Part shown: piece after piece, positions 1 to 64,000 of the stretch
Layout: each line of letters begins with the position of its first letter
Numbering within the stretch: position 1 is the stretch's first letter
Assembly (NCBI GenBank): GCA_964016885.1
Contig: OZ024758.1
Coordinates: 2,046,001 to 2,110,000 of the forward strand
DNA length: 64,000 nucleotides
DNA from: Eledone cirrhosa
Taxonomy: Eukaryota
Direction of reading: 5' to 3'
Made by a program: the position numbers and the translations under genes
Notes under the pieces: generated by a model
Seen by the model: only the letters and a program-made list of their open reading frames with translations
Database searches by the model: none
Told to the model about the DNA's origin: nothing

Positions 1-26
1 CCTCAAGCTCATGATTAGTGGAACGC
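1..26 (-). CDS. RAD50: RAD50 coding exon 28 (truncated by window edge)
   Basis: CAG acceptor then RSTNHELE, in phase. Confidence 0.75.
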
Positions 27-3000
27 CTGTTTAAAACAAAAAGAAACTATCAACAACCTGTAATGATTTAGCAGAAAATGTCAATAAACTAGTTGGTTAC
101 TTCAAATGTTTAACTCTTAAGCATCTACATTACTCTATATATACTATTGTATTTTCACAGTAAAGGCTTTACCTCACATAATATCTCACATAACATTTAC
201 ATTACTCTATATTTACTATTGTATTTTCACAGTAAAGGCTTTACCTCACATAACATTTACATTACTCTATATATAGTATTGTATTTTCACAGTAAAGGCT
301 TTACCTCACATAATATCTCACATAATATTGAATCTACGAGATTTTAATGTTATTTATTTTGAGAAAAATACCTTAATGTAGGTATGAGCGGCAGGTTATG
401 GTTGGTTTGAACAGAAAGAGGTGAGAGAATTCTGGCTGAAAATAACTTACAACTTTGACTGTACAGTTTCTTTTTCATTAGTCACATCTTCAAGACTGCG
501 ATCACCAACAGAATCTTTAGAACAATAGAATTGGAACAACTATCAGCGAAGTTATATTAAAAAGAAAAAGATTAGTTTATCATCATCATCATCGTTTAAC
601 ATCTATTTTCCATGACATCCAAACCGATGCCAGCATGGACATAGAAATAGTGATGGTGGTGGTGGTGATGATGGTGATTATGATGATGACATGATGATGA
701 TGATGATGATGATGATGAATGCAACATTAACACCAACTGACTGATGCATTCTAGGTGCAGTAAAATAAACATCAGGTTTATATGTAGAGACATACTAAAG
801 AGGGCATATATAGCTAAGTTGCTCTGAAAGTACACAATAAGCCAAGTAGATGCAGAGAACAATACAATTGCAGCTTACCGACTCCTACATTAGATAGCAA
901 GGATTTCTGGATTTTGATCTTCTTGTCAATTTCTTTCACTTCAGCGAGATAACGATCTAACAATAGGATATCAGGCAACATACTTTTAGCAATGGATTCA
1001 TCACTCATTAGGTCCTGCTGTTCTTCCTCTGCCTACAAAAAACAAGCATTTATTCATGAGCAAATGTGTCCAATCTATATATAAATTTCTGCGATTCTAT
1101 CACAACACGTAAAGAGAGAGGAGTAGTTTCACTACCTCATACTACTCCTCTCTCTTTACATCTGCTCCCTGCGTGAATGTATGTGATGTGTAAAAGGAAG
1201 GAAGGGGATGGTGAAAAGACTACACTGTGTGAGTGTATGTGTATGTGTGTGTGTGTAAATGTATGTGTGTGTGGTGTGACAGTGTCTTAGAGGAGGTCTT
1301 GAAAAGGGTTATGGGATTTGCTTTCTTCCTGACTAAATGATAAAAGAAATTGACTGCACAAACCTCTTGAATACCTTGGTTCAGTTTCATTGTGGCACTG
1401 TTGACATTGTCTAACTCCCTTTTAATGACCGGTATTTCATTTGTAGATAGAATATTCAGCTAGAAATTGAGGAAAGAAAACAGAAATTGGAGTGAGCAAT
1501 ATAATATGCCAGCATGGAAAAATCAACATAAAAATGATGATGATGATGATGATGATGATGATGGTGATTATTATTATCATCATTATTATTTGAAATATTG
1601 TGGACTGGAAACTTTTTACCGTGTTACCCATACGACCACATTACAGCGTGGACTGTGTGTTTTTTTGTCGTGACACCTACACGACCTCATTAGTTTGGAC
1701 TGGATGTTGTGGTACCAACATAACTTTACAGAGAAAGGGTGGTGTTGGTGGGGCTGGGAGGATGGAGTGGAGTAGTGAGTTGGGGTGTGTTTGGTTTGGA
1801 GGGGCCTACTGACTGTATGTTAACTTTGTACATAGGGAAATAACTTACCTCTTTTTTAATTGGTATCAACTGCTGTAGATTATCATATTCAATCTGGTGT
1901 TGATTAAGATCCCTCTCACTTTTCTGTAGCTTCGAAGGGACCATCCGTAATTTATTCTCAAGCTAAAAGATATTAAAAAAGTAAGCATTATCATAGTACC
2001 AGTAATGCACTGGAATAATTGCTGGCCTTGTGCCAATAGTAGAAACAATTATCATAGTTGATCATCACAGTAATGTTTACTCACAGGACATGGCTGGAAC
2101 AAATCTTCAACATACAATTCATCTCTAATGTCTTTAACATCTCATCAAGCAATATTCTTTCAAATTTTCTCATCTCCTCTAAAACTACCCTCCAGTGTTT
2201 ATAAATAAAACAAAAAGCTTTTCCACTCAGCATATATTAAACCATTCATATCTCCATACCATCTCTAAACTATTTATCTCTCCATACCATCTCTAAACTA
2301 TTTATCTCTCCATACCATCTCTAAACTATTTATCTCTCCATACCATCTCTAAACTATTTATCTCTCCATACCATCTCTAAACTATTTATCTCTCCATACC
2401 ATCTCTAAACTATTTATCTCTCCATACCATCTCTAAACCATTCATATCTCCATACCATCTCTAAACTATTTATCTCTCCATACCATCTCTAAACCATTCA
2501 TATCTCCATACCATCTCTAAACCATTTATCTCTCCATACCGTCCCTAAACCATTCATATCTCCATACCATCTCTAAACCATTTATCTCTCCATACCGTCC
2601 CTAAACCATTCATATCTCCATTCCATCTCAAGCAGAGAAGGGGGGAGGGAGTGTGTGGGTGTGTGCCAGAGAGAAGTAGAAGACATCGCCCCCATCTAAT
2701 AAGAATGAAAAATCAAAAGGAAGATGTCAAAGAAGTGAAATAACATCAACAGTAATAATAATAATAATTGTTTCTACTTTAGGCACAAGGCCTGCAATTT
2801 GAAGGGGAGGGCAAAGTCGATTAAATCGACCCTAATGAATTACTGGTACTTTATTTTATCGAACCCATAATGATGAAAGGCAAAGCTAACCTCAGCGTGA
2901 TTTTAACTCAGAACGTAAAGGACCATAACTTTATGCCGCAAAGCATGTTGTAATGAATAGAATAAACATACCTCTAATATTAAATCCCAACTTTCTTGCT

Positions 3001-6000
3001 CTTGTTCAAAGCCTCGATGACATAAGGGACAGCAAGGATTATCTTTTTTCAAGTCAACAACAAATTTCTTAAAGAAATGTTCTGACCCCATCAAAGATCC
3101 CCGAAGTCTACAGAAAAGAGAGATAAAAAGATGTAGCTGATTCATTACATACACAACAAACCACATTAATAAGACAATATCAAAAAGTATAAAACAGTAA
3201 TATGACTGCATCACATTAAAAGGATGTAGCTGATTCATTACATACAGCTGGATACCCTTCATAACATTGACATGGTTTCTACAACTGGATGCCCTTCCTA
3301 ACACCAATCTCACATTGACGAGATTTCTACAACTGGATGCCCTTCCTAACACCAGAGGATAACAATACAATTCAATAAAACAATATATTAATTTAACACT
3401 TGTTACAGTTAGAAAACAGCCTTAACGTTTCAGATGATAGTCATCATCATCACCGTTTTACGTCCGTTCTTCCACGCTAGCATGGGTTAGACGGGTTGTC
3501 CTGTTGTGGGCAGTGTCTGGTCGGCTGACCATGCCTTGCTCATACAGGAACTGATCTGGCTTGATTTCTACAGCTGGATGCCCTTCCTAACACCAACCTC
3601 ATTTACAGTGAGTGCTGGGTGCTTTTTCGTGGCGCCTACACGTCCACTTTACAGTGTGGGCTGGGTGCTTTTTTGCCGTGGCACCTCCACGACCACCTTG
3701 CGGTGGGGGGGGGGGGGGGGGGGGGGCATTTTGTTTATATGCTTCAGCATGTACCCATGGGAGGTCGGGTACCCTGTATTACTGCGTGACGCCAGAAGTC
3801 ACGGTCGTAGAGAGTTGATTAATAAATTGTTTGTAGTAAACTATAACAAAAATAAAAAAGTATCGTACTCTTGAAATTGATTGAGCTTTTGCTGTGTGTT
3901 CTGTAAACAGTCATCAAAAGTGTCCTCTCCACAAACATCTTGCAACTTTTCTTCCAACTCTGCAGAAATAAACCCCAAAGGAAAACATTAGAGAAACGTG
4001 TGACTCGAAATGTTATTAGATGTAGGCCTGCCTATACTGTTAAAAAGTCTACTTCACATGTAGTTTTGGGTTCTATGTCGACCCATGCTAGCGTGGAAGA
4101 TGGATGTTAAGCAATGATGATGATGATGTGTGGAACTTCAGGTGTTTTCAGGGCCTCCAAGAGAAATTTTGCAAGGTGGTACAAGACCCCTTAGGGGCCC
4201 GAAGCAGGCAAAGATTTTTCTCAAAATAGATGTTCCATGGTTACTGTGGGGCCTTCTTAGCTCTTGGGCCTCCGGAACAAAGTACCAACTGGACTTCACC
4301 CCCTGTCATAGGCCTTGGACTTATCTGTAGAGTAGACTGGTAGCTATGGAGTTTGGATGTTGTTTGGTTGCTGTGGGGGGGGGCCTTCTTTTTCCCTACT
4401 TTTCCTTCCATTACATTTATAGTTCTTTCCAATACTGCTTTCTTTTTTTGTATGTTTAAACAATTTATAATTAAGATAAACATTAAATTATTTTTACTTA
4501 CTTTTTGCTTTATTCTCTTTTTCTCTCAGATTTTCCCTGAATAAAATAGAAATGTAATTTTTATAAGATTTCTATAATTTATGCTGAAAAAAGTTTAGAA
4601 AATACAAAAAAAAAATGGTACAAAAGTGGAAATGTCCAGAGTTGACTACTAATGTGTAACCTGAAATTATAGCAAATAACAGAAAAACTACTGATACTAA
4701 AGGCTGGGAGTTTGGTCATTACTGGTGCCGCTAATAGCAGGAACCACTTTTTATGATTGACTAGTTTTTGAAAGGTTTTGAATCTGTGCAGATATCTAAG
4801 ACTAAGGAGAGAGAGAGAGAATGATAAAACTGTCACTAATAAATAGAAATTCAACAACATGTACTCAATGAAAACAAAATAAAAACTTACAAAAGCATTC
4901 TCTTCTGAGTTTCTTTACTGGACAACTCTCGTTTTAATCCATCGACTTTTTCTGTGGATTTTTGAACAACAATTGACTGCTTGCTACAGAAAATTTTTAA
5001 AATATCAATGTTTATTAACAAAATTCAGTATATACTTATAATTACTGTCAAATTAATTAGGATTTAAAAAAATATATAATGTGGTTGGCATTAGGAAGGG
5101 CATCCAGCCGTAGAAAACCAGCCAGAAACACCCCTATTTGAGCGAGACACTGTCACCCGACACAACTTATCTCAAAATAGGACCCATCTAACCCAAGATA
5201 GATGTTAATCGATGATGATGATGATATACATTAACCCTTTAGCTATTTACATTACTCTATATATATTATTGTATTTTCATAGTAAACGCTTTATTTCATA
5301 CAATTATCTCACATATCAAATTCACACTTTTTTCCACGCTTGCATGGGTCAAACAGGTCGTCCACATTGAGAGACAAGTCTGGTCAGAATTAGACACGCG
5401 GGACCTTGCTCCGACGGGACTAAATTTGGCCAGGTTTTTTTTTACAGACATGGGCAGCAACTGCAGAGGATATGCAATGGCTGGAGAGAAATAAACATAC
5501 TGCATTGGATGTGCAATGTCAATATGTGTGAACGACCAAGCATAGGTGAGTTGAGAGAGAAACTGTGTATATGAGGGATAAGCTGTGGTGTGCGGGAGAG
5601 AAGACTGTGTTGGTATCGACATGTGATGCGCATGGAAGATGACCACTGGGTAAAGAAGTGCTAAGAAATCCCAGTGGAAGGAAGACACAATAGAGGAAGA
5701 CCACGAAAAACATGGGCGGAGGTGGTGAGAGTTGATCACTGAAGCTCACGGAGGAAGTGACGAAGAACCGTGACAAGTGGAGAGATGCTGTGCTGAATAG
5801 GACCTGTCTCACCCTTGCAAGCAGGGAAAAGCGGACGTAAAATGATGATGATGCCCTTCCTAACACCAACCACATTGTATCATAAAAATAACTTTCTCAA
5901 ACGTTCACCCTTGGTTTGCAAGTCAAAGGTGACACATGAATAGTGTGGGGAGTGAGAACCATAAAAATAACTTTCTCCACAATGGTTCAATAAGATATAG

Positions 6001-9000
6001 AAGAGATTTTTACCTTGTGTATTCATTCAAAGTTTCACGAAGATTATGTTGAGGCATACTTCCCAGAAGATGAATAATGGTATTTTCATGACGTGATTTA
6101 CTAAAAACAAATATAAAGTATGCAATATGTAATATTTGGCTTTTAACTAGAGGTAGGTAGCTGCACTGCTTAGAGATAAATCTATACTAATTAAAAAACC
6201 AAATTAGAATTTAGTTTCTCGCCCTAACATAGCGGATACATAAATGCATTTGTGAGTTTTATATCAAATAATATTTGGTTTGTTTGGAAGCAAACAGCCT
6301 TGTTACGCTGTTTTTTAGATGACCATTACCATCCTTAGGCTAATCAGCCGATGTACACTTTATATCAGCCATGGGCAACCTACAGCCCGCGATGCTTTCT
6401 GAATGGCTTGCCTAAGTCACCTAAGTGACAGTAAAGGCTTTACTTCACATAATATCTCACATAACATTTACATTACTCTATATATACTATTGTATTTTCA
6501 CAGTAAAGTCTTTACCTCACATAATATCAAATCTATGAGATTTTTATATTATCTATTTTGAGAACAATACCTTAACATAAGTATGAGCAGCCAGTTATGG
6601 TTGGTTTGAACAGAAAGAGGTGAGAGAATTCAGGCCAGATACGGCTGGTTTAAATGCTAAAGAGTTAATTAACTCAGTTATGAGAGTAAAGTAACAATCC
6701 TACTAAAAATGATTTCCTGTACCTTTTTTGAATTAGGTCTTCTTTGGTTGTTTTATCTTTGTTTAACGAAGTAAGCTGTGCCTTGACATCGGAGTGTTCA
6801 TTTAGCTTTTTTACAAGACCACTGAAACAAGACACTGAAAGTATTAGAATTTAACATAGTTGTTTCTACTTTTGGCACAAGGCTAGCAATTACCCCAGTG
6901 TATTACTGGTGGTGTTGTGTGGTTTGTTGTACACCACAACACTTCACACATCTCCACACAACACACCACACACCACCACACAACACACCACACAACACTT
7001 CACACATCTCCACACAACACACCACACACCACCACACAACACTTCACACATCTCCACAACCACAACACTCCACACACCACACAACACTTCACACATCTCC
7101 ACACAACCACACACCACAACACTCCATACACCACCACAACACTCCACACACCACACCACACCACACCACACTACAACAGAATACAATAGTTACTCAAGTT
7201 CATCAAATTGTTCCTCCAAAGTCGTCTTCTTCTGAGATAAACTCTGAATTCCTTTCTTTAGTTCCTCCATATTGGTTGACTCTTCCGCCTTCTTCAGGGA
7301 TTTCTCCTTCAGTTACAAAACAACACAATTTCAACATTGCAATTGATATTAAACTAATACATTTTATAATAAAACACAGACATACTCACACATAGACACA
7401 CACTTGACACAGACATACTCACACACACTTGACACAGACATACTCACACACACTTGACACAGACATACTCACACATAGACACACACTTGACAGACATACT
7501 CACACACACTTGACACAGACATACACACACTTGACACAGACATACTCACACACACAGACAGACATACTCACACACAAACTTGATGCAGACATACTCACAT
7601 ACACACTCACACTCACATTTGACAGACACACACACACACACACGACAGACACACACGCACAAGACACACTAACACACACAGATATACCCCCCCCCCCCCT
7701 ACAGTGTCACAGACATACAGACACACACTATGATGATGATGGTGGTGATGATGATGTTTATGTCTATGACAATGATGATGGTGATAGTGATGTTGATGAT
7801 GGTGGTGAAGGTGATGGCAGCAATGATGATGATGATGATGATGGTGGTGAAAGAAAAACAAAAGTAATAACAGCATCTTACAACAGACTCCAAACTATCA
7901 GAGATTTCATTAAGATAACTATCAGAAGTTTCCATCTGTCGCAGCTTTCGGTCTTGCTTTTCAATCACTGCAGTATTTTTTATCTGGAAACAAAACATGT
8001 ATATTTATCAGAACCCATCTGTTATCTAGATATATAAACTTGTAGTTCCTGTCTGTCTGTTTGTTTGTTTGTTCACGAACTCCTCCTATGGTTTTGAAGA
8101 AAGACCCCCATAACCATATATATTCTGAAACTACATTGCCCAGGGTACTTGGATAAGTATATTTCATTATAATCAAAGGGTTCTCCAGGGGCACAAAGCC
8201 CCGCTGAAAATGTTTTCCCTTCAATTTATATGAAATTTAAACCATAGGTAAATGACAAGATATGATGCCTATTCACAAAATTTCAGCAAATTTCAATAAT
8301 ATTAAAACACCCTAATGGGGGTTAAACTCCCTATAGTGAAAATTTTGGAAGCCCAGAGTATTGGAACCTCTATTATCACGGGGTTTTTCTATTAATTAAA
8401 CGTAAATCAACAAAAAAAGCACCTTGTTTACCCTGAAGTTCTTCATTAGGGCAAAGTATGAAATATATTTTCATGTATTTATTATATTAAAAAATAAATA
8501 ATTAAACTTTGAAAATAATGCTTTACACAAAAATGAAATGATCAAGTTTTGAATTAATATTTTGAAAAAAAATGATTTACAAGAAACAAAATAAGAATAA
8601 GATTTAATAATATAATTTTGATTTGATATATTACAAAAAATAATGTTTTCCAATTTTTCATGCATTACATTTTACATTGAGTAATATTGAAATGCAGAGT
8701 TTTTCTCCATAAATTATATTACTGATTTAAAATCAATCATTTTTTTACAAAAAAATGTGTGAAACACAGCAAGGCGCGGGTAATTTGGCTAGTATAGATA
8801 TAAATTTCTGGGATCCTGTCACAGCACATAGAGAGTAGTTTGACTACCTCATACTAATCCTCTCTTTATGTGTGAATGTATGTGGGTGTAAAAAGAAGGA
8901 AGGAGATTTATCTATATATAAATTTCTGTCTGAGACATTCTTACCATATGCCCATAGTATCGGAGCTGTGATCTCTCAAATCGAAGAAGTAGTGACTCTG

Positions 9001-12000
9001 ACCTCTGTGCTACAGATCCGTCCAGCGATTCTTTCCTGATATATTCTAACCACATGCCCACCATAGTATCAGAGCTGTGGTCTCTCAATTCGGAGAAGTA
9101 GCAACTCTACCTGGAGTGACACTCTGATCTCCAAGCTGCGAACTTTATCAATCTGGCAGAAGTGTTAGAGTAATGTTACTCTAAAGACCGCTTGTATTTG
9201 CTTGAACTCAGCATGATAATAAAAGAATAACTTTTAGGGAGCTGCTTCCTCTGCTGACAAAGAAGGGTTTCTCCCTGCGTACGAAAGGCCAGTTATATGA
9301 TGCCTGTGTGAGATGCACGTTGCTGCATGGTAGTGAGACATGGGCAGCAACTACAGAGGATATGCGACGGCTGGAGAGAAATGAAGCAAGCATGCTCCGT
9401 TGGATGTGCAATGTCAATGTGCGTGAACGACCAAGCATGGATGAGTTGAGAGAGAAACTGTGTTTAAGAGGGATAAACTGTAGTGTGCGGGAGAGAAGAC
9501 TGTGTTGGTATGGACATGTGATGCGCATGGAAGATGACCGCTGGGTAAAGAAGTGCTAAGAAATCCCAGTGGAAGGAAGACGCAGTAGAGGAAGACCACG
9601 AAAAACATGGGCGGAGGTGGTGAGAGCAGACCTAAGATTGCTGAAGCTCACGGAGGAAGTGATGAAGGACCGTGACAAGTGGAGAGATGCTGTGCTGAAT
9701 AGGACCTGTCCCACCCTTGCAAGCAGGGAAAAGCGGATGTAAAATGATGATGATGAACTAAGTAAATGTATTCCTTACTAGTATGCTGTCCTCCATCTTG
9801 ATATTCTGTTCAAGTTGAGTCTTCCTTTCTTTAACATCATCAATTTCTTGTTGTATACGTTGTTCCTTCTCTTCAAATCTTTTCTATTTGAAGAATTAAT
9901 ATAATAAAAAAAAAAAGATTAACCCTTTCATGATTGCATTTCTAATAAAATACACTCTATTTTAATTAAATTAATTAACCCTTTAGCTTTTAAACCTGCT
10001 GTACCTGGCCAGAATTCTCTCACCTCTTTCTGTTCAAACTCGCCATAACTGGCCACTCATACTGATGTTAAGGTATTGTTCTCAAAATAAATAACATCAA
10101 AATCTTGTAGATTTGATATTATGTGAGGTAAAACCTTTACCAATAAAAATACAATAGTATATATAGAGTAATGTAAATGCTAAAGGGTTAAACCAGCCGT
10201 ATCTGGCCAGAATTCTCTCACCCCTTCTTATTCAAACCGTCTATAACTGGCCACTCATACTTATGTTAAGGTATTGTTCTCAAAATAAATAACATCAAAA
10301 TCTTGTAGATTCGATATTATGTGAGGTAAAGCCTTTACTGTGAAAATACAATAGTAAATATAGAGTAATGTAAATGTTAAAGGGTTAACATACGCACCTT
10401 TTCTACAGTAGCCTCAGACATCATATGCTGGTAGGTTTCTTTTAATTTATCCATGAATCGTTTTGTGGTTTTGTTGTCAATGGAATTCGTGTTATCAAAA
10501 TCTGAAAGAATATTAATTTCACTCAAGAATTAAACAACAATCACCATCATTTGGCATGTTTTGTTCCCTGCTAGTAAAGGTTGGTTGGGTCGTTACAGAT
10601 GGGTCATAACAAATGGGTTGTCACAGATTGAGTTATTACAGATGGGTCATTACAGATAATCCGTCACAGATGGGTCATCAGAGATTGAGTTATCACAGAT
10701 TCAATATTATGTGAGATATTATGTGAGGTAAAGCCTCTACCGTGAAAATATAATAGTAAATATAGAGTAAACATCATCATCATCATTTTACGCCTGCTTT
10801 TCCCAGCTTGCAAGGGCGGGACGGATCGTCTTCAGCACAGCATCTCTCCATTCGTCACGGTCCTTTGTCATCTCCTCTGTGAGTTTCAGTGATCTGAGAT
10901 CAGTTCTCACCACCTCCGCCCATGATTTTCTTGGTCTTCCTTCCACTGGGATGTAATGTAAATGCTAAAGGGTTAAGAAGCTTGTTTTGCTCTGGTAATA
11001 CCACAAAATAAATACATGTTTTGCATTCTGTCATACAACATCAACAAATGTCTAACTCCCTCCACAACTAATAACATGGAAAATCAATAAGAACCAACAT
11101 TATGCAAAGTCATCTCTTTATAAATGCGAAACAATTATCAAAGAAATAATCCTCACCATCAATATTATATTTTGTAGCCAGTTTTATAACCAATTTTGCA
11201 CGTTTTTCTATGTTTTCTGCATTGTCCTAGAATATCAAGAGCGATAAATAAAAAATTTACCACATATATTTGTATATAAGCTGAGAAATATGTGAAAATA
11301 CAATAGTATATAATAGTATAAGAGTAATGTAAATGTTATGTGAGATATTATGTTATTATAAATGTTATGTGAGGTAAAGCCTTTACTGTGAAAACACAAT
11401 AGTATATATAGAGTAATGTAAATGGTAAAGGGTTAAATGAATGATCTTGTAATAGAGGAAAAAATGTAACCAACAGCTACATTAAAACTTACATCAGCTT
11501 CTTGGTTCAGTTTGCCAATCTCTACCAACAAACTAGATTTTTCTTCTTCATAACCTTCGATTTTATATGCAAGTTTCTTCAACTTCTTATCCAACTGAAA
11601 TATATAAAAATATATATATATATTTTTTAATGAAAGTCATTCCTAATGGTGTTAACAAGAAGTCAAACAGTTAAGCAACAGCTAACCTTTATATTATGGA
11701 ACTCAGCACCATAATATACAGGTTCTTACATTAGGACAAGATGACAAAGGTGTAAAGGTACAGATGATTGACCCTGGTACATGTTGGTAGTGGTATATTT
11801 GACCCTGGAAAGATGAAGGGTAATGTCAAAAGGATTTGAATTGAAATCATAACATGAAACAGGGACATTAGTTGCTGCAAAGTTAACCTCTAAGCAGTTG
11901 AGTATTTGGCAATTCTGAAGGAAAAATAAGCTTACAAAGCTGTAACATACTTATACATACATATATATATACATATATATCAACATCATCCACACTAGCA

Positions 12001-15000
12001 TAAGATGATGATGCCTGCAACTCAATTCCGAGTAATGCCATCGCTTGATACTTAAGCATGAACATCACAGACCTGGCTTTTTAGTCCTGCTAGGGACTTG
12101 CCTGTGGCCAGCAATACCCTGCATCGCAATGTCACATATCAAGTGGTGCCTGTGCTTGAAGCTTTTTTAAGTGACGAAAGGCTTTGCACGGAGCCAATCC
12201 CACTCTCTGAACATCGAATGCATTTGCCCAAAAGGAAGCTTGGGGGTGTTGCCGGTTTAGTTGCCGATGACCCGACCATGTTGTACTGGGTTACATGTTA
12301 CCAATAGCACTGAAGAGCAGCCTGATATGTACTGAAGAGCAGCCTGATATGTACTGAAGAGCAGCCTGATATGTACTGAAGAGCAGCCTGATATGTACTG
12401 AAGAGCAACCTGATATGTACTGAAGAGCAGCCTGATATGTACTGAAGAGCAACCTGATATGTACTGAAGAGCAACCTGATATGTACTGAAGAGCAGCCTG
12501 ATATGTACTGAAGAGCAGCCTGATATGTACTGAAGAGCAGCCTGATATGTACTGAAGAGCAGCCTGATATGTACTGAAGAGCAGCCTGATATGTACTGAA
12601 GAGCAACCTGATATGTACTGAAGAGCAACCTGATATGTACTGAAGAGCAGCCTGATATGTACTGAAGAGCAGCCTGATATGTACTGAAGAGCAACCTGAT
12701 ATGTACCTGATGCTGCCAATCCACCGCCCTTTGCTCAATAATGAAATAATGCTGGTTGAAAAACCACAGAAATGGTTACCTTAGAAAGAGATTCTTCTTT
12801 CTCCTTCAAGTTTTCATTATATGTATTCAGCATTGTCTTTAACTCTGCGGTGCTTCCTACAAGAAGAGAACCAAATTTATTATACTAGAGCAGAAACAAT
12901 TATTTGTTTATAAATTCTTATATATAATTTATAGTTGACTGGTTAGTTTAACTTAGCAAAGTCTCTGATTGTTTACCTAAAGTACTCTACTGATGTAATG
13001 AGGCAGCATTGATGCCATGTTTACTCAGCTGTAGAAATGAGTTGCGATCCTGCCAAATCAATGGGTGGCAGTAGTTCCAGCTGCACCAAAGACTGGTGTA
13101 GTGGTTCTGAGAACAATGTGGCTTTAGAGATGATCAATGCAAATTGACAATGGAAAGGTGCTCCCGCTCGAGTTAGAAGAGAACTATTGACCTTCAGGAG
13201 AAGCAGTGACCCCTGATTGTATTCAGCAACTGAAACAAGTACACCAAATCCAATGCTCCTAGGGGTGGCCCTGGTTCTTCTTATTTGTGAGTGTAAACTC
13301 GGCCAGATTAGATTTGATGCCATGTTAAACTCTACTCAACCCACTCTGTAAAATGGTAGTGCTGGTGCCACAATGAAAAGCACGCAGACCAAACTAACAC
13401 GATAAAAAATTACCCAATCCCCATTGTATGGTGGTAGTGCTGGAGATATGATAAAATGCACCCAGTCCACCCTGTATGGTGGTAGTGCTGGAGTCACGAT
13501 AAAATGTTCCCAGTTCATGCTGTAAAGTTATTGGCATTAGGAAGGGCATCCAGCTGTAAAAACCACATGTATATATTTATTAGACAGGTGACCCAGGAAT
13601 TCTGAGCCAATCTATCTTTTATTTATTGTTCTGCCATACACTCATAATATTATAGTTATTGTCCTTCTTCCCTGGAGATGGTGGCTATGACTGAAATCTC
13701 CTCAATCAGAGCTGACTAGGAATTAACAAAACATATAACACAAATTTACCTTCAAATTCAGTTTCAATTTTTTTTCGGAGTTCCTCAATACTTCTCTGTA
13801 AATCCTTCTTTCGACTTGAAACAACCGCTAGAATTATAACCAGAATCAAAGATCAGCTGTTTTCAACACTAGGATTTTTTTCAACAAGTATGATTGTGTA
13901 TGTGCATATCCATACATTTATATAATAATAATGAAATTATTGGGTACAGTGCTCAGGTGCACTACAACTCATCAAAGGTGCATGTATAGTACATAGAATA
14001 ATATACAAATTTCAGGGAAGTGAATAGTGTATGAGTCATGATATACATATGTGCATGTGTATGGAGGGGGAATATTAGGTGTAGTGTTGGCAAATCTCAG
14101 GAACCATGGAGGTTTTAAAGGATGCAGTGTCTCGACAGATAACAACTGATGCAGGTAGTTTGTTCCATGCTTCAGCAACTCTGAGCGTGAAAAAATGTTT
14201 CTGAAAGTCATGGGAGCTGTGTTGTTTTCTGACTTGTATGAGTATATAAATATAAATATATATGTGCAAACACAGGCACACTTACAAAATTACACACTCA
14301 CCTTTCAGAAGGTTTGGTCAGAAGCAACTATCTCTAATTAATCCAGATGGATACCCAAGCGAGACCAGCTGAGCTCATGGATGTTATCCAACCATCTTGC
14401 TCAGGTTACACCCCTGGTTCTCTTGCCAGTTTGTTTTGCTTGTAATATCTGTAATATCTTTCCTGAGACATTCTAACATATCCACAGTACCAGAACTATG
14501 AACCTCATAACTCAGAGAAGTCACTTGGAGTGACTCTCTCATCTCTGAGCTACACATTCTATTGAGTACCATTACTCTTCGGAGGAACCACATTTCAGCC
14601 ATTTGTATTCGCGATTGTATTCTTTCGGTTATTAAGATTCATGACCATAGGTAAGGGTTGGTATGAATACTTAATTGAAGATAACAAGTTTGACTTTTAC
14701 ACCAACCTCCCTTCTTCTGATTACCGAATGCTGAAGCTGGAGCATTACTGCACCAGCTCCTGCAATTGTTACACTTAATTCAGGCTCTTGCCTTCCATTA
14801 TGGACAGCCCCAAGACACTTGGAAGAAGTCAAGAATAATGAACGGACAGGACTAAATTATCAAGAATACATTTAAGAACTTACCAATATCCCTCTTTAGA
14901 TTGTTCATTTCTTCGGAGCGCTCATTAATGTCATCGATCTTTTTCTGAAAATATTATACAAACTCCATCAATAACTTATGTAAGATCAATATCCAATAAA

Positions 15001-18000
15001 AAAAATTTCTTTTTTTTAAATATTTACTGAAGGTCAGTACTTAGAAGTGTTATTATTGGATTAAATCAGAGGTTCTCAATGTGGGTGCTACCCCAGGGGG
15101 TGCTGGGGTCTAAGGAGACAGTAGAGATGATATATTAAATATCAAATGATATATATTATATATAAATATAGTAAAATTAAAAAATGATATATTTATTTAT
15201 ACATAGTATATATTATATTTATTATATATAAATTAATGATTTTACTTATTATACATTTACAATTTGTGTGTAAGTAGGTCTCTCTGGAAATAGGGTTGGG
15301 GGAGCTGAGCGTATTACGTGGCTGTGAAAGTGGCAGTGGCCCCAAAAAGTCTGAGAACCTCTGGATTAAATAGACAAGAAATAAATCTTCCACTGGATAA
15401 TACCATAGACTATCACAGCCAGCTTTCTTACATGATCTAGTTCCAGTTCCCTATCATCATCATTTTACGTCCGCTTTTCCCTGCTTGCAAGGGTGGGACG
15501 GGTCCTATTCAGCACAGCATCTCTCCATTTGTCACAGTCCTTCGTCATCTCTACCGTGAGCTTCAGCGATCTGAGATCTGCTCTCACCACCTCTACCCAT
15601 GTTTTTCGTGGTCTTCGTTCTACTGGGATTTCTTAGCACTTCTTTACCCGGCAGTCATCCTCCATGCTCATCACATGTCCATACCATCTCAGTCTTCTCT
15701 CCCGCACACCACAACTAAGAAAATTCAGGCACAATTTCTTTTTCACTTGGTCAAGAACAAGAGCAGATACAATCCTTCTGATGGGTTTCCATACTGTTCC
15801 TGTTAACCCATCACTAGTAGGTTTCCATACTATTCCTGTTAACCCATTACTGGTGGGAGGGATGGAGGAAAGTACCCTTAAACAAAAGACCTGGCATGAA
15901 TGTTTGCAACAGAGTATCCTCTGCCAGGTACCTAAAAGCCAGGTTAAACTAAACAATAAATTACGTTTACCATTTAAGTGGCATACAGTGGCAGAACAAT
16001 TACAAGGGATCCTATCCAATTCACTAATGATTATACCAATATACCAATTCACCACCTGAATCAAGTGTACCCAAATACATAGAAAATCACTTACAGAGAA
16101 TTTGAATTCAAGACAAAATGTTTATGACTATTTCAATTCCACTGTAAAAAGTTTCAAAATACATGGCTTTTTTTTTTCATTTCTCATTTTTATTTTCCTG
16201 GCTTTGTTAGAAAAGGGCAGCATCTGTAACATTTTTTTAAGAACATTCAAGAGAACTTAAGAGAAACCCCACCTCATGAGTTAATCTCTGACTTGAGACT
16301 TGGACCAAATCCTTGCCAAAGGGTTAACTTCATATAGGCTCCCAAGAACCAGGAAGTGGTGTTAAACTAAGTCTACCACCCAACAGCAGATAGAATCTCT
16401 CACGGGCTTCCATACAGTTCTTGCAACTGGCCTAAGATTATGGTAGGAGAGATTTACTTGTTTTTTACAAAGGAATCGAACTAAGAACCATTTGATTGTG
16501 AAATAAACCTCATAACCATACACTCATACCAAACTTAAAACTTATCACTCTGCTCAGAAACTGTCAAACAGTAAAATTCTTTCTAAAAGACACTTACTTT
16601 AATTGGAGTTAACTCTTTCATCATTTTCTCCACTGATTCCTTGGAAGCTTTATATTTCTCTTCCAGTTCTGTTTTGTCCTTTTCTAGCTGTAAAACACAA
16701 TAACTCACCAATCAATCAATAGATCTGATTACAATTAATTAAACATAACACAAACACAAAGTTATAATACTTAATATGTATGTATGGTTCTGTAACTCTT
16801 GATAGAGTTGTAGGGGTGTCATACTGACGTACGGCGTTTCTTGGCCAATTTTCAGCCTGGCGGAACCCATCCCTCTCCAGGCCTGAGTACAGCAGATTTC
16901 TTCCAGAACTCTCCCCCTCCCTCTCTGCCAATTCACCAGACACAGAACATATAACTCTCCTCCCTCCCTCTCTGCCATTTCACCAGACACAGAACATATA
17001 ACTCTCTCTCTCAAGATACAATTTTAAAAAATGGAAGGATTAAACTTACTTTTGTAACCTGTTCTTTGTTTTGTTTCAGAAAAATCAATTCTGTTTTCAG
17101 TATCTTTATGGAACTGTCCTAAACAATTAAACAGTTTTCAATTAATATCTTTAATAGATATCACAAAATTAGATTATATATAATAGACACTAGCTGGCCT
17201 CATGCCATCGAAAATGATGGCTAATTGTAATATCTATACATAATATAAAAAAGAGATGTTGGATGGTTGGTTCCTTCACGCTCAATCACACTAGTGATAC
17301 AAACATACAAGCATAGAAAGAGTCGGGGCCCGATGGCTGAGCTCTTGCCGTTTTGACAGCTAGTTCCACTCTACTATCCCAAGTACCGAGTACTCTGTTG
17401 AATAATGAATGGTCTTATTAGTTTAATCCTGATATATATATAGGCCCCTCCAAACCAAACATATACCCCAACCCACTACCCCTACTCCATCCTCCCACTC
17501 CCCTTTCTCTATAAAGTTTTGTTGGTATCACAATATCCAGTCCAAACTAATGAGGTTGTGTAGGTGTCACGACAAAAAACACAGTCCACGCTGTAATGTG
17601 GTCATGTAGGTAACACAGTAAAAAGCTCCCAGTCCACACTGTAAATGTGATTGGTGTTAGGAAGGGCATCCAGCTGTAGAAAACCCGCCAGATAGTCCTA
17701 TACGATCGAGACATGGTCACCCGACCAATCTTGCTTCAAGTGGGACAACTCCCGTCTAACCCATGCTAGTGTGGAAGATAGACGTTAAACGATGATGATG
17801 ATGATAGAGATAATTGTTTCTACTTTTGGCACAAGGCCAGCAATTACCCAGTACATTACTGGTACTTTATTTTATCGACCCCGTAAGGATGAAAGGCAAA
17901 GTTAACCTCAGCGGGATTTGAACTCAGACCGTAAAGAGACGTAACTATGCTGGAAAGCATGGAGTCCAACCCCCTACCGATACTGCCAAGGAATGCGACA

Positions 18001-21000
18001 AGTGGAGAGAAGCTGTGCTGAGAAGGACCCGTCCAACCCATGAAAACATGGAAAAGGGGACATAAAAATGACAATAATGATAATTTACAGTAATTTACAA
18101 TAACTTCTATTTTCTTACTTGTTCTTTCCTATATTCCCGAATTGATTTTAAAGCTTTCACATATCGAGTTGAAGCAAATATGGCATCAAATTTTTCCTTT
18201 AAGACTTTACCTTCACTCAGAGGCCTTCAAAATAACAATATGGAAACAAAGGAATTAAATTACATTATAAATATATGATTGTTTTACATCTATTTTTCCA
18301 AAATGGTGGTGGTGGTGGTGGTAGTAGTGTAGGTGGTGGTGGTGGTAGTGATGGTAGTAGTGTGGTGGTAGTGTGGTGGTGGTGGTAGTGATGGTAGTAG
18401 TGTGGTGGTGGTGGTGGTAGTAGTGTGGTGGTAGTGTGGTGGTGGTGGTAGTGATGGTAGTAGTGTGGTGGTGGTAGTAGTGAAGCAGTGGTGGTAGTGG
18501 TATAGTGGTGGTAGTGTAGTAGTGGTGGAAATGGTAGTAGTATAATTGGTGGGGATGTTTCATTCTATGTGTATGTAAGTGTTAGTATGTATCTGTGTGT
18601 GTGTGTTAATATGTATCTGTGTATGGTATATGTATGTGCGCAAGTATATACATATGTATATATTATTGTCATGATACATACATGTATATATGTGTCTATT
18701 ATGCTATACCACAAAACATCCAGTCCACTCTGTAAAGTGGTAGTGTAGGTGTCATGACAAAAAGTACCCAGTCCACACTGTAGAGTGGTAATGTAGGTGT
18801 CACAACTAAAGGCACCCAGTCCACTCTGTCAATGTGGTTGGCGTTACGAAGAGCATCCAGCCGTAGGAAACCATCCAGAAACTCTCCTATATGAGTGAGA
18901 CACGGTCACCCAACCCAACTTGCCTCTAAATGGGACAAACCCGTCAAACTCATGCTTGCTTGGAAGATAGATGTTAATCGAGGAGGATGATGTGATGATG
19001 GTGGTGTGTGTATGCATGTATGTGTTTGTATTTATCTATGTGTGCGTATGTATGTTTAATTACTTATACATACCAGTTAGCATCTTCTTGGTGACAGAAA
19101 ATAACATTTTCTAAAACAGCTTTTGACACACCTAAAGACGTGATCATCTATAATACAAACAAGAACCAGATGTTGATATTGTCAAATAGTATCTGAGAAA
19201 ACTAGATATTATATATTGACAGTGATATTGTCAAATAGTAGACTCTGCCAATTCGCTGCCTGTTTGTATATATGTATATATATATGAATAGATTATGAAT
19301 AGATTTGAGGGAGATGTAGCTAGTATTTCTAGCAGATTAATCCTTTAGCATTTAAATTGGCCATATCCAGCCAGAATTCTCTTGCCTCTTTCTGTTCAAA
19401 CCAGCCTTAATTGGGCACTCATACTGATGTTAAGGTATTTGTTTCAAAATAAACAATATCAAAATCTCATAGATTCAATATTATGTGAGATAATTATGTA
19501 AGGTAAAGCCTTTACCACAAAAATACAATAGCATATATAGAGTAATGTAAATTCTAAAGGGTTAAGCAAACATATAGAAGCTCCCAAATTAGCTCAAAGA
19601 TAAGATGTTTTTAGCTTGGGATCTGGGAAGATCTTCACTTTAATTGTAATACTCAACATTTCATAAGATGAATTTTACTAATACATCGAAACCGATAATA
19701 CTTTATATACTTTAAATACAGTATAAAACTCTTTTTTAAAAAGAATTGTCCCTCTCATTTTTTCATTAATGCCACTTTGATGAATCAAAAAGGAAAAAAA
19801 AAAAGAAAAACAGACCATTAAATATATTTTCAGAACTATTTCCAATCTCTCTCTCTCTCTCTCTCTCTCTCCCTCTCTCTATATATATATATATATAAGC
19901 AAAGGGATAATTAATTTGTTGGTAATTCAACAAATATATTTATAACAGATTCGAAGCATTCGACAGGTTTTCTGAAGTTTCACCAGGAGAAACTTGAACC
20001 GTTAAGGTCTCATTCCTGGATATGTCAATATTTATAAAACAAACTTTGTATTTTATCTGATGAGAGCATACCAAAGTTTTGGTACGCTCGAACTGACAAC
20101 CTCACGATTGCAAATCCAATTCTCTAACCAATCAGCCACGCGCCTACACATATATATATATATATTTTTTAAATTACTAAGAATGACCCTAAACAATTAT
20201 AATCAATGATTCTATACTTCTCTATTGATATCGGCACATTTCTGAGTAATGCTTGACTCTCCACCTGGTGTGCGGCGTGATATAAGCCCATCTAGGGACC
20301 GAGTTTCAATCCTTTTGGCCTGTAAAAACAAAAGACAACATTTGAAGTGATGGGTCTTACCAATATCATTTAAACCAGAGATTCGCAAAGGTCCAGGGGT
20401 CACTAGAGCCTAAGGGGGTGGTGGGGACAGTAGAGATGATATAATTGTATATTAAATATCAAATGATACATATTCATCATCACCGTTTTACGTCCGTTCT
20501 TCCACGCTAGCATGGGTTAGACGGGTTGTCCTGTTGTGGGCAGTGTCTGGTCGGCTGACCATGCCTTGCTCATACAGGAACTGATCTGGCTTGATTTCTA
20601 CAGCTGGATGCCCTTCCTAACACCAACCTCATTTACAGTGAGTGCTGGGTGCTTTTTCGTGGCGCCTACACGTCCACTTTACAGTGTGGGCCGGGTGCTT
20701 TTTTGCCGTGGCACCTCCACGACCACCTTGCGGTGGGGGTGGGGGGGGGGGATATTGTTTATATGCTTCAGCATGTACCCATGGGAGGTCGGGTACCCTG
20801 TATTACTGCGTGACGCCAGAAGTCACGGTCGTGTGTCATTGACTTTGAGAGGTGTAGTTGGGTAAGGTCGGCTTTTATCACCTCATCCCAAGTCATCTTG
20901 GGTCTCCCCACTCCGCGGTTTCCATCAACTTCTAGTGCTCTGCACCTTTTTATGCAGCTGTCATCCTTCATACGCATCACATGTCCATACCAGCGTAACC

Positions 21001-24000
21001 GCCTCTCCTGCACGCAGCATTTGATTCCTCTTATGCTCAGTCTCTCTCTCAATTCATTTATGCTTTGTCGTTCACGTATATTACTGTTACACATCCATCG
21101 GAGCATGCAGGCTTCGTTTCTCTCTAATCTACGTAGGTCTTCCACCTTCAGCGCCCAGGTCTCACTACCATGCAACATCGCTGTTCGGATACACGCATCA
21201 TACAGTCTGCCTTTCATTCTGAGGGAGAAGCCTTTTGCAGCTAGCAGTGGTAGTAGTTCCCTAAACTTCTTCCATCCCGTTCTTACCCTAGTTATTGTAC
21301 TTTCTGAGCACCCACCTCCGTTGCTAATTCGGTCACCTAGGTAGCAGAAGCTGTCTACTGTTTCTACAGGGCCCTCCCAGAGATTGGTGGTACTTGTATA
21401 AATATAGTAAAAATTGGTGGTACTTGTATAAATATAGTAAAAAAAATATATATGTATTTATTTGTGTAATTTATTGTGGCACCAGCACTACCACATTACA
21501 GTATGGACTGGGTGTATATTATGACACCACAGTATGGACTGGGTGTATATTATTACACCACAGTATGGACTGGGTGTATATTATGACACCACAGTATGGA
21601 CTGGGTGTATATTATGACATCACAGTATGGACTGGGTGTATATTATGACACCACAGTATGGACTGGGTGTATGTTATTGTGGCACCAGCACTACATTACG
21701 TGGGTTGGGTGTATTTTATTGTGACACCATTACTACCACTACCACTTTACAGTATGGATCAGGTGTATGTTGTGGTACCACCACTACCACTTTACAGTAT
21801 GGATCGGGTGTATGTTGTGGTACCACCACTACCACTTTAGTGTGGGCTGGGTGTATGTTGTGGTACCACCACTACCACTTTAGAGTGGGCTGGGTGTATG
21901 TTATTGTGACACCAGCACTAATTATGTAAAATTATGAATCTCAATAGACAAAGCAAATTATATATGTTGTTGAAAGGATCAACCCATTAGTCTGACAGAT
22001 CAATGTATTGATTTCATATGATTAGTGATACACACCTTTTGTGTTCCAGTCATAGATCGGGACACAATGACCTCTGTCTTAACAATATCTTTGAAATTTA
22101 ACTTGATTTGGGCTTTAACTTCTTTCTCATGGGCAATCTAAAAAAAACACAAAAAACAACACACAAATCAATTAAATACAAACACTAGAAATATAATGTT
22201 TAATTATGTGACAAACAATAATAATGTTTTCTTTATTAACCACAAGGGTTGACATAAAGTATAACATTAAGGACAGCAAAGGACAATACAGGACGGTACA
22301 AATGGGCATTTCTGCATGTAAAGAAAAAAAACAAAGGAAATGACAAAAAAAAGAAACAAAGCAAAATTCCCCAATAGATGGGAGACTTCCGAGGGACATT
22401 CGTGGAGAAAGCCCATTAAAAAAGCCACGGTGACCCTGACCACCAGGGCAAGCCTCCAATTTACAAGCGCATACTCAGAGACGGCCCATTCACTCGGGCC
22501 ATGCTTGCTTCTCTCTCACCCATCTTTTAAGAAATTGCTGGGAAGAGAGCACTTCCCTCTTCACCCTGATTTTCCTTTTCAAATGAAATTTGAAAAAGTG
22601 AAGGCAAAACTAAACTCAGCGGGATTTGAACTCAGAACATAAAAGGTCATAATTCTATGCCATAAAGCATGGTCTCTGATGCTCTACCAATTCTGCCAAT
22701 CCTTAACATCAGTATGAGTGGCGACTTATGACCGGATTGAACAGAAAGAAGTGAGATAAATCTGGTTTAAATACTAAAGTATTTAGTGATGTTTAGATTT
22801 AGATTATTCAGCAAATGGAGTAATGCTGTGCTGCAAAGGACCCGTCCAACCCATGCAAGCATGGAAAACAGGTGTAAACATGATGATGAGATGATGATGA
22901 AAAAGGTTAAGATGTCTGAGGTGTAATGTATTAACGATTTAATTACCTTTGGATCATGGACAAAAGCACCGTTAACTTTAGCTCCAGGTGGTAAATCACC
23001 TGTAGTAATATACTTCAAACATTCAATTATGGTCTGAAAAATAAAACATCAAATAGATTTATATAATAAAATGGAATATAATTTATTTATGGAATTTCGA
23101 TGGTTGATGAACAAATGTTTTTCAAATGTCAAACATTTAAAGGGGCCTCATAACTTAACTAGCACAGGGCCTCATTTGTCCTAAATCCGGCACTACTGAG
23201 ATGGTCGTGGGAGCAAAATCTTCAAACACGCCTACCAATGGGTCTTATTCGTGGTAGGGTCGGGGGAGCAGAGTCCTCAAGCACGCTTTCCAGCTGGTCT
23301 TATTCCTGGAAGGGTCGGGGGAGCAGTGTTCCCAAGCACGCCTACCAGGGAGTCCTTGATTTCTAATTTAGGCACAATGCCAGCAAATTCGGAGGAAGGG
23401 GAAATTCATTAAATCAACCCTAGTACTTGACTGGTACTTTATTTTATTGACCCCGGAAGTATGAAAGGTAAAGTTGACTTCAGCTGTATTTGAACTCAGG
23501 GCGTAAACAACTAAAACGATTACTGATATAGCTATTTATCCGCTGCTCTACCAATCACCACGCTCGCCACCCACCCCTTAAAATACATAAATATTGAAAA
23601 ATTGTAAAATAGTGTTTTAAAGATGTTAGATTATTTTATTAAGTTTTAAATGTATGCACAAATAACATTACAAATTGCTCACAATTCTTTTAGAATGAAA
23701 ATATAAACACATAAGAAATATAGTTAACTATTAGGAATAGGGTACGTAGCCGGTCCCGGCAAAATAGACAAACATTTCAAAGTGTCTTAATTCGGGCCGC
23801 AACTCATTATGTCTGACACTCTTACCGGCTAAATAGCCTGAGAGTCTATTTTACCGGGACCGGCTACATAGCCTCTGCCTAACTATTAAGTACTCACAGT
23901 TTTGCCAGTACCGTTCTGTCCTAATATCAGAGTCAAAGGACAGAAGAAGGTGATAACCTGTCTATCACTGTCATCAGGACCAAAACTACGTATCCCTTGG

Positions 24001-24026
24001 ATACTCATCTTTTTTATTGTCGACAT
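1..24026 (-). CDS. RAD50: DNA repair protein RAD50, multi-exon gene; first ~855 codons in window, 3' part off the left edge
   Basis: 28 GT-AG exons join in frame. N-terminus [16 protein letters not shown], Walker [17 protein letters not shown]-loop [17 protein letters not shown], long coiled coil, zinc hook CCPLCHRGF near residue 684. Confidence 0.97.
451..514 (-). CDS. RAD50: RAD50 coding exon 27
   Basis: [20 protein letters not shown]. Confidence 0.85.
879..1032 (-). CDS. RAD50: RAD50 coding exon 26
   Basis: [51 protein letters not shown]. Confidence 0.9.
1364..1459 (-). CDS. RAD50: RAD50 coding exon 25
   Basis: [32 protein letters not shown]. Confidence 0.86.
1849..1962 (-). CDS. RAD50: RAD50 coding exon 24
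   Basis: [38 protein letters not shown]. Confidence 0.9.
2238..2628. repeat. Minisatellite, 26-28-bp unit
   Basis: TCTCCATACCATCTCTAAACTATTTATC tandem copies. Confidence 0.95.
2972..3107 (-). CDS. RAD50: RAD50 coding exon 23 (zinc hook)
   Basis: [45 protein letters not shown], CxxC hook. Confidence 0.95.
3442..3808 (-). mobile_element. RTE LINE 3' UTR fragment nearly identical to 20476-20832
   Basis: Direct comparison; (GAT)n tail. Confidence 0.85.
3869..3959 (-). CDS. RAD50: RAD50 coding exon 22
   Basis: [29 protein letters not shown]. Confidence 0.9.
4502..4536 (-). CDS. RAD50: RAD50 coding exon 21 (35-nt mini-exon)
   Basis: [11 protein letters not shown]; TTCAG acceptor, GTAAGT donor; needed to convert phase 2 to phase 1. 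Confidence 0.82.
4891..4983 (-). CDS. RAD50: RAD50 coding exon 20
   Basis: [30 protein letters not shown]. Confidence 0.86.
5446..5852 (+). mobile_element. RTE LINE 3' fragment (same family as 9226-9755)
   Basis: Nucleotide similarity to 9336-9755; (GAT)n tail. Confidence 0.82.
6014..6100 (-). CDS. RAD50: RAD50 coding exon 19
   Basis: [28 protein letters not shown]. Confidence 0.88.
6723..6821 (-). CDS. RAD50: RAD50 coding exon 18
   Basis: [32 protein letters not shown]. Confidence 0.86.
6930..7845. repeat. CA/CAC/GAT-rich simple and short tandem repeats flanking RAD50 exon 17
   Basis: ACACCACACA, ACACAGACATACTC and (GAT)n arrays. Confidence 0.9.
7194..7306 (-). CDS. RAD50: RAD50 coding exon 17
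   Basis: [37 protein letters not shown]; acceptor slightly uncertain. Confidence 0.8.
7882..7983 (-). CDS. RAD50: RAD50 coding exon 16
   Basis: [34 protein letters not shown]. Confidence 0.86.
9226..9755 (+). mobile_element. RTE LINE 3' fragment
   Basis: [30 protein letters not shown]...[12 protein letters not shown]; (GAT)n tail. Confidence 0.88.
9779..9883 (-). CDS. RAD50: RAD50 coding exon 15
   Basis: [35 protein letters not shown]. Confidence 0.88.
10398..10501 (-). CDS. RAD50: RAD50 coding exon 14
   Basis: [34 protein letters not shown]; the GTGCGT donor restores phase 0. Confidence 0.82.
11157..11226 (-). CDS. RAD50: RAD50 coding exon 13
   Basis: [23 protein letters not shown]. Confidence 0.85.
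11493..11594 (-). CDS. RAD50: RAD50 coding exon 12
   Basis: [34 protein letters not shown]. Confidence 0.88.
12308..12711. repeat. Minisatellite, 22-bp unit
   Basis: ACTGAAGAGCAGCCTGATATGT, about 18 near-perfect copies. Confidence 0.97.
12780..12856 (-). CDS. RAD50: RAD50 coding exon 11
   Basis: [26 protein letters not shown]. Confidence 0.87.
13750..13827 (-). CDS. RAD50: RAD50 coding exon 10
   Basis: [25 protein letters not shown]. Confidence 0.85.
13935..14235 (-). mobile_element. CR1/L2-type LINE 3' end fragment
   Basis: [20 protein letters not shown]...SFK, a typical CR1-group ORF2 C-terminus. Confidence 0.65.
14884..14944 (-). CDS. RAD50: RAD50 coding exon 9
   Basis: [20 protein letters not shown], phase 0 to 1. 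Confidence 0.85.
15067..15363. mobile_element. hAT-type MITE
   Basis: TIR CAGAGGTTCTCA / TGAGAACCTCTG; 8-bp TSD GATTAAAT. Confidence 0.85.
15454..15720 (-). mobile_element. RTE LINE 3' fragment
   Basis: [20 protein letters not shown]; same family, reverse orientation. Confidence 0.8.
16598..16687 (-). CDS. RAD50: RAD50 coding exon 8
   Basis: [30 protein letters not shown]. Confidence 0.88.
17050..17118 (-). CDS. RAD50: RAD50 coding exon 7
   Basis: [23 protein letters not shown], phase-consistent. Confidence 0.88.
18119..18224 (-). CDS. RAD50: RAD50 coding exon 6
   Basis: [35 protein letters not shown]. Confidence 0.94.
18303..18545. repeat. (GGT/AGT)n low-complexity repeat
   Basis: Seen directly. 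Confidence 0.9.
19074..19147 (-). CDS. RAD50: RAD50 coding exon 5 (Q-loop)
   Basis: [24 protein letters not shown](W). Confidence 0.94.
20218..20319 (-). CDS. RAD50: RAD50 coding exon 4
   Basis: [34 protein letters not shown]. Confidence 0.92.
20476..21378 (-). mobile_element. 5'-truncated RTE LINE (RT C-terminus, 3' UTR, (GAT)n tail)
   Basis: [20 protein letters not shown]...[12 protein letters not shown]...[10 protein letters not shown], open frame. Confidence 0.9.
21470..21920. repeat. Tandem repeat, ~29-41-bp CAGTATGGACTGGGTGTATATT-type units
   Basis: Seen directly; related to dispersed TTTACAGTGTGGGCTGGGTG repeats, e.g. 54670-54850. Confidence 0.85.
22036..22137 (-). CDS. RAD50: RAD50 coding exon 3
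   Basis: [34 protein letters not shown]. Confidence 0.93.
22947..23033 (-). CDS. RAD50: RAD50 coding exon 2
   Basis: [33 protein letters not shown] bounded. Confidence 0.95.
23734..23879. mobile_element. Mutator-like MITE (relative at ~50600-50872)
   Basis: ~35-bp imperfect TIRs (GTAGCCGGTCCCGGCAAAATAGAC / GTCTATTTTACCGGGACCGGCTAC), GG..CC ends, 9-bp TSD TAACTATTA. Confidence 0.75.
23898..24026 (-). CDS. RAD50: RAD50 coding exon 1 (start codon, Walker A)
   Basis: [43 protein letters not shown], 129 nt, GTGAGT donor; acceptor AG at 24044-24045. Confidence 0.95.
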
Positions 24027-24185
24027 TGTTACTCGGATGTGTTCTGAAAATAAATGAAATATCTGTTAATACTATATAGGAAGAAAACCCAACTAAAAGC
24101 GCGCCATTTGGAAAGTCAACCACTTGTGATATTTTAAAATTAATATATAAAGATTAAGAACAAAGTGAAACTATTCTAACCTACC

Positions 24186-24280
24186 TTTCAGATATGTTAT
24201 ATGCTCTATGTCACTATAGAAGAGGAAAACACAGAAACTTAACACGAGAAACTGTCGTTTCTATCCGTGTTCCAGCAACA
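24186..24280 (-). other. RAD50: Probable non-coding first exon (5' UTR) of RAD50
   Basis: AG|GTAGGT donor at 24185, upstream of the acceptor at 24044; 5' end is a guess. Confidence 0.45.
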
Positions 24281-25236
24281 AAAAGTCAACAATATTCAAA
24301 TAAATCGATAAAAGTTAGCTAAGTTCTTTTTTTTTTTTTTACTTAGCATTAACTAGTAAATGAATGGCAAAGATATTATTATGCCTGACAAAGTACTTTG
24401 GTAGTCACAACGATGTTAAAGATATGTTTGACAGCTATGGAGATTTATTTTAATTTTTCCCACGTGAAAAAAACATTTTCGTAAATACCAGAACCTTTTT
24501 CAAGGGAAATAACTCTGCCGTCCTAATGACAGTAATTAGATTCTCTCACGCACCTTTCATACAATATTAATGTTTGTAAACTATACAAGTATATATATAC
24601 ATATATATAGTTTGTAAACTATACATGAAGTATATATACAATACAACTGTATAATATACTCGTTTATTATTATGTTTTATTTTTTTACTTTATAAAAACC
24701 AGTATTCAGTAAGTGGTTAACCATATTCAGACTGGTTAGTACTTAGATGTGACACCGGTTGGAATGTATAGTAAAATGTCTCATACGTTATTGATTTCAA
24801 ATACTGTGGTTAATTGCATTAATTTCAATACTTAACTCTTTTGACTTCAAATAGCTACCAAATTATTTTGGTTTAAGTTAACTGTAGCCCTTCGCCGCAA
24901 AATGGAGCTACCGTTAGATGTATTCTTTGTCGAAGAGCCCTGCTTTCAATGTTTAGACTTAACTTTGCCTGTGCGAGTACGTTTCATTTCCTGTTAGAAC
25001 CAAAGCTTGTTTCTGTAAACAAAATTATTAAAACAACGAAATATTTCTTTCTTTCCTGATAGCTTACCGTGCTGTTATATGGGGAATATGTAGCTAACGC
25101 TGTTTCTTGTTGATTATGTCCAGGTCAGACTATGTTGTTTTTTTAATTCCGGTACAATTGGGCGAAGTCCGAGTCCATCAATTGACGGTCATCAACCTTA
25201 AGTATGGAATGATATCAAAAACATAATTAAAAAATC

Positions 25237-25835
25237 GGCACTGTCATGGTATTAGCTGTCAGAAGTGAAAGTAGAAGGTGACGTCATTCGTCAACCTTCT
25301 CAATGATTTATTTACGTATCACCACGCGTTTATTTACGTTTATGATTTCGAGAGAAACGATAATATACAATCTTATTTAACATGTGCATTAAAAACTACA
25401 CTAGCTGTTACAATTGTAATTAACGTGTAAGAACTTAAATGAAAATATAGGTGGCCCTTAAAAGGGCCGGTGTTGAACTTAAATTTGTTTTCTAATTTGA
25501 TAACCATGACTTGTTTGAACACCGGCCCTTTTAAGGGCCACCTATATTTTCATTTAAGTTAACTCCACTTTCATCGATATGCTTTATTGTTATCTAAGCT
25601 TTTACTTACACGTTAATTACAATTGTAACAGCTAGTGTAGTTTTTAATGCACATGTTAAATAAGATTGTATATTATCGTTTCTCTTGAAAATTACGTGGT
25701 TATTTGGTACCCATATTTTTTTTTTAATAAGTGTATCTCATCATAAACATAAATAAACGCGTGGTGATACGGAAATAAACGATTGAGAAGGTTGACGAAT
25801 ACTTCACTTCTGACAGCTAATACCATGTCAGTGCC
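25237..25835. mobile_element. Foldback non-autonomous DNA transposon (Merlin-like ends) containing histone-type stem-loops
   Basis: Arms of ~240 bp or more are inverted repeats, GGCACTG...CAGTGCC; 8-bp TSD AAAAAATC at 25229-36 and 25836-43. Confidence 0.8.
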
Positions 25836-26386
25836 AAAAAATCTAATTATATACTTTCGTTTTCGAACGTGTACTTAAGCTTTTTCAATATAAACGCACA
25901 CACATTATTCATTATATAAATTGTACTTCCATATTTAATAACAGTCAATCTGTAGGACAAGGGTTCACTAGTTATGCGTAAATTCCAATACTAAATCAAG
26001 TAGATCTATGATCCGACATTCCAGTCATGAACATCTGGTCTTTTATTCCGGAATATCGTTCAGTAGGACTACATTATTCAGTATGACCTTCTTTTTAAAA
26101 CGTTTTCATTTTAGGGGGCTTTGGTTGTTGTTTCTAGCATGCCTAAAGACAACATAAAATTCCTTTGTTGGCTCGTGACAAGGCCCCTAATTAATTTATA
26201 ATGGTATCCGATGCCAAGTTTAGTTTTCTTTTAATGTAATTTCCAATTGTCCAACCCAGAAAACAATTAAGTGAAAGAATTGCCAATTGTGAAAAAGAAA
26301 TTATAGTCTACTGAATTAACAAATTCAAAATAATCACCAATTAATATGAATGCGTAGAATAAAATAAAAAGAATGCGGTATCTTTC

Positions 26387-39996: not shown

Positions 39997-40441
39997 GGTT
40001 GTACTTCGGCATCTGACGACCAAGGTACTCTATGCTTGAAGTGCATAGCGAAGTATGCTAGTAAGACTGATGACTTTTTTGTCTCTGCTCTCAGACTTAC
40101 TGGCGTGCGTATCGCCATTCACTGTTGTCATCTGGTCCGGCAGAGGCGAGGGCTGTCACACATTGCATTCTCCTCTTGACCATGGTCGAGCCGGGTAGAT
40201 TTTGTTATAACCCACCCCTTGACTTTCTGGTCATGTAGGAGGTCGCAACACCTCAATTCTTGGACCCGGTGGCATAACTGACTACTTGTTGTGACCTTGT
40301 GTTTGTGTCTACTGCTAACATTTACTGCTGGGTCTCTGCCATGGTTTAGTCAACATCTACATTGTGTATGATCATCAGAATCAGCATTTTTCATGGAATA
40401 CTTCAAGTATTTTGATGCACTGCTTGTGATCCTGTACTGGA
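39997..40441 (+). other. Putative non-coding 5' UTR exon of DGCR8
   Basis: TTATTCAG acceptor and GTAAGT donor bound a GC-richer, structured island with no long ORF. Confidence 0.45.
40040..40123 (+). ncRNA. Candidate pri-miRNA-like / Microprocessor-substrate hairpin in putative DGCR8 5' UTR exon
   Basis: Stem about 31 positions long (AGTGCATAGCGAAGTATGCTAGTAAGACTGA / TCAGACTTACTGGCGTGCGTATCGCCATTCACT); UG at 40037-38; CATC (CNNC) at 40129-32. Confidence 0.55.
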
Positions 40442-42274
40442 GTAAGTATAAATGCTTTGTGAGTCAATGTTTAGTTAGAGCAGATGTTATGGGGTCTATC
40501 ATGTTTATGTAATGTTAAAATATTATTTTTGACCCCACTGTATCTGTAAAAACCTTTTGCAAATTTATTTTTATTTAATCATTTTTACTTTAGTTTTTTT
40601 TTTTTTTTTTTTCATTTAAATCATTTTAATGTTTTATTTTAATTTTTTTTTTTTATTTAGTTTGAGTTGGTGTTTTTCTATTGATATTTAATACACTTCT
40701 TTGAGAAACTTAAATTTTCTAATGAATAATACGTGAAATATAATTTTATATACCTGTTAATTATGAGAAAACCACCATAAGTATGTTAATTAAACTAGTT
40801 AGGGGATTGAAATTGTTACCTGTTGAAATGAACTAATTTAATGTGGAAAGTGATATAAGGCTAAACAATGTAAAATATGAACTAACAGAAAAGTAAGTTA
40901 CCTGGTAATCTTTTTTTTTTGTTGTTGTTTTTGTTGCTGTTTCTTTTGTCCTGATATTTTGGGACTTAAATTTCTTTATTTAATATAAATTTAATACCAA
41001 AGAGAAGAAACCAGTTTTCTCTGAAAGTCCATTATACTCTGATGAAAGGAATTTTAAGCCCTACAATATTAACAGAAAAAAAAGAACTGCAACAAAAAAA
41101 AAAACCCAAGATTTACCTCACATAATATCTCACATATTTACATTACTCTATATATACTATTATATTTTCACAGTAAAGGCTTTACCTCACATAATATCTC
41201 ACATAACATTTACATTACTCTATATATACTATTGTATTTTCATGGTAAAGGCTTTATTTCACATAATATTGAATCTATGAGATTTTGATATTATTTATTT
41301 TGGGAACATTACCTTAACATAAGTATGAAAAGCCAGTTTGAACTGAAAGAGGTAAGAGAATTCTGGTCAGATATGGCTGGTTTAAATGCTAAAGGGTTTA
41401 AAAGTTTTAGTGCAAAGAAAACTATAGTTATGGCAACGTTTTAATGAAATAAAAATATAGCTACTAGTGCTTTAGTTTGAAATAATATGGTTAAAGAATC
41501 AAATAATTGGAGGACTTTTGTAGTGAAATTGTAAACTTAAAATACTATAAAAGGTTTTAGTAATACCTATATAGGAGTTTATATAAATGTTCAACATGCC
41601 ACATTTAAATACTTTGCTGGTGTTAAAGTATATTTGCTCTGTTTTCAGATTTTCTCTGCTCGTAAATATATTTTGAAAGAACCAAATCCTGTTTTGACTA
41701 TAAACTTTGATTGGTATACTTTTAGAAATAATTCCAGGTTTTCTTTTCCTTGTCAATAATATATTATATATTGTGGACCACAAACAGTATTGACCTAGAA
41801 GTATACTATATATTGTGGACTACAAATATTTAGTATTTACCTAGAAATAGTCAATAATATATTGTAGACCACAAATACATTCTAAGTTCATATCTATACC
41901 GTCTTTCTTGCATGTCCTGACAGGGTCTCTAAAGTCCAAACTTACTTACTTTACTCCTACCCATTAAGCACCCCTACCTCCACCCATACTACTTCCTTCA
42001 CCTGACCCCGAGGCTGTCCAGATATACTTACCATTCTCGTTACATCACATTGCTCATATTGTTGATTGTATTTACTTTATCATTTTACTTCTTCACACCT
42101 TTCTCACCTGACTTAGGCATCACGCTTCTGTTACAAAATAATTGTCACAACATAGCCAGAAATTGTTTCGTTGTCAGTAAATAGCCAGCTGCTTAAACAC
42201 CTTATATATTTTTACAATTTTCTAGAAGCCAGTATATTAGTCCATCACTGCATTTGATCCACCAACACCTTTTA

Positions 42275-42311
<37 letters not shown>

Positions 42312-42606
42312 TACAGTTTTCTAGAAGCCAGTATAATCCATTACTACATTTGATTCACCATCAACCTATTACAAATCTTGCATCATTTTATGCATCTGTT
42401 AGCTGCACTCTGCAATTGAATTTAATTGTAAAAGAGCATAGTAGTAGTAGCCCTCACTTACTTTTTTATATTAACTGTCTTCAACTTTGACTCTTATGAG
42501 AAATAATTCTTTATTTGAAATTAATAGGCAATCCCTGAAATTCCTGGATTGATTCCTATAATGAATATTAAGTTAATGGTAGATCAAAGTAGATAAGACT
42601 TTAGAT

Positions 42607-42910
42607 CAGGACTTCTCAAACTTTTTAGGCCACCAGCCCCCTCATGTTCACATAATACCCTCAGCAACCCCACCTCGATTTACAGAGTCCTACCTACACG
42701 CAAATTGTAAATAATATATAATTAATAAAATCATTAATTTATATATATAATATATATTATGTATAAATAAATATTATGTTTTTTTATTTTACTATATTAG
42801 ATATTTAATATACTATTATATCATCTCTACTGGCCTCTTAGACCCCAGTGCCTCCCTGGACCTTCTCAATGTCCCCCAGGGGGCAGTAGCACCCACTTTG
42901 AGAACCTCTG
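42607..42910. mobile_element. hAT-type MITE (same family as 15067-15363, opposite orientation)
   Basis: CAG...CTG TIRs; 8-bp TSD CTTTAGAT. Confidence 0.85.
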
Positions 42911-44490
42911 CTTTAGATGAAGGTCTTCCAATATCAGTCACAGACATTGTTTCCTCTATATTAAGGTAGGGGCACTGCTTTGTCTCAATCTGCCCTTCCT
43001 GAAAAATACTAACACACACACACTTTCAAATTTTTTAAATTCTGTAACATTTAAATTAAAAAACTAGTGGAAAATGGAATTTTGAGAAACTATATTTATA
43101 TTTTTAAATGTTGGTCAATCAGTGATAAACATTGATTGCCAGCTAAATTATTTATAGAAATATACTGAAGTGAGCTTCATACAACAAACATTTAAATATT
43201 TTTAGAGAAGTTAAAGCTTGAACAACATTCATTACCATCTCCAATTAAAGCGATAAAAATAAAATGGTAGCTTTTAATTAATTACTATAGTCCTTTTATT
43301 GATCTCTGTATGTTTTTATTTATTTTTTTTATTTATTTTTCATTTTCAAAATTTACAATTTTGTTTTTTTAATATCCATCCCATCATTGAAAAGACAGCT
43401 AAGTTTCTGGGGTGTAATAAGAATAAGTTTTAGGTGTGGTGAATTGTAGATTTGTTTCAGTTTTATAGTTTTCACGGTTAACTTTTACGACGCTGAATCT
43501 TTATGAATTGCCTCCCTCGACACTGCATTATCTATTGAGGGGAGATTACTCTATCAGCGACTTATGTCGTGAACAGCGCCCAGAAGGTTAAATTGTAAGT
43601 GTTGTTGGGATTAAGTTTGATGTGTCTTAACTCTTTAGCATTTACATTACTCTATATATACTATTGTATTTTCATGGTAAAGGCTTTACCTCACATAATA
43701 TTGAATCTATGAGATTTTGATATTATTTGAGTGGCCAGTTACAGCTGGTTTAAATGCTAAAGGGTTGAGAGAAGAGTTATTTAAAACCTCAACTCTATAT
43801 ATTACTAGTGATTACAGTAAAATGCCGATATTACACTTGTTTGAAAGGGTCTATTACTGCAGATTTCAGGTTTTTATAAATAGTATCTTTTAGTAGCATC
43901 ACCATTTTTATATAGTATTTCATCCATTTACATTCTGATCTAAGTTGTTGCGAGCTATAAAAAATAACATTTTGCTATAGTAATGTTTGTTTTCTGTCTC
44001 ATAGAAAGCTGTTGTTATAAATATGGTTTCTTAATATCTATTATCAGTAAAGTTGAGAAAAGTGACTTTGTAGGAAAACAACACTAGTGTTTGCTATTAA
44101 AATGGAGAGAAATGTTCTTCTTTGCCCACATTCCTGAGAGGGTCGTAGGGGCAGAGTTCTCAAACACTTCTTCCAGCGGGTCCTGTCAGAAGCAGCCACC
44201 TCTAACTGATCCTGCTGGATCCCCAAAGAAACATGACCAGCCAAGCTCATGGATGTTATCCAACCATCTTGCTCTGGGTTTCCTGTCAGTTGGTTTTGCC
44301 CGTAAAATCTATCCAGTGATTCTTTCTTGAGACAATGATCTGATTCTTTTACTGGCCATTGAAGAATGCTACAGAAACTCTGCTGTAGATAATATGTAGT
44401 TATCCAACTGACTATATTTTTCACCACTAAGGAAAAGAAAAACTTCTAAACATTCTGTCTAGTAACTAATATGTCTTCCATTTATGTTAC

Positions 44491-44906
44491 CCCTTTAGCA
44501 TTTACATTACTCTATATTTTCTATTGTATTTTCGCAGTAAATGCTTTATTTCACATAATATTGAATCTATGAGATTGTCATATTATTTATTTTGAGAACA
44601 ATAGCTTAATCCGTTAACATTTAAACCGGCCATAACCGGCCAGAATTTTCTCACCTTTTTCTGTCCAAACTGGCTATAACCGGCCGCTCATACTTATGTT
44701 TAGGTATTGTTCTCAAAATTAAAAAATATCAATCTCGTAGATTTAGTATTATGTGAGGTAAAGCCTTTATCGTGAAAATACAATTGTATATATATAAAGT
44801 AAATGCTAAAGAATTAACATCTATATGAGCAACCGGTTACAGCCAGTTTGAACAAAAAGAGGTGAGAGAATTCTTACCAGATATGGCCGGTTTAAATGTT
44901 AAAGTG
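44491..44906. mobile_element. piggyBac-type MITE with an inverted copy of its own family (44610-44813) inserted at its internal TTAA
   Basis: TTAA at 44606-09 and 44814-17 flank the inner copy; the outer element resumes in register. Confidence 0.8.
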
Positions 44907-46207
44907 TTAATGACAGTGAAGTGCTTGAAGATTTGGAATTACTTTCCTTCTGCAGACAAAGTATTACACGTCAGTTTATCATTAGTAATAGATATTATTG
45001 ATGAAGGGTTGTGATTGAACAGAAAAATGATGGAAGTATGGAAAAGGTTCTTGATGCCAATATCTAATTCATGGATCAAATTTCAGAAGTGTATATTGAT
45101 TCTGTAGTTGATGGGACAGTAATGCTAAAAAAGAATCTATTGCTAACGTAACCTGAGAAGGTGCGTGGCCTAGTTGTAAGAGTGTTGGACTTACGATTAT
45201 AATGTGGGTTTGATTCCAGGGCTGGGTTGTGTTATTGAGTAAAACACTTCATTTCATGTTGCTCCAGTATACTCAGCTGAAAATGAGTACCAGTAATAGC
45301 TGGGGTTTTAACTCTGTGATGGACTGGTGTTCGGTCCAGGGTAAGTCTTGCACTCTCAGTTGCTTATCACCATGAAACCAGGATAAGCACTAGCCTAATG
45401 AGTATTCTTTTAGATATCATCAACTGCAGGTGTCTTTTAGATATGTGTTATTCTTGTATATTCTATAGATTCCACATAATGGTAAAAGTATAATAGCTTG
45501 ATATGAAATCTAATTTTGTGGTGCAATTAAAGGTAACAGATAAATTTAGTGAATATATGAGTGAAGCTGAGTTACGTTTGGATTATCTTCCAGGTGAGAA
45601 TATATTTAGTAACTATCGATATATTTAGTTATTACTATCGATTAGTCACTTCTATTGATATATTTAGTAACTACTATCGATATATTTAGTCACTATATTG
45701 ATTTATCATGATCTTTCAACTTTCTGAACTGATTGTAAAAACAATGGACTGATTGTTTTAGTATTCAAGTATCTACTATAACGAGGAGATGTATTGTAAA
45801 AAAATACAAGGGTTTTTTATGGTTATGAAAACGGAAAAGGAAGGGGCAGACAAGGGCTCTGGGGTCACAGAAGAATGGGGAGGGCAAAGGAAGTAGGTGG
45901 TGCGCTCTAGGCCAAGGGTGTGGCAGTATTGGGGCTGAGCCCTGCAGACAAGACTGCAGTTGCTCTTGAATTATCTAGTAATCTGTTTTTTTAAGATTTA
46001 CACCCTAGCATTATTAGAGTTGTAGCTTAATAGAGTGGAAATTAGTATTTAGCTTCATTTCACCAAATCTTGCTGTTACCCCTTCCTTGCATTTGAGGTT
46101 TCTACTTTTCCACATTCAATTTTACAGCATTTGAGGTGCTTCTAATACTACAGTGCTACTCTTTAATTTTTAGGCAGAATTTTATCTAAACTGTTTTCTT
46201 GCTGCAG

Positions 46208-46515
46208 ACCAGTATCATATGAACTCAGAGGAAAAGCCAATTAGGATATTTGCGAAATGATACCAACATTGCATGTAGCTTTCTCCTAGTTACCAGGACA
46301 AAGTGTGGAATAATAATTTCGGCTACTTTTCATAGTTGCCATTTGTTAAAACCCCAGAGACTGGTGGCTTGGTTAAATTTAACAAATGCCAAGCAATGGC
46401 TTCTTAGGTTTTAACAGTACCTTACAACTGCAGAACTGAAAGTATAATAGACTGCGAGTCACCTGCTATGAAGTCTCTCTATTCCAAAAACTCCTGACCC
46501 TTGTTCCTGCTCAAG
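46208..46515 (+). other. Putative non-coding 5' UTR exon of DGCR8 containing a long hairpin
   Basis: TTTTCTTGCTGCAG acceptor, AAG|GTAAGT donor, hairpin at 46343-46417. Confidence 0.45.
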
Positions 46516-47564
46516 GTAAGTATTGAAGTGGTCCTCAAGGATGGATGGGTTGATTAACTGCTCCATCTTTCACAATATCTCTTTCTTACTCTGCTACTCA
46601 TCAATTTCTTTCTTTTTGCCCGTATCTAACTAGTCACACCCTATTCCTTTCAAATGTATTCATGAAATAAGAAATGCTAATAGTTTCATCACCTCAGATC
46701 TTGTTAGAATTGGAAAAGTAGGAAACCCTGTCCTTTCTCCTCAGTTTTAAACATTTTTTCTTAGTATTTTAACGACCCCGCCATTTTTACCTCAAGGTAA
46801 AAAATAAAGCTAATATTTTTTTAGTACAGGATCACATGCAGCCTTGTTGTTGTTGTTATATCTTTTTATGGTTTGGCCTGTTTTTTCAGAATTACTTGTT
46901 TTTTTAAAAACTAATGCTTCCTACTTTTACTAGCATTTGCTGTTGTGTGCAGTTGTGTACATGTGTGTGTGTGTATGTATATATGCGTTTGTGTGTGTGT
47001 GTATATACACAAATGCATAGGTGATGGATTTTATTTTTTTTTTTTTTTTGTGTGTGTTAAAACACAAATTGTGAAATCAATAGATGAGCAAGAAGCCTTA
47101 AAGGTTTAGTTTAGAAACCAATAATCATTATTAGAAGAATGTCTTCAAAAGTGACTTTGGAAAAATGTTTAAGGTAATTCTCTCTCTCTCTCTCGTGTGT
47201 AAATGAGATTTTGTGCCAATGTGTACACATCGACACACACACACACACATGTATATTATAAACCATTCAAATTTTTTTTTTTAATATTTTCCATGAAAAA
47301 TCTCAACCTGCTCCAGCTGTTGAAAGTACAAGAATTTAACCCCTATCTACAGTAGAAATATCACATCTTTATTTGTTTTGAGTGGTTTAACTTTTTTTGT
47401 TGCTTTGGAGGTTCCCATCATTTGTTTACCAATTATTGAATATTGGAATTCCAATATCCGATGTTCTCTTAATTTACGATGTTGGTGTCATTTACTCAAG
47501 TCTATGGTTAGATATGGTGTTACAACAACACTTGATTTTTGAATCTGTTTCTTTTTATATACTT

Positions 47565-47850
47565 ACATATGTACATATATATGTATGTATATATATATAT
47601 ATGGGTATATATATATGTATATGGGTATATATATATATATATGTATATGGGTATATATATATGTATATGGGTATATATATATGTATATGGGTATATATAT
47701 ATGTATATGGGTAGATATATATGTATATGGGTATATGTGTATGTATATGTTCATATATGTGTATGTATATGTTCATATATATGTACATATATGTATATGT
47801 GTATATGTATATATGGGTGTATATATATGTATATATAGGTATATATATAT
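47565..47850. repeat. (AT)n/ATATGGGT microsatellite complex
   Basis: Seen directly. Confidence 0.92.
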
Positions 47851-48304
47851 TTATAATGGTTTGCTATTATAATTATACAATAACTTTTAAGGCTCTCACA
47901 TGAATTTCTGCTCAAAACCACAAATATCTGCTGAATTTTCAACAGTTGTCAACTATTTTTTAAAAACATTTTTATATGCATTCAATAAAATGTTTGATTT
48001 TTATTATCCTTGTATAAATTTTTAAAAGAAATTTGCAGTTTTATTTACTGTAAGCAATTGTTCACTTGCTATCTGTAGGTAGTTTCATGTGTGGTAAGGC
48101 TAATGTAAGGGCATCTCTCTTTCCAGATGAGGATTAATTTCTTTGACTAGTTAGCAAGAGAGAGGTGGCTGAGCAGGTCTGTCCGGGTTAACAGTCCAGC
48201 TCTTTAGAAGAGAAGCTGATAGCCAAGCTTGGCTCCTTTATTGCACAGGTCCACAGCTTTGGCTTGAGGCTATCTCAAATCTACAACACAAGTGATAAAC
48301 TGCA

Positions 48305-48866
48305 ATGGAAGAGCCTGGATCTCCATGCAATGCAGATGATGATGAAACGCAAAACAGCAATGATGAAAACTGTGAGAACCATTTGCTGCCACCATCAACG
48401 CAAACGTCCAATCTAACTAATAATAAAAGATTGTACTTTGACACTGATGATGGTAGAAAAAGCGACATAGACTATGGCTGTACTCCTGAAAAACGTCCAC
48501 TAATTTTGTCTCCCGTTTCTGGGGTCATTACCTGTGTTGAAACCTATTTAGACTGTGATCGAGAATCTAGACTTCCTAGTGGAGAACATTCTGCACAAAC
48601 TTCTCATGTGTTTGAAATCATAGACGATCTTGAACTGGATGATGATGGACTGGGCACTGATATAGGTGCTCGGAGTTATATTTCAAATGGTCGAGAATCA
48701 CTTGATCTTTCTAGTGACGATGATGATGATGAAGAATATTTGGATGACAATGAGGTCTATGCCTGGCTGGAAGAGGGGGTGGATTCCCGTAAATCTGGAT
48801 CCGATGGAGAAACAAAGGATGATGGATCGCAGGGGCCAATTGAAGTGCAAAAGATAGTTTTAAAAG
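48305..48866 (+). CDS. DGCR8: DGCR8 coding exon 1 (acidic N-terminus; exon begins at 48127)
   Basis: GCAATGG start; ends ...EVQKIVLK with G|GTAAAA donor; acceptor TTTCCAG at 48126. Confidence 0.88.
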
Positions 48867-51800
48867 GTAAAATATTATTGGATTTTTAAAAATTTGTATT
48901 ATTGTTTGTTTGTTCTTGTTAAACATTTTATTTATATCAATTCCTTTCTTAACATTTTTCACCGATATCATCGTATAACTGCATTATCAACACTTTAGTG
49001 AAAACATCAATTTTTAAACAGTTAATTCTTTCATTATCTACTATGATATCACATATATGAAAAAACTTGACTGTTAATTCTCTTCATCATTATCCTATAT
49101 TCCGAGATGGAAATGTTACCTATTATATGTATAAATTCATTTACCTTTAACGAGGCTTACAAATTACTTTTAATCTTGTGTCAAATTTCTTCTTGTAAAG
49201 AACTAAAACTTATTACTTGTAACCATAGTTCTGTCTTAATTGCAAATGTCTTGTGTATTCAGTATTCTTACCAAATCATTGATATCCTAGTAAAATGTGG
49301 TAGACTGAATTACAAATTCTATTGAACATGTAACTTTATTAAACTAAATAGATTTACTGCTTAACCCTTTAGCATTTACTAATTCTGACCGGATATGGTC
49401 TGTTTAAATGCTAAAGGGTTAAACTAAACAGATTTACTGGTTAATATTTAACAGGATTTTTTCTTTTTTCTATAAAATATATTATCTGTATTTCAGAGAG
49501 AGGCCATGATCCATTTGACATTCTACCAGAAGGTTGGATAATAGTAACTCATAACAGTGGCATGCCAGTATATTTGCACAAAGAATCCAGAGTATGTACT
49601 CTCTCCAAACCATACTTCTTGGGACCTGGTAGTGCCAGGGTAAGTGTGTACATGTATCATCATCGTTTAACGTCCATCTTCCACACTAGCTTGGGTTAGA
49701 CGGGATTTGCCCACTTGAGGCAAGATTGGTCGGGTGACTGTGTCTCGCTCGTATAGGACTCTGGCAGGTTTTCTACGGCTGGATGCCCTTCTTAACACCA
49801 TATATATGTGAGAGAGAGAAGACCCCCTTTGGTCACGAATGACCATAGGATTTGCACCTAGAATTATTTTAATTATTAAGATTGTATTTGTAACAACAAA
49901 AAAGTTTTATATAAAATTATCCTGGAAAGTCTTAAGAATCATTTAACATGGATGATTTTCATAGAACTAGAGGTGGTTTTGGGTGGGTTGGTGTTGAAAC
50001 AGGTAAAATTGTTTGCACCAATTTGAGGTAGAATAGAACTAGGGGCTCCCTTTTAAAGGAATGGTTTATCTTTTGTTAATAATTATATGTAATATTGTAT
50101 GCTGGCCTTCCACAAACAAATCTTACCCAGGCTCGTACCTTGGAAGGAAACTTTCTAAGTGCCAGACCATGGTGTGACCGATGGCAGCCTTTCATCAATA
50201 TTGCAGGTTAAAAATCTAAGTAGTTACTTTCTTTTTTTTTTTGCTAGAAACACGACATTCCTGTTAGTGCCATTCCTTGTCTTCATTATTCCCGGGAATT
50301 GGAAAAAGAAAGTCAACATGACAGTTCTAAAGATATGGATCCTTTATCTATCACTGAAGATCTTGAATGTACAGATAACCAGAATTCTGAGCAAGCTGAA
50401 GACACTGTTGAATCAGGTAAGGTTTTTCACAAGGACATTGAGTTTATATATATTTCATTGACAATATTTGAAGCAGCTTGTGACCTTGTTTTATCAATTG
50501 TTAAACTTGAATTGTTTTTATTTTCGTCTTAACTACTTTCCAATTTCTTCCTGTCTATTGACAGATATTTGTTAAAGAATAAATTTTAAGGAAATATAAT
50601 AAATAGGCTATGTAGCCGGTAAATGCTAAAGGAACGCAACACATCACTATAGCATTTCACCAGCCCCTTACTTCTGTTGTCTCTATCTGTTTATATATTT
50701 ACGTGTAGATGTGTGTGTAACTAAAGCGCAACGTATGTTACTAATGGACGACTAAATCATTTTAACTTGTCTTTTAACAATTTATGGTGGAAACGATTTC
50801 AAATTGTCTTTTCTTAACTCGGGCTGCAACTCATGGTGTCTGACACTCTTACCGGCTACATAGTCACTTCCAAAATATAACATGGTAGAGCGTCGGACAG
50901 CATGCTTTATAGCAGTCATGTCAGACTGAGGGTACCCCCGAGAGCCACATGGGTCAGGGTCACATAGTGTTGTCTGAGGGCCACACTTGACAACTAACTT
51001 TTTATTTTATATTATGAAGATAAAGCATACTTGCGCTGTAAAAACCTTTGTAAAGGGCCGCATGTTTGACATGCCTACTTTACAGCATAATTACATCCCT
51101 TAATGGTCTGAGTTCAAATCCTGCTGAGGTTACCTTTGCTTTTCATTCTTCCAGGGTTGATAAATCTACATTTAAAAGAAATGAAGTGTTCTGTAAGTGT
51201 TTATTGGTAAATTGTTCTGTTTCAGAGTTTCCAGCCACGAGTGAGAATGATAGTGATCAGTTGAATAATAACCAAGATGGTAATACTTGTCCTATGGGAG
51301 ATGTAGATGGTAATTCAAAGACTCCTGCAGTTAAGATTGAATGTGCTGAAGAAAGAAAAAAGGAAAATTCACTAGGTAATTATTATTATTATTATTAATG
51401 CTTATTAACACCTTTTGATATTATATTTCTGAAGACCGAATGTTGTTTATTATTATTTTTTTTTAATTTTTGGTTGTCAAAATTCGGGTGCGTCCTCGAG
51501 GACAAAGCGCCTTCATCTTCGGTAAATACTGTTCTCATTTAGTTTCTAATATTTAGGTATCTAGTAAATCAGACCAAAATTAACCCTTTAGCATTTAAAC
51601 TGGCCATATCCGGCTAGAATTCTCTCACCTCTTTCTTTCAAACCGGCTGCTTGTACTTATGTTAAGGTATTATTCTCAAAATAAATATCAAAATCTCATA
51701 GATTTGATATTATGTGAGATGATTATGTGAAATAAAGTGTTTACCATGAAAATATGGTAGTAAATATAGAGTAATGTAAATGCTAAAGGGTTATGGGATA

Positions 51801-54800
51801 ATTATTTTTATTATACTTAGGCTTGTTGCTGATTAAAATCATTGGCTTTTGATTTCAGATCCATTAGAACTGAGGAAGTATTGTGAAAAGAGATTTGAAT
51901 TCAAAAAAATTACAGTTAAAAAATTTAAGTAAGTAGTAAATTGCTGTTTAAAATCCAAGTACGTGATGGGATCAATAATTTAAGGTTGGGGGATTGGATA
52001 TTAAAAGGATATAGATTGAACTGTTGTGAGATATTGAAAGGATATAGATTGAACTGTTGTGAGATATTGAAAGGATATAGATTGAACTGTCGTGAGATTG
52101 GAGGGATATAGGTTGAACTGTTGTGAGATATTGGAAGGATATAGGTTGAATTGTTGTGAGATATTGGAAGGATATAGGTTGAACTGTTGTGAGATATTGG
52201 AAGGATATAGGTTGAACTGTTGTGAGATATTGAAAGGATATAGATTGAACTGTTGTGAGATATTGGAAGGATATAGGTTGAACTGTTGTGAGATATTGGA
52301 AGGATATAGGTTGAACTGTTGTGAGATATTGGAAGGATATAGGTTGAACTGTTGTGAGATATTGGAAGGATATAGATTGAACTGTTGTGAGATATTGGAG
52401 GGATATAGGTTGAACTGTTGTGAGATATTGGAAGGATATAGATTGAACTGTTGTGAGATATTGGAAGGATATAGGTTGAACTGTTGTGAGATATTGAAAG
52501 GATATAGATTGAACTGTTGTGAGATATTGGAAGGATATAGGTTGAACTGTTGTGAGATATTGGAAGGATATAGGTTGAACTGTTGTGAGATATTGGAAGG
52601 ATATAGGTTGAATTGTTGTGAGATATTGGAAGGATATAGGTTGAACTGTTGTGAGATATTGAAAGGATATAGATTGAACTGTTGTGAGATATTGGAAGGA
52701 TATAGATTGAATTGTTGTGAGATATTGGAAGGATATAGGTTGAACTGTTGTGAGATATTGGACTGATTCTTAGAAATCAACTTTATCATTGCCACTCCTT
52801 CGTGTAATTATATCTCTTACAGAACGTGGAAGGAAAGAAGACGTCACATGAGTTTAATGAAAAAACAGTCACGACCAGCTTTAGTAAGTAAATTTTATTG
52901 CATGTTTTTTTCAGGAAAGTCTGATGTAATTTACATTATTTTATTCCAGGTTTTCCATTGGATTGGATATATTTTCCTATTTGAATTACATAGTTCCCTA
53001 GGGTTGGTGATTTACACCATAGATACACTTCGTAGAGTAGAGAGGGCTCTCCAGTTGAGACAATGATAAACAACTTCTCTAGTGCTGGAACACAAAAATA
53101 CATCCAGTACAGTTAGAAAGATGGTTGGTTGGTTGGTTGGCAATGGGAAAGGCTCCCCTCTGTAGAAACTCCGCCAAAACGACTCTTCAGTGTCAATGGT
53201 GTGACAACCTCTCTAGTGTTGGTAACCTACATGATGTAAACACATCCACTACATGCTGTTAGGTGGTTGGTGATAGGAAGGGTTCCAGGCCATAGAAGGC
53301 TGGCCAAAGAAAGGGTTGTGGGGAGACCCTCTAGTTGTACCTAAGATATGACAACCTCTCTAGTATTGGAGATAGGAAGGGTACCCAGCCATAGAAGGCT
53401 GGCCAAACAAAGGGTTGGGAGGACCCTTCAGTTGTGTTAAAAATGACAACTTCTTTAGTTTGGTGATAGGAAAGGTATCCAGCCATAGGAAACCTGCCAA
53501 ACAATGGGTTGGTACGGACATGTGATGCACATGGATGCTGATCAATGAATGAAAAAGTACCAGGAAATCCCAGTGGATGGAAGCCACAGTAGAGGTAGAC
53601 CAAGAATGACCTAGGCAGAGGTGGTGAGAACTGACCTCAAATCACTGAGACTCAGAGGAGATATACAAAGGGGCGTGGAGGGATGCTGCACTTAGAAAGA
53701 CCCATCCAACGCATGCAACTCTGGAAAAACAGACGTAAAAACGATAATGATGAAGTTCATATAAGTGTTTGTGACAAAAAACATTCTTTTTATTAAATTT
53801 AAAGAATGGTTTTTTGTTTTCAAAACTAAGAAAATATATGGTATAGAAATTTGTGGTATGAGTATGGAAAATAAAACTTGAGTAACATGAAGTTTTAATG
53901 AATACTTTTGGTATTTATTTTTTTCTATTTACAGCCATCAAATACAAAACTAATAACTTGTCCTGTTCCTTCAAGCAAAGGTGATGATAAAGTAAATCGA
54001 CGTCGAGGTAAGCACTAAATATTCCAAGTTTTGTCTTTTCTAAAACACCATAGTTAGCATTCTGCTGTTATAAGTAAATATGAGAGATAGAGACTACGTA
54101 GAATGGAGAAGTTTAGGGCGCCCTCATACACAAACAATTAGAATACACAGCAAACCCCCCTCAATTTAACATATCAAAGTTAGCTTGGTACAAGTAATTG
54201 GAATTGAAAACTTATATACATATCATCATCATCTTCGTTTAACGTCCATCTTCCACGCTAGCATGGGTTAGACATATAGCTATTAAATTAAAAAATTCTA
54301 ACCATTCTAAAACTAAAAAGCCCAGCTGCGGGCACAAATATATTGCTACGGCCATTGTAGGTAGGGTTCCCCACACTGCAGGAGGTCCGGGGAAATTGCT
54401 CCCCTTAAATCTGGCCCTGAACGTAGGCAGTGACTTGCATTAAAAATATGTTAATAAGAAGGTTAAGGTGATTGTATTGTTCCACATAAATCTTGAATGT
54501 ATTGTCAGCTCTGCACATCATCATCATCATTTAATGACCATTTTCCACGCTAGCATGGGTTAGACAGGGTTGTCCCATTAGAGGCAAGTTGGGTTAGGTG
54601 ACTGTGTCTTGCTCATATAGAACGGTTTCTGGCTGGATTTCTATGGCGAGATGCCTTTCCTAATGCCAACCACATTTACAGTGTGTGTTGGGTACTTTTT
54701 GTTGTGACACCTACACAACCACTTTACAGTGTGGGCTGGGTGCTTTCTGTTGTGATACCTACACAACCACTTTACAGTGTGGGCTGGGTGTTTTCTGTTG

Positions 54801-57800
54801 TGATACCTACACAACCACTTTACAGTGTAGGCTGGGGGCTTTTTGTTGTGACATAAACCAATTTGAGTATTGATGTATGATAAACCAATTTGAGTATTGA
54901 TGTATGATTATTTTTTTGAATTTCAGAATTTGTATTAAACCCTAGTGGGAAGTCTTATGTATGTATACTTCATGAATATGTCCAACATACAATGCGGGTA
55001 CAACCACGATATATTTTTAGAGAAGTCGGTAAGTACTTGGGCTTTTTTATCCTTATTCTTGGCTTTTGTCATAATTATCCCTTTAGCATTTACATTAACA
55101 GTGGTAAGGGTGTTGGACTTAGAATCATAATGTTGTGGATTCGATTCCTGGGTTGCGTGTTGTGTTCTTGAACAAAATACTTATTTTCATGTTGCTCCAG
55201 TATACTCAGCTGAAAATGAGTACCATCAATAGCTGGGGGTTAACCCTGCGATGGACTGGCGTCCGGTCAAGGGGGAGTCTTGTACTCTGAGTTGTTTCAC
55301 GCCATGAAGCTGGGATAAGCCTCGGCCTAACGAGCCTTCTGGCTTAAGACAGACTTTAGATCTATATATATTATTGTATTTTTGTGGTAAAGGCTTTATC
55401 TTAAATAATTATCTCGCATAATATCGAATCTACGAGATTTTGATGTTATTTATTTATTTTGAGAACAATACCTTAACATCAGTATAAGTGGCCAGTTAGG
55501 GCTAGTTTGAACAGAAAGAGATGAGAGAATTCTGACCTGATACAACCAGTTTACATGCTAAAGGGTTAATGCTGTAAAATAAATGAAATGTAATGTGTTC
55601 TATTCCTTCTTAGTGTTGAATTCCATTAAATATTCTTTATTTCTATAGAAAATGCTCAAACTCCTTATAGTGCTACTATTGTGATAAATGATGTAGAGTA
55701 TGGTACAGGCTTTGCTGGAAGCAAGAAAGCTGCCAAAATGGAAGCAGGTGAGTTCACTCTAACAGTTCCAGTACTTTATATATACTATATATATACTATT
55801 GTATTTTCAAGGTAAAGGTTTTGTCTCATAATATCGAAGGTATGAGATTTTGATATTATTTATTTCAAATCCCGCTGAGGTTAACTTTGCCTTTCATCCT
55901 TACGGGGTTGATAAAATAAAGTACCAGTAATGCACTGGGGTACTTGCTGGCCTTGTGCCAAAAATAGAAACAATTATTTATTTTGAGAACAATATCTTAA
56001 CATCAGTATGAGTGGCTAGTTTAAACAGAAAGAGGTGAGAGAATTCTGGCTGGTTACGGCCAGTTTAAATGCTAAAAGTTTAACATTTATTTATATTTAC
56101 TTTGGTTGGACACGATTCTAAAATATCCTCTTTCCATTTCGATCACGTTCCTCAGTTGTTTACCTGAAAATCTGATTTGTTTTTTATTCTTGTTCCAGCG
56201 AAAGCAACATTGAAAGTGTTAATTCCTGAAATGAATAAGATGACAGAAGATAACAAAAGTTATGAATCTGAAGATCTGTCTGTAAGTAAATTCAAGTGTA
56301 ATAGATGATGATGATGACATTGTACTTGAGTATAAGACAGTCATGGGCAACCTGCGGCTCGCGAAGCTTTCTGAATGGCTCGCCTAAGTCACCTAAGTGA
56401 AATCTTTCTGGTATTTTTTACCCCAACTTTTCAGTCGTAATTTATCTTTCTATCATTTTTACGATCGAGGAAAACGTGTACGAATTCTGAAGAAACAAAT
56501 CAAAACAACCTGAGTTTCTGCCCTTTTTTTTAATGTGGGCACGAATGTAAATTACCGCTTATGGCCCGTCTGATGATGAGCCATATCCCATATAGCCCAC
56601 CTGATGATGAGCCATATCTCATGTGGCCCGCCTGATGATGAGCCATATCTCATGTGCCCCACTTCTTGAAAAAGGTTACCCATGCCTGGTATAAGACTCG
56701 AGCATCCTACAATGATTTCTCCTCTCTCTATCTCTCTTTTTAACGGTTCGTCCTAATATTACATTTTTTGAAGTCGTTTAACATCAAAAATTCTACTTTC
56801 AGTTTTTTGATGAAATAAAAATAGAAGATCCACGTGTCTATGAACTTTGTAATAAAGCTGGACAGCCGACACCTTATCAAATCCTATTAGAATGTCTTCG
56901 CAGGTTAGTATTGGGTTTCAGTGAGAGGAAAACTTTATTTTAAAGACATATTCTGGGGATGAGAGATAAATATTTCATTTATTGGTTTCTGATTTAGGCA
57001 CAAGCCCAACAATTTTGGGGGAAAGGGAAAGTCTCTTATCTCCTTCATTACATAACACACATATTAGATGAAAGTTTTGTCTCTTATCCTCATATCATTA
57101 CACACTTTAGATGAAAGTTTTATCTCCCTCATTATATTACACATATTAGATGAAAGTTTTATCTCCTTTATTATATTACACAAATTAGATGAAAGCTTTG
57201 TCTCCCTCATTGCATTACATATTAGATGAAAGCGATATCTCCTTCATATCATTACACATACATTAGAAAGTTTCATTGAGCTTTTCTGTAATGTTATATG
57301 TACTTGCTACATATTTTTTACTCTTTGATCTGTTGTACATAAAATATTTTTTCACAATGCCAAAAATTGGATAAGTTTACAAATTTGAATATTTGCATAA
57401 TAATTTAAATTGCTTCTGAATTATATTTGTGGTTAGAACGTAATTCTTCAATTGAAATCTTACCTATAGATGCTAAATTTGGTTTTGTAGTTTTAAGTTT
57501 TCATATGAACTTGTCTGACATTGTCTTTCTATATACAAGACTTCTTGTTTTTAGTTCTATTTAAATCAATGCCTTTCATTATAATTTAAAGTAAGAACCT
57601 TTTATGGAAGGACCTTTCATTTAAGAATATCTTGACCATTCTAGGAATTATGGCATGGGAGACACACAGTGTCAAATGGAAATGAAGACTCTGAAACATC
57701 AAAAAAGTGAATTTACTATGACTGTTGGAAAGCATAAAGCATCAGTAAGTTTAGTTTCTGTGTATTTAAGCAAACAGCCTCGTTACACTATGTGGTTTAG

Positions 57801-60800
57801 ATGACCCATCACCATCCTTTTACTCGGTGTGCAAATTAGCTGATGTATACTTTAGATCAGGGGCATGCAACAGGCAGCCCGCAGGCCACAGACTGGTCAG
57901 AGTGGCCCTTTTAATTTTTACCTTGTAGGCTTATTTAGAATTTTTTTCGTAACTGTAATACAATTTTATATATATATATATATATATATACATACATACA
58001 TACATACACACGTGTTTGAAATAGTGTCATATATATATATATATATGGTTGAATGTGTCATATATATACTGGAATGACTGCTTGGGTATTCAGCTGAAAC
58101 TCATCTTGTGAACTGTAGTTTGTCCTATATTGGGACTTAGGCAAGAGGTATATATCATCATTTTACATTTGCTTTTTCCTGCTTGCAAATGGGGGATGGG
58201 TGCTCTTCAGCACAGCATCTCTCTATTTGTTACAGTCCTTCATCTCCTCTGTGCTTCATCGATCTGAGATCAGCTCTTACAACCTCCAGCCATGTTTTTC
58301 ATGGTATATATATATCATCATCATCATCTTCGTTTAACGTCCATTTTCCACGCTAGCATGGGTTAGACTATATATATATATGTAAAAGGTAAACAGAAAT
58401 AACAACACAATCGGTACAGTATATGGAAGGGATATATTAGGTTAACGCTTGAAATAGCAGGAAGAGGGTCTTAACGTTTCGGAAAGAATGAGAAATAAGA
58501 TAGATTGAGGGGACGGGCAGGTTGGAATTGGAAAAAATATCTTTAGATAAAAATAACAGGTCCATTCACAAACGTGGTTGAATAAGTGTCATATACACAT
58601 GATTGATTGAATAAATGTTATATATATATGTGTGTGTGGTAGAATGTCTGGTAAAAACGGAAAGCACTCAATATAGATTTAAATGTATAAACAAGGAAGT
58701 AAATATGATTTAGGATTTATATTTTATATAACTCTATTAACATTTCTTACTAATTGAATTGTTATATCTCCATTAGGTTGTATGTAAAAATAAACGAGAA
58801 GGAAAACAACAAGCTGCCCAGGCTATCTTGCAGGTATGTCTCACAGGTTCTATTTCTTTAGAGGAATCACTTTCCTTTTTTTCATCAGTAATAAGTCATT
58901 TGTTTTTATTTCATTTTTAAAAGTTGATGCAAAACTTCTATCAAAATATATTTTATAAATATTACAGATGACAGCTGCCCCTCTTCATATCAACTTGTCA
59001 AATCCCACATCCACATCATTCTTGTCCATCTAAAATCCTTCTTCATAATCTCACTTCTAAACACATGTGCATTCCTTCTCCCAGGACAGAAAGGACCCTT
59101 TGGTCAAGTCAATGACCGACAACAACTCCTTCCTCATAATCTCACTTCTGAACACATGTACATTGGTGAAAATATTGACCTCGAATATAAGCTGGCGCCT
59201 CTCCACATCCTTACCATCAATTATTTTGTATCATATATTTCAGGACACCAGTCTATCGCAGGGTTAAACTCCCAGTTATATTCAAGTAGATAGTATAATT
59301 TAGTGTACTAGGAGTTATTTATATTGTACACCTGAGTAATCTCTCAAATATTTTTATTTAACCACAGATATTGAAATATTTTATGTATTTTTCTAGCGTC
59401 TCCATCCACATATTACCAGTTGGGGCTCTTTATTACGACTTTATGGTCGAATTTCATTCAAAATAATCCGAGAAAAGAAAGTAAGACCTTTTTTATTTTT
59501 CATATTTTATGTTTTTATAATTTTCTTAACCCTTCATCATTTACATTACTCCATATTTACTATTGTATCTTCATGGTAAAGGTTTTATCTCGCATGATTT
59601 TCTCACATAATATCAAATCTTTGAGATTTTGATGTTATTTATTTTGAGAACAACACCTTAACATCAGTATGGGTGTCCAATTACAGTCAGCTTGAACAGA
59701 AAGAGGTGAGGTTTTCTATTTAACATTTCTATCATTTGATCCAGTAATATATATTTCTTTACATTGTTCCCTGTCAGGAAGAAGAACAGAGTATTACCGA
59801 GTTACAGTCTCAGGCGAAGTCTAACAAACCTAATACTGCAGTGTTAGAGAAACTCAGAGAAGAAATGCGTAAAATTAAATTACAAAGGGTCAGTATTTTT
59901 AGAATTCTCAAAATATTTGGTTTTGTTTGAAATTCACTTTTATAACGGCTTCTTATCTATGTCTATTAATTAGTGATAACTTTATTTAAAGTACCAGTAA
60001 TGCACTAGGATAATTGCTGGCCTTGTGCCAAAAGTTGAAACAATTATTACATACAAGGGCGGTGGATTAGTTACGGCTCTTTGAGGTCTGAGTTCAAATC
60101 CCGTCGAGGTCTACTTTGCCTTTTATCCTTACGGAGTCGATAAAATAAAGCACCAGTAATGCACTGGGGTAATTGCTGGCCTTGTGCCAAAAATAGAAAT
60201 AATACTGGTAGTGTCAAACACCATGCTTTGCGGCATAGAGTTGCGGCCCTTTACGTTCTGAGTTCAAATCATGTCGGGGTTAGCTTTGCCTTTCATCCTT
60301 ATGAGGCCGATAAATAAAGCACCAGTAATGTACTGGGGTCAATTGAATCAACTTTCCCCTTCTATTCAAATTGCTGTCCTTGTGCCTATAGCCGAAACAA
60401 TTATTACATCCATTAGTAATACACATGATGTCAGCTATGAATATATATTAGAGCTTCATTGCCAGATACACTGTTGCCATCTTTCTTACTATATTCGTCA
60501 AAGCATGGCGTCTGACTCTCTACCGATACTGCCAATCCCGCCTTATCAGCCTAATCCCGTAGGATTATCAGCTTATTCCTACATTGGTATTATGTATAAA
60601 ATAATATGTAGGAATAAGCTGATAATCCATTTCTACACTGCAATGCCAACTTTATCTTCCACAAAACATCTACCATTTCTATATAACTCAGAGTGTGATG
60701 GAGTTGCATGGCATCCTCAAATGTTTTTCTTCTTTTTGTTAATTAAAATCTGTTTTCTTTTGCAGGAATCCATCAAATCAAGAGGGAAGTTGAGACTCGA

Positions 60801-60843
60801 ATCAGCCGTTCCTGTAGGAAATGTGTCAGGACTTGATCTCTGA
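48305..60843 (+). CDS. DGCR8: Microprocessor complex subunit DGCR8 / Pasha, 16 coding exons, ~680 aa
   Basis: Exons join in frame (2043 nt). WW motif [34 protein letters not shown]; heme-ligand motif IPCLHY; dsRBD1 [13 protein letters not shown]...[14 protein letters not shown]; dsRBD2 [14 protein letters not shown]...[33 protein letters not shown]; C-terminal [16 protein letters not shown]. Confidence 0.97.
49497..49639 (+). CDS. DGCR8: DGCR8 coding exon 2 (WW motif)
   Basis: [47 protein letters not shown]. Confidence 0.96.
50248..50416 (+). CDS. DGCR8: DGCR8 coding exon 3 (heme-ligand Cys)
   Basis: [23 protein letters not shown]... Confidence 0.94.
51226..51375 (+). CDS. DGCR8: DGCR8 coding exon 4
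   Basis: FPATSENDS...[16 protein letters not shown]. Confidence 0.9.
51584..51790. mobile_element. piggyBac-type MITE (~210 bp). At least 15 full or partial copies, e.g. 110-437, 6430-6668, 9976-10388, 10700-10976, 11280-11436, 19338-19565, 41115-41400, 43628-43767, 55077-55569, 55780-56083, 59527-59710, 63590-63887
   Basis: TIR CCCTTTAGCATTTA ... TAAATGCTAAAGGG flanked by TTAA target sites. Confidence 0.8.
51859..51928 (+). CDS. DGCR8: DGCR8 coding exon 5
   Basis: [22 protein letters not shown]. Confidence 0.93.
52003..52761. repeat. Minisatellite, 33-bp unit, in DGCR8 intron
   Basis: GAAGGATATAGGTTGAACTGTTGTGAGATATTG, about 23 copies. Confidence 0.97.
52823..52883 (+). CDS. DGCR8: DGCR8 coding exon 6
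   Basis: [20 protein letters not shown]. Confidence 0.92.
53935..54007 (+). CDS. DGCR8: DGCR8 coding exon 7
   Basis: [24 protein letters not shown]. Confidence 0.92.
54927..55028 (+). CDS. DGCR8: DGCR8 coding exon 8 (dsRBD1 start)
   Basis: [33 protein letters not shown]. Confidence 0.95.
55100..55358 (+). mobile_element. tRNA-derived SINE with CORE/Meta-like domain, nested in a piggyBac-type MITE (relatives at 45159-45405, 62411-62690)
   Basis: tRNA-like head, GTTGTGTTCTTGAACAAAATACTT...ACTCAGCTGAAAATGAGTACC, CCCTGCGATGGACTGGCGTCC. Confidence 0.7.
55649..55747 (+). CDS. DGCR8: DGCR8 coding exon 9
   Basis: [32 protein letters not shown]. Confidence 0.95.
56199..56281 (+). CDS. DGCR8: DGCR8 coding exon 10
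   Basis: [27 protein letters not shown]. Confidence 0.93.
56338..56688. mobile_element. hAT-type MITE
   Basis: TIR CAGTCATGGGCAACCT / AGGTTACCCATGCCTG; 8-bp TSD GTATAAGA; three internal ~31-bp subterminal repeats. Confidence 0.88.
56803..56903 (+). CDS. DGCR8: DGCR8 coding exon 11
   Basis: [33 protein letters not shown]. Confidence 0.95.
57035..57275. repeat. Degenerate ~38-bp tandem repeat
   Basis: ATTAGATGAAAGTTTTATCTCCCTCATTATATTACAC-like units. Confidence 0.8.
57645..57744 (+). CDS. DGCR8: DGCR8 coding exon 12 (dsRBD2)
   Basis: [33 protein letters not shown]. Confidence 0.94.
58777..58833 (+). CDS. DGCR8: DGCR8 coding exon 13
   Basis: [19 protein letters not shown]. Confidence 0.94.
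59397..59480 (+). CDS. DGCR8: DGCR8 coding exon 14
   Basis: [28 protein letters not shown]. Confidence 0.95.
59778..59888 (+). CDS. DGCR8: DGCR8 coding exon 15 (C-terminal tail)
   Basis: [37 protein letters not shown]. Confidence 0.94.
60766..60843 (+). CDS. DGCR8: DGCR8 terminal coding exon
   Basis: Strong TTTTGCAG acceptor, [25 protein letters not shown] then TGA. Confidence 0.85.
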   Translation, partial: ESIKSRGKLRLESAVPVGNVSGLDL

Positions 60844-61421
60844 TTCTAGCTTTACACATCTTTGCTAACTTATGCTATCAATGCACTTAAAACAATTTCT
60901 ATTATGTTTCCAATTTTATTGCTTGTAGTCAATCGTTTCTCTCTCTCTCTCTTTCACACACACACACATGCCCATACCCTCTCGCTCTCTTTTTCACACT
61001 CATTCACACACACATGCACTCATACACATATGCTTACTCTTTTCCACATTCATTCACACACACACACAATGCTCACACCCTCTTAACACCGACTTTGGCT
61101 TAAATGTTGTTTGAAGAATAGAACTATTGAGTCAATAACTTGGTGATATTCCATTTCTACACTAATACCAACCTGATCTTCCACAAAAACCATCTACCAT
61201 TTCTATATAACCTTACAGTATGATTGAATTGTATGGAATCCTCAAATGTTTTTCTTTTTTTTTATGTGTGGCTGGGTGGGGGTTACTTTAAGGAACTGGC
61301 TACATTTAGTCCGTTTCTGGAAAAAAATTCTCTTTAAATTTCCAATGTCTTGCACTCTAGACATGAATTATTTGCATAGAACTGTTTATCTCAAAATGCA
61401 GTAAGAAATTACACTCTACCC

Positions 61422-61728
61422 CAGGCATGTCAAACATGTGGCCCTGTAAAGCACAATGTGGTCTGCACAAAGTTTTTACGTCGCGAGTGTAATATACAAT
61501 GAAAAAAATTAGTTGTAATGTAAGCAATTAGTTATGTGTGGCCCTCAGACAACACATATGTGACCCATGTGGCCCTCGGACAACACATATGTGACCCATG
61601 TGGCCCTCGGACAACACATATGTGACCCATGTGGCCCTCAGACAACACGTATGTGACCCATGTGGCCCTCAGACAACACGTATGTGACCCATGTGGCCCT
61701 CGGGGGCACCTTCAGTTTGACATGCCTG
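61422..61728. mobile_element. hAT-type MITE with internal 31-bp tandem repeat (relative at 50912-51077)
   Basis: TIR CAGGCATGTCAAAC / GTTTGACATGCCTG; 8-bp TSD CTCTACCC. Confidence 0.88.
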
Positions 61729-62741
61729 CTCTACCCTACATGTCATTTATTTAATTGCATTTACATTTACACCGCATCACTTCAATTTGAGGTGTATATT
61801 CTATACAATGTCTATGTCGATGTATGTAGCTTGCCGTCCTTTCGTTATCGTTGACTGAAGACGGACAGATGTTTCATTTTGATGAACCTTACTCTCGACT
61901 TTTATATTTGCCATCAGAGGATAAGATCCTTAACCTTTAACACGCTCTAGGCGACAGCAGTAATCTCCCCCTTAAAACATGTGATGTCAAGGGAAGCAAT
62001 TCATAAGGTAACTGGCGTGCTAAAGGTTAATGTCCAATTGTTAATCTCCACCACTCCCTCCCTTTCACCTCATCTTCTCATTTTGTGTGCTCCTATTAAC
62101 GATATACTACAGAATAAGTGGATGGAAATTTTAATGTGATAAACCAGGCTCTGCTTCTTACTCCATGCCACCCTCACGTTCATCTTATTACTGACATGGC
62201 ACACCCATATACACAGGTAGTTACCCCAGCCATTAGCTCACCTGAATAACATGAACCGAGCAAAAATTGAAGTTAAAATGATATAGCCTTCTCATCATTT
62301 CTACCATGTATGTGTTATGTACAATACACATATTCTGTATAAACTCAGTATTATCAGATTGATGTTAATTTTTGTTAAAGTTATCTCTTATTAAAAGGTA
62401 AATGCAAAACTGGCGCATGGCTTAGTGGTTAGGGCATTGGGCTTACAATCAGAAGGTTGTGTCCTTGAGCAAGACAGTTTATTTCATGTTGCTCCAGTTT
62501 ACTCAGCTGTGGTGTCAAGATGTATCGGCCATTTCCTTTCCCTTGGACATCATCAGTGGCTTGGAGAAGGGAGGCTGGTATGTATGGGTGACTGCTGGTC
62601 TTCCACAAACAAACTTGCCCAGACTTGTGCCTCAGAGGGGAACTTTCTAGGTGCAAATGCCATGGTCATTCGTGACCTACAAGACTGGTTGAATTTTCAA
62701 AGCAGATATATTTTATGATGGGATAACTCCTTAATATTCCA

Positions 62742-62778
<37 letters not shown>

Positions 62779-63011
62779 ATCGATCAACAAGATCCCAGAC
62801 CTCACTCACTTGTTAAGTGGGGTGGACCTCGTCAAATCGGATCAAGGAAACAATGCTGATACTATCTACTTGTCGCAACTCCTGGCAGAAGGAGTAACGT
62901 GAAATAAATTGTCTTGCTCAAGGACACAACACATCACCCAGTCCAAGAATTGAACCACTTAGCCACGTGTCTTCACAAATTGTAGTATATATATATATGT
63001 GTGTGTGTGTC

Positions 63012-63044
<33 letters not shown>

Positions 63045-64000
63045 ACCAAATAAAGAGAGATAGAAAGAGCCAAATATCGCACAAGAAACATGGCTCTACC
63101 CTTGCAAGCAGGGAAACGCGGACGTAAAATAATGATGATGATGATATCTCTTTATTTGGTTATTATGACTCTAGATAAAGTCTACTAAGCTTGCTTATTG
63201 AGAAACACAAAATTCTAAACATATTTGATATGTTTTGATTCATTATTTGTGTGTGTGTAGTATATATATATGTGTGTGTGTGTGTGTAGTATGTATATGT
63301 GTAGTGTGTGTGTGTGAACCACTATTGTTATATATATTCAAAAGTCTATTATTCCTTATATAAATCTTGACTCAGATATTTAAAAAAATGTTCAAATTTC
63401 TTTGTATAGAAATTTCATGAGATGTTATATAGCAGATTGTTTAGTTGGGATTATATTTGTTGCTCCTGTAGTGTGGCTATGATTCTGGTATTCTCTTTGA
63501 AGTGTTATGCCTGATCTAACCAGCGTTGGTTTCAGTATTTTGTCACAGATCTTCCATGCTTTTCATTTTTGTGTGTCAGGAATCAGGATTTAACCCTTTA
63601 GCATTTATATTACTCTTTATATACTGTTCTATTTTCACAGTAAAGGCTTTATCTTACATAATTATCTCACGTAACATATACATTACTCTATATATACTGT
63701 TGTATTTTCTCAGAAAAGGCTTTATCTTACATAATTATGTTACATAATATCGTATCTATGAGATTTTGATATTAATTATTTTGAGAACAATACCTTAACA
63801 TCATGAGTAGCCTGTTACACCTGGTTTGAACAGAAAGAAGTGAGAGAATTCTGGCCAGATATGGCCAGTTTAAATGCTAAAGAGTTATGTTGAAAGTACC
63901 GTCACAGATATATTTTCTCCCTAAATTTAATTATTCTCATCTTGAATGTTATACCACTTCCATGTCTTTTTATTAGATAAGTTCAATATCCACAATATTG

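What the first reader, a model, noticed from the sequence alone, without database searches (positions are those of the whole stretch)
40037..40132. Pri-miRNA-like hairpin with basal UG and CNNC at the expected spacing
Seen: 40040-40070 pairs with 40091-40123. The upper stem GTATGCTAGTAAGACTGA/TCAGACTTACTGGCGTGC pairs at 17 of 18 positions counting G-U. The lower stem AGTGCATAGCGA/TCGCCATTCACT pairs at 10 of 12. The apical region is 20 nt. UG at 40037-38 would sit at -14/-13 for a 5' cut at 40051, and CATC at 40129 lies ~15-17 nt after the matching 3' cut. Established: these are Microprocessor recognition motifs. I do not recognise either arm as a known miRNA family.
Basis: partly seen in the sequence, partly recalled or inferred. 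Interest (0 to 1): 0.75.

Follow-up and report, generated by a model that had tools for sequence, protein, structure and literature searches.

The report
Octopus DGCR8 self-limiting RNA hairpins
The hairpin lies just upstream of an octopus-type gene for DGCR8, a core part of the machine that cuts out microRNAs, and is likely one of the hairpins that this machine would cut to limit its own supply; a second hairpin in the same gene is conserved in molluscs and insects and is probably the same element as vertebrate mir-1306, which is listed as arising only in jawed vertebrates.

Summary
The hairpin (H1, 40040-40123) is real, single-copy and rarer than chance: 3 of 1443 shuffles and 0 loci in 400 kb of neighbouring strand sequence pass the same geometry + UG + CNNC test. 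It lies on the sense strand 8.2 kb upstream of the start codon of this octopod genome's DGCR8/Pasha gene (CDS 48305-60843), inside a splice-site-bounded candidate 5' UTR exon. Best reading: a cis-acting Microprocessor target in DGCR8's own mRNA, the feedback loop known from mammals and flies, rather than a stand-alone miRNA. Three more sense-strand hairpins sit in the gene's 5' part. One (H4, codons 26-52) covaries across 5 other invertebrate DGCR8 loci, is non-coding in three insect-like ones, and weakly matches Rfam mir-1306 at the same place as in human DGCR8, although MirGeneDB dates MIR-1306 to Gnathostomata. Against: no reads; H1 has no detectable homologue; CNNC is at +15; CmR and UGUG motifs are absent; and an upstream hairpin (40000-40045) is predicted to take H1's basal strand (2.7-4.1 kcal/mol). 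MirGeneDB's octopus entries could not be checked.

The parts
40040..40123 (+). H1: the pri-miRNA-like hairpin of the finding (31-nt 5' arm, 20-nt loop, 33-nt 3' arm); predicted Drosha register 40051/40114, 64-nt product
40037..40038 (+). basal UG at -14/-13 for a cut before 40051
40129..40132 (+). CNNC (CATC), +15 from the 3' cut after 40114
40000..40045 (+). competing hairpin predicted to take H1's basal 5' strand (z -3.1; favoured by 2.7-4.1 kcal/mol)
39879..40441 (+). candidate DGCR8 5' UTR exon carrying H1 (acceptor rank 1 of 659, donor rank 12 of 719; GC 0.43 against 0.29/0.26 in flanks); a weaker donor after 40060 lies inside H1's 5' arm
   Evidence: inferred, no transcript seen
46208..46515 (+). 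second candidate 5' UTR exon (acceptor rank 9, donor rank 1), single copy
   Evidence: inferred
46343..46417 (+). H2: shorter hairpin (about 31-nt arms, 14-nt loop, z -3.7 to -4.2)
48205..48283 (+). H3: irregular hairpin ending 22 nt before the ATG (z -3.2)
48382..48459 (+). H4: conserved, covarying hairpin in codons 26-52; probable orthologue of the vertebrate mir-1306 hairpin
48305..60843 (+). DGCR8/Pasha coding sequence, 16 exons, 680 aa, 615 identities to the 684-aa Argonauta hians DGCR8; single locus
36100..37500 (+). fall from CpG-normal (o/e about 0.9-1.05) to CpG-depleted (0.08) DNA: likely start of the DGCR8 gene body, upstream of H1
   Evidence: reading as a gene-body methylation footprint is recalled knowledge

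Best explanation
The hairpin lies on the sense strand in the 5' region of an octopod DGCR8/Pasha gene and is likely a cis-acting Microprocessor target in a probable 5' UTR exon, so that Drosha-DGCR8 would cut DGCR8's own transcript and limit its own level. Shown: the hairpin, its motifs, the DGCR8 gene downstream, and a conserved covarying hairpin (H4) just after the start codon. Inferred: that 39879-40441 is spliced into the DGCR8 mRNA; that Drosha cuts near 40051/40114; that the cut uncaps and destabilises the mRNA; that H1 plays the part of human mir-3618 (the better substrate, 'helper') for the short H4 (mir-1306-like, 'recipient'), which splicing would bring to 621-929 nt. The competing hairpin 40000-40045 would make H1 a damped rather than an efficient substrate.
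For: DGCR8 identity. H1 is inside the CpG-depleted body upstream of the ATG, and RAD50, the divergent neighbour, starts at about 24026 on the - strand. Splice sites scored with a matrix from the gene's own 15 introns rank 1 of 659 and 12 of 719 around a GC-rich block. H1 is the most stable of 3 loci in the window with geometry + UG + CNNC; 0 in 400 kb of neighbouring strand sequence. Four of the top 8 of 20 hairpin loci by z-score are sense-strand hairpins in this gene's 5' part. H4: -21.7 against -9.2 +/- 3.0 kcal/mol for synonymous recodings, 0 of 2000, rank 1 of 73 CDS windows; cuttlefish amino-acid changes keep or strengthen the fold (p 0.007-0.035); homologues in 5 of 46 invertebrate DGCR8 loci, 92.4% of cells paired, 6 of 22 pairs with double changes. 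L029 has a UG + CNNC hairpin 339 nt upstream of its H4 copy, its only sense-strand hit; L044 and L027 have strong hairpins 472 and 158 nt upstream. The loop and the two-hairpin layout are published for mammals and flies.
Against: No RNA data: exon use, cleavage and small RNAs are untested. H1 has no detectable homologue in 46 loci or among the upstream hairpins of 4 loci. Basal-stem pairs have probability 0.00-0.06 in most long contexts (0.61 in one of seven fragments), full lower stem 1-6% of the ensemble. CNNC at +15; CmR, bulged GWG and apical UGUG absent. The top exon candidate by splice score alone (44956-45340) carries no such hairpin and no GC contrast, so scores do not prove exon use. 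The exon has 13 upstream ATGs. In human both hairpins share the ATG exon; here the positional twin of mir-3618 is H3, not H1. Upstream hairpins also appear on the - strand of L027, L030, L040 and L044, and L040 has none on the + strand. Argonauta substitutions in H4 were no better than random (p 0.55-0.72).
Confidence: 0.62

Rival explanations
1. H1 is transcribed with DGCR8 but is not cut: the upstream hairpin keeps its basal stem open, leaving a 22-bp stem that is an ordinary UTR structure or a chance fold, and the feedback runs through H3/H4 in the ATG exon.
For: The competitor wins by 2.7-4.1 kcal/mol and forms first during transcription; motifs only partly in register; no homologue found; H3 and H4 flank the ATG as mir-3618 and mir-1306 do.
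Against: A 2-4 kcal/mol gap is small for folds of 190-560 nt and flips with the fragment end (0.61); geometry + UG + CNNC arises in 3 of 1443 shuffles; H3 is irregular and has no UG in any of 10 registers.
Confidence: 0.22
2. H1 is a canonical octopod miRNA gene hosted in the DGCR8 transcript, exported, diced and acting in trans, possibly one of the 90 novel families of the octopus study.
For: A 64-nt product fits molluscan pre-miRNAs (<80 nt); a 5p arm starting with A and a 3p arm starting with U would fit a 3p-mature pattern; coleoids gained many new families.
Against: No Rfam match; no arm match in papers or in the supplements that could be read; published DGCR8 hairpins give little mature miRNA. 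This reading and the best one do not exclude each other.
Confidence: 0.11
3. H1 belongs to a separate non-coding transcript or to untranscribed DNA upstream of DGCR8, and the neighbourhood is a coincidence.
For: 8.2 kb from the ATG; no transcript evidence; the start site is inferred from CpG content only.
Against: Strong acceptor and donor in the DGCR8 orientation; no AATAAA/ATTAAA in 39879-40600; CpG-depleted DNA runs from about 37500 into the gene.
Confidence: 0.05

Closest known systems
Vertebrate DGCR8 feedback hairpins mir-3618 (5' UTR) and mir-1306 (CDS) (passages of PMC2736397, 10.1101/2025.09.09.675111, 10.1101/2025.09.23.678008; Han 2009 not read)
   Same: Pri-miRNA-like hairpin upstream of the DGCR8 ATG plus a suboptimal hairpin just after it; H4 lies 77-155 nt after the ATG (human about 120 nt) and shares 40 of 56 aligned arm positions with the Rfam mir-1306 consensus (my count on the alignment).
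   Different: H1 is in a separate candidate exon 8 kb upstream, shows no Rfam match, has a predicted competitor, and four hairpins are spread over three candidate exons rather than two in one exon.
Drosophila pasha 5' UTR hairpins dme_422 and dme_474 (passages of 10.1101/125997 and PMC5749182)
   Same: Hairpins in the 5' UTR of a protostome Pasha; one deeply conserved, one lineage-restricted, which parallels H4 and H1. The insect-like loci L027, L030 and L040 carry H4 as non-coding sequence.
   Different: Cleavage is shown in flies, not here. The dme_422 sequence could not be retrieved, so its relation to H4 is open.
Canonical miRNA genes as curated in MirGeneDB (PMC11701709 section 9; PMC9699675 sections 6, 35)
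   Same: Stem length, 64-nt product, basal UG, a CNNC.
   Different: No reads; CmR, GWG and UGUG motifs absent; host is DGCR8.

Membership tests
DGCR8/Pasha feedback hairpin | lies on the sense strand in the 5' region of the DGCR8/Pasha gene | tested here: met
DGCR8/Pasha feedback hairpin | is part of the DGCR8 transcript (exonic) | tested here: inconclusive
   splice-site ranks, GC contrast and CpG footprint support it; no reads
DGCR8/Pasha feedback hairpin | pri-miRNA-like stem of about 33-35 bp with a lower stem | tested here: inconclusive
   met in isolation; basal part displaced in most longer contexts
DGCR8/Pasha feedback hairpin | second, suboptimal hairpin near the start codon | tested here: met
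   H4
DGCR8/Pasha feedback hairpin | Drosha-dependent cleavage and mRNA destabilisation | not testable with these tools
   needs knock-down, degradome or an in vitro assay
canonical miRNA (MirGeneDB criteria) | reads of both 20-27-nt arms with 2-nt offsets | not tested
   no read data obtained
canonical miRNA (MirGeneDB criteria) | basal UG at -14/-13 | tested here: met
   register 40051/40114
canonical miRNA (MirGeneDB criteria) | CNNC 16-18 nt after the 3' cut (spacing recalled) | tested here: inconclusive
   +15 in the UG register, +17 only without UG
canonical miRNA (MirGeneDB criteria) | CmR/mGHG, bulged GWG, apical UGUG (optional motifs) | tested here: not met
   -5 U, +5 U, -6/+4 paired, loop starts UGAC (definitions)
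canonical miRNA (MirGeneDB criteria) | conserved in a second species | tested here: inconclusive
   no cephalopod DNA available; no homologue in 46 distant loci
MIR-1306 (RF01014), for H4 | score above Rfam's gathering cut-off (70 bits) | tested here: not met
   17.2 bits, E 0.68; L029 29.5 bits, E 0.031; no hit in L027, L030 (E<=1), L040, L044 (E<=5); mir-367 scored higher on H4 (25 bits)
MIR-1306 (RF01014), for H4 | orthologous position: DGCR8, sense strand, just after the ATG | tested here: met
   L029 and L044 likewise
MIR-1306 (RF01014), for H4 | conserved RNA structure independent of coding | tested here: met
   covariation; in-frame stops in L027, L030, L040
MIR-1306 (RF01014), for H4 | yields a mature miRNA | not testable with these tools
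   no reads

The most novel reading that the evidence does not exclude
Microprocessor self-control is one ancestral bilaterian RNA module, not convergence: the mir-1306 hairpin is a cis-element kept since the protostome-deuterostome split (inside the coding sequence in vertebrates, molluscs and ticks, non-coding in insects) and served by a replaceable helper hairpin. In octopods the helper is H1, moved to an upstream exon and gated by a competing fold and an internal splice donor, so that RNA folding and splicing set DGCR8 and hence global miRNA dosage in the invertebrate lineage with the largest miRNA gain. I put the mir-1306 homology alone at about 0.8.
Probability: 0.3. Interest if true: 0.8.

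Novelty: new member of a known kind. Interest (0 to 1): 0.62.

Why it matters
It would extend the Drosha-DGCR8 feedback loop, described in the passages read only for vertebrates and Drosophila, to a cephalopod, and give exact sites to test. The by-product may matter more: a 2025 paper states that the two-hairpin layout is conserved between mammals and flies but the hairpins are not, and MirGeneDB 3.0 dates MIR-1306 to Gnathostomata. A covarying mir-1306-like hairpin in molluscan and insect DGCR8 genes suggests common ancestry and makes 'homology or convergence' answerable with public genomes.

Tried and rejected
Coding role for 39860-40520: stops in all six frames, no DGCR8 homology upstream of 48305. 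Repeat origin: one genomic match, one match in 264 kb held. Known RNA family: no Rfam hit above noise for H1 or H2; hammerhead and SECIS cores rejected by eye. A permissive hairpin scan (263 loci, output cut) and an unverified pairing scan (191 loci) were too loose and were replaced. A search for more cephalopod N-termini returned only one known cluster. The first coding exon has no PDB match. A clade of related loci (L004, L005, L008, L010, L017, L024, L035, L037) has a diverged N-terminus, no H4 hit and no clear upstream hairpin in the two blocks folded. Pairwise scores of H1 against five upstream hairpins were not significant. Energy-parameter swaps gave identical values, so I do not count them as a robustness test. 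Earlier scan findings held nothing relevant. The dme_422 sequence was not found.

Full report
Observation. The pairing, loop and motifs are at the stated coordinates: 17 of 18 and 10 of 12 pairs, 20-nt loop, TG 40037-38, CATC 40129-32. The + strand folds significantly (z -4.37 for 40038-40125), the - strand does not. The 201 nt around it match once in the 3.0-Gb genome and no Rfam family. I wrote a test (lower stem at least 8 pairs, upper at least 16, in-register 2-nt overhang, dG at most -25, UG at -14/-13, CNNC at +15 to +19; thresholds set after seeing the hairpin). Three loci in the window pass, this one the most stable (-33.4); 3 of 1443 shuffles of the surrounding block pass (65 of 1443 without motifs); 0 loci pass in 399,600 strand-bases from 20 neighbouring stretches. 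A cut at 40051 pairs with a cut after 40114, so CNNC is at +15; CmR, GWG and UGUG (definitions) are absent. In longer contexts a hairpin at 40000-40045 takes the basal 5' strand: gap 2.7-4.1 kcal/mol, full lower stem 1-6% of the ensemble when the fragment starts at or before 40000 and 56-69% when it starts later. The upper 22 pairs stay at 0.9-1.0.

Context. An exon at 49497-49639 matches human DGCR8 in the PDB (E 4e-17) and is identical over 47 residues to Argonauta and Octopus bimaculoides DGCR8, so the genome is octopod-like. The full CDS is 48305-60843, 16 exons, 680 aa, no internal stop, one locus in the genome. RAD50 starts at about 24026 on the other strand (motif recalled). CpG o/e is 0.9-1.05 from 24001 to 36100 outside a retroelement and 0.08 at 37501-39879, which I read, from recalled knowledge of invertebrate gene-body methylation, as a start site near 36 kb. 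With a matrix from the gene's own 15 introns, the acceptor at 39879 ranks 1 of 659 and the donor at 40441 ranks 12 of 719; the block between has GC 0.43 against 0.29 and 0.26 and ties for second of 127 exon candidates. The top candidate (44956-45340) has no GC contrast, so these scores do not prove splicing. No read data were obtained.

More hairpins. Of 20 filtered hairpin loci in the window, 4 of the top 8 by z-score are sense-strand hairpins in this gene's 5' part: H1, H2 (46343-46417, in a second candidate exon), H3 (48205-48283) and H4 (48382-48459). H4 lies in codons 26-52. It is far more stable than synonymous recodings (0 of 2000; rank 1 of 73 windows), and the cuttlefish substitutions keep the fold (-28.7 against -14.5 +/- 4.8 for random changes, p 0.007-0.013; core only 0.02-0.035); O. 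bimaculoides (p 0.12-0.22) and Argonauta (0.55-0.72) changes were uninformative. H4 has DNA homologues in 5 of 46, all sense and 5' of the WW exon: L029 (77% over 66 nt), L027, L030, L040, L044; many of the other loci are too short upstream, but a clade of about 8 that includes the ATG shows none. By protein similarity L027 is termite-like, L030 ant-like, L040 insect-like, L029 mollusc-like, L044 uncertain. In L027, L030 and L040 the element has in-frame stops. Across 6 sequences 92.4% of cells pair, 6 of 22 pairs change on both sides, 0 of 500 shuffles reach the covariation score (26 of 500 for the pair count); the structure came from these same sequences. A loose pattern for the encoded peptide matches 34 of 129 fetched proteins, including ticks, a spider, a nemertean, scallops and oysters. 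Rfam mir-1306 matches H4 at 17.2 bits (E 0.68 over 4227 families, about 2e-4 for the one family) and L029 at 29.5 bits (E 0.031), far below the cut-off of 70, with no hit in the other four; mir-367 scores higher on H4, so the case rests on score plus identical gene, strand and position.

Mechanism. [quoted passage not shown] Han 2009 and Smibert 2011 were not read; Kadener 2009 is not held. By analogy H1 is the best-formed substrate of the four and would sit 621-929 nt from H4 after splicing. L029 shows the same layout with a UG + CNNC hairpin 339 nt upstream of H4, but H1 shares no detectable sequence with it. Confidence 0.62; the main rival (0.22) is that H1 is masked and H3/H4 do the work.

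Novelty. For H1: a new member of a known kind. A squid miRNA table (PMC8125070, first two places per term only) showed no match. Searches (listings only, except the papers named) showed no report of a lophotrochozoan DGCR8 hairpin or an invertebrate mir-1306; subscription journals are mostly not covered. MirGeneDB 3.0 (PMC11701709: passages, section 9, supplement row) assigns MIR-1306 to Gnathostomata (PMC8728216 passage). Interest 0.62, carried partly by H4.

Noticed in passing
window 48382-48459; L029:1593-1672, L027:3839-3921, L030:8560-8653, L040:885-975, L044:2636-2715: A conserved, covarying hairpin in the DGCR8/Pasha 5' region of molluscs and insects, probably orthologous to vertebrate mir-1306; coding in some lineages, non-coding in three insect-like loci.
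   Followed up: yes
window 40058-40066: A plausible splice donor (score 6.3, rank 20 of 719) lies inside H1's 5' arm; using it would remove most of the hairpin from the mRNA, and pairing would mask it.
   Followed up: partly
window 25429-25473 (-), 25519-25564 (+), partial copies near 28650 and 28740: Two Rfam histone 3' stem-loop matches in an inverted duplication with no histone coding sequence found beside them.
   Followed up: partly
window 26387-26458 (-), 27796-27908 (-): Two tRNA genes (CUG anticodon; a Leu-type with an intron) between the divergent RAD50 and DGCR8 genes.
   Followed up: no
window about 24026 (-) down to below 3000: RAD50 gene on the minus strand (zinc hook at about 3000; N-terminal exon).
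   Followed up: partly
window 60562-60628: Near-perfect 67-nt inverted repeat in the last DGCR8 intron (about -36 kcal/mol, folds on both strands).
   Followed up: no
L008, L010, L022, L037, between the DGCR8 start and the WW exon: Internal repeats of about 200 nt in the long 5' block of DGCR8 in a clade of related unnamed loci whose N-terminus lacks H4.
   Followed up: no
L030:6200-7000: A run of four very stable sense-strand hairpins (-32 to -51 kcal/mol) 1.6-2.3 kb upstream of the H4 copy in an ant-like locus; they fold on both strands and may be mobile inverted repeats.
   Followed up: no

Follow-up and report, generated by a model that had tools for sequence, protein, structure and literature searches.

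The coleoid microRNA Mir-12546 lies in the 5' region of the DGCR8 gene of Eledone cirrhosa and may serve as a site of Microprocessor feedback

The window, by which we mean the whole stretch of 64,000 nucleotides analysed here (Eledone cirrhosa, assembly GCA_964016885.1, contig OZ024758.1, positions 2,046,001 to 2,110,000), contains four exon-like islands (I1 to I4) 5' of the start codon of DGCR8, and the hairpin in the third of them can be identified, from its sequence, as the coleoid microRNA Mir-12546, an orthologue of the curated family. This hairpin, on the sense strand, lies 1.9 kb 5' of the start codon at 48305, in the part of the gene where an autoregulatory hairpin would be expected, and by analogy with known systems it is likely to be a cephalopod instance of DGCR8 self-cleavage feedback. 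Each island is of a different nature, and together they do not form a four-hairpin cassette (Table 1).

Table 1. Features upstream of and at the start of DGCR8, in window positions
Feature	Position	Strand	Basis or remark
I1, unique and GC-rich, splice-like at both ends	39997..40441	+	composition, folding, splice score
I1 hairpin A, pri-miRNA-like candidate	40040..40123	+	folding
I1 hairpin B, candidate	40163..40248	+	folding
TTAA-flanked miniature inverted-repeat element, most of I2	43478..43591	.	dispersed copies, TTAA ends
Block read through unspliced in related organisms	46093..46618	+	about 96% identity, 4/4 runs
I3, candidate non-coding exon	46208..46515	+	top splice-pair score; single copy
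Primary hairpin of Mir-12546	46333..46430	+	fold; main stem 46343-46417, outer helix past internal loop
Mir-12546 precursor (octopus ends)	46350..46412	+	arm identity with O. vulgaris row
Mir-12546 5p star	46350..46372	+	
Mir-12546 loop	46373..46390	+	
Mir-12546 3p mature	46391..46412	+	
I4, non-coding 5' part of first coding exon	48127..48304	+	one 7-codon uORF
First coding stretch of DGCR8/Pasha	48305..48866	+	protein comparison

Mir-12546 is a MirGeneDB 3.0 family placed at the node Coleoidea, with rows for O. bimaculoides, O. vulgaris and E. scolopes, and it is curated on the strength of small RNAs from two octopuses and one squid. The squid precursors were called by miRDeep2 in light organ and haemolymph, with scores of 15 and 290. 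In Euprymna the precursor is placed at SCSUXZT_182134:493471-493533. When compared with the octopus and squid rows (PMC12553114, supplementary file 2), the Eledone arms are identical to those of O. vulgaris at 23/23 (5p) and 22/22 (3p) positions, the 3p arm being also identical to that of O. bimaculoides, and the loop differs from that of O. vulgaris at one base, 46376. Hairpin and flank together present three base differences from O. vulgaris in 123 nt, and the identical three are found in contigs of related organisms. In the squid, 44 of the 48 arm bases match by eye, and the four differences break no pair: two turn U-G into C-G or U-A, one creates a new pair and one falls in a mismatch. The squid loop has another sequence and another length; the family keeps a hairpin fold in which the arms are conserved and the loop varies. 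The mature arm is the 3p in octopus and the 5p in squid, with ends offset by 1 nt. Loading of opposite arms means that the dominant seed is not common to octopus and squid, as would suit a hairpin that serves for cleavage.

The primary hairpin folds at -29.6 kcal/mol (z -2.78; 2/200 shuffles as good), and a CNNC motif is located 16 nt past the octopus 3' end. A UG at -14/-13, which we take to be the offsets of the basal UG, is missing with the octopus 5' end and present with the squid-type end, and was given no evidential weight. The possibility that the I3 stem is itself a TTAA-flanked MITE was rejected, as the pattern occurs at one place (itself) vs two for the reversed control. A competing 11-bp pairing within the I3 hairpin, forced one base out of register, folded at -6.5 vs -25.8 kcal/mol and was given no weight.

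The gene 3' of the islands is DGCR8/Pasha, as the earlier note had proposed. Its first coding stretch has 90% identity to a DGCR8-like protein of O. bimaculoides and 81% to Argonauta, the orthologues of both begin at the same Met, the following exon matches DGCR8 chains in the PDB (E 4e-17), and an in-frame stop lies directly 5' of the ATG. A metagenome scan for DGCR8 loci returned one locus, at 27% identity, which was left unused. The window also contains a gap of Ns at about 35610-35809 and a strong donor-like site at 35283.

The positions and splice-like boundaries described earlier for the islands are confirmed, with an AG before all four and GTAAGT after I1, I2 and I3. Splice signals were scored with a crude matrix built on 14 acceptors and 15 donors of the DGCR8 gene itself. 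I3 ranks first of 15,861 sense AG-GT pairs, and none of the 14,767 antisense pairs scores as high; its acceptor may move to 46213. On the sense strand 50 pairs equal or beat the score of I1 and 43 that of I2, and on the antisense strand 47 and 37 do so, similar numbers on both strands, so neither is exceptional; a stronger acceptor than that of I1 is found at 39879. The I4 acceptor scores poorly (-3.6, rank 288 of 639), and a pyrimidine run and CAG stand immediately 5' of I4. With regard to coding potential, no reading frame spans any of the four islands whole, and in the six exon joins tried no upstream open reading frame (uORF) extends into the DGCR8 coding sequence. Rfam places no family on the islands at gathering score or at E up to 5, and its 30 weak hits all fall outside them, mostly in TA-rich repeats.

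Folding was controlled with dinucleotide shuffles, the best unbranched sense hairpin and the whole island being scored separately, and high z-scores from trimmed or best-of-scan windows, which are inflated by selection, were set aside. A long stem-loop in each island, as formerly suggested, does not emerge from this comparison: shuffles yielded an equally good hairpin in 0/60 cases for I3, 5/60 for I1, 26/100 for I4 and 95/100 for I2. For whole-island folds the fractions were 2/100 (I1), 1/100 (I2), 41/100 (I3) and 40/100 (I4), the I2 fold being branched and closed by inverted repeats.

Most of I2 is a dispersed repeat. At least 39 other copies occur in the genome at 80-88% identity (40 scored of 887 candidates), and a related element is present in the window at about 61930-62030 (76% over 50 nt, E 5e-4). 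Two aligned copies have the element in common from TTAA to TTAA and unrelated flanks, and the terminal inverted repeats, which make up the I2 stem, are about 14 nt long and imperfect. Judged by these TTAA ends, inverted repeats, dispersed copies and flanks, I2 is classed as a transposon-like insertion, a TTAA-flanked MITE, which presumably resembles the piggyBac-like TTAA MITEs. The statement that the islands match none of the repeats of the window thus holds for I1, I3 and I4, each of which matched only itself in the repeat comparison, and fails for I2.

I1 has a GC content of 46% vs 32% and 26% in its flanks and carries the strongest and the second of the 20 sense-strand hairpins in the non-repeat DNA of the window, namely hairpin A (-32.3 kcal/mol, 30 bp; the 5/60 above refers to it) and, beginning about 40 nt past it, hairpin B (-31.9 kcal/mol, 30 bp; its antisense fold is better, at -35.6). 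On this folding evidence I1 is a candidate site of further hairpins. A search of 5.8 billion proteins gave no candidate homologue for the 47-codon uORF of I1. A 73-residue antisense frame gave one match, to 15 residues that recur within a protein of 608 aa, which was taken as spurious. I4 is an ordinary leader, and its hairpin at 48205-48283 is at chance level (equalled by 26/100 and 76/200 shuffles). Probes from the I1 and I4 hairpins have no corresponding precursor among the MirGeneDB table entries listed or in the squid list, and a match of the I4 probe to Mir-12550 was treated as chance, as the other Mir-12550 sequence does not fit I4. Moreover, Mir-12546 is the sole precursor on its squid scaffold, and together with the probe results this speaks against the embedded microRNA cluster once envisaged.

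Related organisms were represented by contigs from four runs of three coded organisms, with partial cover in X6. The contigs of X1, X2 and X3 run through the I3 donor and those of all four runs through the acceptor, i.e. unspliced, in material whose RNA nature is only guessed and which may be DNA. No spliced read or contig was seen for any of the islands. All four runs lack the first acceptor AG; a second CAG 5 nt downstream is kept, and the donor is unchanged. The indels within I3 are +5 and -1, not multiples of three, and none of the 62 paired positions of the Mir-12546 hairpin is changed (P ~0.08). Conservation is equal on both sides of the donor, with 3 changes in the 103 nt past it vs 11 in the 308 of the exon. 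I2 is without cover in all four runs, which is uninformative either way.

The literature describes small RNAs from the orthologous hairpins of octopus and squid, so Microprocessor cuts those, and the curated products of the orthologues suggest that the Eledone hairpin is probably cut as well. I3 would lie within the DGCR8 pre-mRNA, either spliced into the mRNA or cut ahead of it. We lean, somewhat beyond even chances, towards the reading in which Mir-12546 is part of the DGCR8 transcript and its cropping by Drosha/DGCR8 would destroy the message and keep DGCR8 in check. If I3 were joined to I4, the cut would fall 281 nt before the ATG and part the coding body from the cap, and the small RNA would in part be a by-product of cleavage. 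The top splice pair, the kept donor and the non-triplet indels were counted for this reading, together with the arm identity to O. vulgaris, the preserved pairing and the arm switch in squid, and the mammalian and fly layouts whose miRNAs are not conserved. The unspliced contigs, the lost first AG and the equal conservation past the donor were counted against it, as was the near-perfect arm conservation, which is equally expected of an ordinary trans-acting microRNA. Action of Mir-12546 in trans on the DGCR8 mRNA was considered and rejected, with no 3p 7-mer site in the gene span and 3.1 kb past the stop, and one 6-mer at 60918. A bolder version, in which Mir-12546 serves chiefly for cleavage of an optional leader exon, splicing sets the global microRNA output by tissue and the I1 pair forms a second, uncatalogued layer, seems unlikely to us.

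The observations counted against cis feedback also favour an ordinary intronic microRNA in the DGCR8 pre-mRNA, which would leave the mRNA unharmed and target other genes. On this view I3 has its splice-like boundaries incidentally. Intronic cropping of a microRNA can leave splicing intact, the family is curated as a microRNA, and its arms are unchanged between the Eledone cirrhosa genome and O. vulgaris. This explanation is possible and yet doubtful, as it sits poorly with the best splice pair of the region, its unchanged donor and the second CAG kept 5 nt downstream, with the change of mature arm and seed from octopus to squid, and with a host that is the one gene in which such feedback is known. 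Alternatively, Mir-12546 and DGCR8 might be mere neighbours, the microRNA having its own short primary transcript or the DGCR8 promoter lying downstream. No transcription start was located, and the I4 acceptor is poor, but both share a strand at a distance of 1.9 kb, I4 follows a pyrimidine run and CAG, and the donor-like site at 35283 points to a first exon lying still further 5', which leaves this arrangement improbable.

The model of the earlier note, in which all four islands are leader exons with Microprocessor hairpins whose combinations tune feedback, draws on the AG before all islands and GTAAGT after three, on the two strongest sense hairpins in I1 and on I3 as a probable substrate. 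However, the dispersed repeat largely refutes it for I2, the I4 hairpin is at chance, the I1 and I2 splice scores are matched by as many antisense pairs, and the I1 and I4 hairpins have no list entry; we give it very little credence. What survives is a probable Microprocessor substrate in one island, I3, with I2 and I4 dropping out; for I1 the evidence is that of folding, and the expanded four-exon cassette is not supported. Equally improbable is a repressive role of I1 and I3 through upstream ATGs, by lower translation and nonsense-mediated decay, not cleavage. There are nine such ATGs in I1 and six in I3, and the six joins gave no uORF into the coding sequence, but the numbers of ATGs are close to the 7.1 and 5.1 that chance would give, the 47-codon uORF is without homologue and the conserved hairpin would be left unexplained.

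Known systems are compared here as described in the excerpts available of the papers cited. Vertebrate DGCR8 carries mir-3618 in the 5' UTR and mir-1306 in the coding region, with mRNA cleavage shown (10.1101/2025.09.09.675111, PMC2736397). The Eledone hairpin is alike in being a sense-strand, probable Drosha substrate at the 5' end of DGCR8 with an interrupted lower stem; the vertebrate pair is close together around the start codon, whereas in Eledone the hairpin is on a separate upstream segment, the ATG-adjacent hairpin is at chance and mRNA cleavage is a matter of inference. Mammals and flies conserve a two-hairpin layout, not the miRNAs (10.1101/2025.09.09.675111). A possible counterpart of such a pair in Eledone is formed by the I1 candidates A and B, 40 nt apart; the I4 hairpin is at chance, and the single curated hairpin is that of I3. 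Feedback has been shown for the hairpins of the Drosophila pasha transcript (Kadener 2009, Smibert 2011, as cited in 10.1101/2025.09.09.675111), which, by description, parallels what is proposed for Eledone, a DGCR8/pasha transcript of an invertebrate whose hairpin has a sequence specific to its lineage. In mouse Dgcr8, alternative transcription initiation skips the stem-loop (PMC9856966), a similar choice between 5' isoforms with or without the feedback hairpin, made by promoter in mouse and putatively by splicing in Eledone.

The Mir-12546 family was already known and counted among the new cephalopod microRNAs, and the MirGeneDB entry is of the same kind as the Eledone hairpin, its orthologue. 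What is new is its place in the DGCR8 5' region, which is absent from the MirGeneDB rows and texts compared, and our literature search found no paper linking Mir-12546 to DGCR8. The setting is a lineage with a strongly expanded microRNA repertoire, and among the 43 coleoid microRNA families (PMC9699675) one or more may, if the feedback reading is true, exist for cis regulation and not for targets. For vertebrates and Drosophila, self-cleavage of DGCR8 has been documented, and their hairpins are unrelated in sequence (10.1101/2025.09.09.675111). To these the feedback reading would add a mollusc lineage whose hairpin has a third sequence, which would suggest that one feedback loop has repeatedly recruited new hairpins.

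The islands that the earlier note had placed upstream of the DGCR8 ATG, on the sense strand, do precede the DGCR8 gene of an octopod, encoded on the + strand of the window. In the PDB, the exon at 49497 finds DGCR8 chains (E 4e-17). The protein encoded by the first coding stretch (48305-48865) shares 90% identity with a DGCR8-like protein of O. bimaculoides and 81% with its Argonauta hians counterpart (two of three matches), and the start methionine is common to all three proteins. A reading-frame scan finds an in-frame stop two codons 5' of the ATG at 48305, so all upstream sequence is non-coding for DGCR8. Further downstream, the O. bimaculoides protein model P0001 lacks a NYGMGDT...KASV stretch that is present in P0002 and P0003 and encoded in the window near 57646-57744; the corresponding exon (window 57586-57745) was likely skipped in that model.

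Exon-like islands I1-I4 upstream of the DGCR8 ATG, with their flanking motifs
Island	Position in window	Strand	Motif before	Motif after
I1	39997-40441	+	AG	GTAAGT
I2	43461-43594	+	AG	GTAAGT
I3	46208-46515	+	AG	GTAAGT
I4	48127-48304	+	AG	

Judged by its sequence, the I3 hairpin is the orthologue of Mir-12546, a proven microRNA whose origin is assigned to the Coleoidea in MirGeneDB 3.0 (PMC11701709, part of the supplement). Its motifs match two miRDeep2 entries of Euprymna scolopes, one from light organ scoring 15 and one from haemolymph scoring 290, which represent one locus on scaffold SCSUXZT_182134 (PMC8125070, part of the supplement), and the available part of a MirGeneDB table names the precursor Mir-12546 in O. 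bimaculoides, O. vulgaris and E. scolopes (PMC12553114 supplement). Window positions 46350-46372 and 46391-46412 are identical to the O. vulgaris 5p star and 3p mature sequences, and 123 nt of hairpin and flank hold three differences from O. vulgaris, at 46331, 46376 (loop) and 46421. By eye, the squid row equals the window at 44 of 48 arm bases, with an unlike loop, and all pairs survive the four arm differences, of which two swap U-G for C-G or U-A, one gains a C-G pair and one falls in a mismatch. The mature arm is 5p in squid and 3p in octopus, with ends offset by one base, and the dominant seed is therefore not common to the two. A CNNC motif lies 16 nt past the octopus 3' end, the canonical offset being 16-18. 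The orthologue sits entirely within I3, 1,893 nt upstream of the DGCR8 ATG and on the same strand. Mir-12550 also resembles Mir-12546 by eye in its upper stem and loop (window 46363-46394; rows from part of the PMC12553114 supplement), and the two may be of common origin.

With regard to folding, the earlier note had described a long stem-loop in every island. When the best unbranched sense hairpin of each was compared with dinucleotide shuffles, this held for I3 (equalled by 0/60), was less clear for I1 (5/60) and failed for I2 (95/100) and for I4 (26/100), whose hairpin is at chance level; the same test on four coding exons gave 28/60, 34/100, 91/100 and 94/100. Whole-island folds had z values of -2.3 for I1 (2/100 shuffles as good, the antisense strand being equal at 1/100), -2.1 for I2 (1/100) and -0.2 each for I3 and I4. 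No Rfam family matched on any of the four islands. A census of hairpins (minimum 24 bp, energy -24 kcal/mol or lower) in the 42.8 kb left unmasked after excluding in-window repeats returned 45, including 20 on the + strand, the top two of which both lie within I1 (-33.0 and -31.9 kcal/mol). Weak hairpins are common at such GC content, since six of these 20 fall inside a degraded reverse-transcriptase/LINE-like stretch, so labelled by eye, at about 29870-31750. Separately, the first coding exon has a 31-bp hairpin (-29.6 kcal/mol, z only about -1.1) across its acceptor, at 48093-48184, in which the acceptor's pyrimidine tract is paired with exonic bases.

The AG/GT boundaries reported for the first three islands were confirmed. 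GTAAGT alone is weakly informative, as 35810-48126 holds eight sense and six antisense copies. A crude splice matrix, built from 14 acceptors and 15 donors taken from the DGCR8 gene, was applied to AG-GT pairs 60-500 nt apart; it is rough, as the I4 acceptor ranks only 288th of 639. I3 ranked first among the 15,861 sense pairs and was equalled by none of the 14,767 antisense pairs; 50 pairs on the sense strand and 47 on the antisense strand scored at least as high as I1, and 43 and 37 at least as high as I2. The top-ranked acceptor of the region, at 39879, could extend I1 past the 500-nt pair limit, and a strong donor-like site at 35283, adjoining an N gap at about 35610-35809, is a candidate first-exon end.

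The islands had also been said to match no repeat, which is borne out for I1, I3 and I4, whose genome searches returned the self-match alone, but not for I2. Of 887 I2 candidates in the searched genome, 40 were scored, and 39 of these were other loci at 80-88% identity, most spanning island positions 18-132; a related element lies in the window near 61930-62030. Two aligned copies have unlike flanks but share the element from one TTAA to the other; its terminal inverted repeats are imperfect and about 14 nt long. I2 is thus a dispersed repeat, presumably piggyBac-like, and its long closing stem is the inverted repeat. It is possible that I2 is an exonised repeat, and no observation from the window or the searched genome favours this. 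The I3 stem was rejected as a dispersed element, its ends occurring at one genome site (reversed control, two). Elsewhere, 25237-25835 is a fold-back element with nested inverted arms and, at its centre, two histone 3' stem-loops (Rfam RF00032) placed back to back only about 45 nt apart, without a histone gene between them. Its core was found at 40 scored loci of 96-100% identity among 770 candidates, many on one contig (C18); on sequence grounds it is a young repeat, and it could provide 3' end signals of the histone type on both strands. Positions 28511-28868 hold a shorter related element, and two - strand tRNA genes lie at 26387-26458 and 27796-27908, the second with a long anticodon-loop insert.

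The alternative proposal of an embedded miRNA cluster was not upheld in the lists searched. Fourteen probe motifs from I4 and the two I1 hairpins (about 40040-40123 and 40163-40248) found no corresponding precursor among the MirGeneDB entries available (PMC12553114, part of the supplement), and nine found one chance 8-mer and no precursor in the available squid lists (PMC8125070, part of the supplement), where all four occurrences of SCSUXZT_182134 come from the two Mir-12546 rows, with no second precursor. The single MirGeneDB probe match, Mir-12550, was rejected, the rest of its sequence being unlike the probed hairpin. Such absence is weak, because entries were listed in part, this species differs slightly from those tabulated, and even vertebrate mir-3618 is itself outside MirGeneDB (10.1101/2025.09.09.675111; PMC11701709; both in part). 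I1 is a unique, GC-rich island whose two good hairpins are separated by 40 nt, and is a candidate for further hairpins; its 47-codon uORF had no homologue in a protein search. The proposed set of Microprocessor hairpins comes down to a proven microRNA hairpin in I3 and a candidate in I1, with I2 a repeat and the I4 hairpin at chance level.

Conservation in relatives was seen for the I3 hairpin. Four runs from three coded organisms, none recorded as RNA, were compared over 43380-46620, and from 46093 onward all match the I3 region with about 96% identity, with contigs of X1, X2 and X3 reaching 46618 and that of X6 ending at 46473. The longest records, of 13-17 kb, suggest DNA libraries, and the contigs therefore inform on the conservation of I3, not on splicing. 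Changes amount to 8/115 nt upstream, 11/308 nt in I3 and 3/103 nt downstream, in a table from which a few differences close to contig ends are missing (for X1, 17 listed of 20); none of the 62 paired hairpin positions is changed (P about 0.08). One 5-nt insertion and one 1-nt deletion are as expected of non-coding sequence. The main rival explanation, that Mir-12546 is a harmless intronic miRNA, is the less probable one and is nevertheless kept, because the contigs run unspliced across I3 (the acceptor in all four runs, the donor in three), the first acceptor CAG (46205-46207) is lost in all four, the sequence behind the donor is as conserved as I3, and arm conservation is very high. A second CAG (46210-46212) is retained and the I3 donor is intact.

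Mir-12546 is already catalogued and the principle of DGCR8 feedback is already known. A search by topic (DGCR8, hairpin, cephalopod/octopus microRNA), covering mostly abstracts and made without the family name, found no text linking the two in the portions available. The accessible main text and PDF supplement of PMC9699675 hold no mention of DGCR8, Pasha or Drosha, 12546 does not occur in the main text of either PMC11701709 or PMC12553114, and PMC4793324 does not mention the UTR. MIR-1306 is described as DGCR8 exon-encoded, with no comparable remark for octopus in the part available (PMC8728216). Somewhat favoured over the intronic miRNA is the reading in which I3 belongs to the DGCR8 transcript: it would be transcribed together with DGCR8 and either spliced in or cut ahead of complete splicing, and a Drosha cut 281 nt before the ATG would separate the cap from the coding body, so that the level of DGCR8 would fall.
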